Source: Candidatus Levyibacteriota bacterium | GTDB taxonomy: Bacteria; Patescibacteriota; Microgenomatia; Levybacterales; UBA12049 | Assembly: GCA_027334565.1 (NCBI GenBank) | Contig: DAHWUP010000001.1 | Span: 158,726-222,725, forward strand | Length of the DNA: 64,000 nt | Direction: 5' to 3' | Part shown: one piece after another, positions 1-64,000 of the stretch | How the letters are laid out: every line of letters begins with the position of its first letter | How positions within the stretch are numbered: position 1 is the first letter of the stretch | The notes under the pieces: generated by a model | What the model was told of the DNA's origin: nothing | The model's database searches: none | What the model saw: only the letters and a program-made list of their open reading frames with translations | Position numbers and translations under genes: made by a program

Positions 1-605
1 ATAACACCCTGTATAACTTTTATAAGCTCGTGCAACGCGGGGAAAAACCGACTTTGGATGAGATGATTAAAATTCTAGAAAAAGAATGGATAAATGAAGG
101 CTATAACAGCAAAAAACACGAACAAGAGAACATACAAAGAGCAGTAAAAACATTGAAAAATTTTTATAAATCGGAATGTAACCCTCCGGTAAAACCATTG
201 TCTCTGGAATTACCTTTTACTTTCACTCTAAAAGGCGGTGTTAAGGTTTACGGCAAGATCGACAGGATAGATCAAAAAGGCAATGGGATCGAAATCATCG
301 ATTATAAAACGGGCGAGGACAATCCCAAAGCGGATGTTGCACACGAGCTTCAACTTGCAATATACGCTCTGGCGGCGACTAAGGCGAAAGATGAAGTTTT
401 AAACCGCAGGGCAAAGAATATTACCCTTACTTTGCATTTCTTGGAGGGAGGCACCAAGAAATCAATGACTTTTACCAAAAAGGATTTAGATAAATTCGAA
501 AAGGAGTTATTGGAGAAAATCAAGGAAATCGAAAAAAGCGATTTCAAATGCAGCAAAAACATCCTGTGTAAAAACTGTGAATACAAGATATTATGCAATG
601 CATAA
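1..605 (+). CDS. C-terminal part of a PD-(D/E)XK (RecB/AddB/Cas4-like) nuclease domain protein; the gene continues upstream of the window
   Basis: The ORF is open to the window edge. It carries a GKIDRID...IEIIDYKTG motif typical of the D/ExK nuclease core. A C-terminal cysteine cluster CSKNILCKNCEYKILC (C-x2-C-x5-C) matches the Fe-S ligands of Cas4/AddB-type nucleases. Confidence 0.55.
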   Translation, partial: NTLYNFYKLVQRGEKPTLDEMIKILEKEWINEGYNSKKHEQENIQRAVKTLKNFYKSECNPPVKPLSLELPFTFTLKGGVKVYGKIDRIDQKGNGIEIIDYKTGEDNPKADVAHELQLAIYALAATKAKDEVLNRRAKNITLTLHFLEGGTKKSMTFTKKDLDKFEKELLEKIKEIEKSDFKCSKNILCKNCEYKILCNA

Positions 606-747
606 TATCATAGCCCCAAAGCTTGAAGGATAAAATTCTTTGTAACGCCTGACATTCCCCCCTTTTGTACCAACAGCATGAACATGCGAATATTTTGATA
701 CATATGAACTCGACTTCCGGGATGAAATTTGCTAAAATACACTCGAT

Positions 748-1134
748 CTTGCGGAAGGAGAGTTGCTACTGAGTACCGAAAGGTGCTTAGAGGAAAGTCC
801 AGACAGGAATAAGGACGGGGACGGAGCGTAAAGCTCCGGTTAGCAATAACCGGTGTTCCGATTTTTGCCTACATGTGAATCGGAAACGGATTTCGAAATG
901 ACGGAATCCGAGAGCAACAGAGACGAGTAGGGGTGAAACGGGCAATCCCACCTGCTGCAACCTCCGAATTGGTGCGTTAAAACTTTTCCTTTAAGGAGTA
1001 CCAAAAGATTGAGGGCATCCCGAAATAAACGGGGCGAGAACGACCGAATATCGTATCGAGATAGATTGCAACTTATAACCCTAAAGAGAAATCGAATAGG
1101 TTAAAAACAGAATCTGGCTTATTACCTTCCGCAA
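748..1134 (+). ncRNA. rnpB: RNase P RNA (bacterial type)
   Basis: GAGGAAAGTCCAGAC at 790-804 matches the conserved P4 5' strand GGAAAGUCCGGGC. The CCGGG to CCAGA change is compensated on the 3' side by ACAGAATCTGGCTTATTACC at 1107-1126 (consensus ACAGAACCCGGCUUA). AGGGGTGAAACGGGC at 929-943 matches the conserved GGGUGAAAnGGUG. A terminal P1 helix pairs CTTGCGGAAGG (748-758) with CCTTCCGCAA (1125-1134). The length is about 387 nt. TGcTAAAAT, an extended -10 element, lies at 730-738 just upstream. Confidence 0.6.
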
Positions 1135-1143
1135 CGATCATAA

Positions 1144-2175
1144 TTATTGCGCCTCGTGGTGAGTTATTTTTTCCAAGGAATATTCAAAAATTACCATTAA
1201 AATCCCTGCGATAGGAACCGCCAAAATAAGACCCAAGATTCCCGCACTATGCTCACCGGCAATGACCGCGAATAAAATTACCAAGGGATGAAGCTTGGTG
1301 ATCTTTCCCATCACATAAGGCGTAATAAAATAGTCTTGTATTTGCCTTAAGACAAAATAAATAACTATTACCGCAATTGCGATTTGGAACGGATCCAAAC
1401 CGAAATTGGCAGTACCTCCAAGATATGCCACTATTGCCGCAACGCCTCCTGCGACGATCGGTCCGATGATCGGTACTATTTCCGCAAAACCCGAGAAAAC
1501 CGCAAGGATCAACGAGAATTTAACCCCCAAAATAGTCAATGCGACAAACAGTACCAGGGAAACAAAAAACACCAGGAATAATTGACCTCTGAGATAACTG
1601 ACCAAGACGGAGTTTATTTTACGCAACAGTATATCCAATTCTATCCGGTAATTATGTGGAAAATAGTTCAATATCTTGTCAACCATTCCCCTCCCACCTT
1701 GTAAAAAATAAAATGCGGAAAAAAGAAAAATTATGAAACCAAAAATTCTTGAAAACACCTGCGGAAAAACGGAAAATGCGGAAGGATAACTAAAAGTGGA
1801 TGTCTTTTCCACTGTCGATAAGATGTCTACGACCGTCGGCCTAAGCCAGACAGGCATGTTATTGATTTGATTTTTTGCCGTCATTGTCAGCGCATAAACT
1901 TCATGGCGCAGTTCTTGGGTTTCTTCTCCTATCCTCTGTGAAAACAGTATGCCCGTACCGACAAATATAAAAATCAGTATAAGATAGATTACCGCTACGG
2001 AAAGAGTTCTCGGAAGTTTAAACTTTTCGGAAAAGAAGCTTACCACGGGATTAAAAATATAGGCAAATATCGCTGCGATAACAAAAGGAGTAAGGATAGC
2101 CCTTTCAATAAACAGAAACCAAAGCACAAAAAGACCGATTACGATTAGAAAAACCGACCTTAGTCTTAAAGTCAT
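1144..2175 (-). CDS. AI-2E family (PerM/YhhT-like) membrane transporter
   Basis: A 343-aa polytopic membrane protein whose hydrophobic helix pattern and length fit the UPF0118/AI-2E family. Confidence 0.5.
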   Translation of the reverse strand: MTLRLRSVFLIVIGLFVLWFLFIERAILTPFVIAAIFAYIFNPVVSFFSEKFKLPRTLSVAVIYLILIFIFVGTGILFSQRIGEETQELRHEVYALTMTAKNQINNMPVWLRPTVVDILSTVEKTSTFSYPSAFSVFPQVFSRIFGFIIFLFSAFYFLQGGRGMVDKILNYFPHNYRIELDILLRKINSVLVSYLRGQLFLVFFVSLVLFVALTILGVKFSLILAVFSGFAEIVPIIGPIVAGGVAAIVAYLGGTANFGLDPFQIAIAVIVIYFVLRQIQDYFITPYVMGKITKLHPLVILFAVIAGEHSAGILGLILAVPIAGILMVIFEYSLEKITHHEAQ

Positions 2176-2218
2176 ACCTAAGAGTATTATAACAAATCCT
2201 GGCTTATAATACTTACAA

Positions 2219-2500
2219 TTATCTGACTGCTTTCTTTAAGGTTTTGCCAGGGGTAAAGCCTGGAGCTTTGCGAGCCGCAATGGTAATTTTTTCTCCTGTT
2301 TTAGGATTTCTTCCCGGTCTGGAGGCTCTCTTTCTTACGGAAAATGTTCCAAATCCGGTTATCACTACCTTTTCGCCTCTTTTAAGTGAATCTCTGATTC
2401 CGTTTAGAAAAACGGTAACCGACTCTCGTGCGGCTTTGTTGGTCAGGTTACCTTTTTTTGCGACCAGTTCAATAAGGTCTTTTTTTGTCATTAAATTCAC
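2219..2500 (-). CDS. hup: HU family DNA-binding protein
   Basis: 93 aa with MNKKDLIE...GFGTF...RNPKTGE, the canonical HU/IHF signature. Confidence 0.9.
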   Translation of the reverse strand: MNLMTKKDLIELVAKKGNLTNKAARESVTVFLNGIRDSLKRGEKVVITGFGTFSVRKRASRPGRNPKTGEKITIAARKAPGFTPGKTLKKAVR

Positions 2501-2562
2501 CTCCTCCCGGGCCGATGGCCTGTTTTGATTTAGGTTAACAATACAATGTAATCAAATAGTTG

Positions 2563-3096
2563 TCAAGAGGAATCTTTTGGATAAATTCTATATTCCGCTT
2601 CATCAAGAACGTTTCCGGCCAAATTGATTTTTTTATATTCGTCTTCGATTACACCGCCTAAATACTCCGCGATCTTTCGGCTCGGGATGTTTCTTTTATC
2701 AACCGGATATTTAATATATTGGTAGGTAATATTCTCATCGATCCAATCCCTTAATCCTTTGACCGCCTCCCTGCCGTACCGATGACCGTGTGCTTTCTTT
2801 TTTATCCAGATACCCAATTCCGGCCTGTTTGAATTTAGTTTCGATGCGCCTGCGTGCCCTAAAAATTCATTGGTCTCTTTATCCAAAATTGCTACCGACA
2901 GTTCTAAACCGGATAGCATACCTTTGACCGCGGAATCAATAAAATGCAACGTTTCATCCATTTGTGCCGCCGGCTTTGGAAACATGTAAATGGAGATTTC
3001 GTCGGTAAATTCATTAAAAATTTCCGTAGCATATTTTCGTGAGGTAGGTACAAGTTTTAATCTGTCGGTCGTTATGACAACTTTTGTTAAATCCAT
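2563..3096 (-). CDS. GNAT family N-acetyltransferase (RimJ/RimL-like)
   Basis: 177 aa with an N-terminal VITTDRLKLVP motif and the pattern of the acetyl-CoA binding region of RimL-type GNATs. Confidence 0.55.
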   Translation of the reverse strand: MDLTKVVITTDRLKLVPTSRKYATEIFNEFTDEISIYMFPKPAAQMDETLHFIDSAVKGMLSGLELSVAILDKETNEFLGHAGASKLNSNRPELGIWIKKKAHGHRYGREAVKGLRDWIDENITYQYIKYPVDKRNIPSRKIAEYLGGVIEDEYKKINLAGNVLDEAEYRIYPKDSS

Positions 3097-3119
3097 ATAA
3101 AAATTATAACAAAAACCGA

Positions 3120-4364
3120 TTATGAAGAGAATTCGCTGGCGGTAGCCCTAAATTCGCGGATGGCGGTAACCTTGATCTCCCCGGGAACCGCTTGTGATTT
3201 TGCGACTTCGTCTCTAATTTTTGTGGCCACCACGGTTGTTTGTTCGTCGGTTAGCTTGCCAGGATCGATGATGACCCTAAGCTCTCTTCCGGCTTCAAAT
3301 GCATAAGCATCCTCAACTCCCTCGTGTTTTTTGGCTATTTCTTCCATCTCCGTCAACCGTTTGCCGTATTCTTCCACATCCTCATATCGGGCTCCCGGTC
3401 TTGCACCCGAGATCTGATCCGCAATATGCACTATCACCGACTCTACGGACGTGAACGGTTTATCTTCATGGTGCTCCGCGACGCAATTTACTACCGGTTC
3501 GGGAATGCCGTGTTTCTTAAGAAAATCAACTCCCAAAGTGACATGACTTCCCTCGCCTTCCAAAACTTTCCCGATATCGTGGAACAGACAGCCGACCCGA
3601 ACTATGTTTACGTTTGCTCCAAGTTCTTCGGCGATATGCACCCCGATCTTAACATCTTCTAACGTATGAACTATCAAATTTTGTCCGAATGAGGTTCTGA
3701 ATTTAAATCTCCCCAAAACCGAAAGCATGTCTCTTGAAAGATTGAAAACTCCTGCTTCGTGAGCCAGTTTTTCCCCTTCCTCAAACATAATTTTTTCGAC
3801 TTCCTTTTTGGCCTCTTCAACAATTTCTTCGATCCTAAACGGCTGTATCCTGGTATCTCTGATAAGTTTTTCAAGCGAACGTCGGGCGATTTCCCTTCTT
3901 ACCTGGTCAAATGACGAAAGCCTGATTACCCCTTCTTCATCCAAATCCACATCCACTCCGGTTGCCTGCTCAAAAGCCCTGATATTCCTTCCCTCTTTCC
4001 CGATTATCCTGCCTTTGATTTCTTCATCGGGGATCTTGACCACCGAAACGGTGTATTCCGCAATGAACTTCAAAGCACCGAAACGCATACTGTCCAGAAG
4101 TATTTCCTGAGCATTTTTATCGGAGGTTGATTTTGCCTCATCTTCTCTCTCCTTGATGATCTTGGCAACGGCTTTCGCTTCGTCCATCTCAAGCTGTTCG
4201 AACAACTCTTTTTTTGCCTGTTCTTCGGTCAGGCCTGAAGCGTTCTCCAGTTTTTCGCGATATTTTTCTTTCAGCTCCTCAAGCTTTTGCCTGTCTTGTT
4301 CAAGTTTCTCTTCTCTATCGAGAAGCTTTTTTTCCAGTGCTATTAAATCCTGATTGTTTGCCAT
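3120..4364 (-). CDS. rny: Ribonuclease Y (KH + HD domains), lacking the usual N-terminal membrane anchor
   Basis: It has a coiled-coil N-terminus, a KH motif (IIGKEGRNIRAFE) and an HD domain (LFHDIGK...HH). The N-terminus is hydrophilic (MANNQDLIALEKK). Confidence 0.85.
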   Translation of the reverse strand: MANNQDLIALEKKLLDREEKLEQDRQKLEELKEKYREKLENASGLTEEQAKKELFEQLEMDEAKAVAKIIKEREDEAKSTSDKNAQEILLDSMRFGALKFIAEYTVSVVKIPDEEIKGRIIGKEGRNIRAFEQATGVDVDLDEEGVIRLSSFDQVRREIARRSLEKLIRDTRIQPFRIEEIVEEAKKEVEKIMFEEGEKLAHEAGVFNLSRDMLSVLGRFKFRTSFGQNLIVHTLEDVKIGVHIAEELGANVNIVRVGCLFHDIGKVLEGEGSHVTLGVDFLKKHGIPEPVVNCVAEHHEDKPFTSVESVIVHIADQISGARPGARYEDVEEYGKRLTEMEEIAKKHEGVEDAYAFEAGRELRVIIDPGKLTDEQTTVVATKIRDEVAKSQAVPGEIKVTAIREFRATASEFSS

Positions 4365-4472
4365 ATCGTATTTTTTTAAGACAAAAGAAGACCCAAATTA
4401 ATGGGCTGACGGATAAGATGAATTTTGCAAGAAAAATCTATCCATATCTTTCCTTTTGTTCATTCAATTATA

Positions 4473-4949
4473 CTATTCTTCCAAAACCCGGTCAATAACA
4501 TCTTTAACGGTATCCCAGTCAAAACCCCTTGAAGCCAAATATCTCCCGAGTTTTTCGCGGATTTTAAATTTCTCCTTATCGTGTATCGTCCTTAATTTTT
4601 TTTCTGCCAATTTGAATGCACTTTCTTTATCCTGCCCACCGCTCTTGTTCATTGATTCATAATTCTCTATTATATCTTCCGCAATTCCTTTCATCTTAAG
4701 CTCCGATTTTATGATACGCCATGACCGGGGCTTAATTTCGGTATGTGATCTGATCCACATCCTGGCAAATTCTTCGTCGTTTATAAATTTATCACGCTTC
4801 AGGCTTTCGACAATTTTTTGTGCCGTCAAATCGTTACATTTCTTCCTTTTAAGGTAGCCACGCATCTCTTTTTCGCTACGCTGTCGTAAGGACAAAAACC
4901 TTATGGAGGATTTATAGAATTTATCGAATTCTTCCATTGTTCGGAACAA
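4473..4949 (-). CDS. recX: RecX regulatory protein
   Basis: 158 aa with a RecX-like helical repeat pattern, located immediately downstream of recA. Confidence 0.75.
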   Translation of the reverse strand: MFRTMEEFDKFYKSSIRFLSLRQRSEKEMRGYLKRKKCNDLTAQKIVESLKRDKFINDEEFARMWIRSHTEIKPRSWRIIKSELKMKGIAEDIIENYESMNKSGGQDKESAFKLAEKKLRTIHDKEKFKIREKLGRYLASRGFDWDTVKDVIDRVLEE

Positions 4950-4952
4950 TTA

Positions 4953-6047
4953 CTATTCTTTCGAGTCGTGGCTTTCAACTCCGACCTCAACCTGCGCCGG
5001 AGAATTCTTACTTTTGGTCATTATCTCTTCGACAATTCTTTTGGCAATTTCGGGTTTTTCTTTTAAATATAGAATTGCTGCCTGCTTTCCTTGCCCAAGC
5101 ATTGTTTCACCGTACCTGAAGAACGCCCCGGATTTTTGCACAATTCCCATTTCAACTCCGACATCCATAATTCCGCCTTCCCTTGAAATTCCGGTATCCG
5201 CCATCACGTCGAATTCGGCAATTCGGAAGGGTGCGGAAACTTTATTCTTGACGATCTTGGCCCTGTGCCTTGAGCCGACCACTCTGTCGCCTTCTTTAAG
5301 GCTTTCTATTTTGCGGATATCGATCCTGACCGACGCATAGAACTTTAGAGCCAAACCGCCGGTAGTGGTTTCGGGATTCCCGAACATCACGCCTATTTTC
5401 TGTCTTAGCTGGTTGGTAAAAATTACCACGGTTTTGGACTTTGATATGACGGCGGTTAGTTTTCTTAAAGCCTGCGACATTAACCTTGCCTGAAGACCGA
5501 TAATCGCATCGCCCATTTCGCCTTCGATCTCGGCGCGTGGCACCAATGCGGCTACGGAATCAATGACCAAAACGTCAACACCGCCCGAACGGATCAGCGA
5601 CTCGGCGATTTCCAAAGCCTGTTCGCCGGTATCGGGCTGCGAAATCAACAACTCGTCCAACTTTACTCCGATCCTTTCTGCCCATAACGGGTCGAGCGCA
5701 TGTTCGGCGTCGATAAACGCGGCTATGCCTCCGTGCTTTTGTGTCTGTGCGATAATGGATAGACAAACCGTAGTTTTTCCCGAGGCTTCGGGTCCGTAGA
5801 TTTCGATTACCCTTCCTCTTGGCACTCCGCCTACACCAAGTGCTAAATCCAAAGGAAGGCAACCCGTTGAGATCACCGACACGTCCAGTTTTTGTCCGAT
5901 ATCGCCAAAACGCATTATACTGCCACGGCCATACTGTTTTTCGATCTGTTCCATCGCCAGCTTTACAGCTTCCATTTTTTGGGAGTTCTCTTCGTGGTTC
6001 ACCGGAGCAGATTTTTCCGTTCTTGTCGAAGCAGCGCGCCTAGCCAT
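4953..6047 (-). CDS. recA: Recombinase RecA
   Basis: GPEASGKTT Walker [10 protein letters not shown], and L1/L2 loop motifs; 364 aa. Confidence 0.97.
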
Positions 6048-6178
6048 AACTAATAGCCCATTCTAATAATTTTCTATAACGATTTCAATATGACAAAGTG
6101 TATCAGAATGTTTATTTTTGCCGTGTTTGTAAGCAAAATCACATAACCTTAAACGTGTATTTATTATCATGAGCGGCA

Positions 6179-6745
6179 ATGAGAAAAATATATTTGTTTA
6201 TGATGGTAAGTCTTGACGGCTTTTTTGAAGGGTTAGACCACGATTTAAGCTGGCATAATGTCGATTTACAGTTTGAGAGATTTGCAAATGATCAACTTCA
6301 AAATACCGGATCAATTTTATTCGGGCGCAAAACCTATGAAATGATGGCCGGTTTTTGGCCAACGGAAAAAGGAGATACCTCCCCTATCACCCAAAAATAT
6401 ATGAACAGCATCCCTAAGTTTGCAATTTCACGAACACTTAAAAAGGCAGACTGGATCAACACAACGCTTATCAATAAAAATATTAAAGACGAGATTAACA
6501 AGCTGAAAAACGAAGAAGGAAAGGAAATCGCTATTCTGGGCAGTAACAATTTGTCTGTCGGATTACTAAAACTCGGGTTGATCGAAGAAATAAGAATAAT
6601 GTTAAATCCGGTGGCCATCGGCAAAGGCACTTTGCTATTTCAGGGACTAAATAAGTCCATCCGTTTTGAGCTTATAAGCCTTCGCAAATTTTCTTCGGGA
6701 AACGTTTTACTGATTTATAATCCGCCACATAGCCGTATTGCTTAA
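6179..6745 (+). CDS. Dihydrofolate reductase family protein (RibD C-terminal domain-like)
   Basis: 188 aa with MVSLDGFFEG...ILFGRKTYE, typical of the YwjB/RibD_C reductase family. Confidence 0.65.
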   Translation: MRKIYLFMMVSLDGFFEGLDHDLSWHNVDLQFERFANDQLQNTGSILFGRKTYEMMAGFWPTEKGDTSPITQKYMNSIPKFAISRTLKKADWINTTLINKNIKDEINKLKNEEGKEIAILGSNNLSVGLLKLGLIEEIRIMLNPVAIGKGTLLFQGLNKSIRFELISLRKFSSGNVLLIYNPPHSRIA

Positions 6746-6758
6746 TATCGGCCTGCTG

Positions 6759-6829
6759 TCGGGGAGCCGAGAATTGAACTCGGCCCACACGCACCCCATG
6801 CGCGCATTCTACCGATAAACTACTCCCCG
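6759..6829 (-). tRNA. tRNA-Pro (anticodon GGG)
   Basis: The reverse complement reads CGGGGAG-UA-GUUUAUCGGUAGAAU-G-CGCGC-AUGGGGU-GCGUG-UGGG-CCGAG-UUCAAUU-CUCGG-CUCCCCG-A. The 7-bp acceptor stem CGGGGAG pairs with CUCCCCG. The T-loop is UUCAAUU. The anticodon loop AU-GGG-GU has U33 and G37. The 5' end CGGGGAGUAG is identical to E. coli tRNA-Pro. CCA is not encoded. Confidence 0.7.
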
Positions 6830-6870
6830 ATAGCAAATGAATTATATCAGAAAATCAGCCGTTATTTAGA

Positions 6871-7365
6871 TTAAACCTGGAATAATATTTTATAATTTGC
6901 TCCTTTTCTACCCAAAACTGATTCAAAAAGCGTAATTTTATTTACTCTTTCTCTCCAACCGATCGCTTTAAACTTTATATCCTCCAGCTTTTTACCGTCT
7001 TTAAACCGCGCGACAGTAATATGAGCCTTGAACCCAGTTTGGTTTCCGTGAGGGAACATTCCTCTTAGACTTTTTAAAAGTTTAAAAATTTGTACGGGTG
7101 GGTTCGAACTTTCTATCCAGATTACCTTATTTTTGAAATTAACATTAAACTTATCAAAAACCAACTCACATTCTCCAAATTGAATTTGTTTTAAAAGCGC
7201 AACGGGAAGTTCGGTATTTTCTTCATACCAGGGAGGGATCAGGGTAAGATGTAAATTATCAGGTTTTATGAATCTGACTTTAAGCTTTTTATTTTTTTCC
7301 TGCCATTTCGTGATCTTGCCGGAAAGCTTTTCGGATGATTTGATCCCGATAAATACTCTTGTCAT
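6871..7365 (-). CDS. 2H phosphoesterase superfamily protein (LigT/ThpR-like RNA 2',3'-cyclic phosphodiesterase)
   Basis: Two H-x-T/S motifs (HLTL and HITV) are spaced as in the LigT family; 164 aa. Confidence 0.65.
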   Translation of the reverse strand: MTRVFIGIKSSEKLSGKITKWQEKNKKLKVRFIKPDNLHLTLIPPWYEENTELPVALLKQIQFGECELVFDKFNVNFKNKVIWIESSNPPVQIFKLLKSLRGMFPHGNQTGFKAHITVARFKDGKKLEDIKFKAIGWRERVNKITLFESVLGRKGANYKILFQV

Positions 7366-7751
7366 TATATATGAAACTCGAGTTGACCGTTTTTGAAAGT
7401 ATAGGTTTGAAGCCTGATATTGGAAATTCCGTCAATAAGTCTTAAGGCTTCATCCTTTTTTCCCTCGGGTACGATCAGATTGAGCAAAACACCAAAACCC
7501 GCGAAATGTTTCCATTCCTCAAGCTCCTCGGATGTCACGGTCTCCTCCGTTTCAACCTCCTCAACCAAATACAGGTTGTTATTCAGGTCCATTACCACTA
7601 CGTCGGGAAAATACGAGCCGGCGACGGAAAAATTATGTTCATCTCCGGGATTTTGGTAGGCGCGGACATCTCCCCGCTCTACCCAGGTTTTATAGGAAGT
7701 ACGGACAATCAGATCGTGTTCTCTTTGCTTCTCCTCGCTTCGTTTACTCAT
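7365..7751 (-). CDS. Hypothetical protein with an acidic C-terminal half; stop/start-coupled to the downstream LigT-like gene
   Basis: The 128-aa ORF ends 1 nt into the start of the 2H phosphoesterase gene. An FPDVVVMD...LYLVEEVETEE segment weakly resembles a PD-(D/E)XK core but lacks the lysine. Confidence 0.4.
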   Translation of the reverse strand: MSKRSEEKQREHDLIVRTSYKTWVERGDVRAYQNPGDEHNFSVAGSYFPDVVVMDLNNNLYLVEEVETEETVTSEELEEWKHFAGFGVLLNLIVPEGKKDEALRLIDGISNIRLQTYTFKNGQLEFHI

Positions 7752-7818
7752 CCTGTCTATATTGTACCAAAACTAAGCAAACGATACCTTGTTATAAGAG
7801 TTTCCAAAAAAAATGAAA

Positions 7819-8271
7819 TTATTGTTCAACGGGAAATCCGGCATTTACCCAAGCATCATATCCGCCTGTCAAATCATTTACATGCGCAAAACCTTTATTC
7901 TGCATTAATTGCATTGCGTTTTGGGAACAGCTGTCCGTCCGGCAATAGATCAGGAACCTGGTTGTTTTATCTTGGGCATCAAGATAATCGGAAAAATTCT
8001 GTGTTTGATTGAAATCGACGTTTTCCGCACCGGCAATATGGCCCTGGTCATATTCGTCCCGGGTCCGGATATCTATCAGCTTGGAACGGTTTTTGGCAAG
8101 GTCGGCGGAAAACTGTTGTGGACTTAAATGCGTGAATGGATTTTCATAACCGACAATTTGATCATTTATTTTTAGTGTTCCGTGTAAAAGAATGTTTGAT
8201 TGAATAAGTGCGGCGGCAATCAAAACTACAGCGATCAACAAAATAAATGCCGTTAAAATTTTTCGCATCAA
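7819..8271 (-). CDS. Rhodanese-like sulfurtransferase domain protein with an N-terminal membrane anchor/signal
   Basis: A hydrophobic N-terminus, a rhodanese fold, and an active-site loop YCRTDSCS. Confidence 0.7.
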   Translation of the reverse strand: MMRKILTAFILLIAVVLIAAALIQSNILLHGTLKINDQIVGYENPFTHLSPQQFSADLAKNRSKLIDIRTRDEYDQGHIAGAENVDFNQTQNFSDYLDAQDKTTRFLIYCRTDSCSQNAMQLMQNKGFAHVNDLTGGYDAWVNAGFPVEQ

Positions 8272-8292
8272 AGTTACCTAAAAGTATAACAC

Positions 8293-8595
8293 TTGACTAT
8301 TGTATTAGCAAATGCTAATATGTTCTATATGGCATATTCACCGATAGACGCGTTATCCAATCCCGTCAGAATAAAAATGCTTTGCTGCTTGTCAAAAAAA
8401 AGTCGTTGTGTCGGCGAACTCATCAGCATATGCGGACTTGCCCAGTCTGCCGTATCACAACATCTTATTAAGCTTAAAAAAGCCGGTCTGGTCAAGGCAA
8501 GAAGAAGCGGTAAATTCATTTATTATTCTCTTACCGACCAGAAAGTGGCCAAAGTTGCCAATCAATTAAACGTTTATTGCAAGGAGGTGAATTAA
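8293..8595 (+). CDS. ArsR/SmtB family transcriptional regulator
   Basis: Winged HTH pattern IKMLCCL...CVGEL...LAQSAVSQHL. Confidence 0.8.
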   Translation: MTIVLANANMFYMAYSPIDALSNPVRIKMLCCLSKKSRCVGELISICGLAQSAVSQHLIKLKKAGLVKARRSGKFIYYSLTDQKVAKVANQLNVYCKEVN

Positions 8596-8849
8596 TGAAA
8601 CCAATAAGTGTTAAATTATACTCTACTACTACTTGCCCTTTTTGCATGATGGAAAAGGCTTGGCTTGAACAGGAAAAAATAAAGCATGAAGTTTCATACG
8701 TAGACGAAAATATCGACGAGGCAAGAAAAATGGTAGCTAAAACCGGACAAATGGGTGTCCCGGTAACCGAGATCAGATACGAAAACGGAAAAGAAGAATA
8801 TGTAATAGGTTTTGATCAACGCAGGCTGTCTCAAATCCTTAAAAACTAA
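8595..8849 (+). CDS. Glutaredoxin-like (NrdH/Grx family) protein
   Basis: CPFC active site within a thioredoxin fold (VKLYSTTTCPFC). RBS AAGGAGGTG lies 5 nt upstream of the ATG at 8595. Confidence 0.8.
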   Translation: MKPISVKLYSTTTCPFCMMEKAWLEQEKIKHEVSYVDENIDEARKMVAKTGQMGVPVTEIRYENGKEEYVIGFDQRRLSQILKN

Positions 8850-8862
8850 GGAGGTGAAAAAT

Positions 8863-9072
8863 ATGTTTGGCAAAAACGAAAGTGATGTTGACAGAATAAT
8901 CAGAGCCGTCGTCGGGTTATTATTGGCAACGGCAAGCTTTATGTATTTAAGCGGGTGGTTACAAATCGTAGCTTATGTGTTAGCGGTCATTCTGCTATTT
9001 ACGGCTATCACGGGATTCTGTCTGATTTATAAATTATTCGGAATTGGTACGCTAAAACAAAAAAGTGTCTAG
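8863..9072 (+). CDS. DUF2892 (YgaP C-terminal-like) small membrane protein
   Basis: MFGKNESDVDRIIR followed by two TM helices; RBS AAGGAGGTG before the ATG at 8863. In E. coli YgaP this domain is fused to a rhodanese. Confidence 0.55.
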   Translation: MFGKNESDVDRIIRAVVGLLLATASFMYLSGWLQIVAYVLAVILLFTAITGFCLIYKLFGIGTLKQKSV

Positions 9073-9596
9073 GATTTCGGGAAGATCGCCGAAAACGGAG
9101 GACTTTCCTGATCCCTTTTTGACAAAAAAGGTTTAGCATCGGTTTGCCAGTTTATATTTAGATCCTTATCGTTCCATCTGACGTCTTTTTCCCTGCCCGG
9201 CGACCATTCTTCGTCGGTGATATACACGTAATCGGCCTCCTCGCTTAAAACCAGATATGAATTTCCCAGTCCGGCCGGAACAAATAGGGCCATCCTGTTG
9301 TCATCTCCCAGCATGAATGACTCGTACTTTCCATAATTTGCAGACTCCGTTCTACAATCCACAATTACAACCTGGACCTTACCTTTAACCACATAAATTA
9401 TCTTGTTCCAGGGAGCAACATGGATCCCGCGCAGTGTATTTTTGGTAGAATGCGCATGATTCACCTGTTTTGGGATGAAACTTTTGCCGGTTTCTTTTCC
9501 CAGCGCCCCAAATCTCAATACCTCTTTAAAAAATCCTCTTTCATCCGCATGGGCAGGAGACTCGAGCCTAACGATACCCTCGATCTTTGTTTCCAT
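9069..9596 (-). CDS. rfbC: dTDP-4-dehydrorhamnose 3,5-epimerase
   Basis: RmlC cupin motifs: ERGFFKE, LRGIHV, and YVYITDEEW; 175 aa. Confidence 0.85.
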   Translation of the reverse strand: METKIEGIVRLESPAHADERGFFKEVLRFGALGKETGKSFIPKQVNHAHSTKNTLRGIHVAPWNKIIYVVKGKVQVVIVDCRTESANYGKYESFMLGDDNRMALFVPAGLGNSYLVLSEEADYVYITDEEWSPGREKDVRWNDKDLNINWQTDAKPFLSKRDQESPPFSAIFPKS

Positions 9597-9682
9597 GAAA
9601 TGATTGTAGCATTTTTCTTAAAGATTTCCACTCGGGAAATCTTCAAGTATTATTGCTATAATAAGCATCGTCTCGAATTTTT

Positions 9683-10747
9683 ATGTATACATTGCAAGAA
9701 TTTAAAACTGTTTTTGACCCCATCCTGAAGGAATTCCTGGACAAAAGAATAAATGAATTTTTGAGAAATACAACCGATCCTTTTGTCAGGGACTTTGTAT
9801 TGTATTCAAAGACACTGTCTTTAGCCGGTGGAAAAAGGATCAGGCCTTATATTGCTTACATTATGTATACGGCAAGTGGAGGGAAAAATACCGAGGCGGC
9901 ATTAAGATTATTTGTCTGTTTTGAAATATTTCATATGTTTGCCCTGATGCATGACGATGTGATGGACAAGCAGGACAAAAGACACGGGATTGCCACGGTT
10001 CATGCCTATGTTTTGGAAAGATTGAAAGAAAATGACAGGACCGGCGATTTGGAAAATGTCGCAAAAGCACAGGGAATTCTGGCGGGAAGTCTGTTCTTCT
10101 CATGGGCAATGGAATTGTTCCTGGATGATAAAGAATTTCCCGGTAAAAACCTAAAAATCGCCCATGATTATTTTTATAAAATGGTTGACGAGGTCTGCTT
10201 GGGTCAAATATTTGATATAGACACCACCTCAAGGAAAGTAACCCCCGAGGAACTGGTAACACAAAAAACCATACTTAAAACGTCTCGCTATACATTCGTA
10301 AGACCGGCACAAATCGGCGCGCACTTAGCTGATCCCAACAACAAGCTTGACGATTACTTGGAAAATTTAGGAACCAAGCTCGGTATTGCGTTTCAGCTGC
10401 AGGATGACCTGCTCGATATAATCGGTGATACAAAGAAGCTTGAGAAAAATATCTTAAGGGACGTCGCCGACAGGCAAAGCACGTTTTTTACCAATTTTGT
10501 ATTACATAAGGGCAGCAAGATGCAAAGGGAAAAATTTTTGCATTATTTCGGCAATGAATTAAACTCCGGTGAACAAGAAGAAGTGATAAATATTTTTACC
10601 GAATCCGGTGCGATAGACGCAGGTAAAAAATTAATTTTACAAAACCTTGAAGAAGCCAAAAGACTAATCAATATGGCCGATTTGGGCAACGATTATAAAA
10701 AAACGTGTTTGGATTTAATTCAAATTATGCAGGATCGTCAAAATTAG
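9683..10747 (+). CDS. Polyprenyl (isoprenyl diphosphate) synthase
   Basis: First aspartate-rich motif LMHDDVMD and second motif QLQDDLLDIIGD. Confidence 0.85.
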   Translation: MYTLQEFKTVFDPILKEFLDKRINEFLRNTTDPFVRDFVLYSKTLSLAGGKRIRPYIAYIMYTASGGKNTEAALRLFVCFEIFHMFALMHDDVMDKQDKRHGIATVHAYVLERLKENDRTGDLENVAKAQGILAGSLFFSWAMELFLDDKEFPGKNLKIAHDYFYKMVDEVCLGQIFDIDTTSRKVTPEELVTQKTILKTSRYTFVRPAQIGAHLADPNNKLDDYLENLGTKLGIAFQLQDDLLDIIGDTKKLEKNILRDVADRQSTFFTNFVLHKGSKMQREKFLHYFGNELNSGEQEEVINIFTESGAIDAGKKLILQNLEEAKRLINMADLGNDYKKTCLDLIQIMQDRQN

Positions 10748-10784
10748 CGTCCAACCTTCGGTTTTGGTATAATCTAACCCTGTT

Positions 10785-11825
10785 ATGGTAACGGAATCTC
10801 CGCAATTCAATTACGGCCAGGTACCCGAAATTCCTCCCGGATTTAATGTGCAAGAAGTATTTGTGGCCGGGAATAGAGGTACCTGCGGAGGGGTTGAAAT
10901 GACCCTTGCCGCCGTAAGTCAGATCATGGAAGTTGTTCCGCAAGAAATTCCCATTTACGCAACAAACACACCGATTAACTTTCCCCAGGCTTTTGAACGA
11001 TATGGAGATCGGCTTAAAATTGCAGGTGGAAATATTTCGGATGTTCCCGATGGCTCTATACTTATAGTATCGGCGCATGGCGCACCCCCAAGTTTATTTG
11101 ATGAGGCAAAATCAAAAAATCTACATGTAATAGATGTCACCTGTCCAATCGTGACCGAAGAGCAAAAGCTAGTTAGAAATACTGCCGCGAAAGGAATTCC
11201 GATTGTCTATCTTGGAGAAGAAAATCACCCTGAAACCATTGGAATTAAAGGCCAGGTCCCAAAAGGCGCCATCAAAGTTTTCGATCCGAATGAACCGATC
11301 CCCGAAGATGAACACATTCCCGACGGAGCAAAGTTATTTGTTAAAACGACCAATGATCCGGCCAGGAATGAATTAAGAGCAAACGAACTTAAGGAACGTG
11401 TAGGCGAACTCGACGACACAAGAATCCTCCCCTGCTATGCTTTAAAAAACAGATATGCCGCGGGCAAACCGCTCATCGAAGGTGTGGATTTATGGATGGT
11501 GGTAGGTGATATATCAAGCAACAACGCGAGAGGGTTAAGAGATATAGAAGTAAAGGGACCGGCGGGGGAAGGAAAATTAATACCGCGTATGCTTGTCGGA
11601 AAACCTCAGGATATCGATTGGGAAATGTTTACGCCTTCGGTAAGAAAAGTCGGGGTCACGGCGGCTGCTTCGGCGCCAGAAGAGTTCACGCAACGAATAT
11701 TGAATGAATTTAGGCGCTTAGGCGTAAATGTGATAGAATTACCACAGGTATTACCCGAAATGCCAAGAACATTCAGATTACCCAAAGAACAATTGGAGGC
11801 GTTAAGACAAAAATATGCGGACTAA
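10785..11825 (+). CDS. ispH: 4-hydroxy-3-methylbut-2-enyl diphosphate reductase
   Basis: IspH/LytB signature with three conserved Cys regions (GTCGGVE, VIDVTCPIVT) and SSNNARGL. Confidence 0.8.
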   Translation: MVTESPQFNYGQVPEIPPGFNVQEVFVAGNRGTCGGVEMTLAAVSQIMEVVPQEIPIYATNTPINFPQAFERYGDRLKIAGGNISDVPDGSILIVSAHGAPPSLFDEAKSKNLHVIDVTCPIVTEEQKLVRNTAAKGIPIVYLGEENHPETIGIKGQVPKGAIKVFDPNEPIPEDEHIPDGAKLFVKTTNDPARNELRANELKERVGELDDTRILPCYALKNRYAAGKPLIEGVDLWMVVGDISSNNARGLRDIEVKGPAGEGKLIPRMLVGKPQDIDWEMFTPSVRKVGVTAAASAPEEFTQRILNEFRRLGVNVIELPQVLPEMPRTFRLPKEQLEALRQKYAD

Positions 11826-11834
11826 TTAAAAATT

Positions 11835-12377
11835 ATGAACAAATATTACAAACAAAAACAGATCATTGCCAGAGTCAATAAAAAGGGTGAAATAATCGGC
11901 CGGATCGAAAAATGGGAGGCACATAAAAAAGGCATCTTACATAAAGCTTTAACCGTCAGCCTGATCTATAAAGATCATTATGTGATCCAACATAGAAAAC
12001 ATATTGCCTTCGACGGAGTGTTTGACATAACTATTTCGTCACATCAGCTTTATATAAATGATAAACTGCAGTCTACGATCGAAGCCGGTCTTGACTGCTT
12101 ACAACGAGAGTGGAACTTAACTGCCAAAGATTTTATCGGAAAACCTAAGATTTTGGGAGCGGTCTATTATAAAGCAAAGGATGAGAAAAGTATTTTTACC
12201 GAACATGAGGTTTGTGACATGGTTGAAGTAAAATTAAAAAGGCTGCCCCAACCGAATTTCGATTTTGCTTACGGTTATTCGCTGGTAAAAAAAGAGGAAT
12301 TACTGAATAAAAACAGCAGGATCTACGAAAATCTCGCCCCGTGGGTAAAGGTTGCGATTGCAAAAAAAATGATTTAA
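11835..12377 (+). CDS. Nudix-fold protein resembling type-1 isopentenyl-diphosphate isomerase (divergent)
   Basis: The [26 protein letters not shown] pattern is like the IDI-1 N-terminus. It sits directly after ispH and the polyprenyl synthase. Confidence 0.45.
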
Positions 12378-12393
12378 TATTCAATCACTTATC

Positions 12394-12732
12394 ATGATAC
12401 TTATCAAAAGAGTTTATGACTCTCCTTCCGGAAAAGACGGCTTAAGAATTTTGGTGGACCGGCTTTGGCCAAGAGGATTATCGAAAGAAAAAGCTAAAGC
12501 GGATTTGTGGTTAAAAGAAGTAGCACCGTCAGACAGCTTAAGGGAATGGTTTGACCATAAAGATTATAAATGGGAAGAATTTAAAAAGCGATATTTTGAG
12601 GAACTTAAAAACAAAAAGGATGTTATCCAACAAATAAAAGACCGGAAAGGAACGATTACTCTTTTATTCGGAGCGAAAAATCTCCAATATAATAATGCCG
12701 TAGCTCTAAAAGAATATCTAAAAAAAGATTGA
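12394..12732 (+). CDS. DUF488 family protein
   Basis: [23 protein letters not shown]...[13 protein letters not shown] matches the DUF488 consensus. Confidence 0.6.
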
Positions 12733-12740
12733 AAATTTAA

Positions 12741-13178
12741 CTACCTCTTCGGGCTTTGTTTCTTTCGTCTTGCCTTACCGCCCATTCCGACCTTTCTTCG
12801 TTGTCTGACCCTCGGATCTCTTGTCAAAAAACCTTTTTTTCTTAAAATTTGTTTGTTCTTTTCATCGATTTGAGACAGGGCCTTGGATACACCGTGTATG
12901 AATGCTCCCAATTGACTTTGATTACCGCCACCTTCGACCCTGGCGGTAATGGTGTATTTACCTAAATTATTCGTTATTTTTAACGGTTCTTCAAAATAAG
13001 CCTTGGCCACCAAGCCGCTAAAATATTTGTCAACCGGCAGGTCATTGATAAAAATGTCTCCTTTTTTAACGGTCAATGTCCCTGCGGTCAGTGTTTCTTT
13101 TAAATCTTTATAAAGTCTGACCCTTGCGACGGCTTCTTTTCTCTTTCCTTTGGTGAAAATATAATTTTTATCTGCCAT
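12741..13178 (-). CDS. rpsI: 30S ribosomal protein S9
   Basis: GKRKEAVARV...GGG..SQ..A...G..KAL... with a C-terminal RRKKQSPKR tail. Confidence 0.92.
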   Translation of the reverse strand: MADKNYIFTKGKRKEAVARVRLYKDLKETLTAGTLTVKKGDIFINDLPVDKYFSGLVAKAYFEEPLKITNNLGKYTITARVEGGGNQSQLGAFIHGVSKALSQIDEKNKQILRKKGFLTRDPRVRQRRKVGMGGKARRKKQSPKR

Positions 13179-13180
13179 AA

Positions 13181-13639
13181 TTATTTCTTTTTCCCCTCGT
13201 CGGATTTACCGTTTAAAGATTCCTTTTTGAATTTATCCTTATAATTATGTTCCTCGTTCGCGAAAACGTAAAGCCTTTTAAGCATCGATGCCCTCAGTCT
13301 ATTTTGGGGAAGCATTCCCGAAACCGCATGTCTTACTATTTCAACCGGCTTCTTGGCCCTCAATTCCTGTAACGTTTGCTGTTTAAAACCTCCGGGATAA
13401 CCCGAATGCCTGTAATACTTTTTTTGTGTTTCCTTCTTGCCGCTCACTTTGATATCTTTAGCATTTATTACCACCACGTAGTCTCCCATATCCAAATTCC
13501 TGACGAAATTGGCTTTACTTTTTCCCATCAAAAATTGTGCGATATCCGATGCGCTTCTGCCTAATATTTTATTTTTGACATCAACCAAATGCCAATCTCT
13601 TTTTATTTCGCTTAATTTGGTCGAGTTTGTGTTTGCCAT
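13181..13639 (-). CDS. rplM: 50S ribosomal protein L13
   Basis: WHLVDVKNKILGR...MGK motif; upstream neighbour of rpsI as in the conserved operon. Confidence 0.92.
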   Translation of the reverse strand: MANTNSTKLSEIKRDWHLVDVKNKILGRSASDIAQFLMGKSKANFVRNLDMGDYVVVINAKDIKVSGKKETQKKYYRHSGYPGGFKQQTLQELRAKKPVEIVRHAVSGMLPQNRLRASMLKRLYVFANEEHNYKDKFKKESLNGKSDEGKKK

Positions 13640-13641
13640 AT

Positions 13642-14118
13642 CTATTTTTTAGCTTTCTTAACTACCCTTTTTGCGGGTTTTTTCGTTTCCTTTGTTTGTT
13701 TTTGAGTTGTCCTGGCGGCAGATTTTCTGTCGTTTCTTTTTATTCCTTCCACGGGAACTATTTCCATCTTATCCACCCACTCGATCAATACCAATGGTGA
13801 ATTATCACCGAATCTTTCACCCAAACGTACTATCCGGGTATAACCTCCCTGTCTTTGGGCAAACCTTGGACCAATTTCTTTGGTCATTTTTTCAAAAGCC
13901 TCTTTTGATAAGCTTTTTTGTAAAACTGCGTCTGCTCCTTTTTCCAAATGTTTAGCTTTGGTCACCAGTTTTTCGATTTCAGGTTTGATTGCTTTTGCTT
14001 TAGCCTCGGTGGTCTTGATGCTTTCCTGTAGAACCAGAGACGACATCAACGCCTTAAAAAGCGCCGTTCTTTCGTTCATGTCCCTCCCCAGTTTTCTTCC
14101 GTATACATTTTTTTTCAT
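13642..14118 (-). CDS. rplQ: 50S ribosomal protein L17
   Basis: GRKLGR...ALF..L...I.TT..KAK motif; follows rpoA. Confidence 0.9.
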   Translation of the reverse strand: MKKNVYGRKLGRDMNERTALFKALMSSLVLQESIKTTEAKAKAIKPEIEKLVTKAKHLEKGADAVLQKSLSKEAFEKMTKEIGPRFAQRQGGYTRIVRLGERFGDNSPLVLIEWVDKMEIVPVEGIKRNDRKSAARTTQKQTKETKKPAKRVVKKAKK

Positions 14119-14142
14119 ATATTCCCTACTTGCTCCAATACT

Positions 14143-14201
14143 AAAAAATCTTAAATCTCAAAACTATCTTGGTTTAACTTATTAATTTGAGATCTAAGAT
14201 T
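14143..14201 (-). terminator. Imperfect AU-rich hairpin followed by a U-tract on the transcribed (minus) strand, between rpoA and rplQ
   Basis: The stem AATCTTAAATCTCAA pairs with TTGAGATCTAAGATT with 1 mismatch. The A6 run at 14143-14148 on the plus strand gives U6 on the transcript. It is probably an attenuator rather than a full terminator. Confidence 0.3.
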
Positions 14202-14213
14202 TTGAGATTATAT

Positions 14214-15137
14214 CTAACTTTGAAGACTAATTCCTTTTTCTTTCAATTTTTCTTCGATGATTTCAATTGATTTCCCGCCCATATTACGCATGGATATTAA
14301 ATCTTTTCTCGGGACTTCCAGAAGTTGTCCGATGGTCTCGATTCCGCCGTTTCTTAAGGTGTTATATATTCTGGTCGGAAGGTCCAGCTCATCAACGGTC
14401 ATTCTGAGTGTTGCCTCAGCTATTCCGGTTAAAACAGGATTCGCATCCTCAACGTCGACTTCTTTAGGCTGATATATTTGACGGAAATAGGCAGATAGTA
14501 TCTTTGCCGCTTCGTCCAACGCCTCTCTGGGCTTGACCACACCGTTGGTCCAAATCTTTAGCGTAAGTTTATCGAGGTTTGTCTGTCTTCCTACCCTGGT
14601 TAGCGATACTTCAGGAATAACCCTTCTAATCGGTGTAAAGACCGCATCTGTCGCCAGCACACCTAAGGTTGAAATTTTTCTTTCGTCCGCCAACGAATAC
14701 CCCATTCCTCTTTCAACCGTTAACTCCATATCCAACTTTGCTTTTTTATCACTTAAAAATCCCAAATAATGGTCTTTATTTACTACTTCTACGTCTTCGG
14801 GAAGCTCAAGGTCGGCCGCCGTAATTTCTTTGGGGCCTCTTACGGATAATTTGATCGTGCTTTCGGATTTGGAATCCAACAGTCTTAAATTTAACCCTTT
14901 AATGTTTAACAGTAGATCGACGACATTTTCCTTTAAGCCCGGGATCGTTGTGAACTTGTGTTTTGCACCCGATATTTTTACCGAGGTGACAGCTGCCCCC
15001 GGGATAGATACCAATAATACTCTTCTTAAAGCGCTTCCCAAGGTATGACCGAATCCCGACTCCAATGGTTCGATGACGAATTCACCGTAATCCTCGGTGA
15101 CTTTTTCCTCTTTAATTTTAAACGTAGGCTCAACCAT
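14214..15137 (-). CDS. rpoA: DNA-directed RNA polymerase subunit alpha
   Basis: GFGHTLGSALRRVLL N-terminal domain motif and a C-terminal domain helix-hairpin-helix. Confidence 0.95.
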   Translation of the reverse strand: MVEPTFKIKEEKVTEDYGEFVIEPLESGFGHTLGSALRRVLLVSIPGAAVTSVKISGAKHKFTTIPGLKENVVDLLLNIKGLNLRLLDSKSESTIKLSVRGPKEITAADLELPEDVEVVNKDHYLGFLSDKKAKLDMELTVERGMGYSLADERKISTLGVLATDAVFTPIRRVIPEVSLTRVGRQTNLDKLTLKIWTNGVVKPREALDEAAKILSAYFRQIYQPKEVDVEDANPVLTGIAEATLRMTVDELDLPTRIYNTLRNGGIETIGQLLEVPRKDLISMRNMGGKSIEIIEEKLKEKGISLQS

Positions 15138-15154
15138 AGCTTAATATTCTACCA

Positions 15155-15757
15155 TTATCTTGAATAATATTCAATAATTAGCTGCAGATCGAACGGAACC
15201 TGCATATCGCTTAATTTAGGCAGCCTGACAAGCTTTCCCGAAAAAGCTTTTCTCTGCAAAAAAGGCAAAACTTCGGTCTCTTCTTTAGCCAATTCCAGGA
15301 CCTGAGGATTGTTCTGTAGTTTTGGCGAAAGACTTATTACGTCATCAACTTTCACCTGATAAGAAGGGATCGAAAGTTTTTTACCATTTACCAAAACATG
15401 GCCGTGGGAAACCAATTGCCTGGCCATAAATCTGGTTTTGGCAAAGCCAAGTCTGTAAACAACGTTATCCAATCTCGTCTCAAGCATCGAAATTACCAAT
15501 TCTTTGGTGTCGCCTTTTCTCTTTTGAACCGTTTGAACGGTTCTTTTGAATTGTTTTTCCAAAACGCCGTAGGTGGTTTTCGCTTTCTGTTTTTCGCGGA
15601 GCTGTAAACCGAATTCGGAAAGTCTTCTTTTTCCTTTTTTGCCGTGATCACCGGGAGGGATATTTAATCTTCGCAACAAACTTTGCGAAGATTTATCCAA
15701 TAGATTTACCCCCTCTTTTCTAACCAGTCTGTGTTTTGGTCCGGTATACCTGGCCAT
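15155..15757 (-). CDS. rpsD: 30S ribosomal protein S4
   Basis: MARYTGPK start and an S4 RNA-binding domain. Confidence 0.95.
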   Translation of the reverse strand: MARYTGPKHRLVRKEGVNLLDKSSQSLLRRLNIPPGDHGKKGKRRLSEFGLQLREKQKAKTTYGVLEKQFKRTVQTVQKRKGDTKELVISMLETRLDNVVYRLGFAKTRFMARQLVSHGHVLVNGKKLSIPSYQVKVDDVISLSPKLQNNPQVLELAKEETEVLPFLQRKAFSGKLVRLPKLSDMQVPFDLQLIIEYYSR

Positions 15758-16158
15758 TAAATTCTCCTCCTTTTCTCAGCTCTTGGACCGTTATGAGGGA
15801 TCGGGGTTAAATCGGCGATCAATGAGATTGAAAGACCGGCAGATTTGATTGCCCTTAACGCGGCATCCCGTCCGGCACCGGGTCCTTTGATATAAACGTC
15901 AACAACCTTGATTCCTTTTTCCAGCACTTTGCTTGCGGCTTTTTCAACCGCGGTGGTTGCCGCAAAGGGAGTCGATTTTCTGGTGCCCTTAAATCCGGCG
16001 GCTCCTGCGCTGCTCCAGGCAACGGTATCACCCGCTTCGTTGGTAAAAGTTACCAACGTGTTATTGAAAGTCGCTAAAACATATACTCGTCCTTTTTCGG
16101 TCAATTTAAGGTTGGATTTTTTAACTTTTGTTTTGGTCGTTTCTTCTTTATTTGCCAT
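15757..16158 (-). CDS. rpsK: 30S ribosomal protein S11
   Basis: [10 protein letters not shown]...AAGFKG..KSTPFAA. Confidence 0.95.
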
Positions 16159-16170
16159 AATTTATCAAAC

Positions 16171-16566
16171 TTACTCGGATACAAGCCCCATTTTGGCTGC
16201 TACCTCTTTTTTGATCGCTCCGATAGTAACTCTTTTACCGCGTTTGGTTCTTGCATTCGATTTGGTCCTCTGGCCTCTCACGGGAAGGTTTCTGCTATGC
16301 CTTAGTCCCCTGTAGCTTCCGATCTCCTTTAACCGCTTGATGTTATCCTGAATTTCCACTCTTAAATCACCTTCAAGCTTATATGTTTCCAGTACTTTTT
16401 GAATATTTTTTTGTTCCTCCTCGGTCAATGCTTTGATTCTTTTTGAAGGTTCAACCCCTGCTTTCATCAGCACTTCGCCGACGTTTCCACGTCCGATACC
16501 AAAAAGGTAGGTTAAACCTATATCCACTCTTTTTTCGTCCGGTAAATTTATTCCCGAAATTCTCAT
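16171..16566 (-). CDS. rpsM: 30S ribosomal protein S13
   Basis: MRISGINLP...IGLTYLFGIG. Confidence 0.95.
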   Translation of the reverse strand: MRISGINLPDEKRVDIGLTYLFGIGRGNVGEVLMKAGVEPSKRIKALTEEEQKNIQKVLETYKLEGDLRVEIQDNIKRLKEIGSYRGLRHSRNLPVRGQRTKSNARTKRGKRVTIGAIKKEVAAKMGLVSE

Positions 16567-16575
16567 ATATTTAAA

Positions 16576-16689
16576 TTATCCTTGCCGTTGGTTATGTCTC
16601 GGATTATCACAGACAACCCTTAAAACCCCTCTTCTTTTTATAATTTTACATTTTACACATCTTTGTTTAACGCTTGCTTGAACTTTCAT
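16576..16689 (-). CDS. rpmJ: 50S ribosomal protein L36
   Basis: Not in the ORF track (below 60 aa). Manual translation of the reverse complement gives [37 protein letters not shown] plus a stop. This carries the C-x2-C...C...H zinc ribbon of L36 and sits in its canonical infA-rpmJ-rpsM position. Confidence 0.9.
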
Positions 16690-16706
16690 AATTAAAACCC
16701 CTTCGG

Positions 16707-16943
16707 TTATTTGCCTCTATAAACTATTCTTCCCTTTTCTTTATCATACGGTGTCATTTCCACCTTAACTTTGTCTCCCGGAAGAATTTTAATAAAATTC
16801 ATCCGCATTTTACCGGATAAATGACAAAGAATTATCTGACCGTTTTCAAGTTCAACCCGAAACAACGTGTTTGGAAGTGATTCTTTAACCACTCCGTCCA
16901 ATTCTATTGAGCCTTGATGAGCCATATATTCTGTTCCGGCCAT
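16707..16943 (-). CDS. infA: Translation initiation factor IF-1 (the true start may be the internal Met at 16925, giving 72 aa)
   Basis: [14 protein letters not shown]...HLSGKMR..FI.IL.GDKV.VE..PYD, near-identical to the bacterial IF-1 consensus. Confidence 0.92.
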
Positions 16944-17104
16944 CGATGAACGGCCGAAACCATAAAAATATAAATCCTAAACCACTCTTTAAGTGCGTTT
17001 AGAATTTACCCGATTATTATATCAAAGCCGGCCAAAAAGAGCAAACTAAATAATAAAATTTGTTAAGGCAATTAAAAAACCTTTAACCCCAAATCAATAA
17101 TTTC

Positions 17105-17857
17105 TTAGGGTGTAAGTAACTTCGGTCCCTTGTTCGTAATCGCAATTGTCCGTTCAAAAAGTCCGGAAAGCGAACCGTCTCTGGTCCTCAGCGTCCAACC
17201 GTCGTTATCCAGGGTAAGATCCGGATCGCCCATATTATAAATCACCTCAATGGCGATCACCATCCCTTCCTTAAGTTCGGGAGATTTTCCTCTTCGACCG
17301 AAGATATACCCCGGTACCTCGGGCTCCTCATGCAATTCTTTCCCCACCCCGTGTCCAACCAGGCTTCGAACAACCGAATATCCTCCTTCAACTTCCACGA
17401 TATGTTGAATTATCCCGGAAATATCAAAGACGCGGTTACCGACAACAGCCTGTTTGATACTTTCTTCCAATGCTTTTTTACCAGTTGCAATAAATTTCTT
17501 AACCTCGTCGGATACCGGTTCAACGACCGTTGTCTCCGACATGTCCGAATGAAAACCGTTATAGTATGCTCCGCAGTCGATTCCGACTTTATCGCCGGCT
17601 TTGAACCGATAAGCGGAAGGAATTCCGTGCACACAAACGTCGTTGGTGGAAATACATATCGTATGTTTATATCCTTCGACCTTTTTAAATCCCGGTTCTC
17701 CGCCTTTTTCGATGATCAATTTTTCCGCCAAAGCGTCCAGTTCAAGTTCGGAAACCCCCGGCCCAACGGCTTTAATAAGTTCCCACATTGTCTCGCTCAG
17801 GATTTTCCCCGCATGTTCCATAATTTTTAACTCTTGTGATGTTTTTAGCTTAATCAT
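17105..17857 (-). CDS. map: Type I methionine aminopeptidase
   Basis: A 250-aa pita-bread fold with metal ligand motifs (D...D...H...E...E); canonical position after adk/secY. Confidence 0.9.
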   Translation of the reverse strand: MIKLKTSQELKIMEHAGKILSETMWELIKAVGPGVSELELDALAEKLIIEKGGEPGFKKVEGYKHTICISTNDVCVHGIPSAYRFKAGDKVGIDCGAYYNGFHSDMSETTVVEPVSDEVKKFIATGKKALEESIKQAVVGNRVFDISGIIQHIVEVEGGYSVVRSLVGHGVGKELHEEPEVPGYIFGRRGKSPELKEGMVIAIEVIYNMGDPDLTLDNDGWTLRTRDGSLSGLFERTIAITNKGPKLLTP

Positions 17858-18546
17858 CTGACCAACTCCCTTTCTTTTAATTTTTTAATGACAGCAGCAA
17901 CCGTTTCATCTACCGTTTGACTTGAATTATCCAAAGTCCAATAACCATATTTATCAGGCTTCAGGGGTAACGGGTCCACTTTCCGATGCGAATCTCTATA
18001 GTCCCTTTCTTTGACCTCATGCAAAACTTCCGATAAAGTTTTGATGATCCCTTTTTGCTTATATCTTTCGAGACCTCTCTTCACTCTGACTTGGACGTTA
18101 GCAGTCAAAAATATTTTTAATTCGGCGTTTGGCAAGACCCTGGTACCTATATCTCTTCCTTCCATGATCACAATTTTTCCTTTCCCGATGCTATTCTTAG
18201 CTAATAATTGTTGTTTTTTGACCAGCTCATTTCTAACTTCAGGGTAAACGCCAACAATGGAGCTCCCATTGGATACATCCTCTTTTCTTATCCGTTGTGT
18301 TACATTCCTTCCGTTCAAAAAAACTTTTCGGTTATCAATGACTATATTCGCTTTATGCAAAATATTAACAACATTTTTTTCGATATTGACATCAAGCTTA
18401 TTTTGAATGCAGAGTAGAGCAATGCAACGGTAGGTTACACCGGTGTCGATAGCGCTTCCTTTGAGTTTCTTTGCTAAGGCGGTAGCGATAGTGCCTTTTC
18501 CGGCAGCCACCGGTCCGTCAATTGCAATCGAATAACCTTTATTCAT
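17854..18546 (-). CDS. cmk: Cytidylate kinase
   Basis: IAIDGPVAAGKGT P-loop followed by the Cmk NMP-binding region. Confidence 0.8.
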   Translation of the reverse strand: MNKGYSIAIDGPVAAGKGTIATALAKKLKGSAIDTGVTYRCIALLCIQNKLDVNIEKNVVNILHKANIVIDNRKVFLNGRNVTQRIRKEDVSNGSSIVGVYPEVRNELVKKQQLLAKNSIGKGKIVIMEGRDIGTRVLPNAELKIFLTANVQVRVKRGLERYKQKGIIKTLSEVLHEVKERDYRDSHRKVDPLPLKPDKYGYWTLDNSSQTVDETVAAVIKKLKERELVR

Positions 18547-18563
18547 AATGTTCGAAAACGGGG

Positions 18564-19097
18564 TTAATTTAGTCTTTCCAGAATTTCTTTGGTAATTTTT
18601 TCTATCGTCTGTTCCCCGTTAACATACATAAGTTTTCCTCTTTCCTTATAATATTCCAAAACGGGTTTGGTATGTTCGTGAAAAACATCAATTCTCTTTC
18701 TGATTGCCTGAAGTGTTTCGTCTTCGCGCTCTTGCTCCCTATCCGAGAGTCTCCATAACGCTTCTTTGTCCGACACGTCAAGAAAAATTGCCCGGTCCAC
18801 CCCGTCTTTAAATTCTTCCGCCTGTCGCAAAGTCCTGGGAAAACCGTCCAGGATATAACCGTTTTGATATTGCGGTTTTGCCAAATATTCTTCGACTATT
18901 TCCAAGGTCCTATGGTCAGGAATCAAAAAACCGGCGTTAATGGTTTCTTTGATATATCTACCGTTCTGGGTTTTTTCCTTTGCAAGTTCACGGAAAATAT
19001 GTCCGGTAGAAAGATAAGGAATATTTAATTTTTTGGACAACAAATTTCCTTGCGTCGATTTGCCGGAACCTTGAATACCGATTAAGACTAATTTCAT
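18564..19097 (-). CDS. adk: Adenylate kinase, short type (no long LID/zinc insertion)
   Basis: GIQGSGKSTQ P-loop, GFLIPD, and GFPRT; only 177 aa. Confidence 0.88.
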   Translation of the reverse strand: MKLVLIGIQGSGKSTQGNLLSKKLNIPYLSTGHIFRELAKEKTQNGRYIKETINAGFLIPDHRTLEIVEEYLAKPQYQNGYILDGFPRTLRQAEEFKDGVDRAIFLDVSDKEALWRLSDREQEREDETLQAIRKRIDVFHEHTKPVLEYYKERGKLMYVNGEQTIEKITKEILERLN

Positions 19098-19154
19098 AAT
19101 TAATAATTACCTCGTATGGTTTCCAAGCTAACGCCTTAGGAAGATCCTGTCAGA

Positions 19155-20444
19155 TCATCTTCTTTGAAAACCTTCATAATTTCTCATTACCAGTTGCGCT
19201 TCGATCGCTTTGATTGTTTCAAGCACCACCGATACCACGATCAAAATTCCGGTACCGCCCAAGATCAAATTCTGAACGTTGGTAAAAAATCTTGCAATAG
19301 TGGGGAAAATGGCAATAAGCCCCAAAAACAATGCGCCGGCCAAAGTGATACGCGTTAAAATATAATTCAAATAGCCTGCGGTAGGCGCGCCCGGCCTGAT
19401 TCCGGGAATAAAACCACCGTATTTCTGGATCTCTTCGGCGATCTTTTTTGGATTAAATACAACCGCGGTGTAAAAGTAGGTAAATCCTACAACCAAAACA
19501 AAATATACCACGTTATACAGAATGCCGGTCGGCGTAAACCAGGTACTGATACTTACGCCTATTCCGTGCAGTAACGGATTCTTGGCAACGACCAGGTAAT
19601 TGGCGATCAGCGAAGGCAGCAAAACCAACGAAACCGCGAAAATGATCGGTATCACTCCCGCCTGGTTCAATCGAAGCGGCAAGTGCGTGGACTGTCCTCC
19701 GTACATCTTATTACCACGAACTTGTTTCGCGTAATAAACCGTTATTTGTCTGGTCGCCTCGTTGATTATCACGATCGAAGCAATTACCGCTATTCCCATC
19801 ACCACGAATACGCCAAGATTGAAAAAATCCTGGGCGTTAACCGTAGTTACGGTTTGCGAAAACGCTACCGGCAGCCTGGCAACGATCCCGGCGAAAATAA
19901 GCAGCGAGATCCCGTTACCAATACCCCTGTCTGTGATCAACTCTCCCAACCAAACCAACAACATCGTACCGGCCGTCATGGTCACCACCAAAGAAATCAG
20001 GTTTAAGATACTCAAATTCGAAATAATGCCCTGATTTCTTAAAAGCGCATACATCCCTATGGCCTGAAGTGCCGCCAATGGAACGGTGATGATTCTGGTA
20101 TATTGATTGATTTTCTGCATTCCCGCTTCGCCTTCTTTTTGCATTTCTTCAAGTTTTGGATAAACCATGGTTAAAAGCTGAAGGATAATCGACGCGTTAA
20201 TATAGGGGTTAAGACCCAAAGCCATGACGGAAAAGTTAGCCAGAGTTCCTCCCGAAAAAACATCAAGCAGGGCAAGGAACTGATTTTGCGAAAAAAGTGC
20301 CTGGAGTTGGGCCAAGTTTACCCCCGGAACGGGGATATGAGCAAAAACTCTTGCAACCAGAAAAATCAATGCAGTGAACAAGATCTTTTTTCTGACATCA
20401 GGTGATTTTATGCTGTTTCTAAAAATAGCAAAAATTTTATCCAT
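19155..20444 (-). CDS. secY: Preprotein translocase subunit SecY
   Basis: 429 aa with 10 TM helices, a typical SecY plug/hinge region, and position after rplO. Confidence 0.95.
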
Positions 20445-20466
20445 TAAGTTAAAATTTAAATTTACC

Positions 20467-20910
20467 CTATTCCGATTCCAAGCGGCCGCCTGCTTTCTTT
20501 ATTTTTTCCGCTGCACCTTTGGAGGTAGGCAATTTAACCGTTAACGGTATTTTTATCGCTCCGTCCCCTAAGATTTTTACTCCGTATACTTTTGCCTCCT
20601 CGGGATCAACTATATTGTGGCTCACTAACGTTTTTAAATCAACTGTCGTGTCTTTTTTGAGCAGGTTCAAAACCTTTACGTTAATGATTACCGGTTTATT
20701 TTTGAATACCTTGTTTTTACCCTTTCCTCTTCTGAACGGCAACCTTTTTGTGAGCGGTAACGCCCCACCCTCAAAAGATAATGGCCTTGAACTTCTGGCG
20801 TTTTGGCCTTTTGTGCCTCGTCCGCCGGTTTTGACCCGACCGCTTCCATGCCCCTGGCCTAACCTTCGTTTTCCCTTCACGGTAGTTTTGGTCAAATTAT
20901 TTAGTCGCAT
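20467..20910 (-). CDS. rplO: 50S ribosomal protein L15
   Basis: [21 protein letters not shown]. Confidence 0.92.
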
Positions 20911-21412
20911 GTTTTAATTCCCTTCTCTTTTCTTCTCTCTGGTATCTATCCGCCAGCCTTTTCAGTGCCTCCATGGTTGCATAAACGTTGCTCGCCTGAT
21001 TGTCGGTGCCCAAAACTTTGGACGAGATGTTTTGAATTCCTGCCAAAGATACTACGCTTCTTACGGCACCTCCGGCAATGACGCCTGAACCGGCCGGTGC
21101 GGGTTTAAGCAGTACCTTTGCCGCGCCGAGTTTGATATAGAACTCAAAAGGAATGGAACCGTTCACGATCGGAATATCGATGGCATGTTTTTTAGCCAGG
21201 GATACACCCTTTTTGATCGCCGTTGAAACGTCACCGGCCTTACCAAGCCCAATCCCGACCTTACCGTTTTTATTCCCTACAACCATTAAAACCGAAAAAC
21301 CGATCTTGTTACCGCCTTTTGTTTTTTTCGAGACTCTGGAAACCTGAACGATTTTTTCTTCAAATCCGTCCTGCAATCTCTGATTGTCCAAATTATCACT
21401 TCTTCTATTCAT
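20897..21412 (-). CDS. rpsE: 30S ribosomal protein S5
   Basis: S5 dsRBD and C-terminal domain; directly abuts and overlaps rplO, leaving no room for rpmD. Confidence 0.92.
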   Translation of the reverse strand: MNRRSDNLDNQRLQDGFEEKIVQVSRVSKKTKGGNKIGFSVLMVVGNKNGKVGIGLGKAGDVSTAIKKGVSLAKKHAIDIPIVNGSIPFEFYIKLGAAKVLLKPAPAGSGVIAGGAVRSVVSLAGIQNISSKVLGTDNQASNVYATMEALKRLADRYQREEKRRELKHATK

Positions 21413-21754
21413 TTAAAACTTAAGTCCTCCTTCCCTGGCTCCTTCGGCCAATGACTTTATCCTCCCGTGGAATTTATAAGCTCCTTTGTCGAATACCACA
21501 TTCGAAATCTTTTTGCCGGCCGCCTTTTTTGCAAGCAGCGTACCGAGTGCTTTCGCTTTTTCCAACCTGCCTGCAGTTTTAACGGTCAAATCCTTCTCCG
21601 ATACGCCCAACAAGGTTTCCCGTTTGACATCGTCTATGATTTGAGCATAAATATATTTGTTGGATCTAAATACCGATAATCTCGGTCTTTGAACGTTCAG
21701 CCTAACTTTAGATCTTATTCTTTTTTGTCTTAACAATTTCGTTTTACTTTTCAT
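21413..21754 (-). CDS. rplR: 50S ribosomal protein L18
   Basis: RLSVFRSNKYIYAQIID motif. Confidence 0.9.
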   Translation of the reverse strand: MKSKTKLLRQKRIRSKVRLNVQRPRLSVFRSNKYIYAQIIDDVKRETLLGVSEKDLTVKTAGRLEKAKALGTLLAKKAAGKKISNVVFDKGAYKFHGRIKSLAEGAREGGLKF

Positions 21755-21757
21755 GTT

Positions 21758-22318
21758 TTACTTCGCTGCTCCTGCGCCGACAGCTTTAGCGGCTTTTCCG
21801 GCTTTTCGTCTGATTCGTTCTCCTACATATTTTATCCCTTTTCCTTTGTACGGCTCGGGTGGTCTGATTGCCCTGACCTTGGCGGCAGTGTCGCCGACGA
21901 CGGTCTTGTCTACTCCCGAAATCGATATGATATTTTCCTCAACTTTGAATTGAATTCCCTTATCCGCATTGATTACCACCGGATGAGAAAAACCCAGGGA
22001 AAGCGTAAGAGTATTCCCTGCGGCTTGCGCTCTGTAACCTACACCGGTCAACTCGAGTCTTTTTTCAAAACCGTCGGTAACGCCCTTAACAAGATTTGCC
22101 AGATTGGCGCGGGTCAAGCCAAATAGGGCATTGGTCAATTTATCGTTTTCCTTAACCTGGGAAACAATTACTTTTTTATCTTTGACCTCCGCCTTAATCC
22201 CGTCCGGGATATCAAGATAAAGACTTCCTTTCGGACCGCTTACGCTCACCCTGTTTCCTTGTAACGAAAAGTTTACCTGATCAATCAATTCAATTGGCTT
22301 CTTGGCAATTTTTGACAT
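21758..22318 (-). CDS. rplF: 50S ribosomal protein L6 (start taken at the internal Met, MSKIAKKPI)
   Basis: Two L6 alpha/beta repeats. The ATG at 22318 avoids overlap with rpsH. Confidence 0.9.
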   Translation of the reverse strand: MSKIAKKPIELIDQVNFSLQGNRVSVSGPKGSLYLDIPDGIKAEVKDKKVIVSQVKENDKLTNALFGLTRANLANLVKGVTDGFEKRLELTGVGYRAQAAGNTLTLSLGFSHPVVINADKGIQFKVEENIISISGVDKTVVGDTAAKVRAIRPPEPYKGKGIKYVGERIRRKAGKAAKAVGAGAAK

Positions 22319-22322
22319 AATG

Positions 22323-22715
22323 TTACCATATGGCGAAGAGCACTTCTCCACCTAATCCTTTCTTCTGCGCTTCAAATGCCGTCATTACGCCCTGACTGGT
22401 TGAAATGATTATTTTTCTCTTTCCCCTTTTGGCGATCTCGGATAATTTTTTGCTCGAAGAATAGACCCTTAAGGACGGTTTTGAAATGATCGTCACGTCG
22501 GTTAAAACCGGAATCCTGTTATCATATTTGATGATCGCTTTTAATCCTTTCTTACCGTCTTTGGTTTCTTCTTTGACCTCTTCCAAGAATCCTTCCCTGA
22601 CCAGCACTTTTGCGATTTCTTTATTAACACCGGAAAAGGGTAAAGATACTTCCCTTCTTTTTGAAAACGCACTGTTTTTTATTCTTATTACAAAATCGGA
22701 AACCAGATGATTCAT
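22323..22715 (-). CDS. rpsH: 30S ribosomal protein S8
   Basis: DFVIRIKNS... and the S8 fold; 130 aa. Confidence 0.92.
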   Translation of the reverse strand: MNHLVSDFVIRIKNSAFSKRREVSLPFSGVNKEIAKVLVREGFLEEVKEETKDGKKGLKAIIKYDNRIPVLTDVTIISKPSLRVYSSSKKLSEIAKRGKRKIIISTSQGVMTAFEAQKKGLGGEVLFAIW

Positions 22716-22723
22716 ATAGACAT

Positions 22724-22909
22724 TTACCAGGTTGACTTAACTACGCCTGGCAATTCTCCTTTCTGAGCCAATTCCCTAAAACAAATCCTGCAAATACCGA
22801 ATCTTCGCATGTAAGCTCTTGATCTTCCGCAAAGACTGCAAATATTTTTGTTTCTGGTCGAAAACTTTTGTTTCTTTTTAAATTTAACTACATTCGATGT
22901 TTTTGCCAT
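22724..22909 (-). CDS. rpsN: 30S ribosomal protein S14, type Z (zinc-binding)
   Basis: 61 aa with a C-x2-C...C-x2-C motif (CSLCGR...CRICFR). Confidence 0.92.
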
Positions 22910-22912
22910 ATT

Positions 22913-23455
22913 TTACTTTCTAAAGGGCATTCCAAGCGCCTTTAACAGTGCATATCCTTCCTTGTCGTTATTTGCCGTTGTCACTATTGATACCTCAAAA
23001 CCCTGTATCTTGTCAATTTTGCTCGGATCGATTTCCGGAAAAACCGTACTTTCGGAAAATCCGAGCGTATAATTACCGTGTCCGTCGAAGCTGTTGTTGT
23101 TAACTCCGTGAAAATCTCTAAATCTTGGAAAAACGATATCAATTAGCTTCTGGAAAAAATCATACATCCTCTTCCCCCTTAGTGTCACCATCAGAGCGAT
23201 CTCTTCTCCTGCCCGTAGTTTAAAGGAGGAAATCGACTTCTTGGCTTTAACCACTTTCGGTTTTTGACCGGAAATTAGAGCCAAAACCTCGGCGCCTTTG
23301 TCCATATTCTTTTTATCCGAAGTGGCATCCTTTACTCCCATATTAATGGTTATTTTAGACAGTCTGGGAACGGCATGAACATTTTTGATCCCTAGCTCTT
23401 GCTTTATTGTTTTTAAAATTTCTTTGTTGTATTGATCCTGTAAAGAATTCGTCAT
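22913..23455 (-). CDS. rplE: 50S ribosomal protein L5
   Basis: L5 fold and canonical position. Confidence 0.92.
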   Translation of the reverse strand: MTNSLQDQYNKEILKTIKQELGIKNVHAVPRLSKITINMGVKDATSDKKNMDKGAEVLALISGQKPKVVKAKKSISSFKLRAGEEIALMVTLRGKRMYDFFQKLIDIVFPRFRDFHGVNNNSFDGHGNYTLGFSESTVFPEIDPSKIDKIQGFEVSIVTTANNDKEGYALLKALGMPFRK

Positions 23456-23456
23456 T

Positions 23457-23762
23457 TTAAATTTCCTTTCCGCATTTTCTGCAAATCCTAACCTTTGAAC
23501 CTTTTAGCAATTTATATCCGACCCTGGTCGGTTTATGGCATTTAGGACAAATCAGTTGAACATTTTCCTCCGGCAGCGGTTTGGTTAAAGTAACTATTTC
23601 CGAAGGCTCGGTCTCGCTTCTTGCTTTTAAATGCCTTTTATATAAATTGACGTTAGCGATTACTATCTTATCCTCCTTGGGAAAAACCTTATCTATTTTG
23701 CCGGTTTTCCCTTTATCTTTTCCTTTGACTACTTTAACTTCGTCGCCCTTTTTTATTTTCAT
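23457..23762 (-). CDS. rplX: 50S ribosomal protein L24, with a C-terminal C4 zinc-ribbon
   Basis: KOW motif KKGDEVKVVKGKDKGKTGKI followed by CPKC...CRKC. Confidence 0.88.
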   Translation of the reverse strand: MKIKKGDEVKVVKGKDKGKTGKIDKVFPKEDKIVIANVNLYKRHLKARSETEPSEIVTLTKPLPEENVQLICPKCHKPTRVGYKLLKGSKVRICRKCGKEI

Positions 23763-23765
23763 AAG

Positions 23766-24140
23766 CTATACCACCTCAATAGCCATACTGGCAATCTTTG
23801 CAAATCCCTTATCCTTGACCTCTCTTGCGATCGGTCCAAAGATCCTTGTCCCCCTGGGATTTTTGTCTTTAGGATTATCTATCACTACACCGGCATTATC
23901 CGAAAACCTGATGTACGACCCGTCGGACCTTTTGTGCTCTTTTGCCGTCCTGACCAGAACTACCTTCACTATTTCCCCTTCCTTAACCTGTCCTGTCGGT
24001 ATCGCTTCTTTAACTACACAGTTTAGAACATCGCCGATGTAACCAAACTTCCTTTTACTTCCGCCGAAAATATGAATAACCTGCAGGACTCTGGCGCCCG
24101 AGTTATCGGCAACTTTCAACATGGTCCTATGTTGTATCAT
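23766..24140 (-). CDS. rplN: 50S ribosomal protein L14
   Basis: [17 protein letters not shown] start. Confidence 0.95.
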
Positions 24141-24373
24141 TATTTAATTACCTCCGTTACTTTAAAAGATTTATCCTTTGACATCGGCTTTGTTTCCGCA
24201 ATCTTAACCGTCTGGCCCAAAGTTAATGCCAAATCGCCCGTATCCGCCTTGAATCTTTTACTTTTTCTGATCAATTTTTTATATAAAGGATGCGGCGATC
24301 TTCGGACGACTTCGACCACGGCGGTCCCTTTCATCTTTAACGAAACTATTTTGCCGTTAAATGTTTTTAACAC
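24140..24373 (-). CDS. rpsQ: 30S ribosomal protein S17
   Basis: OB-fold sequence [16 protein letters not shown]. Confidence 0.9.
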
Positions 24374-24591
24374 TATTTCTGCTCTCCTTTCGCTGTCAGT
24401 TCAACTTCTTTCAATGCGGTCAAGACCATCGCGATTTCTTTTTTCTTCCAGAAGATCTGTCTGGTATTTTTTAATTTTCTCTGTGTCTGCTCCACATTTA
24501 ATTTAAAAAGTTCATCGCGCGCGCCCGATAGCATCTTCTCAAGTTCTTTTTGAGATTTTGCGAATATTTCTTTTTTATCTTTAAGCTTCAT
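24373..24591 (-). CDS. rpmC: 50S ribosomal protein L29
   Basis: A 72-aa helical protein in the canonical position between rplP and rpsQ. Confidence 0.85.
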   Translation of the reverse strand: MKLKDKKEIFAKSQKELEKMLSGARDELFKLNVEQTQRKLKNTRQIFWKKKEIAMVLTALKEVELTAKGEQK

Positions 24592-24595
24592 TTAT

Positions 24596-25006
24596 TTATT
24601 CCTCCCTGTCCACAATTCTTGATTTCACATTAAGTTTATGGGATGCAAGAGTAAGGGCCGCATGAGCCGTCTCTTTTGTTACCCCGCCCATCTCGAACAG
24701 AATTCTTCCCGGTGCAACCGGTGCGACGAATTCATATACGTCTCCTTTACCCGACCCCATCCTGACTTCCGGCGGTTTCTTGGTAATCGGTTTGTCCGGA
24801 AAAATTCTTATCCAGACTCTTCCCCCTCTTTGAGTGTAATGAGTGATCGCCTTGCGTGCCGCTTCGATTTGTCTTGAAGTAACCCAAGCGGTACCCTCGG
24901 CCATTAAGCCGAATTCACCAAAAGATACCGTAGTACCCTTGTAGGCATTGCCTTTCATGGTTCCCCGCATCTGTTTTCTATATTTTGCTCTCTTTGGTAC
25001 CAACAT
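24596..25006 (-). CDS. rplP: 50S ribosomal protein L16
   Basis: [12 protein letters not shown] start. Confidence 0.95.
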
Positions 25007-25007
25007 A

Positions 25008-25655
25008 TTATTTTTCCTCCGGTTTATGGATCCAGACTTTAACTCCGATATATCCTTTTTTGGTCAAAGCCGGGTAACTGGCGTAACTGATATCTTCTCG
25101 GATGGTCGACAACGGCACCGTCCCGACCTGTAATTTTTCTCTTCTGGCGATCTCTGCCCCGCCGATTCTTCCGGCCAGGACAATTCTCAATCCTTTTGCA
25201 CCCGCGCCCATAACTTTTTCCTGGGTAGATACAAGAATTCTTTTTGCCGGCAACCTTCTCACCAATTGCTCCGAAATGTTTTTGGCAACAAGGTAAGCAT
25301 CCAAATTCGGATCTTTGATCGGTTCAACCTTAATATCTATTTTATATTGCGCTTTGGATTTCAATTTCTTTATGAATTCCCTTTGTAAATAATTTTTAAG
25401 ATCCTCCAAACCCGTTCCGCCCCTTCCTATCACCATTCCGGGTTTTGAAACGTAAGCGGTGATCTTAAGATTGTTAATCGACCTTTCGATTTCCACTTCG
25501 GAGATTCCGGCCGCCTTAAGCCTTTCCATCAACGCTTTTCTTATTTTAAAGTCTTCCAAAAGCAGGTCTTTATAATTCTTGTCTGCGAACCACCTGCTGC
25601 TCCAGGTGCTGAGAGCACCCAATCTTAAAATTCTTGGATTAATTTTTTGTCCCAT
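25008..25655 (-). CDS. rpsC: 30S ribosomal protein S3
   Basis: MGQKINP start and a KH domain. Confidence 0.95.
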
Positions 25656-25657
25656 GC

Positions 25658-26038
25658 TTATTTTTCCTTCCTTTCTTTCTTATTTACAACCTTTGGTTTT
25701 TTTAAGCCTGTTTCATCCGTTAAAACTATTTTTATATTGCTCCCTCTCCTTTTGTAAGGATGAATCCTGCCCCGGGTTGAAGGGTGATATCTTTTATAAG
25801 CCGGCGCTTCTAAAACATCTATGGATTTAATGCTTAATGTTTCTCTTTTTAAATTGTTATTATTTGTGGCATTTGCCACTGCACTTTTCAAAGTTTTTTG
25901 AAGTGATACGGCACCCCTGTTTTTAATTACCGACAAATTCACTAATGCCTCATCCAAAGAAAGCATTTTGACCGCATCCGCGACCAGTCTAACCTTTCTC
26001 GGCGCAACTCTAACCGATGATCTTGCAACAACTTCCAT
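25658..26038 (-). CDS. rplV: 50S ribosomal protein L22
   Basis: L22 fold with a beta-hairpin. Confidence 0.9.
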   Translation of the reverse strand: MEVVARSSVRVAPRKVRLVADAVKMLSLDEALVNLSVIKNRGAVSLQKTLKSAVANATNNNNLKRETLSIKSIDVLEAPAYKRYHPSTRGRIHPYKRRGSNIKIVLTDETGLKKPKVVNKKERKEK

Positions 26039-26041
26039 ATT

Positions 26042-26326
26042 TTATGTCTTAGAAATTTCTCTCGCTACGACTCTTCCGTGACTTCTGAAAGTCCTGGTAG
26101 GAGCAAATTCTCCCAATCTGTGTCCCACCATCGCCTCCAAAATAAATACGTTAATAAAGTTTTTCCCGTTATAGACCGCAAAGGTATGTCCGACAAATTC
26201 CGGCGGGATCTGACAACTTCTAATCCAGGTTTTAATCGGAGTTTTGTCGCCCGACGCTTTTTGTGCCATCACCTTTTTCAGTACTCTTTGATCTACGTAT
26301 GGTCCTTTTTTTGCGCTTCTTGCCAT
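26042..26326 (-). CDS. rpsS: 30S ribosomal protein S19
   Basis: [12 protein letters not shown] start. Confidence 0.95.
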
Positions 26327-26330
26327 ATTT

Positions 26331-27083
26331 TTAACCGTGCTTTCCGCCTTTCCTCCTTTGTAAAATCATTTTATTCGAATATTTCTTCGGCCTTCGGGTT
26401 TTTCCGACCGCTTTTCTACCGGCAAAAGTTTTTGGCAGGGTCATTCCTATACCGGATCTTCCCTCTCCTCCTCCGTGAGGATGACTTCTTGGATTCATCG
26501 CGACTCCCCTTACCGAGGGTCTTATTCCCATATGCCTTTTTGTTCCGGCTTTCTTAAATGTCCTATTCTTTAGGTCAACGTTACCAAGGGTACCGACCGT
26601 AGCGAAACTTTTTGACCTGATTTTCCTGACCTCGCCCGACGGAAGCCGTAAATGAACGTAATCCCCTTCCTTTGCGGCAACTACCGCCCCTGTTCCGGCT
26701 CCCCTCGCAATTTGTCCTCCCCTCCCCGGAATTAATTCGACATTATGAACAAATGTTCCTATGGGCATTGCCATCAGGGGAAGAGCGTTCCCGACCTTGA
26801 TGTCCGCTCCCTGGCCTGCCGTGATCGAATCGTTCAGCTTTAATCCCTGAGGAGCCAGGATATATCTTTTTTCGCCGTCGATGTATTTTACCAAAGCAAT
26901 ATCGCAGGTTCTATTGGGATCATATTCCAGAGCCACAATTTTTCCTTCGATATTTCTTTTATCCCTTTTGAAATCTATAATTCTTAGGAATCTCTTTTGT
27001 TCTCCTCCGTGATGTCTGACCGACACTTTTCCGGACGCATCCCTTCCCGAATTTTTTCTTCTGATAAACTTTAAATTGCTCAT
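26331..27083 (-). CDS. rplB: 50S ribosomal protein L2 (start taken at [10 protein letters not shown]; upstream in-frame Mets would overlap rplW)
   Basis: The L2 C-terminal domain has [10 protein letters not shown] and HPHGGG motifs. Confidence 0.92.
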
Positions 27084-27084
27084 A

Positions 27085-27375
27085 TTATTCCTTTCCCCCG
27101 ACATCAAAGATAGAAATCTTTTCACCTTCTTTAAGCGTTACGATCGCTTTTTTAAATGAAGCTAATTTAACTTCTATTCTTTTTGTTCCCGCTTTCAAAG
27201 ATCTTCCTTTGGTAAAAGAAGTGGCTATCCTTAGAACATGCACTTTAAATTTGTCCTCGATTTCTTTCTTGATCTCACGTTTGTTTGACGATTTTTCCAC
27301 CTTAAAAGTGTATCTTCCTTTGGAAGCCTCGTCCATAGATTTTTCACTGATCACCGGTCCGATAAGTTTATTCAT
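27085..27375 (-). CDS. rplW: 50S ribosomal protein L23
   Basis: 96-aa L23 fold in the canonical position. Confidence 0.9.
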   Translation of the reverse strand: MNKLIGPVISEKSMDEASKGRYTFKVEKSSNKREIKKEIEDKFKVHVLRIATSFTKGRSLKAGTKRIEVKLASFKKAIVTLKEGEKISIFDVGGKE

Positions 27376-27378
27376 ATT

Positions 27379-28146
27379 CTAGTCCTTTAAATAAGTCGCT
27401 TTTAACATTTCTAATGAATCTTTCATGAATATAATGTTTTTATTCTTCAAAACCTCATAAGTGTTTAATAAATTTGAAGCACGAATGCTGACACCGCTGA
27501 TGTTTCTGGCCGATTTAACGACGTTTTCAAAATCTTTAGTGGCTTTGGGTGTGACCAGCAACAATTGCGGGTTTTTCCCTTCAAGCGCCAAGCCATTTAG
27601 GGCCTGCGACATGATTTTTGTCTTCGGCTCGAGCTTTTCGTATCCTTTTACAATTTTGATTTCTCCCGCTTTAAGCTTAGCGGTCAAAGCGCTGAAAAGA
27701 GCCGCTTTTCGCATTTTCTGATTCAGTTTAAGGGAATAGTCCCTCGGTTTAGGTCCGAATGCGATACCGCCGCCGACAAAAATCGGAGCCGATTTCGCAC
27801 CGTGTCTGGCCCGTCCGGTTCCTTTTTGTCTGTAAATTTTTCGCGTCGAAATTTTCACTTCTCCTCTTGATTTGGTTTTTACCGTACCCCTTCTCTGGTT
27901 TGATAAATATATTCTTACCGCTTGCGACATCAAAGGGTTGTTAACCTTTGCGTCAAAAATTTCCTTCGGCAGGGTCACCGTTTCGGTCGAATGTCCTCTT
28001 ATGTCGTATACTTTTTGACGAAGTCCGGTTTCTACCAAGGGCGTTTTTGTTACGGAACTTGCCACGGATCTCGCGGGCGTTGATGCCGCCTTTTTAGCGG
28101 ACGGTTTTACTGTTTTACCAACCGGTGATTTTTTAGTTACTGGCAT
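27379..28146 (-). CDS. rplD: 50S ribosomal protein L4 with an N-terminal lysine/alanine-rich extension of about 40 aa
   Basis: L4 core (GTGRARHG...) preceded by an extension rich in K, A, S and T. Confidence 0.9.
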   Translation of the reverse strand: MPVTKKSPVGKTVKPSAKKAASTPARSVASSVTKTPLVETGLRQKVYDIRGHSTETVTLPKEIFDAKVNNPLMSQAVRIYLSNQRRGTVKTKSRGEVKISTRKIYRQKGTGRARHGAKSAPIFVGGGIAFGPKPRDYSLKLNQKMRKAALFSALTAKLKAGEIKIVKGYEKLEPKTKIMSQALNGLALEGKNPQLLLVTPKATKDFENVVKSARNISGVSIRASNLLNTYEVLKNKNIIFMKDSLEMLKATYLKD

Positions 28147-29114
28147 TATTCAACAACCTCCTTATTTACCGTTGTTGCTTCCGAACCATCTGGTTTCGTC
28201 GAAGCTGCCGGTTCGCCTTGCGCTACGTCCTTATTTTCCGCCTGGATATCGGATTGAACAGGTTCCGCATTTTTGGTTTCGGTATCTGATTCCTGATCCG
28301 GCTGGGCAGTTAAAGTCTGAACCGATTCCGGCTCTTTAACCGTTTCTGTTTCATCGTTTACAACCGTTTCATCGGCCGGAATGTCTTTTTGCTCCGGTTC
28401 CGCTTCGGGCTCGCTATATAAAGGTACAAATTTTTTATTTTCTCCTACTTTTTTAACCAGCAGAAGCGAGTTGATTCTACCCGGCACCAAACCCCTAATT
28501 AGCAATACTCCGTCGTTGGTGATATCGATGACCTCCAAATTTTTAACGGTGACCCTATCACTTCCCATTCTTCCTGCCATTTTCTTGCCTCTATACACTC
28601 TTCCAGGTGTAGTGGTTTGACCGATAGAACCGGGAGCTCTTTCGCGATCGGATTGTCCGTGGGTTCTGGGACCGCCCTTAAAATGATATCTTTTCACCCC
28701 ACCGGCCCAACCCTTTCCTTTGGAAACACCGGTAACGTCGATTATGTCACCCGCTGTAAAAATTTCACCAACGGCCACTTCCGTACCCAAAACGGCGCCG
28801 GCAATATCTTCAACCCTGACTTCCTTAAAGTATTTGGGTGAGGGAATGGTCGTTCTTGTTACTGCGGGGTCTGTTTCGGAAGTTTGTTTCGGGGAATTAA
28901 GTGCCTTTTGGACGTGACCGAAAATCGCTTTATTCGTCCTTTTCTTGGCATCCATCCCAAGTTGAATCGAATTGTATCCTTCTTTATCCTGAGTTTTTAT
29001 TTGAGTGATAACATTTCCGGCAACCGTCACCCCGGTCAACGGAACCCTCGTTCCGTCTTGCAGGAATCCCTGTTTTTGATAAGTTTTTTTACCGATAAGT
29101 GCGTTTAATTGCAT
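28146..29114 (-). CDS. rplC: 50S ribosomal protein L3 with an acidic C-terminal extension of about 100 aa (start at MQLNALIGKK)
   Basis: L3 core (GKGWAGGVKR...G.IG). Then the C-terminal region is rich in Glu, Thr, Asp and Gln (EPEAEPEQKDIPADETVVNDETETVKEPE...). RBS GGAAGGA lies before the ATG at 29114. Confidence 0.88.
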   Translation of the reverse strand: MQLNALIGKKTYQKQGFLQDGTRVPLTGVTVAGNVITQIKTQDKEGYNSIQLGMDAKKRTNKAIFGHVQKALNSPKQTSETDPAVTRTTIPSPKYFKEVRVEDIAGAVLGTEVAVGEIFTAGDIIDVTGVSKGKGWAGGVKRYHFKGGPRTHGQSDRERAPGSIGQTTTPGRVYRGKKMAGRMGSDRVTVKNLEVIDITNDGVLLIRGLVPGRINSLLLVKKVGENKKFVPLYSEPEAEPEQKDIPADETVVNDETETVKEPESVQTLTAQPDQESDTETKNAEPVQSDIQAENKDVAQGEPAASTKPDGSEATTVNKEVVE

Positions 29115-29123
29115 GTTTTCCTT

Positions 29124-29160
29124 CCAGACAAACAAAAAGCGACCACACAGAGTCGCTCTT
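29124..29160 (-). terminator. Terminator/attenuator-like hairpin with a U-tract in the rplC leader (minus-strand transcript)
   Basis: On the minus strand the sequence reads AGCGAC-UCUGUGUG-GUCGCU followed by UUUUUGUUUGU. This lies about 10-45 nt upstream of the rplC ATG and downstream of a 7-codon uORF (ATG GAG GTG ATC GAA GCT ACA TAG). Confidence 0.4.
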
Positions 29161-29233
29161 ATCACAAAATTTGTAAAAAGCCTCCTATGTAGCTTCGATC
29201 ACCTCCATTTGCCTGATCATTTTGTTAAAAGTT

Positions 29234-29262
29234 ATTATATAGAAATTCGTGCCTAAATGCAA
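29234..29262 (-). promoter_or_regulatory. Sigma-70-like promoter (TTGCAT-N17-TATAAT) reading toward rplC
   Basis: On the minus strand, TTGCAT spans 29262-29257, the spacer is 17 nt, and TATAAT spans 29239-29234. It lies just past the stop of the inserted ORF and about 115 nt upstream of rplC. Confidence 0.45.
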
Positions 29263-29274
29263 GGGGATGCGGTT

Positions 29275-29820
29275 TTATTCCTGCACGGGTTGCAAGCGTC
29301 CAAGAACGTTGCCGGTAACTTTGGCCGCCTCTTGGCCGGTCCTGGTCTCTTTTAGAAGCGTATGCAATTTGGGAGAGTAAACTCCAACGCCTTCGTCCTT
29401 CATCTGCTGGGTCTGTAAGAGTTCTTTCATGCAGGAGAAGGTTGTAACGTTGTCATCCGAAAAATCGATATCTATCGACAGCCAGCCCAGGAATTTTAAA
29501 CCCTCCCTGGCTATCAAACGGTCTGCCGGTCCGCTCTCCTCTCCTTCAGCCTTCGGAGCAGGTTCGTATTCCATCACACGCTGATAGGCCGGCCTTAATT
29601 CTTCAAGCTTTGGATGTTCACGAAAATTAGAACCTAAACTATAGCGCGCGCCTTTGATTTCCAGCCAACCGCTTTGCCCCGAGTCGATTATAGTTTTCGC
29701 TTCGGGAATCGCCTCTAGTGCATCGAATACCCTTTTTCTAAGGCCTGATACTTGTTCCGGACCCAAAGTACCTTCGGTTTCGTTTTGATGGTCTTCTGTT
29801 GTTTCCGCGGCCGCATCCAT
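29275..29820 (-). CDS. Hypothetical acidic protein of 181 aa, inserted between rpsJ and rplC; no recognisable domain
   Basis: A clean ORF in operon orientation. Local GC is visibly higher than the neighbours (several 60-nt stretches above 55% against roughly 40-45% around it). It has an acidic N-terminus (MDAAAETTEDHQNETEG). No motif recognised. Confidence 0.55.
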   Translation of the reverse strand: MDAAAETTEDHQNETEGTLGPEQVSGLRKRVFDALEAIPEAKTIIDSGQSGWLEIKGARYSLGSNFREHPKLEELRPAYQRVMEYEPAPKAEGEESGPADRLIAREGLKFLGWLSIDIDFSDDNVTTFSCMKELLQTQQMKDEGVGVYSPKLHTLLKETRTGQEAAKVTGNVLGRLQPVQE

Positions 29821-29867
29821 GCATAAATGGTCTCATAATAAGCAAGGCAAGTCAAGCTAAAAGAGGG

Positions 29868-30182
29868 TTACATCTTGATTTCGACGTTAACTCCCGCGGG
29901 GAGTTCAAGGTGGGTTAAGGAATCGATGGTTTTTTCCGTCGGGGAGACGATATCGATCAATCGTTTATGGATTTTTATCTGGAAATGATCCCTGGCATTT
30001 TTATCGATGAACGTGGATTTATTTACCGCATATACGCTGCGCTTTGAAGGAAGAGGTATCGGCCCGACCACTTTGGCACCGGTTCGAATTGCCGTATCAA
30101 GAATTTGTTGACACGTTGAGTCGATCACTCTAGCATCGTAACTTTTTAATTTTACTCTGATTCTTCCTTTTGGCATATGCAA
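29868..30182 (-). CDS. rpsJ: 30S ribosomal protein S10
   Basis: RIRVKLKSYD...LD (the S10 signature); 104 aa. Confidence 0.95.
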   Translation of the reverse strand: MHMPKGRIRVKLKSYDARVIDSTCQQILDTAIRTGAKVVGPIPLPSKRSVYAVNKSTFIDKNARDHFQIKIHKRLIDIVSPTEKTIDSLTHLELPAGVNVEIKM

Positions 30183-30231
30183 TAAATATTAAAGAGCTAA
30201 TGAACATCTTTGGGCAGAAGATAATGAAGAA

Positions 30232-31413
30232 TTAGGCGATTATTTTGTTGATTACGCCTGCTCCGACCGTTTTTCCGCCCTCTCTCACCGCAAATCTAAG
30301 TCCTTCTTCCAAGGCAACGGGCGTGATAAGTTTGACGGTCATCTTAGTGTTATCTCCGGGCATTACCATCTCGACGCCCTGAGGCAAGGTGGATTCACCA
30401 GTAACATCGGTCGTACCGATAAAGAATTGCGGTCTGTATCCCGAGAAGAAAGGTGTGTGCCTACCCCCCTCCTCTTTGGTCAGAATATAAATTTCCGCCT
30501 CAAATTCTTTGTGTGGTGTGATTGAGCCCGGTTTTGCAATGACTTGACCTCTTTCCACATCGGTCTTCTCAACACCCCTAAGTAAGATTCCTACATTGTC
30601 GCCGGCCTGACCTTCTTCAAGGCTCTTTCTGAACATTTCTACGCCGGTAACCACCGACTGTTTGGTCGGTTTGATCCCGACAATTTCGACCGGGTCGTTA
30701 ACCTTGATTTTTCCTCTTGAAATTCTTCCCGTTACGACCGTCCCACGTCCTTTGATCGAAAAAACATCCTCGATCGGCATCAAGAAAGGTTTATCCAGGT
30801 CCCTGACCGGGGTCGGAATATAGGAATCGACCGCGTCCATCAGAGCTTCAATTTGTTTCTCGGCTTCAGGGTCGCCTTCCAGAGCCTTAAGAGCAGAACC
30901 CCTGATGATCGGCACTTCGTTTCCGGGATACTGATATTTTGTAAGAAGTTCTCTTACTTCCATTTCAACCAGGTCCAAAAGCTCCGGATCGGAAACCATA
31001 TCGCATTTGTTAAGGAAAACTACAATTGATGGTACCTGAACTTGGTGGGCAAGGAGTATGTGTTCTCTGGTTTGGGGCATGGGGCCGTCGGGAGCTGAAA
31101 CTACGAGGATAGCGCCGTCCATCTGGGCGGCTCCCGTAATCATGTTCTTAATGTAATCCGCATGGCCCGGTGCATCGATATGAGCATAATGTCTTTTGGC
31201 GGTTTCGTATTCGATGTGGGAAATATTAATAGTAACGCCCCTTGCTTTTTCTTCGGGGGCGTTATCGATGTCCTCGTATTTTTTGGCTTGTGCCATTCCC
31301 TTCTTGGCCAAAACGGTAGCAATAGCCGCCGTTAACGTGGTTTTACCATGGTCTACATGACCGATGGTACCGATATTTACATGTGGTTTATTTCGTACGT
31401 ATTTGTCTGCCAT
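30232..31413 (-). CDS. tuf: Elongation factor Tu
   Basis: [14 protein letters not shown]-like DAPGHADY, and NKCD motifs; 393 aa. Confidence 0.97.
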
Positions 31414-31489
31414 GTTTTATCAAAAAAAATAACCCCTCAAGGTTGAATTTAATATACAATACTTTTTAAAAACCGTCAAGAGGTAAAAT

Positions 31490-31831
31490 TTACTTTTCCG
31501 ATTTTAATTTTTCTTTTTCTCTTAAAGAAAGGATATTTATAACTTCGGATACCAAATATGCTAAAAAGGCATACACTAAAAGCGCAAAAAGAGTGGATAA
31601 TTCCAGAACGAATCCACTCTTTAATACTTGATTCGGAAAAATTCCTACAAATGGTGCCAATACCGGTTGGGTTGTATCGTAAACCCAAGCCACGAACGGG
31701 GCTTGCGTGTTTGCGCCGAATAGCTTTAAAACTATCCTTAGTAATAGTAAAAATTCTACGACTGAAAATACTACATCCGCAAGAAATGTCAACGGAAGAA
31801 ATTTATTCATGATAATTTGTGCGTTGTACAT
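31490..31831 (-). CDS. YggT family small membrane protein (the true start may be the internal Met at 31810)
   Basis: Two TM helices with a conserved Pro and aromatic pattern (FVAWVYDTTQPVLAPF). Confidence 0.5.
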   Translation of the reverse strand: MYNAQIIMNKFLPLTFLADVVFSVVEFLLLLRIVLKLFGANTQAPFVAWVYDTTQPVLAPFVGIFPNQVLKSGFVLELSTLFALLVYAFLAYLVSEVINILSLREKEKLKSEK

Positions 31832-31891
31832 CTACAACGGTCATAAACCCGGAAGTGTTACATATTTCGGTAGTTCTTAAAGCGGATTTTG

Positions 31892-32422
31892 TTATTTGAG
31901 TTGAAGATAATCCGAAATTCCGACCTTGATTGTCTTAAAAGCCAGATCCATATTCAAAATCTCCGTGGGTGGAAAATATTGATACTCCGAAACATCGTCC
32001 GAAACTTTAATTTCTCCCCGAGTGATTTTTGCAAAGACCGCTACGCACAAAATCGGAAAATCAATGTGCTGATATTCATAAGAGTCCGTATATACTCCGA
32101 CCAACCTATTTATCATTATTTCGACTCCCAACTCTTCTTTTATCTCCCGTATGACCGAGTGCTCAAAATTTTCTCCACCGTTTAAAAATCCACCCGGCCA
32201 ATCCCATTTATTCTTTTGAGGATCAAATTTTCTTTTTACCAATAATATTTCGCCTTTATCGTTTTCAATAACTACGGCATTACAGGGAACCGCGTTTTGA
32301 TAAAATTTAAAACCGCATTTTTGACAAATTAAAAGATTATCGGTTCGTTTTTTTAAAACTCCCGCACATTTAGGGCAAAATTTATAAACAGCCGCAGGAC
32401 TCATGTTAGTATGGTTTTTCAT
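31892..32422 (-). CDS. Nudix hydrolase with an N-terminal C4 zinc ribbon
   Basis: CPKC...CQKC followed by the Nudix box GGFLNGGENFEHSVIREIKEELGVE. Confidence 0.85.
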   Translation of the reverse strand: MKNHTNMSPAAVYKFCPKCAGVLKKRTDNLLICQKCGFKFYQNAVPCNAVVIENDKGEILLVKRKFDPQKNKWDWPGGFLNGGENFEHSVIREIKEELGVEIMINRLVGVYTDSYEYQHIDFPILCVAVFAKITRGEIKVSDDVSEYQYFPPTEILNMDLAFKTIKVGISDYLQLK

Positions 32423-32621
32423 CGGAGGTTTTCATTCCGCTTTTTATCGCATACAACAATTCTTCATCCGTCATCGTCTGCTCTTCATCGCCATGCATTT
32501 GACTGTAATGCTGTTTGACAATATCTTCCAATTTATAATTCGCGTCCCAGCTGGCCTGCGAGTCGTCTTCGTATTCGTAAAGAACTTGTCCGCACTTCGG
32601 ACAGGCAAAAGAATAATACAA
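32406..32621 (-). CDS. Small hypothetical protein with a CPKC motif and an acidic tail
   Basis: 71 aa; MYYSFACPKCGQVLYEYED...; overlaps the Nudix gene start by 17 nt. Confidence 0.4.
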   Translation of the reverse strand: MYYSFACPKCGQVLYEYEDDSQASWDANYKLEDIVKQHYSQMHGDEEQTMTDEELLYAIKSGMKTSDEKPY

Positions 32622-32657
32622 TTTACCTCACCTCCTTAAAAACTATACATATATTGT

Positions 32658-33314
32658 TTAAGCGTTTCTTTTTTCTATCCCCGAAATCTCTTGGATAAAA
32701 AAATCCACTCCGTCGCTTCTAAGCACGACGAATCCCGTATTCGCAATCGCCCCGGAGCTTAACTCTCTGAACGTCCCGACGCCCAAATGCACCAAAAGCG
32801 CACGCATAACGAATCCGTGACTTACTACCAAAACCGTTTTGTTCGGATAGGCTATTGCGATTTCCCGAAGTGCCGTAATAAATCTCCCCAAGGCCTCCTC
32901 GGCACTTTCCATATCCGGAAAAAGTTTCCATTTCCAGATTTTTTCCACAGGCATATTTTCGGGGTAATTAAAAATATTACCGATATCCAATTCCTCCCTA
33001 AGCTCTTTCTCGGTTTTTCCACCCAAATTTCCTTTACGGCGTTCTTCCAGAGCTTCTTTGGCAACAACAGCCATTTTTCGCTCCTTGGCCAAAATTTCCG
33101 CGGTATGTTTTGCACGGTTCAAATGCGAAGCAAAAATAGCGTCAAAATTGATATGGTTGAATTTAGAAGCCAGCGACTCAGCTTGTTTACGTCCGGTATC
33201 GGTAAGGTCCGAACCGAGTTTTGTTCGTTGCACCTCATGGAGCCAATTACCGAAATTTATATTCCCCTCAGACTCTCCATGTCTAACCAGATAAATCGTG
33301 CAAAGTTTATCCAT
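32658..33314 (-). CDS. Histidine phosphatase family protein (phosphoglycerate mutase-like)
   Basis: LVRHGESEGN RHG catalytic motif and a C-terminal SHG. Confidence 0.85.
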   Translation of the reverse strand: MDKLCTIYLVRHGESEGNINFGNWLHEVQRTKLGSDLTDTGRKQAESLASKFNHINFDAIFASHLNRAKHTAEILAKERKMAVVAKEALEERRKGNLGGKTEKELREELDIGNIFNYPENMPVEKIWKWKLFPDMESAEEALGRFITALREIAIAYPNKTVLVVSHGFVMRALLVHLGVGTFRELSSGAIANTGFVVLRSDGVDFFIQEISGIEKRNA

Positions 33315-33368
33315 TTAAACCATTATAACATTTGACATTTAGACAATTATCCTATAATATTGTAACCC

Positions 33369-33854
33369 GTGAGAAATTACGAAACACAACCGTTATCGTC
33401 GGACGAAGAAGCTTCGGTTTTAGCCGATTTGAATCAGGAAATAGTGAACGCAAAACTTCGAACCGATTGGGATCTGGGAAGCGATTCGGGTTCTTTATAT
33501 TTTTCAAGAGACACGCTTATCTTAACGCCCTTTGAGTTATCCAAACTTTTTAAGCTTCCCGAAAGTTTTTTTGTTTTACCCGAAGAAGCAAAAATACCGA
33601 GTATAACGGAAAATCCTATGCTCAGAAACAGGTTTAAACAATTGGTCGGTATCATGTGTTTTCTACAAAGAGTGATTCCCGACGTTTTTAGCAGGGACGA
33701 CTTCTCAAGAACTCGTCAGGGGATCTTTGAACAGGAATCGCCTTTACAACTTCTAAGCACCAGAGAGCCGGTTCAAGCATACACGATAATTAAAGAGCCG
33801 GCAAAATTTTGGGGATTCAGGGATACACAAATTCCGCGAAGATCTGTTTTCTAG
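33369..33854 (+). CDS. Hypothetical protein
   Basis: A 161-aa ORF with no recognised motif, co-directional with the downstream hypothetical gene. Confidence 0.4.
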   Translation: MRNYETQPLSSDEEASVLADLNQEIVNAKLRTDWDLGSDSGSLYFSRDTLILTPFELSKLFKLPESFFVLPEEAKIPSITENPMLRNRFKQLVGIMCFLQRVIPDVFSRDDFSRTRQGIFEQESPLQLLSTREPVQAYTIIKEPAKFWGFRDTQIPRRSVF

Positions 33855-33916
33855 GTCTTGTGAACGTAGGCTTTTCCCCATTGACAAAAAAAATTTTCTG
33901 CCGGACAATGAATTAA

Positions 33917-34513
33917 ATGTCAAGTAAGGAGTGCTTCAAGCTCCAATATTGCCCCACTGAACCGGAAGAAGGCAGTTTTATCATCTCCGGTCATGATAAC
34001 CCCCGCTATGTAAACATTCCTGCGGAGCTGATTCACGCAACCGGTGAATTGGGTAACAAAAGAGCTAAATTTATCGAAGACAGAGTTGGGAAAATTCTAC
34101 TTCATCGGACAAATGTCGTTGCCGACGTGACCCGAAACGGTTTTAATAGCGAAGAGGACGGTTTGGGACACGATCTCACTCTGACATTACGCGATAACTG
34201 CCCCGTTAGAACCGTTCATGTACAAGTTAAAGCCAGTAGACGAGAGGTCGTGAACTATAAACGGTGGATAAAGAAAAAATATTTCCCGGATGCCGAAGAC
34301 AACATTGAAGACCTCATTAAGGGTTGGCTAACGGAAAACAATCTCATTTTAATCAATGGCATTGAAACCAAATCGGCGGATGAAATCCTGACCGACAGCT
34401 TCTATCCTCAATTGCAAAGGGTCTTCAACCGGGGTGATATACCAAGATCACCGGGCCAGTTAATTCTATTTAATGACATTCCGGAAGCTAAATTGCTTTC
34501 TCCCGCAGCTTAG
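33917..34513 (+). CDS. Hypothetical protein, paralog of 35953..36420; possible Hjc/Mrr-like PD-(D/E)XK fold with QxK in place of ExK
   Basis: The shared block GHDLTLTLRDNCPVRTVHVQVKAS...NYKRWIKKK...NLILING...DEIL..F.PQL aligns with GRDIIILFKDELERDPVFIQVKSS...NKKTKKWLKRR...RIMLIIGNG..EEI..F.EQL in the other ORF. Confidence 0.5.
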   Translation: MSSKECFKLQYCPTEPEEGSFIISGHDNPRYVNIPAELIHATGELGNKRAKFIEDRVGKILLHRTNVVADVTRNGFNSEEDGLGHDLTLTLRDNCPVRTVHVQVKASRREVVNYKRWIKKKYFPDAEDNIEDLIKGWLTENNLILINGIETKSADEILTDSFYPQLQRVFNRGDIPRSPGQLILFNDIPEAKLLSPAA

Positions 34514-34943
34514 GCAAAAGTTGATTGATCCGATTTTTTATTTCTTCGAAAACTCCCTCGGTGAACTGTACTTTTTTAATTTCTTCCGATGAGGAATTAA
34601 AGGTGCTGTCTGTATCCTTAATATCCCATACTTCAAAATTCTCAGGTTTATATCCGAATTTTTCGGTGCAATAAGTATATACATCATTATCCATGAATAC
34701 GGTAAAATCCCCTTCTTCCAAAAGCGGCCTGGTGGTTTGGTCCCAAACCGGTTTTTCATACGGAATTAGGTGGTGATGTTGGATGATCCTTTGCGCATAC
34801 CAGCTCACCGGACCGCATTGATTCAACGAGGCTGCAACACCGCTTGATACCGCTTTGATGTTGGGGAGTTCTTTTGAGTTAAGATAAGCTTCCGCCAGAC
34901 GGCTCCTGAAGGTATTTCCCTTACAAATGAAGTGGATCGTCAT
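34488..34943 (-). CDS. Low-molecular-weight phosphotyrosine phosphatase / ArsC-like (LMWPc fold)
   Basis: CKGNTFRS P-loop (C-x5-R-S) at the N-terminus; 151 aa. Confidence 0.75.
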   Translation of the reverse strand: MTIHFICKGNTFRSRLAEAYLNSKELPNIKAVSSGVAASLNQCGPVSWYAQRIIQHHHLIPYEKPVWDQTTRPLLEEGDFTVFMDNDVYTYCTEKFGYKPENFEVWDIKDTDSTFNSSSEEIKKVQFTEGVFEEIKNRINQLLPKLREKAI

Positions 34944-34987
34944 ATTTTAATTATGAATTAGTTTGAAAAAGTTTTCAACCAAAATTT

Positions 34988-35281
34988 TCATTCTTGAGTG
35001 ATCCTGATCAGTTCCGTTCTTAAAGATCCGGGCAAGATCCCTTCGACATATTCAGACTTCCCCGGCATCAAAGATTTTGTTTCGCTTGTAGTTGGCCATG
35101 GGGGCGCAAACCGGGATTGCCTTACCATAATAAGCGACGGGCCATTATCTCCCTGGAAAACGACATGCTTTGGGCTTGTTTTTGCGATACCGCTTGGAAT
35201 ACCGATCGGCATCGGACCCATATCGACCCGGGTCCATTGATTCAAATTTCTTAATACTTCAATTCTAACCGGCATAAGCAT
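34988..35281 (-). CDS. Hypothetical protein (strand assignment uncertain; an 80-aa ORF overlaps on the + strand)
   Basis: A 97-aa ORF with no recognised motif. Confidence 0.25.
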   Translation of the reverse strand: MLMPVRIEVLRNLNQWTRVDMGPMPIGIPSGIAKTSPKHVVFQGDNGPSLIMVRQSRFAPPWPTTSETKSLMPGKSEYVEGILPGSLRTELIRITQE

Positions 35282-35337
35282 GGGGATTATACAACTTTTA
35301 TCATTACTTTTCCTTAGGGTACCGGCGGAAGCTTATC

Positions 35338-35874
35338 TTAACGTAATTTTTCTATTTCTAAAAGTATTTCTTTAAGAATCGGAATATCCACCAACATGTC
35401 TGCCGACTGAAAGAATTCATCCAGCTTAATTCTTACTTTTTTCTCGTATTCCAACGCCTGCAAAGCTCGTTCAAGTTTATCGACCTGCTTTACAAACCTT
35501 GCTTCCTTGCTTTTATTTTCGGAATACTCTTTAAACAAAGAATCATACACTTTACCTCCGATCAAACCGGTGATCTCTTCGACAGCTTTCGATTCGTTAA
35601 GCAATTTCTCCTCATATCCGGGCAAATAACCCTTTGCGTCAAATTTGATCAAATCTCCGACCTTTGCTTCACCGATGTCGTGCACCAAGGCCATTTTTAC
35701 ACATTTATTTGCATCGATGCCCGCTTTTTCGGCCAGGACCAAACTCATGACGGCGACCCTAAAGGAATGGTCCGCAACGCTTTCCGGGTCCGGTATATGA
35801 TGTTTTATCCAACCGGTTCTTTTAATCGATTTTAATTTACCGACCTCCTCTAAAAATTGAATAATGCCCATCAC
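35338..35874 (-). CDS. HD domain phosphohydrolase (YfbR-like 5'-deoxynucleotidase family)
   Basis: Metal ligands H...HD...D (VADHSFRV, LVHDIGE) in a 178-aa all-helical frame. Confidence 0.8.
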   Translation of the reverse strand: MMGIIQFLEEVGKLKSIKRTGWIKHHIPDPESVADHSFRVAVMSLVLAEKAGIDANKCVKMALVHDIGEAKVGDLIKFDAKGYLPGYEEKLLNESKAVEEITGLIGGKVYDSLFKEYSENKSKEARFVKQVDKLERALQALEYEKKVRIKLDEFFQSADMLVDIPILKEILLEIEKLR

Positions 35875-35952
35875 CTTTTAATTATAGCAAACAAATAATG
35901 TCTTATATTCCATCTTGACAGAACTATCAACTTATTTATAAATTAATATTAG

Positions 35953-36420
35953 ATGACGATAGAGGCCTCCGCCTTTAGCCCTGCCCTATCCAGAGCACTC
36001 GGTTTACCGGACGGGTCGCTTGCTCCCCCTGACCTTACCTCGGATGAAAAAGGAAGTTATTCGGAAATCAAAGTTGCGACAGCTTTAATGGATCATCCGG
36101 AAATTTCTAGGGTGACCATGACCGAACATTATAGTCCCGACGACATGCGCGGCCGCGACATAATAATTTTATTTAAGGATGAACTCGAAAGAGATCCTGT
36201 TTTCATTCAGGTAAAATCAAGTCATAATGGAGCGGATATCTACAATAAAAAAACCAAAAAATGGCTTAAGAGACGCGGTTTGAATATGACGACCGAAGAA
36301 TGGATGGCAATGAATAGAATTATGCTTATCATCGGAAACGGAAATACCCCCGAAGAAATCAGGGAAAGTTTCGATGAACAGTTGCATGCGATTACGTCAT
36401 TAGGTAAAACCAAACATTAA
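35953..36420 (+). CDS. Hypothetical protein, paralog of 33917..34513 (Hjc-like KGSYSE...RDIIILF...IQVKSS pattern)
   Basis: See the alignment under the paralog. KGSYSE/DIII/IQVKSS resemble Hjc KGSxFE/DIIA/IEVKS. Confidence 0.5.
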   Translation: MTIEASAFSPALSRALGLPDGSLAPPDLTSDEKGSYSEIKVATALMDHPEISRVTMTEHYSPDDMRGRDIIILFKDELERDPVFIQVKSSHNGADIYNKKTKKWLKRRGLNMTTEEWMAMNRIMLIIGNGNTPEEIRESFDEQLHAITSLGKTKH

Positions 36421-36458
36421 TCAGTCGCTACCGAAAAATTATGGTCCGGCCTTTTTGA

Positions 36459-37193
36459 TCAACTTGACCGCATTATTTTTTTTAATCTTGTCGATATTCG
36501 AACAAACTCGTCCGCCGAATCTTTTGGTTTCCAGCCGAACGGATTGGAAACATCATGCACTCTTCCCGGATTATCCGACACAGCATATATAACAGCAAAA
36601 TTTTCCGGAACTTTTTTTGCATTTAGTACCTTCTTTATTAAAGAAACGCAGTCGCCGTGCGATAACCAGGCTCCCCTTTCTTCCCTGGGACGATCATTAA
36701 GCGAAGGCGAAACGTTCCCGGGATTCACCCCGCCGAACCTGATCGCCACCACTTCCATATCGCTTTTGGCAAAATACCGCCCTAAATATTCCATAAAAAT
36801 CTTATCTGCGCCGTAAGGACTATCCGGAACGGGGGTATGGTCGGTCGAAAGAAACGGCTTTGTACCATAAAATGAATCCGCATGTATGGAGCTGGCAACG
36901 ATCGCTCTTTTTACTTTTGCTTCCCTCGCCGCTTTATATAAATTGACGGCCATTTGCGCGTTTTCGGGGTCGATATTTTCATTTTTTAGATTTTCGGTTT
37001 GGGAATTCCACGCAAGATGGATTACGGCAAAGTTATCCCTAAGCTTCGATATAAGTGTCTGATAATCAAGCACATCGATTCCGAGTTTTATATCGATCGG
37101 GGTAATTTCATAATCATCGTAAAGACCCTTTTTAAGGACTGTTCCGATCACTCCTTCCGAACCTGTAATGGCTATCTTTACCTTCATTGCCAA
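36459..37193 (-). CDS. NAD-dependent epimerase/dehydratase family (SDR) protein
   Basis: N-terminal ITGSEGVIG Rossmann motif and a YxxxK-like region (YGADK). Confidence 0.7.
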   Translation of the reverse strand: MAMKVKIAITGSEGVIGTVLKKGLYDDYEITPIDIKLGIDVLDYQTLISKLRDNFAVIHLAWNSQTENLKNENIDPENAQMAVNLYKAAREAKVKRAIVASSIHADSFYGTKPFLSTDHTPVPDSPYGADKIFMEYLGRYFAKSDMEVVAIRFGGVNPGNVSPSLNDRPREERGAWLSHGDCVSLIKKVLNAKKVPENFAVIYAVSDNPGRVHDVSNPFGWKPKDSADEFVRISTRLKKIMRSS

Positions 37194-37250
37194 AAATTAT
37201 AGCAGATTCCTTAAATGGAAGATTATAGAACACTCAAAAAATTTTTAAAC

Positions 37251-39350
37251 CTATTCAACTCTTCCGGTAAAAGTGGATTTTGCCAACATCTGTTGGACGA
37301 TACTTTGCGGAACTTCTTCGTAATGACTTGGTTCCATATAATATGACGCGCGTCCCTGAGACATCGAACGAATGGTGGTCGCATAGCCTGAGAGCTCAGC
37401 CAAGGGCACCATTGACAAAATTATGGTCGCCTTTCCCCGTTCTTCGGTCCCCATGATTTGAGCGCGTTTGGATGAAAGATCACCGATGATATCCCCCATA
37501 AATTCGCTCGGGGTGGTAACTTCAACCTTCATGATCGGTTCCAAAAGCTGTAGGTTTGCTTTTTTGCTCGCCGCCTGCAAGGCCTGTGACGCGGCGATTT
37601 TAAACGCAACGTCCGACGAATCAACTTCATGATAGGAACCGTCGTAAACGGTCACTTTCATATCGACCATAGGATACCCGAGGAGTATACCGTTTTCCAT
37701 TGTTTCCTTAACTCCCTTTTGAACCGAGATCACAAATTCGGCAGGAATTGCTCCTCCCTTGATAGCGTCGACGAATTCAAATCCTTCACCCCGCGGCTTT
37801 GGTTCAACTCTTAACCAACAATGACCGTACTGGCCGCGGCCTCCGGACTGGCGGATATATTTTCCTTCCCCCTCACCCATTACCTTAACGGTTTCTTTGT
37901 ATGCAACTTGCGGTGCGCCGACATTCGCCAAAACGCCGAATTCGCGTTTCATCCTGTCAACCATTACCTCAAGCTGTAGCTCTCCCATTCCCGAGATGAT
38001 GGTTTGATTGGTTTCGTGATTAACTTTGATGCTGAATGTAGGGTCTTCTTCGGAAAGACGTTTGAGCGCTAAGCCCAATTTTTCCTGATCGGCTTTGGTT
38101 TTAGGTTCGATCGCCAACGAAATGACCGGTTCCGGGAAAGAAATTTTTTCCAATATTATCGGCGCTTTTTCTTCGCATAGGGTATCTCCGGTTCCTGTAT
38201 CCTTAAGACCGACCAGCGCCACGATTTCACCCGCATAAGCTTCTTTTATCTCTTCCCTGTGGTTTGCATGCATCAATAAAATTCGGCCGACCCTTTCGGT
38301 TTGATTTTTGGTTGAATTGTAAATGTATGACCCCGCCAACACTTTTCCCGAATAGACCCGGTAGTAAGTTAGTTTACCGACGTGTGGATCTATTTGTATT
38401 TTGAAAGCCAATCCCGCAAACGGTTCGTCCGCCTCGGGTTTTCTAACCTCGGCCGCGCCTGTTTTAGGATTTTCTCCATGAACTTCACCAACGTCCAAAG
38501 GAGAAGGAAGATAGTCAACTACCGCATCCAATAAAGGTTGAACTCCTTTATTCCTTAGAGAGCTTCCGCAAAAAATCGGTACCAACTTATAAGCGATGAC
38601 CGCCTTTCTTAAGGCCGTTTTCAGCTCTTCGTCGCTGATGGTATCTCCGTTGAGATATTTCTCCGTCAACGTATCGTCGGTCTCGGCAATTTTTTCAACC
38701 AGTTTATGTCGATATTCCTCCGCCTGAGCTTTCATGTCCGCCGGAATTTCAACCACGTCGAATTTTGCACCCAGCTCATCGGAGCCCCAAACATAAGCCT
38801 TCATTTCCATCAACTGAACTATCCCTTTAAACGTACTTTCTGCTCCGATCGGAAGGGCCATGATCAAAGGATTTGCTCCAAGCCGGTCTTCGATGGTTTT
38901 AACCGTATGAAGGAAATCTGCGCCTAATTTATCCATCTTATTTACAAAACAAAGTCTTGGCACTTTATATTTATCGGCCTGTCGCCAGACGGTCTCCGAT
39001 TGCGACTGTACACCTTCTTCGGCGTCCAAAACAGTGATGCCGCCGTCCAAAACTCTTAAGGACCTTTCCACTTCTGCGGTAAAATCGACATGGCCCGGAG
39101 TATCGATGATGTTAATGCGGAAGCCTTTCCAGAACGCGGTGGTTGCGGCCGAAACAATCGTGATCCCTCTTTCTCTTTCCTGTTCCATCCAGTCCATCTG
39201 CGTATTTCCTTCATCGATATCGCCGATTTTATGGGTTTTTCCCGTATAAAAAAGTACCCGCTCGGTGGTGGTGGTTTTGCCCGCGTCGATATGGGCAATG
39301 ATGCCGATATTTCTTACCTTATCCAATGTTTTTAATCTATCCTCAGCCAT
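37251..39350 (-). CDS. fusA: Elongation factor G
   Basis: [17 protein letters not shown], and NKMD motifs; 699 aa. Confidence 0.97.
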
Positions 39351-39453
39351 AAAAATCCCTCTTTAAAATTGTACAATATTTTTTGAAAATTTAGAACCTG
39401 AAATGCGAAAAAGCTTTATTGACCCTTCGACAAACTCAGGACTTCTTAAGGCA

Positions 39454-39924
39454 TTAAAAACGAAAATGACTAAATGCCTTATTCGCTTCCGCCATTCTGT
39501 GGACCGTATCCCTCTTTTTGATTGCCGCACCCTCGTTTCTTGATGCTTCTAAAATTTCGGCCGCAAGTTTTTCAAAAAAGTGATGGTAATCTTTATTACT
39601 TCTTGCTCTGGCCGCTTCCAAAATCCAACGGATCGCCAAAGTGATTCTCCTGTCTCCCCTTACTTCTTGAGGAACCTGATAATTTGCGCCGCCTACTCTT
39701 CGTGATTTGACCTCTTGTTTTGGACCGACATTATTAATCGCGGTTTCAAAAATTTGTAAGGGGTCGCCGTCTTTTTTTAAAAGCTCGAAGCCTTGATATA
39801 ATGATCTTTCGGCAACCGACTTTTTACCATCCTTCATCATTCTATTGATGAATTTGGCAACCAGTTTACTCTGATAAAGTTTATCGTCATTGATTTGTCT
39901 CTTGGTTACTTTTCGATGTCTCAT
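39454..39924 (-). CDS. rpsG: 30S ribosomal protein S7
   Basis: S7 fold; 156 aa. Confidence 0.95.
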   Translation of the reverse strand: MRHRKVTKRQINDDKLYQSKLVAKFINRMMKDGKKSVAERSLYQGFELLKKDGDPLQIFETAINNVGPKQEVKSRRVGGANYQVPQEVRGDRRITLAIRWILEAARARSNKDYHHFFEKLAAEILEASRNEGAAIKKRDTVHRMAEANKAFSHFRF

Positions 39925-39927
39925 GCG

Positions 39928-40407
39928 TTATCCTTCCGCAGGGGTTGCGGGTGCGGATGATTCCGCTGCCGGCACCGCGCCTGCTACTCTTGCCGGTCCC
40001 CCTGATTTTTTCACTCCGTATTTGCTTCTTGAAGACTTGCGTCCGTCAACCCCCTGAAGATCGAACTTTCCTCTTACGATATGGTATTTAACACCCGGTA
40101 AATCCTTAACCCTTCCGCCGCGGACCAATACGATACCGTGCTCTGCCAAAGAATGTCCGATTCCCTGAATGTAAGCCGTAACTTCGGTACGGTTTGAAAG
40201 TTTAACGCGGGCAACCTTTCTTAAAGCCGAATTAGGCTTTTTAGGCGTCATGGTTTTGACCAAAGTGACCACACCTCTTTTTTGCGGGCCCTCAATGTTT
40301 TTATATCTTCGCTCCTTTGCATTAAAGATCCTTCGCAAAGCGGTTGCCTTAACTTTTTTCGTCTTCCTTTTTCTGCCTTTCTTGGCAAGTTGGCTCAGTG
40401 TTGGCAT
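39928..40407 (-). CDS. rpsL: 30S ribosomal protein S12 with a C-terminal Ala/Pro-rich extension of about 35 aa
   Basis: S12 core ([11 protein letters not shown]...) followed by [25 protein letters not shown]. Confidence 0.92.
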
Positions 40408-40432
40408 ATTATTAATTTGAAATTATTTGCAA

Positions 40433-43400
40433 TTATATCGCTTGCATGGCTTGCGTCTCAACCCCGGTAGATTCCAGCTGTTGAACTTCTCCCGATTGAT
40501 CCGAATCAACCGGAATCAATCTTCCGATGATAACGTTTTCTTTTAATCCGACCAATTTATCTTCCGCCCCCTCCAACGCAGCGTCGGTCAATACCTTTGT
40601 CGTCTCCTGGAAAGATGATGCCGAAAGCCACGAATCCGAGAAAAGTGAAGATTTGGTAATTCCCAAAATGGTTTGCCTTCCGGTGGCCGGTTCCCCACCT
40701 TGCGATAGTACCTCGGCATTAATTTCTTCAAACCTGGTCTTTGAAATAAAGTCTCCGGGGATCAATGAGGTATCTCCTACCGTCTCTATGATCACTTTAT
40801 CGGACATTTTTCTTAATACAACTTCGAAATGTTTATCGTTAATACCGATTCCCTGAGATTCATAAACCTTTTGCGCTTCGGCTTTAATATATTCCTGCGC
40901 CTCGATCTGACCCTTGATCTTAATTATTTCCTTAGGATCAAGATAGCCCTCGGCAAGTTGGGCACCCGCTACGATCTCGTCGCCATCGGCAACGTTTAAG
41001 GTGGAAGCCAAGGGAACAAAATATTCTCTTTCGTCGACAGGTTTAGCTCTTGAAGACCTGACTCTGACAATATACCCGTCCTCGGTTGTCTCTACACTAA
41101 CCTTTCCGGAAATTTCCGACACGGGGGATAGATTTTTTGGAGTTCTCATTTCAAATAACTCCTCTACCCTCGGCAACCCTTGCGTAACGTCCGACATTAC
41201 TACCCCTCCGAAATGCCTGACCCTCATGGTTAACTGAGTGCCCGGCTCGCCGATACTTTGCGCAGCGATCACTCCGACGGGAACACCCAATTCGACCTTT
41301 TTCTTAGTTGAAAAATCCCAACCGTAACATGCTGCGCAGATTCCATATTCCTGTTTACAGGTGATCGGGCTTCTGACGATTATTTCCGTGATCCCGTCGT
41401 CGACAACTTGTTTAACTTTATCTTCGGTGATCTCACCATTTGCGGGCACGATTTCCTTCTTAGTTTTTTTGGAAACTATTTTTTCAGCCGCAGTTCTTCC
41501 CAAAATCCTGTCTGCGAAACTGGCAGTTCTAACTTGATTCTCAGAAATTACGATGCCTTCATGTGTACCGCAATCTTCGGCTCTGATGATCACATCGTGC
41601 GAAACGTCGACCAACCTTCGGGTCAGATAACCCGCGTTCGCTGTTTTTAAGGCCGAGTCTGTCAAGCCTTTTCTTGAACCGCGAGCCGAAGTAACGTATT
41701 CGAAAATCGATAATCCTTCCCTAAAGTTGGATTTAACCGGCAGTTCGACAATTTTACCTAACGGGTCAAGGATCAATCCTCTCATGGCCGATAACTGTTT
41801 TAGCTGTTCCTTCCCGGCCCTGGCGCCTTCGGAATCGATGATCGTTCTGATGACACTTCCTGCCTGTAAATTATTCCAGGTAAGATCTGCAATTTTATTT
41901 GTAGTTTCAAGCCAAATCTCGTTTGAAAGTCTTTTCTTTTCTTCAACGGTGATTAAACCTTCCTGGTAATCACCCTCTACGCCGGCAACTTTCTTCTCGG
42001 CCTCTTGGATAAGCTGGTCTTTTTCTTCGACCATTTCGTTATCGAACACCGAAACGGATATGCCGGAAATGGTCGAGCCGTAAAATCCTAAAGATTTGAT
42101 ATTATCTATAAGTCTTTCGATCTCCTCTGCCGGGTATTGTTTAATTGCGGTCGTGATAATTTTCTTGATCCCCGAAGCTTTAACCGCCTCGTTAATAAAA
42201 CCGAAACCCTGTGGAAGTTTTTCGTTGAACATCAGTCTTCCGACGGTTGTCTCGATCATCTCGCTGTCGATCTTGACTTGAATCAATTCTCTTAACTTTG
42301 TTTTTCCGAGAGAATTAGACAAGAATGCTTCGGTAGGATTCATGAAAACCTGAACTTTTTCCTTCCTCAAAGACTCATCCAAGGTAGTTAAATAGAAAAC
42401 GCCGACAGCCATTTCTTTGTTGGGTAAGGTAATGGGGCTTCCGTCCGCCGGTTTCAACAGGTTTTCCCTTGGCATCATTAAACTAATTGCTTCCTCCTGA
42501 GCTTTCTGTGAAAGCGGAATATGAACGGCCATTTGATCACCGTCGAAATCCGCATTGTACCCGGCGCAGACACAAGGATGGAGAGAAATCGCAGATCCTT
42601 CGATCAATACCGGATAAAATGCCTGGATTCCTAACTTATGCAAGGTAGGCGCACGGTTTAGAAGGACCGGGTGGTTCTTGGTTATTTCTTCCAAAATATC
42701 GAATACCTCAGGCGGCCTCTTTTCGATGAATCTTTTTGCCGATTTGATATTCGGTGCATATCCCCTGACTATCACTTCTCTTAATACGAAAGGTTTGAAC
42801 ATCTCCAAAGCCATTTCTTTGGGAAGCCCGCACTGTGACAAATTCAATTCCGGTCCGACGACAATTACCGAACGTCCCGAATAATCGACCCTTTTACCGA
42901 GCAGGTTCTGCCTGAATCTTCCTTGTTTACCCCGTAACATATCCGATAATGAGCGAAGGGGCGAAGAAACAACCTGGTTGGACCTCTGTGACGCGTCGAT
43001 TAAAGAATCGACCGATTCCTGCAACATCCTTTTTTCATTGCGAAGGATAATTTCGGGAGCACCTAACGAAATCAGGTGTTTTAATCTGTTATTTCGGTTA
43101 ATCACCCTTCGGTACAAATCGTTGAGGTCCGAAGTTGCGAATCTTCCACCTGCCAGCTGAACCATCGGTCTAAGATCGGGCGGAATAACCGGCAACACCG
43201 CCATCACCATTGAACGCGGCTCTATTCCGGCTTTTCGCATCGCTTCCAAAAGTCTTAAGCGTTTGATGAGTTTAAAATACCTTTGCCCTTTCGACTTGCT
43301 GGTTTCGTCTCTGAGTGCCACAATCAATCCCGATAAGTCGATCTTTTCTATCAGCTCCATCAGGCCTTCGGCACCGGTTTTAATGGTAAAGAATACCGGA

Positions 43401-44197
43401 ATATCATACTCCAAAATCTTAAAGTACTCGTCTTCGGACAAAACGCTCCCGATCTTAAGGCTTTTTATCAGCTTTGAAAGCGCATCCTGGATCTCGTCCA
43501 ATTTTTTATTTTCCGCTTCCTGTCTTTCGTCAAGCCTTGCCTGTTTCTGGCGCCTTTGCAAATCTATTTCCTGTTTGATCAGTTCTTTCTGTTCGGGAGT
43601 GGTTTTCGTCTTGGTAGCTTCTTTTTCTTTTTCCGATGATTCTTTATCCAGTGATTTCTTTTCCTCGTCAACCAGCTTTTTGATCTCGACTTTTCTTTCT
43701 TCGATAATTTTTGCCAGCTCCGAAATGGCTTGCTTTTTCTTTTCGTTATCAAAGTCCGTAACCAAGTATGACGCGTAATAAATGACCGATTCCAGTGCTT
43801 TTTGCGACATGTCTAAAATCAGAGACAGCGCCGAGGAAGATCCCTTGAAGAACCAAACATGTGCAACCGGAGCTGCCAGCGTGATGTGTCCCATCCTTTC
43901 CCTTCTGACCCTGGAGAGAGTGACCTCAACGCCGCATTTATCGCAAATTATCCCGCGGTTTCTGATCCTTTTATATTTTCCGCAATAACATTCCCAGTCT
44001 TTGGTAGGTCCGAAGATTCTTTCGTCGAACAATCCGTCCTTTTCAGGCCTTAAAGTCCTGTAATTGATCGTTTCCGGTTTGGTAACCTCACCGAATGACC
44101 AATTCATGATATCATCCTTTGAGGCCAATAATAACTTTAATGACTTAAAGTCCAAGATCGTGATATCTTTATTTTTTCTGTCGTTATTGTTGTTCAT
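40433..44197 (-). CDS. rpoC: DNA-directed RNA polymerase subunit beta prime (start at the ATG preceded by GGAGGT, not the upstream in-frame Met)
   Basis: NADFDGDQM catalytic motif, zinc-binding Cys, and the KPETINYRT N-terminal motif. RBS GGAGGTAATAACAACA then ATG at 44197. Confidence 0.95.
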   Translation of the reverse strand: MNNNNDRKNKDITILDFKSLKLLLASKDDIMNWSFGEVTKPETINYRTLRPEKDGLFDERIFGPTKDWECYCGKYKRIRNRGIICDKCGVEVTLSRVRRERMGHITLAAPVAHVWFFKGSSSALSLILDMSQKALESVIYYASYLVTDFDNEKKKQAISELAKIIEERKVEIKKLVDEEKKSLDKESSEKEKEATKTKTTPEQKELIKQEIDLQRRQKQARLDERQEAENKKLDEIQDALSKLIKSLKIGSVLSEDEYFKILEYDIPVFFTIKTGAEGLMELIEKIDLSGLIVALRDETSKSKGQRYFKLIKRLRLLEAMRKAGIEPRSMVMAVLPVIPPDLRPMVQLAGGRFATSDLNDLYRRVINRNNRLKHLISLGAPEIILRNEKRMLQESVDSLIDASQRSNQVVSSPLRSLSDMLRGKQGRFRQNLLGKRVDYSGRSVIVVGPELNLSQCGLPKEMALEMFKPFVLREVIVRGYAPNIKSAKRFIEKRPPEVFDILEEITKNHPVLLNRAPTLHKLGIQAFYPVLIEGSAISLHPCVCAGYNADFDGDQMAVHIPLSQKAQEEAISLMMPRENLLKPADGSPITLPNKEMAVGVFYLTTLDESLRKEKVQVFMNPTEAFLSNSLGKTKLRELIQVKIDSEMIETTVGRLMFNEKLPQGFGFINEAVKASGIKKIITTAIKQYPAEEIERLIDNIKSLGFYGSTISGISVSVFDNEMVEEKDQLIQEAEKKVAGVEGDYQEGLITVEEKKRLSNEIWLETTNKIADLTWNNLQAGSVIRTIIDSEGARAGKEQLKQLSAMRGLILDPLGKIVELPVKSNFREGLSIFEYVTSARGSRKGLTDSALKTANAGYLTRRLVDVSHDVIIRAEDCGTHEGIVISENQVRTASFADRILGRTAAEKIVSKKTKKEIVPANGEITEDKVKQVVDDGITEIIVRSPITCKQEYGICAACYGWDFSTKKKVELGVPVGVIAAQSIGEPGTQLTMRVRHFGGVVMSDVTQGLPRVEELFEMRTPKNLSPVSEISGKVSVETTEDGYIVRVRSSRAKPVDEREYFVPLASTLNVADGDEIVAGAQLAEGYLDPKEIIKIKGQIEAQEYIKAEAQKVYESQGIGINDKHFEVVLRKMSDKVIIETVGDTSLIPGDFISKTRFEEINAEVLSQGGEPATGRQTILGITKSSLFSDSWLSASSFQETTKVLTDAALEGAEDKLVGLKENVIIGRLIPVDSDQSGEVQQLESTGVETQAMQAI

Positions 44198-47100
44198 TGT
44201 TGTTATTACCTCCAACGGTCGGATCGGAAATTTCCACACCCTGTTCTTCCGCCTGACCAACCGTTTCGTTAATCATCTCTTCCCCGCCCAATTCTTCCCG
44301 AAGTTCCTTGGCTTCCGCTTCGCTTTTCTCTTCTTTCTCCGCATTGGTTACTCCCTCATCAATTACATCCAAAGGCCTGGCGGAAACAGTTGCCCCGACC
44401 GGAACGACGTTCAATCCCAAAGCATTCAACTCTTTAATCAATACTTTAAAGCTTTCCGGGACCTTAGGGGTAGGGATATCCGTCCCTTTTACAATTGCTT
44501 CGAATGCCTTGGCCCTGCCGACTACATCATCCGACTTGATGGTCAGCATTTCCTGCAAGGTATATCTGGCGCGATGCGACTCCAGTGCCCAAACCTCCAT
44601 TTCGCCCAATCTCTGTCCACCCATCTGAGCTTTTCCGCCTAAAGGCTGCTGTGTAACCAAAGAATACGGACCGGTCGAGCGTGCGTGGGTTTTATCTTCA
44701 ACCATGTGAATCAATTTCATCATGTATTCTATTCCGACCACCGCAGGACTATCGTATGGTTCACCGGTCCTTCCGTCATAAAGAGTGGTTTTACCGCTAA
44801 CCGGAAGTCCTGCTTTTTTAAGCTCGGTGACAATCTTCTCCTCATCAACCTCTTCAAAAACCGGTACAGCGATCTTTTCTTCCAGAGTTCTTGCCGCCCA
44901 ACCAAGATGTGCTTCCAAAAGCTGTCCCAAATTCATCCTGGCCAGTACCGATATCGGAGAAATAACGATATCGACCGGGGTTCCGTCCGCCAGATGCGGC
45001 ATATCCACCTCCGGCAGGATTCTTGAAATTACCCCTTTGTTCCCGTGTCTTCCGGCAAGCTTGTCTCCGATGACAACGTGTCTAAGTTGCGCGACCTCGA
45101 CAATGATTTTTCTGATCGTCCCCGGTTCCAGTTCGTCGCCTTTTTTCCTATCCAGGATCTGTACGTTGATAACGGTTCCGCGTTCACCGTGCGGCATTCT
45201 TAAAGATGTATCCCTGACTTCCCGAGCCTGTTCCCCGAAAATAGCCCGCAAAAGCCTTTCCTCCGCCGAAAGTTCGGTTTCCCCTTTGGGTGCAATCTTA
45301 CCGACCAGAATATCACCGGGACTCACTTCGGAACCCACCACGACAATTCCTTCCTCATCCAGGTTTGCCAAGTCTTCTTCGGAAACGTTGGGAATATCTC
45401 TGGTAGTTTCCTCCGGCCCCAATTTTGTTTCAACTACCGAAGCCTCGTGTTTCTCGATATGAATTGACGATAGGACGTCGTCTTTAACCAAACGTTCGGA
45501 AATTACAATGCCGTCTTCATATCCCAACCCGTCAAATGCCGTATAGGCAATCAATAAATTCTGACCCAAGGCAAGTTCCCCTCCCTGTGAGGCCGGTCCG
45601 TCGATCAAAAGATCGCCTTGTTTGACCTTATCACCGGTTTTCACTACCGCTCTTTGCGTATATGAGGTAGCCGATGACGTCCTTTTAAAAGAATCGATGT
45701 AATAAGTTACTTCTTCTTTTGGTGATTTACCTTTTAAGACGACCTTATTTGCGTCGGCGTATTCGATTTCCCCGTCAAACGGAGCATAAATTACTCTTGC
45801 CATCATCTGTGAAATAGAATTTTCCATACCGGTCCCGACCATCGGACTCTCGGGCCTTATGAGCGGCACGGCCTGACACTGCATGTGGGTTCCCATCAAA
45901 GCTCGGTTCGCTTCATCATGGGAAACAAACGGAATTAGCGATGCAGCCGACCCGACAACCTGTCTTGGCACGACATCGACATATTCGATATTTTCTCTAT
46001 CCGTTTCAATAAATTCACCCTTATATCTTGCAGCTACCCTGTCTCTTGATATTTTATTTCCGTCCAAAACTCCGGCATGGGTAATATAATGCTTTTGTTC
46101 GTCGTCGGCCGACAGATAAACGATCTCATCGGTTGCCTTGGAAATTGTCGCATCACCGTGCTTTTCCTGAATCACTTTCCTGTAAGGGGCTTCCAAAAAT
46201 CCGAATTCGTTGACTCTTGCGTACAAAGACATATATGTCACCAGTCCGATATTCGGTCCTTCGGGGCTTCGGATAGGGCAAATCCTCGAATACTGGGAAC
46301 TGTTGATGTCGCGGATGGAAAAAGCTGCCCTTTCCCTGGAAATTCCACCGGTTCCCATTACTGTCAACCTGTTTAAATTATCAACCTCCGACAAGGGATT
46401 GGTCTGGTCCAAAATGGTCGATAACTGTGATGTTCTGAAAAATTCGTTGATGGACGCCATGATCGGTCTGGCGTTTATCAGTCCTCCGATGGAAATCGGA
46501 ACATCCGGCTGTATCAAACTCATTCGTTCCTTGACACTTCTTTCCAAACGTAAAGCTCCGATCCGAAACGCGGTTGCCGAAACCAGTTCGCCTACACAAC
46601 GTACCCTTCGGTTTGCCAGAGAATCTATATCATCAATTTCCTCCTCTCGTTTGGCAAGCCTGATCAAATAGCTTATCGTTCCGATGATATCTTCAACAGT
46701 GAGGATCTTGGTATCGGAATTTGGTGCGTTGAAGCCTTCGATTCCCGTAAGTTTTTTATTCATCTTGTAGCGTCCGACAAGACCCAGATCGTACCTACGG
46801 TTATTGAAAAATGTTCCCAGGAAATTTTCCCTGACCTTATCAATAACTACCGGCTCGCCGGGATGCATTTTTCTGAAAATTTCAACCAGCGCCGCATTGG
46901 AGTCGGTCGTCTCGTCTTTTAGCAATGTATTTTCGATATATTTGGTGGTCCCGTCCGTTTCGGCTTGAACGAACTTATCTTTAATATCCTGATTCGATGA
47001 CAAACCGAGCGCTCTGAGGAAGGTTGTGGCAAGAAACTTTCGGCGTCTGTCAATTTTAACCATAATGGTTTCATGACGGGTGGTCGTAAATTCCAACCAA

Positions 47101-47609
47101 CTGCCGTGGACCGGTCTTATCTCCGCATTATAAAGAGTTTTTCCGGTAACATTATCAACCGTTGCGGTAAAGAATGCTCCGGGACTTCTAACCAGTTGGT
47201 TTACGACCGCTCTTTCAATTCCGTTGATAACAAAAGTTCCCCTATCCGTCATCTGGGGAATGTCGCCCAAAAACACCTCCTGATCGTATTTTGCCCCGGT
47301 CTTTTTGTTGGTAAGAACAGCATTGACATATAAAGGGGCATCGAAAGTGATACCTTTGGAAAGAGCGATTTCCGGTGTGTTAGTTGCTTTTCCAAGACGA
47401 TAATCCTTAAGCTCCAACGTCCAATTTTTTTCGGTAAAATCATCAATTGGAGAAATTTCCTCCAAAACTTCTTTAATACCCTTTTCCAAGAACCACTGAT
47501 AAGACTGTTTTTGTACAGCAAGAAGGTCTAATTTCGGCAAGAGAGAAAATTCTTTTCCCCAGTTGATTCTAATGCCATCCTTATTATCGTTGTCGTTTTG
47601 CTTAGCCAT
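44184..47609 (-). CDS. rpoB: DNA-directed RNA polymerase subunit beta (ATG start at 47609; the ORF track extends to a TTG at 47639)
   Basis: N-terminal SYQWFL and numerous conserved rpoB regions; acidic C-terminal tail. Confidence 0.95.
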   Translation of the reverse strand: MAKQNDNDNKDGIRINWGKEFSLLPKLDLLAVQKQSYQWFLEKGIKEVLEEISPIDDFTEKNWTLELKDYRLGKATNTPEIALSKGITFDAPLYVNAVLTNKKTGAKYDQEVFLGDIPQMTDRGTFVINGIERAVVNQLVRSPGAFFTATVDNVTGKTLYNAEIRPVHGSWLEFTTTRHETIMVKIDRRRKFLATTFLRALGLSSNQDIKDKFVQAETDGTTKYIENTLLKDETTDSNAALVEIFRKMHPGEPVVIDKVRENFLGTFFNNRRYDLGLVGRYKMNKKLTGIEGFNAPNSDTKILTVEDIIGTISYLIRLAKREEEIDDIDSLANRRVRCVGELVSATAFRIGALRLERSVKERMSLIQPDVPISIGGLINARPIMASINEFFRTSQLSTILDQTNPLSEVDNLNRLTVMGTGGISRERAAFSIRDINSSQYSRICPIRSPEGPNIGLVTYMSLYARVNEFGFLEAPYRKVIQEKHGDATISKATDEIVYLSADDEQKHYITHAGVLDGNKISRDRVAARYKGEFIETDRENIEYVDVVPRQVVGSAASLIPFVSHDEANRALMGTHMQCQAVPLIRPESPMVGTGMENSISQMMARVIYAPFDGEIEYADANKVVLKGKSPKEEVTYYIDSFKRTSSATSYTQRAVVKTGDKVKQGDLLIDGPASQGGELALGQNLLIAYTAFDGLGYEDGIVISERLVKDDVLSSIHIEKHEASVVETKLGPEETTRDIPNVSEEDLANLDEEGIVVVGSEVSPGDILVGKIAPKGETELSAEERLLRAIFGEQAREVRDTSLRMPHGERGTVINVQILDRKKGDELEPGTIRKIIVEVAQLRHVVIGDKLAGRHGNKGVISRILPEVDMPHLADGTPVDIVISPISVLARMNLGQLLEAHLGWAARTLEEKIAVPVFEEVDEEKIVTELKKAGLPVSGKTTLYDGRTGEPYDSPAVVGIEYMMKLIHMVEDKTHARSTGPYSLVTQQPLGGKAQMGGQRLGEMEVWALESHRARYTLQEMLTIKSDDVVGRAKAFEAIVKGTDIPTPKVPESFKVLIKELNALGLNVVPVGATVSARPLDVIDEGVTNAEKEEKSEAEAKELREELGGEEMINETVGQAEEQGVEISDPTVGGNNNNEQQ

Positions 47610-47635
47610 TACTAATATAGGATTTAAAAATAACG

Positions 47636-47668
47636 CCAAAAAAATGGGAAAGGTCTCTCACCTTTTCC
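47636..47668 (-). promoter_or_regulatory. Hairpin with a U-tract in the rpoB 5' leader (attenuator-like)
   Basis: On the minus strand the sequence reads GGAAAAGGU-GAGAG-ACCUUUCCC followed by AUUUUUUUGG. This lies about 30 nt upstream of the rpoB ATG. Confidence 0.35.
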
Positions 47669-47872
47669 ATTTGCTCTTAATGAGTGATTGTTTTTATACC
47701 ATATCATCCGAAGCTATGTCAAGCACCAGTTTTTTAAACAAATATTCATAAAAACCGAATCTTCGGATGTCTCGGTTGCCAAAAATTTATTGAATTAAAA
47801 ACGGAATTAACACCATTCCCTTGTCCTCATGCTATAATTTAGCTAATCCTTCAAGATGTTTTAGGATAAAAT

Positions 47873-49666
47873 ATGACGGCAAAACAAATCATTGATACTT
47901 ACATCAGTTTTTTCCAAAAGCGGGGGCATAGGCAAATCGGCAATTCGCCGCTTGTCCCTGAAAATGATCCAACCACTCTGTTTACCTCTTCCGGCATGCA
48001 GCCATTGATACCTTATCTTTTGGGCGAACCGCACCCGGCCGGGTCCAGGTTGGTGAACGCACAAAATTGTTTCAGGGCGGTGGACATTGAAGAAGTGGGA
48101 GACAACCGGCATTCGACATTTTTTCGGATGCTAGGCAACTGGAGTTTGGGAGACTATTTCAAAAGCCAAGAAATTCCCTGGCTTTTCGAACTGTTAACGG
48201 AAGGGTTCGGACTGCCTAAGGAAAAACTTTATGTCACGGTATTCAACGGATTCAAAAATATCGAAAGGGACAACGATTCTTACGGGATCTGGTCGGAACT
48301 CGTTTCCAAAGACAGAATTTTCTTCGCCGGGGTCGATAAAAATTGGTGGTCGAGATCGGGCATACCGGAAAATATGCCTGTCGGTGAAATCGGAGGACCG
48401 GACACGGAAGTTTATTACAGATTCGATGATGTTGAACATAAACCGCAATGCAAAGATAACCCGGTTGAATGCGAATGCGGAAAATTTTTGGAAATTGCCA
48501 ACTCCGTTTTCATACAATATCAAAAAACGGAACAGGGATTTATAGAACTGCCGCAGAAAAATGTAGATTTCGGTGGAGGCGTAGAAAGACTTCTGGCTGC
48601 TATTGAAGACAGGTCGGATATTTTCCAAACCTCTCTTTTTACTCCTATTATTAATAGTATAGAACAGGAAAGCGGTAAAGCTTACCTCAAAAATAAAAAA
48701 GAAATGCGTATCATTGCCGACCATTTGACCGCTGCTGTTTTTATAACCAATTCGGGTATCAAACCCTCCAACAAGGATCAGGGTTATATATTAAGAAGAT
48801 TATTGAGGCGCTCCTTTGACAATTTTTATCTGTTAAAAGGGGAAAATATCCGGGCTGTGGTTGAAAAAATCGTTGACCAATATATACCGACCGATGAGTA
48901 TCTCAAAGTAAATTTCGAAGAAATTGAATTAACTATTTTAGAAGAGGAACAGAATTACGGCCGCACGCTACAGAAAGCAAAAAGTTTTATCGAGAATAAA
49001 TACGAAGAGCGGTTAATCGACGGAGTTAAAAAAATTTCAGCCCAAGACGCGTTTATTCTTTATTCGACTCATGGATTGTCTCCCACACAAATTCGAAGCT
49101 TAGGATATGTTTTCGACGAACAGGAATTTGCCGATAAAATGGAAGATCACCAAAAACTGTCCCGTACCGGGGCACAACAAAAATTTAGAGGAGGTCTTGC
49201 CGATCACTCGGACTTAACCATAATGGGACATACCGCAACCCATCTTCTTCATCAAGCTTTAAGGAGTAAATTTGGTGAGCAGTTGCATCAAACCGGATCG
49301 AACATAACAAGTGAACGAATAAGATTTGATTTCAATTTTGACAGAATGTTAACGCCTGAAGAAATAAAGCAAATTGAAAATACGGTAAACGATAAAATCG
49401 GAGAAGACCTTCCGGTACATTTTGAAATAATGCCCTTGACAAAAGCCAAACAAATAGGAGCGATCGGCTTATTCGATGAAAAATACCAACAAGACGTTAA
49501 AGTATATTTTATCGGGCACCCCGGAGAAAAATTTTATTCGGTCGAGTTCTGCGGCGGACCTCATGTTAATTTTACAGGGCAGCTTAAAAAGTTTAAAATA
49601 ATAAAGGTGGAGAATATCGGCAAAGGACAGAAAAGAATTTACGCGAAAGTTAACGATCAGATATGA
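47873..49666 (+). CDS. alaS: Alanine--tRNA ligase, short form (catalytic, tRNA-recognition and editing domains; no C-Ala domain)
   Basis: N-terminal FF.KRGH...SS.L.PEND.TLLFT..GM motif and editing-site HTATHLLH plus CGGPHV; only 597 aa. An extended -10 element TGcTATAAT lies at 47845-47853. Confidence 0.85.
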   Translation: MTAKQIIDTYISFFQKRGHRQIGNSPLVPENDPTTLFTSSGMQPLIPYLLGEPHPAGSRLVNAQNCFRAVDIEEVGDNRHSTFFRMLGNWSLGDYFKSQEIPWLFELLTEGFGLPKEKLYVTVFNGFKNIERDNDSYGIWSELVSKDRIFFAGVDKNWWSRSGIPENMPVGEIGGPDTEVYYRFDDVEHKPQCKDNPVECECGKFLEIANSVFIQYQKTEQGFIELPQKNVDFGGGVERLLAAIEDRSDIFQTSLFTPIINSIEQESGKAYLKNKKEMRIIADHLTAAVFITNSGIKPSNKDQGYILRRLLRRSFDNFYLLKGENIRAVVEKIVDQYIPTDEYLKVNFEEIELTILEEEQNYGRTLQKAKSFIENKYEERLIDGVKKISAQDAFILYSTHGLSPTQIRSLGYVFDEQEFADKMEDHQKLSRTGAQQKFRGGLADHSDLTIMGHTATHLLHQALRSKFGEQLHQTGSNITSERIRFDFNFDRMLTPEEIKQIENTVNDKIGEDLPVHFEIMPLTKAKQIGAIGLFDEKYQQDVKVYFIGHPGEKFYSVEFCGGPHVNFTGQLKKFKIIKVENIGKGQKRIYAKVNDQI

Positions 49667-51975
49667 AAATACCTTTGGGATTTTTAGAAAAAAAAGAAAA
49701 AGTTGAATATTATCTGGCGCTTGTCCTTCAAAACGAAAAAGTAAATTCGGTTATTTTCGAAAAACAAGGACAAGCTTTAAAATATATCTCGAGCGACGAG
49801 GAATATTTTAAAAATACTATTGAAGATGCCACGGAAATTGAATTTTTGGATATTCTGGATAAGGTCATCACTACCGCCGAAACCGCGCTTCCCGAAAGCA
49901 TCGAAACACACAAAACATTGTTCGGGCTAAAAGATAACTGGATAGAAAACGATAAGATCAAAAAGGAATATTTGGAAAAGTTGAAAAAAGCCGGCGACGA
50001 ACTGGCTCTTGAACCGATCGGTTTTTTGGCTTTTTCCGAAAGCCTGATAAACCTTATTCAAAAAGAGGAAGGAGCTCCGTTAACCTCGGTCCTGGTCAAC
50101 GTGGGCAAGAAACATATCACTGTCTATTGGATCAAGGGAGGAAAAATCCTTGAAACGAAAACATCTGAAATCCATGATTCTCCTTCATTTACAACCGATG
50201 CTTTAATGAAGCATTTCCAAAGCGGGGGAAGTTTACCGTCCAAGATAATCATCTTTAATTCCGACGAGGAGGAACTAACACAAGAATTTATCGGTCACCA
50301 GTGGAGCAAAAGCTTATCATTTTTACATATTCCGCAAGTCGAAAGCTTACCACAAGACGCCGCTGCCAAAGCGATGTTATTGGGTGCCGCTACCCAAATG
50401 GGCACTCAACTTGTCTATGATTACTCAAAAAACCTTGAAACCGAAGTCGAAGAAGAGATGACCCACGATGAAGAACAAAAGAGTGAAGAGACTCAAAAAG
50501 GAATGCCCGAAGAGAGGAAGACAGAGGAAACCGAAGGGTTTGAAGAACCGGCCATAACAAAACCCGTTGGAGAAGTGACCGAGGCGACGGCCGAATTCTT
50601 CGGTTTCGTTGAGGGCAAAGATGTCACCGAGACCGCCCCATCAAAAATTTCGCTTGACAAAGACGTGCCTAGTCAAATAACCGAAGAGAGTATCGAGGAG
50701 ATTCCCGACGAAATAAAAACGGAGGAAGAAAAAAAAATCCCCCTTCCGATAAACATAGGTTTCGTGTCCGAAAAAATAAAAACCGTACTACCTAAGGCTT
50801 TTAATCTGGTCGATAAGATCAAAATCAATAGACAATTTTTGTCATCTCTTAAATCCGGGAATAAATTATTATTGATTATTCCCTTAATACTTGTTTTATT
50901 AGTCTTTTGGATCTTATATGTCTACCTTTTCCAAACCAGCGTCCAAATCAACGTCTACGTAAATCCCAAACAGGAACAAAAAACTACTCCGGTAACTTTT
51001 TCTAATGCAACAGATATTACCAACAAGACCATAGCTTTTGAGACCGTTTCGGTGACGGAAACAGGATCGGTATCGACCAACACGACCGGTAAAAAAAATG
51101 TTGGTCAGGCGGCGAAAGGAACTGTAACGATTTTTAACAACAGCAATTCGGTCATGGATTTTCCCCAAGGCACTACGATTACCTCATCAAACAATCTGAA
51201 TTACACCACCGACAAAGAAGTCACCGTTGCATCGGCGTCGGGTGACGTTTTTTCCGGCACAACGCCCGGTACCGCCGGTGTTACGGTAACCGCGGCGGAT
51301 ATCGGACAGGACTACAATCTTCCATCCGGAACGAAATTCTCTATCGGTACAAATCCTGATGTTGCGGCTAAAAATGACAGCGCCTTTTCCGGAGGAAGTT
51401 CAAAATCGGTAGTTGTGGTATCTTCCGATGACTTGAACAAGCTTCTTACCGACCTTCCGAAAAGCCTGGAACAAAAAGCCAAACAAGATCTTCAGGCAAA
51501 ATCGACCCCGGATAGAACGGTGATCGGTCAATTCATTTCGGAAACAGTTTCAAATAAAGATTTTAGTAACAAAGAAGGCGACCAGGTTTCAACAGTCGGT
51601 TTAAACGGTACCGTGACTTTCGATGCGATCTCCTATTTAAATAGCGACATGGATAATCTGGCCAATTCGTTATTCGCCTCTGATGAGAGGATAATGTCAA
51701 ATGATTTAACCGTTAACGCTGCCAACATAAAACAGCAAGCCAATCAAGACATAACTGCAGAAATTACTATTAACGCCGGGCTGATGCCAAAAATCGATAT
51801 TGATAGCTTGAGAAAACAAATCGCGGGTTTTTCAAAAACAAAAGCCACTAATACTCTTGATAACCTTGTGCAGGCACAGCGGGTACAATTCAACTTCAAC
51901 CCCGGCATTCCCCTTTTGCCGCAAAATCTTCCGGAAGACTATCGAAAGATATTCATTAACATTACGACAAAGTAA
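49663..51975 (+). CDS. Large hypothetical bitopic membrane protein: cytoplasmic N-terminal domain, acidic linker, one TM helix, extracellular Ser/Thr/Asn/Gly-rich domain
   Basis: 770 aa. Its start overlaps the alaS stop (ATGA). The TM helix LLLIIPLILVLLVFWILYVYLF is near residue 400. The C-terminal half is rich in T, S, N, G and V. Confidence 0.6.
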   Translation: MKIPLGFLEKKEKVEYYLALVLQNEKVNSVIFEKQGQALKYISSDEEYFKNTIEDATEIEFLDILDKVITTAETALPESIETHKTLFGLKDNWIENDKIKKEYLEKLKKAGDELALEPIGFLAFSESLINLIQKEEGAPLTSVLVNVGKKHITVYWIKGGKILETKTSEIHDSPSFTTDALMKHFQSGGSLPSKIIIFNSDEEELTQEFIGHQWSKSLSFLHIPQVESLPQDAAAKAMLLGAATQMGTQLVYDYSKNLETEVEEEMTHDEEQKSEETQKGMPEERKTEETEGFEEPAITKPVGEVTEATAEFFGFVEGKDVTETAPSKISLDKDVPSQITEESIEEIPDEIKTEEEKKIPLPINIGFVSEKIKTVLPKAFNLVDKIKINRQFLSSLKSGNKLLLIIPLILVLLVFWILYVYLFQTSVQINVYVNPKQEQKTTPVTFSNATDITNKTIAFETVSVTETGSVSTNTTGKKNVGQAAKGTVTIFNNSNSVMDFPQGTTITSSNNLNYTTDKEVTVASASGDVFSGTTPGTAGVTVTAADIGQDYNLPSGTKFSIGTNPDVAAKNDSAFSGGSSKSVVVVSSDDLNKLLTDLPKSLEQKAKQDLQAKSTPDRTVIGQFISETVSNKDFSNKEGDQVSTVGLNGTVTFDAISYLNSDMDNLANSLFASDERIMSNDLTVNAANIKQQANQDITAEITINAGLMPKIDIDSLRKQIAGFSKTKATNTLDNLVQAQRVQFNFNPGIPLLPQNLPEDYRKIFINITTK

Positions 51976-51978
51976 ATT

Positions 51979-52122
51979 ATGGAAAGACCCTGGTGGCAAA
52001 GAGCATTATACGAAATTTGGCCGAAAATATACCGTGTGATCAATGGTTCGCTTTATTTTCTATTGATGACGACAAGGAACCTGGTTATAACCGCCATTGA
52101 GCAAATCAAGAATACTTTCTAG
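51979..52122 (+). CDS. Small ORF of 47 aa (MERPWWQRALYEIWPKIYRVINGSLYFLLMTTRNLVITAIEQIKNTF) exactly filling the gap between two genes
   Basis: It starts 4 nt after the upstream stop and ends 3 nt before the downstream ATG. It is below the ORF-track size cutoff. It has a hydrophobic core. Confidence 0.3.
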   Translation: MERPWWQRALYEIWPKIYRVINGSLYFLLMTTRNLVITAIEQIKNTF

Positions 52123-52125
52123 ATT

Positions 52126-53400
52126 ATGGACGACGAAAAGCAAATTGCCCTAAACGCGATTCGCAAAAAACTCGTAGGCAAGGAGTTGAATTATAAAGAT
52201 ATTTATGCCGTGATGGACCAGATCGCCCACAAAAAATTAGGCGAAATCCTAACTACTTATTTTGCCGCTTCCGGATACTCCAAGGGTTTTAGTAACGAGG
52301 AACTCTTTTATCTTACAAAAGCAATGGTTGAAACCGGAGAAAAATTACACTTTCAGGGAATAATCGCGGACAAACACTCCATCGGCGGTGTTCCCGGAAC
52401 CAGAACCACCCCGATCGTAGTTGCAATCGTTGCGGCGGCCGGTTTTAAGATTCCGAAAAGCAGTTCCCGAGCGATTACTACACCGGACGGAACCGCCGAT
52501 GATATGGAAGTACTCGCACCGGTCGAGATGAGCAAAGAAAAGATTTACAAAATAGTCGAAAAAACAAACGGTTGTATCGTTTGGGGTGGGAGTTTTAACA
52601 TTGCACCCGCCGACGACATTATCATCCAGGTAGAAAAACCCCTTCTGTTTGAAAGCTATGACAAGGTGATCGTTTCGATTATGTCCAAAAAAATAGCCTT
52701 CGGTTCCAATCACGTTGTCATCGATATTCCTTGGGGCAAAGACGTTAAAGTGCACAACCTGGATGACGCACGGCTGTTGGCGGAAAAATTCATTTATCTT
52801 GCCAAGAATTTCGACATCAAACTAAAACCACTGATCCACCGCACCGAAGAACCCGCCGGAAGGGGTGTCGGACCAGTACTGGAAATCCGGGAAGCCTTAA
52901 GGGTATTGCAACAAAAAGCGAACCGCCCCCTCGATCTTGAAATCCGGGCGATTAATCTTGCAGGTAACCTATTGGGGATTTGTCTGGACGATTCTCCGAA
53001 GATACTTAAGGATCAGATCGAAAAAGATTTCGGTAACGCATTCGGTTGGGCCACTCATATCTTAAAAACCGGCTCGGCATTTAAAAAACTCCAGGAAATA
53101 ATCGAAGCACAGGGCGGGAATCCGAAGATTGACAGTGAAAAATTAAAAGTCGGTAAACATATTTTTGAGGACAAAGCGAATTTCAATGGAACCGTGAAGG
53201 GATTGAACAGCAAAAATATAACCATCATCGCAAAAATTCTGGGCGCGCCTTCCCAGAAAGGTTCAGGAATTTATTTTTACAAAAAAATAGGTGACCACGT
53301 CAGGGAAGGTGATGTACTCTATACACTTTTTTCCGAAAATGTGTATAATCTTAAAGAAGGAAAACAATCACTGGTAAATTTTCCTATCGTTAGATTCTAA
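52126..53400 (+). CDS. Thymidine/pyrimidine-nucleoside/AMP phosphorylase family protein (glycosyltransferase family 3)
   Basis: DKHSIGGVPG phosphate-binding motif (compare DKHSTGGVGD), and GSFNIAPADD; 424 aa. Confidence 0.8.
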   Translation: MDDEKQIALNAIRKKLVGKELNYKDIYAVMDQIAHKKLGEILTTYFAASGYSKGFSNEELFYLTKAMVETGEKLHFQGIIADKHSIGGVPGTRTTPIVVAIVAAAGFKIPKSSSRAITTPDGTADDMEVLAPVEMSKEKIYKIVEKTNGCIVWGGSFNIAPADDIIIQVEKPLLFESYDKVIVSIMSKKIAFGSNHVVIDIPWGKDVKVHNLDDARLLAEKFIYLAKNFDIKLKPLIHRTEEPAGRGVGPVLEIREALRVLQQKANRPLDLEIRAINLAGNLLGICLDDSPKILKDQIEKDFGNAFGWATHILKTGSAFKKLQEIIEAQGGNPKIDSEKLKVGKHIFEDKANFNGTVKGLNSKNITIIAKILGAPSQKGSGIYFYKKIGDHVREGDVLYTLFSENVYNLKEGKQSLVNFPIVRF

Positions 53401-54359
53401 TGAAAAGATTGATCGTCTTGGTTGGAATTATTTTAATCGCTCTCATTTTCGGAATTCTGTGGTGGGAAAACGGCCTCCTACCCGTGAATTCCTCAAATAA
53501 AGCTACCAGGCTATTCGTTGTTAAAAACGGCGAGGGAGTAAGAGAGATCGCCAACAACCTTAAAAACGAAGGGTTGATAAGAGATCCCATTGTCTTCTTC
53601 CTGCTTTTACGCCAAGAAGGTTACGACAAACAAATACAGGCGGGCGATTTCAGGCTCAGCCCCTCGATGGACGCAAACCAAATCGCAACCAATTTAACCC
53701 ACGGAATTTTGGATATCTGGGTCACTATTCCGGAAGGTTTAAGGGCCGAGGAAATAGCGGCTATCTTGAAACAAAAAATTCCTTCTTATAACGATTCATG
53801 GAAGCAGGCATTGATACAAAACGAAGGATACCTGTTCCCCGACACATACCTGATACCGAGAACCGCGGACATCAATTTGGTGCTGTCTCAATTCAAGAAG
53901 AATTTCCAGGCAAAATACGACAGCATTAAAAATACAAAAACAACAAATCTGACCGAAGCGCAAACGATCATTCTTGCTTCGATAATCGAAAAGGAAGCGA
54001 AATTTGCGGAAGATAGACCACTGGTTGCATCGGTGTTCATCAACCGCCTAAACCTTGGAATGCCGCTTGGATCCGACCCGACCGTCGAGTACGCATTAGG
54101 TTACCAACCCGATACCCAGACCTGGTGGAAACAAGATCTGACCGTCGACGATTTGGCCATAAATTCGCCTTATAACACAAGAGTGAATACCGGACTTCCT
54201 CCCGGACCTATTTCCAATCCCGGACTCTCATCTATCAAAGCCGCCCTTGCACCGGCTAATACCGATTATTTATACTTCTTCGCAGACAAGCAGGGACACT
54301 TGCATTTCGCGACCACACTGGAAGGACACCAGGCTAACATCCAAAAATATTCACAGTAG
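53400..54359 (+). CDS. mltG: Endolytic murein transglycosylase MltG (YceG family)
   Basis: N-terminal TM anchor, a YceG-like domain, and the conserved LPPGPISNPG region. Confidence 0.88.
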   Translation: MKRLIVLVGIILIALIFGILWWENGLLPVNSSNKATRLFVVKNGEGVREIANNLKNEGLIRDPIVFFLLLRQEGYDKQIQAGDFRLSPSMDANQIATNLTHGILDIWVTIPEGLRAEEIAAILKQKIPSYNDSWKQALIQNEGYLFPDTYLIPRTADINLVLSQFKKNFQAKYDSIKNTKTTNLTEAQTIILASIIEKEAKFAEDRPLVASVFINRLNLGMPLGSDPTVEYALGYQPDTQTWWKQDLTVDDLAINSPYNTRVNTGLPPGPISNPGLSSIKAALAPANTDYLYFFADKQGHLHFATTLEGHQANIQKYSQ

Positions 54360-54360
54360 T

Positions 54361-54681
54361 TTATCTTCTTATCTTTTTGAAGAATCGTCTTTTGGTCTGA
54401 GGTTTTGTTTCGCCGTTACTTCCCTCTTTTTTCTCTTCGCTTTCCTGATGTTGATGCTCTTCAAGATCCGCTTCTTCTTCGTTTTCTACCTCTTCGTATT
54501 CCTCCAAATCATCAAAGTTGTACTCTTCCAATAAATTTATTATGCCGTCAAGTCCCTGCTCCGACATGATCTTAAGTAAGTTTTTTCCGGTCCTTGTCCC
54601 AAGCAGAAAAACTATTCCGCCACCCAAGACCAATCCCATTAAGAAACCGAGTGAAAATTTATTATCATTTTGATTATTCAT
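54361..54681 (-). CDS. YtxH-like small membrane protein with an acidic tail
   Basis: FSLGFLMGLVLGGGIVFLLGTRTGK motif, as in the YtxH/DUF3918 family. Confidence 0.5.
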   Translation of the reverse strand: MNNQNDNKFSLGFLMGLVLGGGIVFLLGTRTGKNLLKIMSEQGLDGIINLLEEYNFDDLEEYEEVENEEEADLEEHQHQESEEKKEGSNGETKPQTKRRFFKKIRR

Positions 54682-54946
54682 CTTTTTTATGCTCCTTTTT
54701 GCTTCCGTTTAAAATCTTGGCGATTCTTGCGCCCGCCTTAAGTCCCATGGTAAGAGAAGAAAGCGAAGAAATCGGTTTGGAAACACTTTCTGTGATCAAG
54801 CCAGTATCGTCCAAAACTTTATTGGCTTTGTCGATGGTTTTTCTGAGCTCACGGAGGATAAAAAATACCTGGATTCCCAACACTATTAAAAGTATGGTTA
54901 AAATAATTACTACCAAAAGTAGTGCGGTCTGGGCAGGATCCATCAT
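54674..54946 (-). CDS. DUF948 domain membrane protein
   Basis: N-terminal TM helix followed by the ...TLDKANKVLDDT...L pattern. Confidence 0.5.
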   Translation of the reverse strand: MMDPAQTALLLVVIILTILLIVLGIQVFFILRELRKTIDKANKVLDDTGLITESVSKPISSLSSLTMGLKAGARIAKILNGSKKEHKKDE

Positions 54947-54977
54947 GGTCTTAAAGTAACTTAAATTCGATCTGTTG

Positions 54978-55616
54978 TCAAGAGCCCTTAATACTTAAAT
55001 TGATTTGTTGATCGGTTTCACGCTGAAACTTATTTATCGACCTGATATTTATGGTTAATGCGCCCGGAAAAACATCAAGTGTTTTTGTAAAATACCCGTT
55101 GGAATCGACCCTAACCTCATTCTGGTCGATATATACGGTATCATCCGGGTCGGTTTTTCCGTAAATAGTGATTACCGAAGAATAAATTGCGGTATTATCT
55201 TTGGGGGAAATGATCGTCAATGGCGGATCCAAAAATGCATTACGGTATTGAAAAAGTATATACCCGGTAAAAAGGATGAGGATAAATACGATGAGTAAAA
55301 CGGTTGAATATATGCGTATTCGGGATCTAGTAAACTCTTGTTCCGTACCGAAGCTTTTCGGCAACACCCTCTGCGACTTTTCGTAATCAAATTCTCTTCT
55401 GAAAAGTGCCATTATTTCTTTTTCGTCCAGACCCAAAAACAGGGCGTAGTTTCGCACGAATCCGTGCGCATAGGAAACCGAGGGAAGCTTATGGTATTCT
55501 CCGTTCTCGATGTATTCCAAAAACAAAGGTTTTATCTTTGTAGATTTGGAAACATCTTCAAGGCTCAAATTTTTTGAGAGTCTTGTTGCCTTTAATTTTT
55601 GTCCGGCTGTAGTCAT
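54978..55616 (-). CDS. rodZ: RodZ-like cytoskeleton protein (XRE HTH + TM + periplasmic domain)
   Basis: An HTH (LKATRLSKNLSLEDVSKSTKI), then a single TM helix, then a beta-rich C-terminal domain. Confidence 0.7.
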   Translation of the reverse strand: MTTAGQKLKATRLSKNLSLEDVSKSTKIKPLFLEYIENGEYHKLPSVSYAHGFVRNYALFLGLDEKEIMALFRREFDYEKSQRVLPKSFGTEQEFTRSRIRIYSTVLLIVFILILFTGYILFQYRNAFLDPPLTIISPKDNTAIYSSVITIYGKTDPDDTVYIDQNEVRVDSNGYFTKTLDVFPGALTINIRSINKFQRETDQQINLSIKGS

Positions 55617-55630
55617 AGGTATACGAAGTC

Positions 55631-57754
55631 TCAGGTTTCACCCAAATTATTCAAAAATTCTTCGGGGTCCCTTATCAATACGTCCCTTGGCTTACTGCCT
55701 TCGGCTCTTCCTACCGCGCCGACCTCCTCAAGTTGATCCAATAACCTACCTGCTCTGGAAAAGCCTATGCCAAGCCTTCTCTGTAAAAAAGACGCGGATG
55801 CCGTATTGTGCTGGCAAATTATCCTGACCGCATCGTTGAATAATTCATCTCTGCCGCCCGGCCCGCCCTGAGAGATACCTCCCGAACCCTTTTTAAGAAC
55901 CAACGGCTGTGATAAAACCTCCTCGGTATTATACTGGGCCGGGGGATTTTCGTTCCTTAAGAAATCGACCAGCCTTTTGACCTCTTTTTCCGAGACAAAT
56001 GCACCCTGAATGCGTGTCGGCTTAGCCTGCTCGGGCGGAATGTACAACATGTCTCCTCTTCCCAAAAGCTTTTCCGCTCCGGGGGTATCCAGTATCACCC
56101 TTGAGTCGATCATCGAGGAAACGTTAAAAGCGATCCTGCAGGGAATATTAGCCTTGATAAGCCCCGTGATGACATCGACGCTTGGCCGCTGTGTGGCAAC
56201 CACCAAATGAATTCCCGTTGCGCGGGCCATTTGCGCCAACCTCGCAATGGCGTCTTCGACCTCAACAGGAGCATAGGCCATGAGGTCCGCCAGTTCGTCA
56301 ATAAAAATAACTATGTAAGGAAGCGTCTGAAAACCCGCCAGTTCGTTATACGAATCTATATTTCTCACACCGTGTTCGGCAAAAAGTTTGTACCGCTTAT
56401 CCATTTCTCCCAACGCCCACTTCAGCGAAGCAAGTATCTGGTCCACCTCGACGATAACGGGTGTCATCAAATGGGGAATATTGTTGTATCCGGTAAGCTC
56501 CACCCTTTTAGGGTCGATCAAAATTATCCTTACCTCGTCCGGCGTTGCTCTAAACAATAAAGACGCAATGAATGAATTGATCATCACCGATTTTCCCGAA
56601 CCCGTGGTTCCGGCGATTAGTACGTGGGGCATTTTGCCGATGTCAGCAAGAAGCGGATTGCCGGAAACGTCAAGACCCAAAGATACTGCCAATTTCGACT
56701 TATTCTTTTTCATGATGTCCGAGGACAACATTGTTCTTAAATTTACTATTTGTAGACTTCGGTTCGGAATTTCTATCCCTACCAGATTTCTGCCCGGAAT
56801 GGGAGCTTCGATCCTGATCTGTCCGGTCGGAGCTTCCGTACTTAAGGCTAAATCGTTGGCCAGGTTGGTGATCTTCGATACTTTGGTTCCCATCGGGATC
56901 TGCAAAGCGTACTGAGTGACAGCGGGACCTAGGTTCACCTCGACCACTTTTGCCCTGATCGAGAAACTGCCAAGGGTGTCTTCTATCCTCTTGGCAATAT
57001 CTTTGACATCACCCCTGTCCGCCTTTTGCGTAGTGTCGTTTGAAAGAATATCCAAAGGCGGCAGATGCCACATGCCGACCTGCCCCGGAGCATTGATCAC
57101 CAACTTATCGGATATGAGCGGTTCTTCTTTTTTGGCGATCTGGGGAGGATTATTTATTTTAATGTCTTTTGCCGGAAGCGGCTTATCCGTCATACCTTTG
57201 ATGACCATTTGTTTGTCTTCCAAAGCCGACGGCTTCTTCTTGAAAAATCCTAGTATGTTTCCCGGAAGAAGTCTTTGAAAAACACCAAAAACCGAACCGA
57301 GGATCACTGCCAGTTCGTCCACCGAAGTATCCAAAAATACCACTGCACCGACAAATATTCCGGCCAGGTATACCAAAAGCGCCCCTAAACCGGAAATCAC
57401 CTCCGACAGAAGGCTATTCAAGTAGAGACCGATGCTTCCTTCATGGGTCAGACCCAACAGGGAAAAGAAAAAGATCAGATATCCGACCAGAACGTTCGGG
57501 CGCGATAAAAATAGCTTAAGCCTAAGAAAGAAAAACCCGAACAGGATGAGCACCACGGGAAACAAAATCGCGAACAATCCGAAATAACCGGCCAATACAT
57601 CATGGAGCGAAACAAAATTGCTGCCGCTTCTGGTGAACGACAATGCAAGTAAAAGACCCGCAAGGATCAAAAAAAAGGCAAAAATCGAATAAACGGTATT
57701 TTTCTTCAGTTTTATCTTGAACTTGTGCTTGGAATAGTGTCTATGCCTTGCCAT
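55631..57754 (-). CDS. ftsK: DNA translocase FtsK/SpoIIIE
   Basis: N-terminal multi-TM domain, motor domain Walker A GTTGSGKS, and a C-terminal gamma winged-helix. Confidence 0.92.
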   Translation of the reverse strand: MARHRHYSKHKFKIKLKKNTVYSIFAFFLILAGLLLALSFTRSGSNFVSLHDVLAGYFGLFAILFPVVLILFGFFFLRLKLFLSRPNVLVGYLIFFFSLLGLTHEGSIGLYLNSLLSEVISGLGALLVYLAGIFVGAVVFLDTSVDELAVILGSVFGVFQRLLPGNILGFFKKKPSALEDKQMVIKGMTDKPLPAKDIKINNPPQIAKKEEPLISDKLVINAPGQVGMWHLPPLDILSNDTTQKADRGDVKDIAKRIEDTLGSFSIRAKVVEVNLGPAVTQYALQIPMGTKVSKITNLANDLALSTEAPTGQIRIEAPIPGRNLVGIEIPNRSLQIVNLRTMLSSDIMKKNKSKLAVSLGLDVSGNPLLADIGKMPHVLIAGTTGSGKSVMINSFIASLLFRATPDEVRIILIDPKRVELTGYNNIPHLMTPVIVEVDQILASLKWALGEMDKRYKLFAEHGVRNIDSYNELAGFQTLPYIVIFIDELADLMAYAPVEVEDAIARLAQMARATGIHLVVATQRPSVDVITGLIKANIPCRIAFNVSSMIDSRVILDTPGAEKLLGRGDMLYIPPEQAKPTRIQGAFVSEKEVKRLVDFLRNENPPAQYNTEEVLSQPLVLKKGSGGISQGGPGGRDELFNDAVRIICQHNTASASFLQRRLGIGFSRAGRLLDQLEEVGAVGRAEGSKPRDVLIRDPEEFLNNLGET

Positions 57755-57870
57755 AAAGATATTATATCAGTTTACTCAATATCAACAAGCGAAATTAGAT
57801 AAAGCCCTTTTCTTGCGCGACGATTTGTGGATTTCATTGTGCTAAAATTTAGATAAGTATCTTAAAAACC

Positions 57871-59658
57871 GTGAGTAAAAAATATTTAAAATCCTCGGCA
57901 TTGGCTTTCCTTTTCTTCGCATTCTCGTTTTTAGGGCTTTTGGTCACCTATTTTCTCTATAAAAAATCGATCGACTCGTCCCTTACGCACATTTTTACTC
58001 TCCAAAGCATTAACTATCCCCTGATGTTTTTTCTTCTTTTCTGTTTTCTTTCTTCGGTTTCATTTTTAACAGGGGCGTCGGACCTGACATCTTATTTTGT
58101 CGAAAAAATACATATCCAGAATTTTCTGCTAAAAAGTGTGGTTTTCGTATTCGTTTTTATTTTCCTTCCCTTTTATGTCCTTTTTCACTGGTATTTCACT
58201 TTTATCAGGCTTATTCTGACCCGCCGTCTATTTGACACTCTTACCCCCAAAAAAATCTACGGGAATGTAATTCTGGTTTTATTCGTTATTCTTATCCTTA
58301 CGCCGGCCTGGGTCATAGGATATGGTGCTTTTAAAAACATCTCAACAGAGGTGGTCTTGAAAGAACTGGGATACGCTCCCGTGACGGAGTACGTTGCGGG
58401 AACCGGCTCGATGTACCCGACCTTTCCCAAAAGCAATGCGGTCACTCCTATCGACCAGTTCAAACAAACCGTCGCAACACCTTCGTTCATTTCATTTCCG
58501 AGCGGAATCGTTCTGTTCGGTAAACGTTATTTCGGAAGAAACATCGAAAGAGACGACATCGTCAGCTTTAAAAACCAGAAGACAATCGAGATCACCAAGC
58601 AAGAATACGGGGTCGGGGTCGGATTTATAAAAAGGGTGATCGGATTGCCAGGAGACACCATCGAGCTTCGGGGCGGGATCGTTTATTTAAACGGCAAGCC
58701 TCTTAAAGAACCGTATACCGCCAAACCGCAATCTACCTTCGGTGAGGGGTTTCTTTCCGACTGTCATATCATCAAGGTTCCAAATGACGACGTTTTTGTG
58801 ATGGGAGATAACCGCAAAAGCAGTGATGATTCCAGGGACATCGGATTCGTCGGTTTAAACGATATCGATCACGTCTTACCGATTGAAAACCAGAAGGGGG
58901 TTTGGGACAAACACTGGCGCGACACGACAAACGACTTTGTACCGGCCTCAAAGATCACGCTCGACGTAAGCCAATACTTGACCCTGCTCAACCAGAAACG
59001 CGTAGAGGCCGGGATCCAACCTTTAAAATACGAACCCAAACTCTCGGAATCGGCGGCGTTAAGGGCCGAAGCCATGATCAAATTCGACGATTTTTCTTTC
59101 GATGCAACCCGTTCGGGGTTGACGATGCAACAGGCAATGCGGGAAGTCGGATACTCCAACATCGTTTACGGCGAGGCGCCTACACAGGGTTATTATGAAG
59201 CATCGGAACTGTTGGATAACCAGTTCCAGTTCCCCGATACCAAAAAGTTTTTGCTGGACAAGGATTATCAGGATTTTGGGATTGCGGCGGTTCAGGGAGA
59301 AATCAATAACTGCCCCACCCAGGTCATCGTCCAGCATTTTGCCGGATATATCCCTCCGAATTATTCCAAGACACTGATCACTTCGTGGCAAAATGCGCTT
59401 AATTCTTTAAACCAAATCGCCAAAAGCTGGGAGGATTTAAAATCCATACCGGCGGCTTACAACAAAGACCCCCGGGACATCGACCAAATTGTCAGCATCA
59501 TAAATCAACGGCAGACGATGATTTCGGGAATTTTAGAAAAAATGAATGCCAACCAATGGCTTACCGACCAACAAAATCAGTATACGCAAACTACGGACAT
59601 GCAGCTCGGGCAGGAGGAAGAGAGCTTGGCACAAAAAATCAATAATTTGTTAAAATGA
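57871..59658 (+). CDS. lepB: Signal peptidase I (S26) fused to an N-terminal polytopic membrane region and a C-terminal CAP/SCP (YkwD-like) domain
   Basis: Catalytic Ser box GSMYPTF, and GDNRKSSDDSRDIGFV box E. The C-terminal LNQKRVEAGIQPLKYEPKLSESAALRAEAM...GYSNIVYGE resembles CAP-domain proteins. Confidence 0.7.
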   Translation: MSKKYLKSSALAFLFFAFSFLGLLVTYFLYKKSIDSSLTHIFTLQSINYPLMFFLLFCFLSSVSFLTGASDLTSYFVEKIHIQNFLLKSVVFVFVFIFLPFYVLFHWYFTFIRLILTRRLFDTLTPKKIYGNVILVLFVILILTPAWVIGYGAFKNISTEVVLKELGYAPVTEYVAGTGSMYPTFPKSNAVTPIDQFKQTVATPSFISFPSGIVLFGKRYFGRNIERDDIVSFKNQKTIEITKQEYGVGVGFIKRVIGLPGDTIELRGGIVYLNGKPLKEPYTAKPQSTFGEGFLSDCHIIKVPNDDVFVMGDNRKSSDDSRDIGFVGLNDIDHVLPIENQKGVWDKHWRDTTNDFVPASKITLDVSQYLTLLNQKRVEAGIQPLKYEPKLSESAALRAEAMIKFDDFSFDATRSGLTMQQAMREVGYSNIVYGEAPTQGYYEASELLDNQFQFPDTKKFLLDKDYQDFGIAAVQGEINNCPTQVIVQHFAGYIPPNYSKTLITSWQNALNSLNQIAKSWEDLKSIPAAYNKDPRDIDQIVSIINQRQTMISGILEKMNANQWLTDQQNQYTQTTDMQLGQEEESLAQKINNLLK

Positions 59659-59700
59659 GCTTGATCATAAATAAAATCAACTAAAAATTTTCCGTTTCGC

Positions 59701-60870
59701 ATGAATAAAAATACCCTTTTTAAGGGCCTTACCAAAGATACTTTCCTGCTTGCTCTAACCAGTTTTTTTGCCGACATATCTACGGAAATGCTCTATCCCG
59801 TTCTACCGATCTTTCTGACCCAAACGCTTAAGGCAAGCGCCGGCATTGTGGGTCTGGTCGAAGGAGTTGCCGAAGCGACCCAAAATATCATCCAGGGATT
59901 CTCCGGTTCTATTTCCGATAAGCTTAGGAAAAGAAAAAATATAGCGGTTTTAGGTTATTCACTCGCCGCTGTCTCAAAACCTTTGATCGGGTTATCGTCG
60001 GTCTGGCAGTTTGTGCTGGGAACCCGGTTCTTGGACAGAATGGGAACAGGGATCCGTTCTGCTCCCAGGGACGCCTTGATCGCGTCTTCGGCTGACACGC
60101 AGAATACGGGAAAGGCATTCGGGCTTGAGGGGATCGGTGATAATTTCGGAGCTTTCGTCGGCCCGCTTGTGGCTATCGTTCTGATATTTACTTTTGGTTT
60201 GAACTTAAGACACGTGTTTTATATCGCTTTCATCCCGGGACTTATGGCTGTGATAATGGTCTTACTCGTAAAAGAAAAGGACGTCATCTTAAAAACGGGG
60301 ACAAATTTAAATTTTTCACTAAAGAGATTGCCCAAATTGTACTGGAAATATATTCTGGTGACCATACTTTTCGGCCTGGGCAACTCGAGCAACTCTTTTC
60401 TAATCCTGCGGACCAAAAACATCGGTGTCTCTTTGGAAGAAACGATCCTGGTTTACGCTTTCTTTAACCTGGTCGCAGCTTTTGCCTCTTATCCGGCGGG
60501 GATGCTTTCCGATAAAATCGGCAGGAGAAATATTTTACTTATTTCTTTCTTGATATTCTTTGTTACCTATTTGGGTTTTGCCGTCAGCACCGATATAATC
60601 CTGATCATATTATTATTTATTTTTTACGGACTTTACCAGGGAATTTTCCGCTCTGTCGGCAAAGCGCTCGCCACCGATTTGGTTCCCCTAGAACTAAGGG
60701 CCAGCGGGGTCGGTTGGTATTCGACCGCCGTCGGTTTAACAAGTTTGTTTGCCAGCGTCGTCGGCGGACAACTGTGGACCATGGTCAATCCGTCGGCAAC
60801 TTTCTATTTTGGGGCGTGTTCCGCCATTATCGGATCGGCTGCGCTCTTGCTTCTTTTTCCGAAACGTTGA
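59701..60870 (+). CDS. MFS transporter
   Basis: 12 predicted TM helices; the GTRFLDRMGTGIRSAPRDALI loop 2-3 motif is typical of the MFS. Confidence 0.85.
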   Translation: MNKNTLFKGLTKDTFLLALTSFFADISTEMLYPVLPIFLTQTLKASAGIVGLVEGVAEATQNIIQGFSGSISDKLRKRKNIAVLGYSLAAVSKPLIGLSSVWQFVLGTRFLDRMGTGIRSAPRDALIASSADTQNTGKAFGLEGIGDNFGAFVGPLVAIVLIFTFGLNLRHVFYIAFIPGLMAVIMVLLVKEKDVILKTGTNLNFSLKRLPKLYWKYILVTILFGLGNSSNSFLILRTKNIGVSLEETILVYAFFNLVAAFASYPAGMLSDKIGRRNILLISFLIFFVTYLGFAVSTDIILIILLFIFYGLYQGIFRSVGKALATDLVPLELRASGVGWYSTAVGLTSLFASVVGGQLWTMVNPSATFYFGACSAIIGSAALLLLFPKR

Positions 60871-60902
60871 TCATATAAAAATTCGGGCAACCTAAAATCA
60901 GA

Positions 60903-61391
60903 TCAGGTGATCTGCTCGATCCTCGGGTTTACCAGTTTCTTGTAATCGGTCGCCTTCATGGCCACGGAAAACCGTCTGTCTCCGGCGTTAAAAACTATTT
61001 TGTCGTTTTTAAAAAGACCGATGTCCGCGATAACTTCAAGCTCGAACAGATTTCCGAAAGGCGGTACGCCGCCGACTACTATGCCATTAGTAAGTTTGTT
61101 TATTTCCTCCACGGTCGCGAACCTGATATCTTTAGAGTTTAATATTTTTTTCAGCCTGTTACCGCTGAACTTTTGATCACCCGGCAATACGACCATTACG
61201 AATCTTTTTCCGGACGATTCCTTTACGCGAAGTATCAATGCTTTTGCTCCTTGGGATAACGAATATTTTCCTTCCCTTACCTTTGCCGCTTCTTCACTGG
61301 TTGTTACCGGCTCATGCTCGAAACTCTCAAACCATAAACCGTTTTGTTCCAGCAAATTTACGATGGTATGCGTGGTCGGGTGGTAATCCAT
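60903..61391 (-). CDS. ybaK: YbaK/ProX-type aminoacyl-tRNA deacylase domain protein
   Basis: 162 aa with GAKALILR...VVLPGDQK...GGVPPFG motifs of the YbaK/ProRS editing domain family. Confidence 0.8.
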   Translation of the reverse strand: MDYHPTTHTIVNLLEQNGLWFESFEHEPVTTSEEAAKVREGKYSLSQGAKALILRVKESSGKRFVMVVLPGDQKFSGNRLKKILNSKDIRFATVEEINKLTNGIVVGGVPPFGNLFELEVIADIGLFKNDKIVFNAGDRRFSVAMKATDYKKLVNPRIEQIT

Positions 61392-61484
61392 GCAAAAATT
61401 ATAGCAAAATTCTATTCGCTAATCCGTGCTTTCAAACATTGACAAACACTTACCAACTAAGTAAGCTTTAGTTTACAAATCAAG

Positions 61485-61724
61485 ATGCAGGACAAAAAGC
61501 CTTATGTCTTAAAAAAAGAAACCGTGATCAGCGAGATCTTAAACGACTGCCCTAAAGCGATCGAATTGTTGGCCGAATACGGGATTTTATGCGTGAGTTG
61601 TTTTTTGAACCAGTTCGACACGCTTGAGACCGGAACAAAAATACATCATATGAGTAACGAAGAAGCTCAAAAAATGATCGACGAAATAAACCTGGAACTT
61701 GCGAAAGAGGAAAACTGGGCTTGA
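61485..61724 (+). CDS. DUF1858 domain protein
   Basis: 79 aa with TVISEILNDCPKAIELLAEYGILCVSC...TLE; sits upstream of sufC, a common context. Confidence 0.55.
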   Translation: MQDKKPYVLKKETVISEILNDCPKAIELLAEYGILCVSCFLNQFDTLETGTKIHHMSNEEAQKMIDEINLELAKEENWA

Positions 61725-62476
61725 TGATGAAAAAACTGGTGATCGATGACTTGTTTGCGCAAACCCTGGAAGGCAAAGAAATTTTAAAAGGGATAAACCT
61801 GACGATAAAACAACCCGAAATGCACGTGGTAATGGGACCCAACGGCGGAGGAAAGTCGACACTGGCGATGGTCCTGATGGGTCATCCCGGATATAAAATA
61901 ACCCGGGGAAAAATTTCGTTAAACGGGAAAGACATCACAAACTTAAGCCCGGATAAAAGAGCAAGACTGGGATTATTCTTAGGATTCCAGTATCCGGTGG
62001 AGGTTCCCGGGGTGAATTTCAGCAATTTCTTAAGGATGGCCGTGAACGAGGAAAGGAAAAAGGGAGACAAACTCTCCCCGATCGCTTTCAGGAACCTGCT
62101 TCTGGACAAAGCCGGACAGCTTTCGGTATCAGAGGATATCGTCAAGCGCATGCTTAACGAAGGGTTTTCAGGCGGTGAGAAAAAGAAAGCGGAAATCCTG
62201 CAGCTTGCGCTACTCAAACCCACTTTCGCGGTCTTGGACGAACCCGACTCGGGGCTCGATGTCGACGCCTTAAAATATATCGCCAAGACCATCAATTCCC
62301 TGGATTTTCCCCTGGGACTTTTATTGATAACTCACTACCAAAGGATTCTGCATTACCTTAAGCCCGACTTTGTCCATATTTTGCTTAATGGAAAGATAGT
62401 AAAATCGGGCAAGGCGGTTCTGGCCAAACAGATCGAAAACTCAGGATACGAACACTTAAAGTATGAAAAACCCTAA
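61721..62476 (+). CDS. sufC: Fe-S cluster assembly ATPase SufC
   Basis: GPNGGGKSTL Walker A, LSGGEKKK ABC signature, and LDEPDSGLD Walker B. Confidence 0.92.
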   Translation: MMMKKLVIDDLFAQTLEGKEILKGINLTIKQPEMHVVMGPNGGGKSTLAMVLMGHPGYKITRGKISLNGKDITNLSPDKRARLGLFLGFQYPVEVPGVNFSNFLRMAVNEERKKGDKLSPIAFRNLLLDKAGQLSVSEDIVKRMLNEGFSGGEKKKAEILQLALLKPTFAVLDEPDSGLDVDALKYIAKTINSLDFPLGLLLITHYQRILHYLKPDFVHILLNGKIVKSGKAVLAKQIENSGYEHLKYEKP

Positions 62477-63857
62477 AATCAAAACAACCTACCAATACGG
62501 CTTTCATAAACCCGACAACCCGACCTTTAAGGTCCCTGTGGGTTTGAACAAAAAAATCGTGGAAATGATTTCCGATTACAAACAGGAGCCCGAATGGATG
62601 AAACAAAAAAGACTTGAGGCATACGAAATTTTTAAACAAAAGCCGATCCCGACCTGGGGTGCCGACCTAAGCAAACTTGATCTTGATAAGTTGTGTTATT
62701 ACAACAACCCGTCGAGAAAAAAATTTAAGAACTGGCGGGATGTCCCCAAAGACATCAAAGAAACATATGACAAAATAGGCGTACCCGAAGCCGAAAAAAA
62801 ATTTCTTGCAGGGGTCGGGGCGCAATACGATTCCGAGGTCATTTATCACCACTTAAAAGAACAATGGGAATCTTTGGGGGTTATCTTTATCGACACCGAC
62901 ACGGCGGTCCGGGAATATCCCGAACTGGTAAAAGAATATTTCGGCACGATAATTCCGGCGAACGACAATAAATTCGCGGCCTTAAATACCGCCGTTTGGA
63001 GCGGAGGAAGTTTTGTTTATGTCCCAAAAGGAGTACACGTAACGATCCCCCTCCAGGCATATTTTAGGATCAACGCCAAAGCCGTCGGACAATTCGAGAG
63101 AACGCTTATCATCGCCGAAGAAGGAAGTTATGTCCATTATGTCGAGGGTTGCTCAGCACCGATTTATACCGCCGACTCGCTGCACGCCGCGGTGGTCGAA
63201 GTGATGGTCAAACCCAGGGCCAGGGTGAGATATACGACCATCCAGAACTGGAGCGGCGACGTTTATAACCTGGTCACCAAAAGAATGATGATCCAGGATG
63301 ACGCCTTCGGAGAATGGATTGACGGAAATTTGGGTGCCAAGGTCACCATGAAATACCCTTCTCTTATTTTAAGCGGCAGAGGCGCAAGGGGCGAAGTGTT
63401 ATCGCTGGCCTATGCTTCAAACGGACAACATCAGGATGCCGGCGGAAAAGCGATCCACCTGGCTCCGGAGACAACCAGCACCATCACCTCTAAATCTGTG
63501 AGCGTCGGCAACGGCCGGGCCAGTTACCGCGGACAGGTAAAAATAGTCAAGGGTGCAAAAAAAAGCAAATCTTTCGTAAGGTGCGATGCTCTCTTGATCG
63601 ACAAGACCTCAAGATCCGATACATATCCTACGAATGAAGTTGCCGAAGAAGATGTCAACCTTGGTCATGAAGCCTCGGTATCGAAGGTGGGAGAACAACA
63701 ATTATTTTATTTGATGAGCAGAGGCCTAAGCGAGGCACAGGCAACCTCATTGATCGTTAACGGTTTTATCGAACCGATCGTCAAAGAACTCCCCCTTGAA
63801 TATGCGGTCGAACTGAATAGACTGATAAACCTGTCGATGGAAGGGGCTGTGGGATAA
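62463..63857 (+). CDS. sufB: Fe-S cluster assembly protein SufB
   Basis: 464-aa SufB/SufD beta-helix family with conserved Cys/His residues; overlaps sufC by 14 nt. Confidence 0.9.
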   Translation: MKNPKIKTTYQYGFHKPDNPTFKVPVGLNKKIVEMISDYKQEPEWMKQKRLEAYEIFKQKPIPTWGADLSKLDLDKLCYYNNPSRKKFKNWRDVPKDIKETYDKIGVPEAEKKFLAGVGAQYDSEVIYHHLKEQWESLGVIFIDTDTAVREYPELVKEYFGTIIPANDNKFAALNTAVWSGGSFVYVPKGVHVTIPLQAYFRINAKAVGQFERTLIIAEEGSYVHYVEGCSAPIYTADSLHAAVVEVMVKPRARVRYTTIQNWSGDVYNLVTKRMMIQDDAFGEWIDGNLGAKVTMKYPSLILSGRGARGEVLSLAYASNGQHQDAGGKAIHLAPETTSTITSKSVSVGNGRASYRGQVKIVKGAKKSKSFVRCDALLIDKTSRSDTYPTNEVAEEDVNLGHEASVSKVGEQQLFYLMSRGLSEAQATSLIVNGFIEPIVKELPLEYAVELNRLINLSMEGAVG

Positions 63858-63868
63858 GGAGCTTTTAA

Positions 63869-64000
63869 AATGATTCAAAAATTAACGATAAAACAAACCG
63901 AGGAATTTTTTTTACCCCTTATTTGGTCGGGAAAGGAAAATCAGATCGATTATGATATCTCACTCTCAAAAGAAGGGGCGAGCATCAGGCTGTTATTGCT
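63869..64000 (+). CDS. sufD: Start of the probable SufD gene (MIQKLTIKQTEEFFLPLIWSG...), truncated by the window end
   Basis: The ATG at 63869 is preceded by AAGGAG. Assignment is by position after sufB and by its N-terminal character. Confidence 0.5.

Follow-up and report, generated by a model that had tools for sequence, protein, structure and literature searches.

The leader of the S10 operon in E. coli exerts its control through L4-mediated transcription attenuation together with translational control. In archaea, a tuf-rps10 unit, in which S10 accompanies EF-Tu/EF-1alpha, stands apart from the rpl3-rpl4-rpl23-rpl2 operon. A candidate L4 r-leader has been described upstream of rplC in the Archaeoglobi (Eckert & Weinberg 2020, PMC7247131). 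Two other kinds of system are comparable to the locus analyzed here, namely the attenuators of trp, his and thr operons, where a promoter-proximal short ORF, a hairpin and an intrinsic terminator precede the first structural gene, and plasticity hotspots, where narrowly distributed, domainless ORFans lie between conserved core genes and relatives carry unrelated genes at the same junction.

Here, we describe the junction between rpsJ and rplC in a 64,000-nucleotide stretch of DNA from Candidatus Levyibacteriota bacterium (hereafter, the window), which holds a 181-aa ORF and a putative leader ahead of rplC. As in the E. coli S10 operon, this leader would precede the first gene of an L3-L4-L23-L2... 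series and place a terminator-like hairpin with a U-run near the start codon; unlike the E. coli leader, which lies ahead of rpsJ and has no mini-ORF, it lies ahead of rplC, contains a conserved mini-ORF and does not match any r-leader in Rfam. The arrangement resembles the archaeal order in that S10 is found with EF-Tu and L3 would open an operon of its own behind a structured leader; the differences from the Archaeoglobi are the bacterial (CPR) lineage, the sigma-70-type promoter, the intrinsic-terminator-type hairpin and, again, the lack of an Rfam match. The succession of short ORF, hairpin and terminator is that of the trp, his and thr attenuators, and the length and frame of the mini-ORF tend to be kept while its peptide sequence drifts, much as in leader-peptide attenuators; in contrast to the former, the mini-ORF is free of regulatory codon runs and the operon encodes ribosomal proteins rather than biosynthetic enzymes. 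The 181-aa ORF itself fits the description of a hotspot ORFan, but its slot (the interval between rpsJ and rplC) sits at what is normally among the most conserved bacterial operon junctions and, unlike the usual hotspots, carries no integrase, tRNA or repeat signature. No description of the rpsJ-rplC arrangement in CPR bacteria was found in the literature searched.

The minus strand of the window carries, in this order, tuf, rpsJ, the 181-aa ORF, rplC, rplD, rplW, rplB, rpsS and rplV. The tuf gene (EF-Tu; 30232..31413 in the ORF list) is 91% identical to its counterpart in a second Levybacteria genome (L081), which bears the GTP_EFTU domains. The S10 gene, rpsJ (Pfam Ribosomal_S10, E = 9e-32), occupies 29868..30176 from its likely start, the ATG at 30176 (homologs begin MPKGRIRV), and extends to a TTG at 30182 in the ORF list. 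The L3 gene, rplC (28146..29114; Pfam Ribosomal_L3), starts with MQLNALIGKK, and the N-termini of its homologs line up at the same ATG. Between the latter two genes, in operon orientation, the 181-aa ORF spans 29275..29820 and starts with ATG.

The earlier note on this DNA had described the ORF as domainless and undescribed, and both statements are borne out. At a threshold of E ≤ 1, Pfam, NCBIfam, PHROGs and PADLOC yielded no family; a profile search against PDB sequences gave no significant hit (best E = 0.068). The lack of a domain, the orphan status of the family and a Shine-Dalgarno sequence that is at best weak would all be compatible with a chance open frame, encoding nothing, in intergenic DNA or a degraded leader. 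Against such a barely credible reading, a 180-aa homolog, P0002, can be aligned with the ORF over its entire length, a single 1-residue gap being needed; pS between the two sequences (0.88, saturated) is well above pN (0.46), which is the pattern of coding sequence; the annotated frame has the top codon score among the three frames; and AF2, given the homolog, predicts a coherent alpha/beta domain. The chance-frame reading is thus effectively refuted, and the ORF is a real protein-coding gene, more than a product of chance, and not a degraded leader.

The N-terminus of the protein is acidic, as previously noted (7 D/E and 0 K/R among the first 25 residues), and the whole-protein pI is 4.84; acidity is not, however, a character of the family, P0002 being basic (pI 9.4). 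The suggestion that the gene is compositionally atypical survives only in part. Its GC content of 0.498 is above both the mean of the window genes (0.427 ± 0.038 over 70 proxy genes; z = 1.85, rank 3/70) and the values for rplC (0.462) and rpsJ (0.429), but it is near that of tuf (0.481), and both GC3 (z = 0.89) and synonymous codon usage (z = -0.82) are typical of the genes in the window. The extra GC is found at codon position 1 (0.59 vs 0.47) because the protein is rich in Glu, Gly and Ala.

Searches for relatives of the ORF covered about 15 billion proteins overall. P0002 was the sole true relative, recovered at E = 1.2e-22 by exhaustive HMMER search of 1.84 billion cluster representatives, with 37% identity over ~166 aa (residues 15-179); four other HMMER matches were rejected as spurious, being repeat or low-complexity proteins of 552-1280 aa aligned over 30-45 residues. 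A word-seeded search returned only the self-match, a singleton cluster. The two-sequence profile built from the ORF and P0002 recovered no further members from a database of 5.8 billion clusters and no relatives from JGI metagenome contigs or IMG/VR viral contigs, and the corresponding HMM found no distant relative among 50 ORFs of at least 80 aa occupying the slot in related genomes (best E = 0.74). Neither tblastn (E ≤ 10) nor blastn of the whole slot exposed a pseudogene remnant in these relatives, the leader region alone being alignable. The ORF is accordingly a member of an orphan family with two known members, both in Levybacteria genomes.

P0002 resides on a 619-kb contig of L081, also between rpsJ and rplC and just upstream of the rplC control region, with two small ORFs of 93 and 48 aa separating it from rpsJ. 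The TTGCAT promoter-like element follows the stop codon after 7 nt in L081 and after 12 nt in the window. The two genomes clearly represent different species, with identities of 91% for tuf, 89% for S10, 77% for L2, 62% for L4, 60% for L3 and 56% for L23, as compared with 37% for the 181-aa ORF, which diverges faster than each neighbor compared. The possibility that P0002 is a contaminant copy from the same organism was considered and is unlikely because the neighboring genes differ by 9-44%.

To survey the slot in relatives, 80 loci were retrieved via S10, one genome per species, from Levybacteria, other Microgenomates (CPR) and a few outgroups. None of these S10-retrieved loci contains a detectable relative of the 181-aa ORF; overall, the family is present in 2 of 74 sampled loci, the window and L081. 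The rpsJ-rplC spacer could be counted in the 73 loci with both genes placeable: it is under 100 nt in 4 loci (outgroups), 100-260 nt in 33 (promoter and leader only), 261-600 nt in 6, and over 600 nt, up to 3.4 kb, in 30 loci with cargo genes; across the related loci, it ranges from about 120 nt to 3.4 kb. With regard to synteny, on which the earlier note had made the insertion depend, a homolog does occupy the same slot, but in L081 only; the gene is not clade-wide, and the slot is variable across the 73 loci.

The cargo genes of the relatives are unrelated, encompassing Asp_Glu_race, Pep_deformylase, CAP, GH26+CBM96, PMT_2 (glycosyltransferase), His_Phos_1, NUDIX, Glyoxalase, DUF5680, Fic, EamA, FtsJ (methyltransferase) and Na_H_Exchanger proteins, along with several ORFans, and some of them lie on the opposite strand (L019, L031, L047, L050 and L062). 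In a crude NJ marker tree of three proteins (tuf+S10+L3), the window is sister to L002, followed by L001 + L005 and then by L081 with L004. The 181-aa ORF is missing from the sister genome as well as from L001, L004 and L005; the slot contains def in L002, a racemase gene in L001, GH26+def in L005, a CAP gene in L004 and P0002 in L081, amounting to at least 5 different slot contents in the six-genome clade around the window. On this tree, the ORF would either be ancestral and have been replaced at least three times, or have moved within the clade.

This distribution bears on the suggestion that the 181-aa protein acts as a ribosome- or translation-associated factor specific to the lineage, co-expressed with ribosomal proteins for functional reasons. 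A translation-linked role is conceivable given that some of the relatives' cargo is translation-related (deformylase, FtsJ-type methyltransferase), and retention of the slot in two genomes with L3 only 60% identical could reflect selection for position. Such a factor is nevertheless unlikely, the gene being confined to two genomes whose closest relatives have unrelated genes in the slot or none.

Quite unlikely, too, is the proposal that the ORF is a recent foreign passenger, that is, cargo of a mobile element or phage that landed in a highly expressed operon. Its patchy distribution, its GC above the window mean (z = 1.85) and the turnover of slot content would be expected of such a passenger. 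Of the features of horizontally acquired cargo, however, the patchy distribution was found, and atypical codon usage and mobility hallmarks were not: GC3 and synonymous codon usage are those of the window; repeats flanking the ORF are chance-level (10-13 nt only); neither the window nor any of 12 relatives has a tRNA or tmRNA close to the slot; no integrase was detected among the slot cargo genes scanned, and no transposase at the slot; and the ORF matches neither phage (PHROGs) nor defence (PADLOC) families and has no relatives on viral contigs. The lone homolog, furthermore, occupies the corresponding slot of a related Levybacteria genome, next to a homologous promoter region, even though L3 of the two genomes is only 60% identical, and therefore fits vertical descent or within-clade exchange. 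There is no evidence of recent foreign acquisition of the 181-aa ORF.

The region between the slot cargo and rplC is, by contrast to the cargo, conserved. Most Microgenomates loci, cargo-bearing or not, have a TTGCAT (or TTGACC)-N17-TATAAT promoter-like pair 125-175 nt upstream of the rplC start codon; the window has TTGCAT-N17-TATAAT at 29234..29262 on the minus strand, starting 12 nt past the stop codon of the 181-aa ORF. A generic promoter scan misses TTGCAT, which matches only 3/6 positions of TTGACA, and the call of this promoter therefore rests on cross-locus conservation. From 5' to 3', the unit ahead of rplC consists of the promoter-like pair, a mini-ORF, a small hairpin and a terminator-like GC hairpin with a T-run, the leader being about 115-170 nt long. 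The spacer that joins the mini-ORF stop to the terminator stem (29157..29184, minus strand) contains the small hairpin, which is variable in sequence and was predicted in 17/17 leaders folded. The terminator-like hairpin and T-run (AAGAGCGACTCTGTGTGGTCGCTTTTTGTTTGT; 29125..29160, minus strand; a scan match) end ~20 nt ahead of the rplC start codon in the window and 10-50 nt before rplC across loci.

Covariation in the terminator-like hairpin is extensive. Compensatory double changes are present in 6/9 stem pairs and 94.6% of cells are paired, compared with 36-61% pairing in slid controls; double-change cells number 35, against 10.7 ± 3.6 in shuffles, none of which reached this value (0/500). 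Within the 64-kb window, the hairpin sequence is unique, 0 occurrences being expected by chance, and Rfam gave no match at E ≤ 1 in 28900..31700. In outgroups with tight rpsJ-rplC spacing (19-86 nt), the promoter/leader unit is absent. Within the clade, the leaders of L002, L001 and L005 resemble that of the window and the leader of L004 resembles that of L081; the two hosts of the ORF family carry different leader subtypes. A conserved structured 5' leader ending in an intrinsic-terminator hairpin, the mark of r-protein leaders, is thus found upstream of rplC, and the promoter and leader together are a candidate new r-protein operon leader or attenuator. Separately, some loci have an extra 50-150 nt that separates the start of rplC from the leader terminator (L002, ~5178-5320; L017, ~5844-5923; L059; L027; L036); the extra segment of L017 is a near-perfect palindrome (gtcatcctgagtgaaacgaagga...tcttcacttcgttcagaatgac) and possibly represents a small MITE/REP-like insertion.

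The conservation of the promoter and leader ahead of rplC changes the interpretation of the 181-aa ORF. It had been seen as an insertion that splits the S10 operon, but the promoter-like pair and structured leader separate rpsJ from rplC in most Microgenomates whether or not cargo is present, and several of the slot genes are on the opposite strand; the operon was therefore already split, and the ORF fills an existing gap. Wherever the promoter can be located, cargo always lies between the rpsJ stop codon and the rplC promoter. We consider it probable that the ORF is a dispensable accessory ('cargo') gene in a permissive gap between two transcription units and not a component of the S10 operon. 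Under this model, rpsJ would close a tuf-rpsJ unit in Levybacteria and other Microgenomates, and rplC-rplD-rplW-rplB... would begin anew from its own TTGCAT-N17-TATAAT promoter and ~115-nt leader. DNA placed between the rpsJ stop and the rplC promoter would harm neither unit, and the gap would be a gene-turnover hotspot because inserts there leave both transcription units undisturbed.

With regard to expression, the boundaries of the units, the use of their promoters and leaderless expression at the slot are what we infer from motif matches and their spacing. Upstream of tuf, TTGACG-N17-TATATT (31451..31479, minus strand), which scores 10/12 in a consensus scan and is a pattern match only, is the likely start of the tuf-rpsJ transcription unit. 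Read-through from this site into the 181-aa ORF is plausible because the scan detected no terminator-like site in the 47-nt spacer between rpsJ and the ORF. Co-expression with rpsJ and tuf, as inferred earlier from position, is to that extent possible; the ORF also has, however, a promoter-like site of its own, TTGACT-N17-GACCAT (29827..29855, minus strand), with the ATG 6 nt past the -10 hexamer in a leaderless-type geometry. The -10 hexamer is weak (3/6), and P0002 in L081 is preceded by TTGACT-N17-GATTAT-N6-ATG, with the same -35 hexamer and the same geometry. The ORF would thus probably be expressed from its own site as a leaderless mRNA, read-through from tuf-rpsJ probably adding to its expression, and its transcripts would end at, or pass through, the rplC leader hairpin.

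A similar organization is found for other cargo. A promoter match of at least 8/12 ends 4-12 nt before the start codon in 13/34 cargo genes of relatives, and autonomous leaderless cassettes seem to be common in the slot. As a further observation, in many cargo genes a TTGxxx-N16-18-TAxxxT match ends only 5-10 nt before the ATG, without a Shine-Dalgarno sequence (slots of L002, L005, L012, L016, L017, L037, L039, L067 and L081), which suggests that these CPR genomes make frequent use of leaderless mRNAs.

In the window, the mini-ORF of the rplC leader would encode MIRQMEVIEAT* (11 codons; 29185..29220, minus strand) and contains a GGAGGTGATC block that is a perfect extended Shine-Dalgarno-like sequence; in the window's subgroup, the GGAGGUGAUC block is a perfect anti-16S sequence. 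The mini-ORF starts 8-17 nt past the -10 hexamer across loci, and its stop codon, which may be TAG, TAA or TGA, lies 28-35 nt from the terminator stem. The peptides of the closest genomes are similar (MIRQQEVIEAT* in L002 and MIIQTEVIEAT* in L001), and a length of exactly 11 codons is kept in 13/17 close leaders and about 20/45 loci overall, across at least 6 unrelated peptide types, including such dissimilar peptides as MSKLLIVSMIT, MTTLRRVSLTT, MLIILCSGTKD and MIFSPQRKIHT. The frame stays intact in L010, where the GGAGG block is displaced by 3 nt, and in L017, which has an in-frame insertion of 36 nt. This pattern is suggestive of attenuation coupled to the translation of a leader peptide or, alternatively, of a leader that binds an r-protein. 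The only hint of an antiterminator pairing like that of the trp, his and thr attenuators comes from a single-sequence MFE fold, in which the GGAGGUGAUC block pairs with the 3' arm of the terminator in that one sequence.

A broader scenario can be put forward tentatively. In Levybacteria and other Microgenomates, control of the main r-protein operon may lie with an undescribed leader comprising a probably leaderless 11-codon mini-ORF close to the promoter, a small hairpin and an intrinsic terminator, which would act as a translation- or r-protein-sensing attenuator in place of the classical S10 leader; the uncoupling of rplC from rpsJ would then have created, within the most conserved bacterial gene cluster, a neutral landing pad that gathers and exchanges accessory genes, the 181-aa orphan among them.

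Proximity to this leader raises the question of whether the 181-aa protein could be its trans-acting regulator, for example, an RNA-binding factor. In both genomes the gene adjoins the rplC promoter within 7-12 nt, as might be expected of such a regulator, but L002, L001, L005 and L004 lack the gene despite nearly identical leaders, no nucleic-acid-binding domain or fold was found in the protein, and the two host genomes carry different leader subtypes; we regard this role as very improbable. Because the closest relatives with nearly identical leaders do without the ORF, a ribosome-associated function and a leader-regulating function are both disfavored.

Addition of P0002 raised the pLDDT of the AF2 model from 43.6 to 62.8 (pTM 0.52), and this low-confidence model consists of a disordered N-terminal tail of ~15-20 residues, two helices within residues 21-47, an antiparallel sheet and a C-terminal helix (162-176). 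No known fold was matched, which is weak evidence at a model pLDDT of only 62.8. The protein is presumably a small, soluble, cytoplasmic, dispensable accessory with a non-ribosomal role.

Taken alone, the 181-aa ORF is of little consequence, being one more two-member CPR orphan family. Of more interest than the ORF are the new promoter and leader, by which rplC would be uncoupled from rpsJ across the clade, and the resulting hotspot: a junction usually treated as an invariant synteny anchor would be, in this CPR lineage, an operon boundary and a turnover hotspot. For genome annotation, this implies that a link to the ribosome should not be assumed for ORFs located inside this cluster. With respect to regulation, the rplC leader bears on the control of ribosome synthesis in reduced genomes and provides a concrete, testable candidate for a new r-protein leader.

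The rpsJ-rplC junction is not the only place where the cluster is interrupted. In the window, fusA (37251..39350) is separated from tuf by a gap of ~5.8 kb (31490..37193) that contains nine unrelated genes on both strands, among them YGGT, NUDIX, His_Phos_1, LMWPc, HD_3 and epimerase genes as well as ORFans, so that more than one junction of the str/S10 supercluster is broken up. Unrelated genes likewise precede tuf in L081. The His_Phos_1 gene of the window (32658..33314, minus strand), located upstream of tuf, shares 43-46% identity with the His-phosphatases that occupy the slot in L014 (4416-5069), L016 (5051-5686) and L029 (4428-5141), the family thus being found at different cluster junctions in different genomes.

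Several minor features of the neighboring r-protein genes were also recorded. The L3 protein of the window is extended at its C-terminus by about 90-100 aa of acidic, low-complexity sequence (EPEAEPEQKDIPADETVV...; 28146..28420, minus strand), and L081 L3 has such an extension too, with a different sequence. The L4 protein has an N-terminal extension of ~40 aa that is rich in Lys, Ala and Ser (28000..28146, minus strand). In L081 (ENA contig; 9587-10326), rplD is called in two pieces of 176 and 54 aa, and in L082 (Logan contig, 99.7% identical to L081; 2222-2953) it is one gene of 243 aa, which probably points to a frameshift or an assembly error in one of the two contigs.

Follow-up and report, generated by a model that had tools for sequence, protein, structure and literature searches.

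A conserved promoter-uORF-terminator leader upstream of rplC in Microgenomates, a candidate ribosome-mediated transcription attenuator

The rpsJ-rplC junction

The window analysed here is a 64-kb stretch (64,000 nt) of contig DAHWUP010000001.1 from a Candidatus Levyibacteriota bacterium. On its minus strand, rpsJ is placed after tuf, and the interval between rpsJ and rplC contains a lineage-specific ORF of 181 aa (29275-29820), followed by a compact leader consisting of a promoter, a short upstream ORF (uORF) and a terminator-like hairpin. The 181-aa ORF occupies the interval between rpsJ and the rplC promoter and lies outside the leader. Its homologue search returned only the protein itself among 5.8 billion proteins, making it unworkable to date the insertion in this way, and it has no Pfam match and no match in 160 related loci.

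The promoter-uORF-terminator unit is present directly upstream of rplC in 83 distinct genomes or contigs of Microgenomates, members of the Candidate Phyla Radiation (CPR), including distant orders. A covariance model constructed from the relatives has a single match in the window, at 29128-29233 (92 bits, E 3e-19), and found exactly one leader per locus, always just upstream of rplC; neither this model nor a motif search found a second copy elsewhere in the 64-kb window. Scanning of the whole window against Rfam at the gathering threshold (4227 families) matched only a tRNA, and a permissive scan (E <= 10) of 28900-30300 gave only chance-level matches, with no family at E <= 1 except a chance miRNA match, although Rfam 15 may hold no S10/L4 leader model. 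We found no description of an rplC leader in CPR in the literature, nor of any cis-regulatory RNA in CPR organisms.

Among the relatives, the rpsJ-rplC spacer ranges from 128 to 3439 nt, with unrelated genes inside. In some relatives the gap, of 128-250 nt, holds the leader alone, and nine loci with rpsJ-rplC gaps of 143-252 nt (L007, L010, L015, L088, L092, L094, L096, L104 and L113) have the leader without any insertion. Promoter and leader are therefore older than the insertion. The initial annotation had viewed the leader as a control element rebuilt after the insertion split the operon, a view that does not survive the finding of the same unit in insertion-free relatives. A secondary origin of the element here, restoring expression after insertion of an ORF between rpsJ and rplC, has in its favour the lineage-specific ORF between rpsJ and the leader in the window, but is scarcely credible in view of the homologous leaders in insertion-free relatives and across distant Microgenomates orders, and convergence is argued against by the covariance-model and alignment similarity. 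Gene order marks rpsJ|rplC as a long-standing operon boundary that has received different genes in different lineages, which corrects the genome-evolution inference from a recent disruption to an ancient boundary repeatedly accepting unrelated genes in this clade.

Promoter and terminator

The promoter sequence TTGCAT-N17-TATAAT (29262-29234, minus strand) contains a -35 hexamer TTGCAT (29257-29262) and a -10 hexamer TATAAT (29234-29239) that is perfect consensus. Its earlier description as near-consensus holds for the -10 hexamer only, and not for the -35 hexamer, which agrees with the E. coli consensus TTGACA at only 3/6 positions, and for this reason the site is missing from a generic promoter scan. 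The pattern TTGCNN-N17-TATAAT occurs twice in the 64-kb window, compared to 0.23 expected. Among the 83 leaders, TTGC is present in 75, the 17-nt spacer in 81 and an exact TATAAT in 76, in a set selected by a regular expression that already demanded TTG-N16-18-TA[TCA]A[AC]T, so that TTG and a 16-18-nt spacer are built in. The hexamers and 17 +/- 1 nt spacing are those of a sigma-70-type promoter, predicted to be active and to start transcription at about 29227-29226 on the minus strand. The proposal that rplC has its own promoter directly upstream is thus supported by elements present on the minus strand and common to all 83 Microgenomates loci.

At the other end of the leader is a predicted intrinsic terminator (29135-29160, minus strand), supported by a terminator scan, covariation and RNAalifold, with 5' arm AAGAGCGAC, loop UCUGUGUG and 3' arm GUCGCUUUU. 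The terminator scan describes a G+C-rich stem of 10 pairs (4 of them G-C), a short loop of 6 nt and a U-tract, UUUUUGUUUGU, at which termination is predicted. UGUUUGU comes right after the stem. Hairpin and U-tract together are placed at 29160-29130, and the rest of the U-rich tract past the stem is UGUUUGUC (29127-29134). The hairpin by itself has a folding energy of -11.5 kcal/mol. Its helix is paired in 86% of alignment cells, with a covariation score reached by 0/500 shuffles, and its loop sequence is unusually conserved among relatives. The unconstrained RNAalifold consensus consists of the terminator only, as expected because it is a local hairpin, and neither supports nor refutes an alternative helix.

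The rplC ATG (29114-29112) lies 20 nt from the end of the terminator stem and is preceded by the RBS GGAAGGA (29125-29119), leaving no space for a further promoter after the terminator (29112-29125, minus strand). The GC stem and U-rich tract first noted ahead of the rplC RBS and ATG are all in place on the minus strand at 29160-29112. In most loci the terminator is 1-50 nt from the rplC ATG with no intervening promoter, and read-through is therefore obligatory for expression of the essential rplC operon. The presence of the terminator in all 83 leaders is part of their selection criteria; it is absent from all Chloroflexota and other outgroup loci examined.

The upstream ORF

Between promoter and terminator is a uORF of 11 codons plus stop, MIRQMEVIEAT* (29185-29220, minus strand), the outer ATG of which is conserved in the window's clade. 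Nested in frame is the 7-codon ORF MEVIEAT* noted earlier (29208-29185, minus strand; ATG GAG GTG ATC GAA GCT ACA TAG), the counterpart of the [A/G]UG-GAG-GUG... uORF found in sister clades. The outer ATG (29220) lies 12 nt upstream of the inner ATG (29208) and is present in 29/29 members of the window's clade, while the inner ATG is replaced by ACG, CAG, TTG or CTG among close relatives, ruling out the 7-codon ORF as the conserved unit of this clade. The tiny ORF of the initial annotation is present as described, but is probably, judging from these alignments, the 3' part of the conserved 11-codon ORF.

The uORF is 11 codons long in 25/29 clade members and 10 or 12 codons long in the others, and all of its indels are multiples of 3, while the length of the downstream spacer (24-35 nt; 29 clade members) changes without regard to phase. 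The uORF AUG (29220) sits 13 nt past the -10 box and lacks a Shine-Dalgarno (SD) sequence, and the predicted RNA 5' end would precede it by about 6 nt. Across the family, a start codon is found 5-16 nt after the -10 box in 83/83 leaders, compared to 20 +/- 3.7 (maximum 33) in shuffles, and so the ORF would have little or no 5' leader. Thus, as in leader-peptide attenuators, a short ORF near the 5' end has a conserved start, frame and stop, and an intrinsic terminator lies between it and the first structural gene.

Inside the uORF is a 10-nt SD-like tract, GGAGGUGAUC (29197-29206, minus strand), recognized by motif count and comparison with relatives, that complements the canonical 3' end of 16S rRNA (anti-SD). 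It has 2 matches per 64 kb, compared to 0.27 expected, and the SDs of the downstream genes are likewise of the GGAGG type. Its GGAGG core ends 14 nt before the uORF stop in the window, a distance that is 14 nt in 35/54 leaders and 11 nt in 8/54. GGAGGUG is retained in L029, L106 and L113 though 1 nt out of reading frame, and the uORF is retained without GGAGG in L015, L094 and L097, so ORF and SD-like motif are separate constraints.

The uORF peptide is weakly conserved, except at positions accounted for by RNA motifs. The window peptide MIRQMEVIEAT contains no run of regulatory codons of the kind found in amino-acid-sensing attenuators. The sole amino-acid enrichment family-wide is Val (16.5%), which is due to a GUGGUU RNA motif, ruling out Val sensing. 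The leader is therefore not a member of the amino-acid-sensing class.

The same features bear on whether the promoter-to-terminator unit is mainly a gene of its own, whose product, a small RNA of approximately 95 nt, a micropeptide of 11 residues or both, would act in trans, with GGAGGUGAUC for example titrating 30S subunits. The unit is compact, has its own promoter and terminator and carries a 10-nt anti-SD complement, and trans functions of attenuator-derived sRNAs and leader peptides are reported for Sinorhizobium (PMC7968998). Nevertheless, a trans-acting role is very improbable as the main function, since the peptide is poorly conserved outside RNA-motif positions, the unit is always fused to rplC in one copy per locus, and the bistable terminator would be left unexplained.

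Candidate antiterminator and folding switch

The whole leader folds better than chance (z = -2.65) and an alternative pairing exists. The 5' strand of the putative antiterminator, GCUACAUAG(G) (29184-29193, minus strand), consists of the last three uORF codons and the stop, and pairs with 29150-29142. Its 3' strand, CUGUGUGGU (29142-29150, minus strand), identified by complementarity and covariation, takes in the terminator loop and the adjoining start of the 3' arm. MFE folds place a variable middle hairpin, P2 (29161-29180, minus strand), in the interval between uORF and terminator; its sequence and length differ among relatives. Coexistence of the loop pairing with the terminator as a pseudoknot is ruled out on geometry, as 9 consecutive pairs take up the whole 8-nt loop and two stem positions.

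The antiterminator helix consists mostly of conserved sequence. In 23 sequences, 94.1% of cells are paired, compared to 20-55% with the partner slid. In an unbiased alignment, one pair is changed on both sides and 11/500 shuffles reach the covariation score; in a covariance-model-based alignment of 38 sequences, itself fitted to the structure and so giving stronger figures, 92.2% of cells are paired, both sides are changed in 5/9 pairs and 0/500 shuffles reach the observed score. Alignment column 116 is compatible with both of its partners. The pairing of L094 and L097 is in a shifted register (UUCGAGC:GCUCGAA versus CUUGAGU:ACUCGAG), with two double compensations. The duplex between uORF end and terminator has an energy of -11.3 kcal/mol for cognate partners, compared to -9.0 for non-cognate and -8.1 for shuffled ones (p about 1e-6 to 1e-8). 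It beats these controls mainly in the window's clade, ruling out a single antiterminator geometry family-wide.

In the window, the antiterminator fold (-23.8 kcal/mol) and the terminator fold (-23.2 kcal/mol) are about isoenergetic. The terminator probability is 0.15 in the free RNA and 0.91 with the uORF and 12 nt masked, and the values over the 29 clade members are 0.49 free and 0.91 masked. In this clade the antiterminator excludes the terminator, and one of its strands lies in the ribosome-covered leader. Outside the clade, the terminator probability is 0.69 on masking the uORF and 0.93 on masking the spacer; there, what competes with the terminator is mostly located in the spacer, outside the ribosome-covered segment, and the exact switch logic may therefore differ between clades. 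A terminator-like hairpin before rplC, combined with a conserved mutually exclusive pairing, bears out the initial suggestion of a transcription-attenuation-type leader.

These folds also address an alternative in which a leaky constitutive terminator or insulator ends the tuf-rpsJ(-insert) transcript and the promoter merely restarts transcription, with no regulatory role for the ORF and the alternative pairing. The terminator scan lists no terminator-like site on the minus strand from rpsJ to the leader, and upstream transcripts therefore reach the leader hairpin; furthermore, the equilibrium folds of several relatives give a stable terminator whatever the upstream sequence (L008, L010, L012, L019, L025 and L033, above 0.9 even unmasked). 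However, the promoter is upstream of the terminator, which would therefore cut the promoter's own transcripts, a wasteful layout to keep in 83 genomes unless conditional. Moreover, over all 83 leaders the native upstream sequence competes with the terminator far more than shuffled sequence does (terminator probability 0.52 versus 0.87, p = 2e-11), and the uORF is universal, making an absence of regulation distinctly unlikely.

A regulated alternative follows the E. coli S10/L4 model of ribosomal-protein attenuation, in which L4 or L3 present in free excess, perhaps together with NusA, would bind the leader (at P2 plus the terminator hairpin or at the conserved loop) and promote termination, the short ORF being incidental or structure-clearing. 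In accordance with it, the leader heads an operon encoding L3 and L4, and a protein could bind at the conserved terminator loop. In E. coli, the S10 leader likewise has a hairpin directly before that of the terminator, with a large tolerance for sequence variation (PMC3616713), and a candidate L4 leader lies directly upstream of rplC in Archaeoglobi (PMC7247131). We nevertheless consider this model rather unlikely, since it leaves unexplained the universal start codon with its set spacing from the -10 box (83/83 compared to about 20 expected), the 11-codon length with multiple-of-3 indels, and the complementarity of stop region and loop with its compensatory changes. In addition, P2, the counterpart of the E. 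coli hairpin HD, lacks sequence conservation, and no Rfam ribosomal leader was matched. L4, L3 or NusA could also act on the RNA of a uORF-dependent attenuator.

Proposed mechanism

On balance, we lean towards the leader being a clade-wide, ribosome-mediated and uORF-dependent transcription attenuator heading the rplC...(S10-spc) operon, in which uORF translation favours termination. The component parts and their conservation rest directly on the analysis, as do the alternative pairing and the constraints on the ORF; the start site, translation of the uORF, the direction in which the switch works and the signal it senses are inferred. In the proposed sequence of events, a sigma-70-type promoter would start the RNA, in which the 11-codon ORF without SD comes first, about 6 nt from the 5' end. 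The uORF end, GCUACAUAG, would pair with the loop and first 3'-arm bases of the terminator, 24 nt downstream, forming an antiterminator that is mutually exclusive and nearly isoenergetic with the terminator. If the uORF is free of ribosomes as the polymerase makes the terminator, the antiterminator would form first, because its 3' strand is made before the terminator 3' arm is complete, and transcription would continue into rplC. A ribosome translating or terminating on the uORF would instead cover the antiterminator strand, allowing the terminator to form and the transcript to end at the U-tract. The internal GGAGGUGAUC, at its fixed distance of 14 nt from the stop, would probably retain the ribosome via its anti-SD. 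A point against the model is that the short-leader AUG without SD may be poor in initiation. The net outcome would be that translational capacity feeds back negatively on the transcription of ribosomal-protein genes, and the leader thus probably tunes ribosomal-protein output to ribosome busyness. The opposite sign, in which translation leads to read-through, is ruled out because 24-35 nt separate the stop codon from the downstream terminator 5' arm, too great a distance for a terminating ribosome to melt the terminator.

A more specific form of this attenuator, which we put forward only tentatively, is a direct sensor of idle ribosomes: the uORF would be initiated chiefly by vacant 70S or 30S particles, the anti-SD complement GGAGGUGAUC would park the ribosome over the antiterminator, and the level of free ribosomes would set termination. 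If true, this would constitute ribosome homeostasis without mimicry of ribosomal-protein or rRNA sites, class-wide in CPR and with rpsJ uncoupled from the S10 operon.

Most E. coli ribosomal-protein leaders are restricted to Gammaproteobacteria (PMC3616713). The largest ribosomal-protein operon is headed, in no fewer than 83 genomes or contigs of Microgenomates, by a compact leader definable by a covariance model, the design of which points to translation of a tiny ORF as regulatory input, rather than ribosomal-protein binding. If confirmed, it would provide a new logic for ribosomal-protein feedback, the sensing of translational capacity, and a testable regulatory element for unculturable organisms.

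Comparison with known systems

In the rplC leader, as in the trpL, hisL, pheL and ilvL attenuators, the intrinsic terminator comes after a short ORF close to the promoter, the antiterminator 5' strand can be reached by a ribosome finishing the leader ORF, and a ribosome at the stop codon would favour the terminator. By contrast with these systems, the rplC leader lacks a cluster of regulatory codons, its ORF is leaderless or nearly so with an SD-like tract inside, and it would regulate ribosomal proteins, not biosynthetic enzymes. The window's clade also lacks the 1:2 'protector' helix, and complete lack of translation should therefore give read-through, not super-attenuation.

In the pyrBI / pyrE type, output likewise hinges on ribosome position when the polymerase reaches the terminator, and not on one amino acid. 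In pyrBI, a closely trailing ribosome blocks the terminator, so that translation leads to read-through, whereas the rplC leader, with its stop 24-35 nt upstream of the terminator, is predicted to have the opposite sign. The mycobacterial polycysteine uORFs resemble the rplC leader in being leaderless short first cistrons whose translation controls the downstream operon; they are reported to sense cysteine via Cys codons and to regulate Cys-related genes (bioRxiv 10.1101/834739). The rplC leader differs in having no diagnostic codons, and in having an intrinsic terminator and a defined antiterminator.

Of the systems regulating ribosomal proteins, the E. coli S10 leader acts by L4- and NusA-dependent attenuation plus translational repression, and shares with the rplC leader a conditional terminator heading the rplC/rplD operon, a hairpin directly before the terminator hairpin, and the presumed purpose of feedback on ribosomal-protein synthesis. 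In E. coli, the L4-mediated attenuator of the S10 operon is located upstream of rpsJ, whereas in the rplC leader rpsJ lies outside the unit and a uORF is present; Rfam scans, with a release that may lack an S10/L4 leader model, detected no sequence or structure similarity between the two. The E. coli leader contains five hairpins, carries no translated ORF and is found in Gammaproteobacteria only (PMC3616713). The only described leader with the placement of the rplC leader is the Archaeoglobi L4 ribosomal-leader candidate of Eckert and Weinberg (2020; PMC7247131), directly upstream of rplC-rplD-rplW-rplB, which by contrast is archaeal, belongs to an unrelated lineage and is a structured RNA motif without the uORF-terminator design.

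Organization of the leader

In the window, the genes surrounding the leader lie on the minus strand in the order tuf (31413-30232), rpsJ (30176-29868), a 181-aa ORF (29820-29275) and, after a 160-nt non-coding stretch, rplC (ATG at 29114), with rplD, rplW, rplB onward following. The leader, also on the minus strand, comprises a -35 element TTGCAT (29262-29257), a 17-nt spacer, a -10 element TATAAT (29239-29234), a short ORF (ATG GAG GTG ATC GAA GCT ACA TAG, 29208-29185), a terminator hairpin AAGAGCGAC/UCUGUGUG/GUCGCUUUU (29160-29135; 10 pairs in a terminator scan) followed by UGUUUGU, and the rplC RBS GGAAGGA and ATG, confirming the parts listed in the initial annotation. The description of the promoter as near-consensus holds only for TATAAT; TTGCAT agrees with TTGACA at just 3/6 positions, and the site is therefore missed by a promoter scan. 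TTGCNN-N17-TATAAT occurs twice in the 64 kb, compared to 0.23 expected. The folded leader is more stable than its shuffles (z = -2.65), and a search of Rfam returned nothing matching at the leader.

The other TTGCNN-N17-TATAAT site (17016-17044, minus strand, TTGCTC...TTTGATATAAT), which has an extended -10 TG, is located ~90 nt ahead of infA (IF1, Pfam PF01176, ATG 16925). A hairpin of the GGCCG...CGGCC type and a short overlapping ORF are found in the long infA 5' UTR, and this region is a candidate for a further leader preceding a translation gene. The region ahead of tuf (31479-31414, minus strand) contains a promoter-like site of its own, TTGACG-N17-TATATT, and a very short 5' UTR, with a weak 4-bp hairpin AACC/GGUU, then U8 right before the ATG, and no SD. 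An SD is likewise absent from rpsJ and the 181-aa ORF, whereas most genes from rplC to rplN have one. The rplC product L3 (322 aa, with a Pfam match only at residues 103-200) carries an acidic C-terminal extension of ~100 aa (28146-28450, minus strand), and L4 a basic Ala/Ser/Lys/Pro-rich N-terminal extension of ~45 aa (28010-28146, minus strand).

Distribution and origin of the leader

Judged by its L3 relatives, the window belongs to Microgenomates (Levyibacteria-like CPR). A comparison of loci containing L3 homologues (80 from genomes and 80 from metagenomes) shows that the rpsJ-rplC distance in most Chloroflexota and other outgroups is 8-30 nt, and in Microgenomates 128-3439 nt. Whatever the length of the Microgenomates gap, its final 120-150 nt share one anatomy, consisting of TTGC..-N17-TATAAT, an ATG or GTG 5-16 nt past the -10, a short ORF, and a G+C-rich hairpin with a U-tract, with the rplC ATG 1-50 nt further on in most loci. 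Strict promoter and terminator criteria select 86 loci, which represent 83 distinct Microgenomates leaders and establish the conservation of the element in relatives. TTGC is found in 75/83, the 17-nt spacer in 81/83 and exact TATAAT in 76/83, where TTG and a spacer of 16-18 nt were pre-selected by the regex used (TTG-N16-18-TA[TCA]A[AC]T). The short ORF is present in all 83, compared to 20 +/- 3.7 (maximum 33) after shuffling of the upstream part. About 18 CPR-like loci fail one strict criterion, and most of the ~10 viewed by eye still show the component parts of the leader. The terminator was found in none of the outgroup loci examined. A covariance model built from 23 members of the window's clade detects a single copy per locus, always positioned as in the window, where its one match in 64 kb is at 29128-29233 (92 bits). 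The leader is ancestral to the clade.

The initial annotation had regarded the leader as a control element rebuilt because an insertion split the operon. This origin was rejected, since the leader is present in relatives without any extra gene, with gaps of 143-252 nt (loci L007, L010, L015, L088, L092, L094, L096, L104 and L113), and the long gaps hold unrelated genes in different lineages, for peptide deformylase (L002, L006), Asp/Glu racemase (L005), FtsJ-like methyltransferase (L028, L044, L122), histidine phosphatase (L021, L137), GNAT acetyltransferase (L082) and Fic (L095). The 181-aa ORF of the window has no homologue but itself among 5.8 billion proteins, no Pfam match, and no counterpart in the 160 related loci. 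Thus, locus comparison identifies the rpsJ/rplC junction as a long-standing operon boundary equipped with a separate promoter and leader, and genes have been inserted many times between rpsJ and the rplC promoter.

This junction is a gene-insertion hot spot in Microgenomates (29275-29867 in the window, and the loci listed with long gaps); an 866-aa ORF is also among the inserts, which are mostly co-oriented. A few loci (L101, L050, L111, L121, L150 and the closest relative L002, 3756-3998) contain an extra 70-140 nt between the terminator and rplC (139 nt in L002), some of it apparently repeat-like (L111). In many relatives (L012, L023, L037, L094, L097, L099 and L106), the rplC ATG lies 1-12 nt past the terminator U-tract with no SD, and initiation there must depend either on the U-rich tract or on coupling to the leader. 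A different, G+C-rich, conserved rpsJ-rplC spacer of 160-210 nt is present in Anaerolineae/Aggregatilineales (about 3790-4003 in L054, L057-L059, L061, L062, L069, L074, L077). It contains no terminator and ends immediately ahead of the ATG in AGUGGAG, which is invariant and follows an apparently covarying hairpin; this spacer is a possible r-protein leader of a different, so far undescribed type.

The short ORF

The ORF initially annotated as a 7-codon uORF exists, but across the 29 distinct leaders of the window's clade the conserved start codon is another ATG, located 12 nt further 5', giving MIRQMEVIEAT in the window (29220-29185, minus strand); the inner ATG reads ACG, CAG, TTG or CTG in close relatives. 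The uORF has 11 codons in 25/29, 12 in 3/29 and 10 in 1/29, so internal indels are all multiples of three, compared with a spacer just downstream that is 24-35 nt long in every phase. Its ATG lies 9-16 nt past the -10 (7-12 nt in most sister clades), a distance so short that the uORF would be preceded by no leader at all, or by only a few nt without SD, if transcription starts where the promoter predicts.

The peptide is poorly conserved, and the conserved codons fall on two RNA motifs, GGAGGUG(AU) and GCUACAUAG, the latter covering the last codons and stop. GGAGGUG is retained 1 nt out of frame in L029, L106 and L113, and the 11-codon ORF is retained without GGAGG in L015, L094 and L097; the reading frame and the SD-like tract are thus constrained independently. 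In the window uORF, the tract GGAGGUGAUC is complementary over 10 nt to the canonical 16S 3' end, and SDs are GGAGG-type in 8/10 genes checked from rplC to rplN. Where the uORF contains GGAGG, the core of this motif is separated from the stop codon by 14 nt in 35/54 leaders, 11 nt in 8/54 and 13 nt in 3/54, and this spacing holds across clades with 7- and 11-codon uORFs. An anti-SD 'anchor' is the only explanation we found for this quantised distance. Attenuation dependent on L4/L3, as in E. coli, leaves the ORF constraints unexplained and is considered unlikely.

Two mutually exclusive structures

The terminator loop CUCUAUGUGG is unusually conserved in the window's clade and is complementary to the uORF end. 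In the antiterminator, GCUACAUAG (29193-29185) pairs with CUGUGUGGU (29150-29142), which comprises the loop and the two adjoining bases at the start of the 3' arm. In a MAFFT alignment (n=23), 94.1% of the cells of this helix are paired, compared to 20-55% with the partner slid; covariation is modest, with one double-sided change and a score reached by 11/500 shuffles. In a model-based alignment of 38 distinct sequences, itself biased towards structure, 92.2% are paired, 5/9 pairs are changed on both sides, and 0/500 shuffles reach these values. For example, CUACA:UGUAG becomes CUGCA:UGCAG in L107, and L089 and L092 have UAGGG:CCCU. In L094 and L097, the segment directly 3' of the stop pairs with the terminator 5' arm and loop (UUCGAGC:GCUCGAA versus CUUGAGU:ACUCGAG), with two double compensations, one of them accompanied by a compensating change in the 3' arm of the terminator itself. 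The terminator helix is 86% paired (score reached by 0/500 shuffles) and is the sole helix returned in the RNAalifold consensus.

The two folds are nearly isoenergetic in the window (antiterminator -23.8, terminator -23.2 kcal/mol). At equilibrium, the terminator has a probability of 0.15 in the free leader and of 0.91 with the uORF and 12 nt made unavailable, mimicking a ribosome; the means for the 29 clade members are 0.49 and 0.91. Across all 83 leaders, this probability is 0.52 with the native upstream sequence and 0.87 with shuffled sequence (p = 2e-11). The cognate uORF-end:terminator duplex (-11.3 kcal/mol) is stronger than non-cognate (-9.0) and shuffled (-8.1) duplexes. Outside the window's clade, the competitor is located mainly in the spacer; the family has a common design with differing exact wiring.

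No promoter fits between the terminator and the rplC ATG, so all rplC-bound transcripts must cross the terminator, and termination is either conditional or leaky. A constitutively leaky terminator is improbable, as it gives no reason for a conserved promoter upstream of its own terminator, nor for upstream sequences that compete specifically with it.

Proposed mechanism and comparison with known systems

One strand of the antiterminator is supplied by the stop-codon region of the uORF, which is 5'-proximal; 24-35 nt separate this stop from the terminator stem downstream, and the antiterminator partner is transcribed before the terminator 3' arm is complete. These features predict the sign of the switch: with no ribosome on the uORF, the antiterminator would form and allow read-through into rplC, and a ribosome engaged in translating the uORF, or in terminating there, would let the terminator form. 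The SD-like tract, at its fixed distance from the stop, would hold the anti-SD while the last codons are occupied by the ribosome and so prolong its stay. In effect, initiation-competent ribosomes would exert negative feedback on the main r-protein operon at the level of transcription. The comparative data document the component parts and how well they are conserved, together with the constraints on the uORF and the competing helix; the transcription start, uORF translation, the direction of the switch and the signal it senses are predictions. The initial reading as a transcription-attenuation leader stands with respect to promoter, terminator and conserved exclusive pairing, but not rebuilding after insertion. 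On balance, the element is somewhat likely to be an attenuator of CPR ribosomal-protein genes that acts through the ribosome; a function in trans, as an sRNA or micropeptide, is possible solely as an added role.

No description of the rplC uORF-terminator leader was found in the literature. The E. coli S10 leader, a positional analogue, is upstream of rpsJ, contains no ORF, and is confined to Gammaproteobacteria (PMC3616713), and among described leaders only an archaeal L4 candidate (PMC7247131) sits immediately ahead of rplC. Mycobacterial leaderless uORF attenuators are reported to sense cysteine (10.1101/834739). The rplC leader contains no regulatory codons, and amino-acid sensing was therefore rejected; it differs in this from leader-peptide attenuators, which it resembles in working principle.

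Follow-up and report, generated by a model that had tools for sequence, protein, structure and literature searches.

Do two short genes that stand antisense in the fusA–tuf gap of a Candidatus Levyibacteriota bacterium encode working nucleases, and what would such enzymes do there? In both proteins, called A and B here, a Gln occupies the place of the catalytic Glu in a PD-(D/E)XK-like signature. An earlier note on this DNA suggested that they may be inactivated or altered-specificity nuclease-fold proteins, from a DNA/RNA-binding or defence-related family duplicated within one island. The locus was studied in a window of 64,000 nt, which is the whole stretch of DNA that was analysed (assembly GCA_027334565.1, contig DAHWUP010000001.1). 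The answer that we hold to be reasonably probable is that A and B are active stand-alone nucleases, similar to the SPARDA effector DREN, in a housekeeping setting, and that they are possibly clamp-recruited and hetero-oligomeric.

Both genes were found on the forward strand by an ORF scan and in the source contig's own gene annotation. Gene A (33917..34513) encodes 198 aa and gene B (35953..36420) encodes 155 aa. They are antisense to the operon and lie between the genes for EF-Tu (tuf, 30232..31413) and EF-G (fusA, 37251..39350), both on the reverse strand, in a frame that spans 30232..39350. Translation and Pfam/NCBIfam matches identified the operon-strand genes of the gap, all on the reverse strand: YGGT (31490..31831), NUDIX (31892..32422), His_Phos_1 (32658..33314), and an SDR/epimerase-like gene (36459..37193). 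Between A and B are an LMW phosphatase/ArsC-like gene (34488..34943) and an HD_3/YfbR-like hydrolase gene (35338..35874), also on the reverse strand and in agreement with the HD hydrolase and the phosphatase previously described there. Gene A and the convergent LMW-phosphatase gene share 26 nt at the 3' end of A.

Directly upstream of A, a called gene of 161 aa (33369..33854, forward strand) is present, which is not a family member. It has no match in Pfam, NCBIfam, or PHROGs and no likeness to the upstream genes of other loci. Its TTGACA pattern match is at 33332..33360 on the forward strand. Consensus scanning gave further forward-strand promoter-like sites for A at 33881..33909 (TTGACA, 17 nt, GACAAT; with 7 nt between it and the ATG) and for B at 35915..35944 (TTGACA, 18 nt, TAAATT; with 8 nt between it and the ATG), both of which are consensus pattern matches only and not evidence of function. 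Inspection of the sequence found no Shine-Dalgarno sequence before the start codon of A, and the transcript of A is possibly leaderless.

The position of these genes is strictly conserved. Twelve distinct loci from Levyibacteriota/Patescibacteria are 10 kb or longer; in 11 of them a family gene adjoins fusA within the fusA–tuf gap, and tuf is also within range in nine of those 11. In these loci the family gene is always antisense, with its 3' end toward fusA. Overall, fusA or tuf is adjacent to a family gene in 17 distinct related loci, and the GC content of the A/B region is native. A and B are apparently vertically inherited chromosomal genes at a fixed position, each with its own promoter. 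Such a placement and mode of inheritance point to a housekeeping role and not to a mobile defence role. The strict antisense location between fusA and tuf can also be used as a marker for the lineage. In six other loci, a conserved membrane protein of approximately 125 aa is encoded beside the family gene; it is absent from this window.

The paralogy of the two proteins is clear. Pairwise BLASTP aligned them with 23% identity over 131 aa (E=3e-7), and their Smith-Waterman score of 89 compares with 29.4 +/- 4.8 in shuffled controls (z=12.4), none of 2000 shuffles reaching 89. Among the 86 ORFs of at least 100 aa in the window, each is the best non-self match of the other. The motifs that had been quoted for the pair are all present in A and B, respectively, namely GHDLTLTLRD and GRDIIILFKD, VHVQVKAS and VFIQVKSS, LILING and IMLIIG, and DEILTDSFYPQL and EEIRESFDEQL, together with KGSYSE in B. 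A recent duplication does not agree with the wider comparison: A ranks only 109th among the BLAST matches of B, whose nearest relatives (P0082, P0053, and P0068, 41-53% identical) are found in other genomes. Homologues of A are 47-59% identical to it. Judged by their sequences, A and B are old paralogues from anciently separated subfamilies, a long, tailed A-type and a short, tail-less B-type. Five loci have two family copies (the window, L015, L016, L009, and L028). One copy of each type is present in the window, L015, and L016, and the copies of L009 and L028 are untyped.

Both proteins belong to an uncurated family of stand-alone PD-(D/E)XK phosphodiesterases that are small and consist of a single domain. 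A matches the family HMM with E=8e-45, and B was recovered at 2.7e-46 in an exhaustive profile search. The family comprises 281 clusters at 50% identity and is confined to Levyibacteriota/Patescibacteria as far as sampled. By far the commonest Pfam match is DUF4365, which was obtained for 6 of 8 members and then for 57 of 149 at E<=1 (best E=3e-7). Protein A itself scores 13.4 bits against DUF4365 (PF14280; E=0.08), below the gathering threshold of 24.3 bits, sampled family members score 15.5-22.4 bits, and B has no match to this Pfam entry. These profile scores make the family a distant sister branch of DUF4365/DREN, and A and B are not Pfam members. One member, P0074, has a weak match to the dsRNA-binding domain (dsrm) at its C-terminus, with an E-value of 0.013 that is below threshold.

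AlphaFold2 models support the nuclease fold that the earlier note had proposed (pTM 0.75 for A; pLDDT 89.2 and pTM 0.84 for B). Their topology is alpha-beta-beta-beta-alpha-(alpha)-beta-alpha; the conserved Glu lies in alpha1, beta2 opens with the Asp, and beta3 carries Q-x-K. DSSP assigned helices and strands in A to H43-63, E68-73, E87-91, E99-105, H108-122, (H131-140), E143-147, and H154-170, and in B to H30-45, E51-56, E70-74, E83-88, H91-107, (H114-120), E123-127, and H133-154. In B, E38 is within H30-45, D69 is just before E70-74, and both Q86 and K88 are within E83-88. The top Foldseek lists of both models in both libraries consist mostly of PD-(D/E)XK enzymes, including TnsA, Ecl18kI, HinP1I, SwaI, DdmD, HamA, BspD6I, BamHI, AddAB, VRR-NUC, Cas4, and endonuclease I. 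TnsA is in the top lists of both models, at ranks 5 and 9, with E-values (0.33 and 0.61) that are not significant. The order of core strands and helices is that of the PD-(D/E)XK fold, and the family conserves both the acidic residue with which beta2 begins and the (D/E/Q)-x-K of beta3. Fold and chemistry are well supported for both proteins, and their biological role is a proposal.

Family conservation, secondary-structure placement, and the DREN-like pattern locate a predicted catalytic constellation in A at 34076..34231 on the forward strand. It consists of E54 in helix alpha1 (34076-8), G84-H-D86 at the start of beta2 (34166-74), and Q103-V-K105 in beta3 (34223-31), followed by A106-S107. 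Alignment and DSSP place the counterpart of B at 36064..36216, also on the forward strand, with E38 in alpha1 (36064-6), G67-R-D69 before the beta2 strand (36151-9), and Q86-V-K88 in beta3 (36208-16), followed by S89-S90. All four catalytic positions are kept in more than 90% of 156 family sequences (E in 141, D in 152, and K in 151), and the position of Q103 is occupied by Q in 123 and by E in 31, with no other residue. At least 12 switches between Q and E were counted across the tree, with Q inferred at the root, compared to 28.5 when the tips were shuffled.

In DREN/DUF4365, the working catalytic residues are D41, Q60, and K62, of which D41 and Q60 coordinate Mg2+; G39 and S63 contact the substrate. 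A D41A/Q60A/K62A mutant or, in TmuRE, a Q62A/K64A mutant serves as a dead control. The Gln of the family is native and not a sign of inactivation, because it is the working residue in DREN as well as the majority and inferred ancestral state of the family, and is swapped only with Glu. By analogy, Glu(alpha1)...Gly-x-Asp(beta2)...Gln/Glu-x-Lys-Ser(beta3) would constitute a complete, native, metal-dependent nuclease site. As QxK is the normal working site of the nearest relative, A and B are probably active enzymes and not dead ones. The nuclease fold and the paralogy of the earlier reading were borne out, and its suggestion of inactivation was not.

Long-form members of the family, including A, have disordered C-terminal tails with beta-clamp-binding-like motifs. 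In A, the tail covers residues 174-198 (34436..34510, forward strand; pLDDT below 50) and contains the pentapeptide Q181-L-I-L-F185 (34457..34471, forward strand), which resembles the clamp-binding consensus QL(S/D)LF (PMC9690074). The motif Q[LM]xLF is found in 12 of 159 family tails, compared to 0.086 expected from shuffles, and is 178-fold enriched relative to the other proteins encoded at these loci. A second motif, Q[ILV][FW]P, is present in 35 tails (0.27 expected) and has 38 occurrences in all, with none in the locus background. B has no tail and hence no clamp-binding-like peptide. The cognate DnaN is not encoded within the window.

A mechanism can be proposed on this basis. Both A and B are predicted to cleave nucleic acids. 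If they work like DREN and TnsA, Mg2+ would be held by Asp and Gln, and Lys would activate or stabilise at the scissile phosphate. The beta sliding clamp may recruit long-form members such as A to DNA via their QLxLF-like tail motifs. Like the clamp-tethered NucS/EndoMS, they would then be endonucleases coupled to replication or repair. In genomes that have both types, A and the tail-less B may form a hetero-oligomer together. This possibility is considered because isolated DREN is an inactive monomer and works only as a tetramer of two catalytic and two structural subunits. A more far-reaching proposal, which we regard as speculative and rather unlikely to hold in its entirety, joins all these elements. 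Levyibacteriota and related CPR bacteria would possess a core, vertically inherited, clamp-tethered DREN-like endonuclease, split into catalytic, tailed and structural, tail-less subunits as an A2B2 analogue of the DREN tetramer, for replication-coupled repair or junction processing. To the Argonaute-associated defence effector it would be a counterpart or ancestor with a housekeeping role, and its frozen antisense position in the str operon may couple its expression inversely to the transcription of translation genes.

Other explanations were weighed against active housekeeping nucleases. We consider it very improbable that catalysis was lost through the change from Glu to Gln and that A and B now only bind DNA or RNA. 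In favour of such a loss, A and B depart from the classical (D/E)xK motif with their QxK, and isolated DREN domains are inactive as monomers; yet QxK works in DREN and TmuRE, Gln ligates Mg2+, and the site coincides with that of TnsA. Moreover, conservation at four sites and at least 12 switches restricted to Q and E are the opposite of what relaxed selection would leave at a dead site. Quite unlikely, too, is a defence or toxin effector, that is, an indiscriminate nuclease that is inactive until triggered in abortive infection or a toxin-antitoxin system, with a neighbouring gene as sensor or antidote. Defence genes are typically patchy and mobile, whereas the family gene has native GC and, in many lineages, keeps its fixed position within a cluster of core translation genes. 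The nearest characterised relative, DREN, is a defence effector with collateral degradation of DNA and RNA, and it is found in other genetic contexts too, according to the SPARDA authors (10.1101/2023.06.08.544223). Small unannotated neighbours, ORF 33369..33854 here and the membrane protein in the six other loci, could also fit such a system; however, the latter is missing from the window and the former is not conserved. None of 8 members matched any of 5027 PADLOC models at E<=1, no Argonaute or APAZ Pfam families were present among the neighbours in the window and nine annotated related loci, and no methyltransferase was among the A/B neighbours. The defence-related family within one island that the earlier note had suggested is not supported, and the genes are a lineage-conserved part of the fusA–tuf gap and not a mobile insertion.

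A nuclease of nucleotide salvage or RNA turnover, which feeds the nucleotide enzymes of the fusA–tuf gap or processes translation-linked RNA, is unlikely but deserves some weight. The host lineage is generally held to be without de novo nucleotide synthesis. In every locus the neighbours are nucleotide hydrolases or phosphatases (NUDIX, HD_3/YfbR-like 5'-deoxynucleotidase, His_Phos_1, LMW phosphatase, HIT, Maf, MazG, phosphoribosyltransferase), DREN cuts RNA as well as DNA, and P0074 has its dsrm match. However, the nuclease genes run antisense to those of the nucleotide enzymes and have promoter-like sites of their own, so the two groups are not co-transcribed, and guilt by association is weak where gene order is frozen. 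The dsrm match is below threshold and limited to one member, and the conserved tail motifs are left unexplained.

If A and B are indeed active housekeeping nucleases, Gln is no longer a sign of a crippled nuclease fold. DREN, whose study has so far centred on its part as a suicide effector in short-Argonaute defence, would gain a relative in ultrasmall CPR bacteria that is chromosomal and stand-alone. This would bear on the origin of defence effectors and on DNA processing in reduced genomes whose repair toolkits are sparse. Two concrete predictions that can be tested cheaply come from the clamp-motif tails and from the recurring pair of long and short genes.

Among known systems, TnsA of Tn7 is larger than A and B and has an additional C-terminal domain, and the Tn7 partner genes and transposon ends are absent at the A/B locus. 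Its E/D/Q-x-K active-site arrangement coincides with the DREN site, as the SPARDA authors reported (10.1101/2023.06.08.544223). Mrr_cat (PF04471) was rejected as an identity, since its matches are weak and limited to 4 of 149 members (best E=0.0017), with A and B not among them. The likeness to Hjc that had been pointed out stands at the level of topology and not of sequence. Hjc is a small single-domain PD-(D/E)XK enzyme in which an [RK]GSxxE motif in a helix is followed, at similar spacings, by strands that carry DII and (E/Q)xKS, and the DREN model 'superimposes well onto' it (10.1101/2023.06.08.544223). However, Hjc is archaeal and has Glu, not Gln, at this position. It was not among the top 50 PDB Foldseek hits of either model, and hhalign of the family profile with Sso Hjc (sequence validated as identical to 1HH1) gave a probability of 0.4% (E=0.16, 18 columns), so that no sequence-level relationship was found. 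NucS/EndoMS offers a precedent from the literature for a clamp-tethered nuclease, comparable to A with QLILF in its disordered tail, but it has two domains, and no sequence relationship to the family was detected. DREN is closest: its G39/D41/Q60/K62/S63 correspond to G84-H-D86...Q103-V-K105-A-S in A and G67-R-D69...Q86-V-K88-S-S in B, and it cuts ssDNA, dsDNA, ssRNA, and hybrids. Whereas DREN is the SPARDA effector, fused to APAZ and adjacent to a short Argonaute, A and B are stand-alone, single-domain proteins in a chromosomal, syntenic, housekeeping-like setting, and their family has extra conserved N-terminal peptides, the family-specific motifs NG and SFxPQL, and, in the long forms, C-terminal tail motifs.

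Protein A (33917..34513, plus strand, 198 aa) and protein B (35953..36420, plus strand, 155 aa) are both called as genes in the annotation of the source contig, and every motif quoted in the earlier note was found in them. They share an alignable core with 23% identity across 131 residues (BLASTP, E=3e-7); the Smith-Waterman score of 89 lies 12.4 SD over shuffles, with 0 of 2000 shuffles as high. Among the 86 ORFs of at least 100 aa in the window, the two are mutual best non-self matches. An LMW phosphatase/ArsC-like gene (34488..34943) and an HD_3/YfbR-like gene (35338..35874), both on the minus strand, lie between them, as described previously. The observation on the two ORFs is confirmed, and its overall interpretation is partly supported. 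A is not a recent duplicate of B: it ranks 109th among the BLAST matches of B, whose closest kin (P0082, P0053, and P0068, at 41-53% identity) come from other genomes and are short and tail-less.

A word-indexed search returned B alone with B as the query and seven proteins with A. An exhaustive HMM search, using an eight-sequence profile against representatives of 50%-identity clusters, matched 281 representatives at E<=1e-3 and 118 at E<=1e-10; B scored 2.7e-46. All family members are unnamed and lack a precomputed Pfam domain, and neither A nor B is matched by NCBIfam, PHROGs, or PADLOC. DUF4365 (PF14280), the effector nuclease (DREN) of SPARDA short-Argonaute systems, is the one Pfam family to recur; it matched six of eight and later 57 of 149 members (best E 3e-7), with Mrr_cat as the runner-up (4/149). 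A (13.4 bits) and sampled members (15-22 bits) fall below the cutoff of 24.3 bits, and B has no match in the Pfam search, so the family is, judging by profile scores, a distant, uncurated sister of DUF4365 outside its formal membership.

Replacement of the catalytic Glu by Gln had been read as possible inactivation. In 156 sequences aligned to the profile (A numbering), Glu occupies position 54 in 141, Asp position 86 in 152, and Lys position 105 in 151. Position 103 holds Gln (123 sequences) or Glu (31), with no other residue. Parsimony on a neighbour-joining tree of the core places Gln at the root and requires at least 12 Gln/Glu changes (mean of 28.5 with shuffled tips); Gln thus appears to be the ancestral state, and Glu an acceptable alternative that was gained repeatedly. 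[quoted passage not shown] The D41A/Q60A/K62A triple mutant of DREN is dead (10.1101/2023.06.08.544223), and a Q62A/K64A mutant served as the inactive control of TmuRE (PMC10810196). Both A (G84-H-D86...Q103-V-K105-A-S) and B (G67-R-D69...Q86-V-K88-S-S) reproduce this pattern. Since QxK is a working DREN site, inactivation is not supported, and known enzymology accounts for the Gln-for-Glu oddity.

The minus strand of the window carries rpoB-rpoC-rpsL-rpsG-fusA-gap-tuf-rpsJ and then the ribosomal protein operons; A and B occupy the plus strand within the fusA-tuf gap. A family gene adjoins fusA inside this gap in 11 of 12 distinct loci of at least 10 kb (tuf in range in 9 of the 11), the sole exception being L012, where it is located elsewhere; with shorter contigs added, fusA or tuf is adjacent to a family gene in 17 distinct loci. 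In related loci, the gap-located gene always lies opposite the operon strand, its 3' end toward fusA. The operon-strand genes of the gap vary within one guild (NUDIX, His_Phos_1, HD_3, LMW phosphatase, HIT, Maf, MazG, GNAT, and phosphoribosyltransferase). A role in salvage or RNA turnover, tied to the nucleotide hydrolases nearby, is conceivable for the nuclease, although we regard this as unlikely. A triggered toxin or defence effector, a role recalling that of DREN in SPARDA, is more improbable still. The proposed defence island is not supported, given the fixed synteny, a gap GC content matching that of the window, and the lack of PADLOC matches for A or B; the gene is inherited vertically in a conserved position and does not belong to a mobile or defence island.

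The fusA-tuf junction of the str operon is normally tight. In this CPR lineage it is widened by 3-9 kb (window 31414..37250; L001, L004, L011, L013, L015, and L016), and the operon strand there is filled with a varying set of phosphatase or nucleotide 'house-cleaning' genes. An unannotated gap of ~400 nt (34944..35337) between the LMW phosphatase and HD genes contains a 97-aa operon-strand ORF that was not called as a gene (34988..35281); the gap has no Rfam match, and its RNA folding is not unusual (z=+1.4). In six loci, a conserved, hydrophobic, apparently multi-pass membrane protein of ~125 aa is encoded on the minus strand and transcribed divergently from the nuclease gene (L001 9545-9934, L011 7548-7931, L013 7557-7934, L014 3025-3402, L004 9238-9612, and L015 7534-7923); it is 43-84% identical over five copies compared, has no Pfam family, and is absent from the window. 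In the long contig L013 (11270..13387), fusA is broken up into ORFs of 176, 427, and 82 aa, and the epimerase-like gene is truncated, which suggests assembly frameshift errors or pseudogenisation. Elsewhere in the window, a 770-aa protein with a weak Baseplate_J-like match (49663..51975, plus strand; E=5e-6) is encoded between alanyl-tRNA synthetase and a pyrimidine-nucleoside-phosphorylase-like gene, oddly for a housekeeping region.

The B-type genes of P0082, P0053, and P0068 also lie within the fusA-tuf gap. A second, long A-type copy accompanies the B-type gene in L015 and L016, in the latter in tandem 3 nt apart. Five loci carry two family copies, L009 and L028 included; the B-type gene is missing from most loci having an A-type gene. 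Where a record names its organism, this is a Candidatus Levyibacteriota or 'Patescibacteria group' MAG, apart from one 1.3-kb Nanoarchaeota-binned contig. This contig (L009, 1278 bp, labelled Nanoarchaeota archaeon) bears two tandem family genes, and either is a mis-binned CPR contig or extends the family to DPANN archaea.

By consensus matching, A, B, and a called 161-aa gene directly upstream of A (33369..33854, plus strand) each have an upstream TTGACA separated by 17-18 nt from a -10-like hexamer, which ends 7-8 nt short of the start codon; a Shine-Dalgarno sequence is absent. Such a layout is consistent with a separate promoter for each gene, possibly a leaderless one. Pfam, NCBIfam, and PHROGs gave no match for the upstream ORF, and it lacks a counterpart among the related loci examined.

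The C-terminal tails of long-form members vary in length and sequence, and that of A (residues 174-198) is predicted to be disordered (pLDDT <50). They share short conserved peptides ([ES]-[PA]-S-G-Q-[ML]-x-L-F-P and [IV]-Q-[ILV]-[FW]-P), and some members end in QLTL(P/L)F(S). The strict form Q[LM]xLF was found in 12 of 159 tails (0.086 in shuffled tails), at 178x the density in other proteins from the same loci, and Q[ILV][FW]P in 35 tails (0.27 expected), with 38 occurrences in all and none in the locus background. A carries Q181-L-I-L-F185 (34457..34471, plus strand). The bacterial clamp-binding consensus is QL(S/D)LF, typically C-terminal (PMC9690074), and the PD-(D/E)XK mismatch endonuclease EndoMS/NucS relies on such a motif at its C-terminus (PMC6159521); from these short motifs we propose putative clamp recruitment of the long forms. 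Both subfamilies share a conserved N-terminal peptide, M-x-E-A-[LP]-x-[FI]-x-P, which precedes the nuclease core (e.g. MTEALRIAPG and MTIEASAFSP; window 33917..34030 and 35953..36040), modelled with low to moderate confidence. In other samples, P0074 (263 aa) and P0130 (241 aa) have C-terminal extensions resembling dsRNA-binding domains (P0074 against dsrm, E=0.013, below threshold; P0130 by eye only), a hint that RNA or A-form duplexes could be substrates for some members.

We propose that A and B are catalytically active, metal-dependent phosphodiesterases whose site is of the DREN/TnsA type. On its own, DREN is monomeric and inactive; activity requires a D2 tetramer, with two subunits that bind and cleave the substrate and two structural ones (PMC12205087). 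Oligomerisation is therefore likely to be the control point for A and B too. The recurring pair suggests a possible A-type/B-type hetero-oligomer in genomes having both, which the A tail would bring to clamp-loaded DNA. The main interest now lies in the family itself, a sizeable and unnamed group of stand-alone DREN-like nucleases that is restricted, as far as sampled, to CPR bacteria and has a strikingly fixed antisense fusA-tuf position, recurring long/short pairing, and clamp-motif-like tails. The suggested likeness to Hjc is undetectable at the sequence level (hhalign of the family profile against Sso Hjc, a sequence identical to 1HH1: probability 0.4%, 18 columns), but is reasonable as a likeness of fold: the DREN model superimposes on Hjc, and the DREN active site coincides with that of TnsA (10.1101/2023.06.08.544223).
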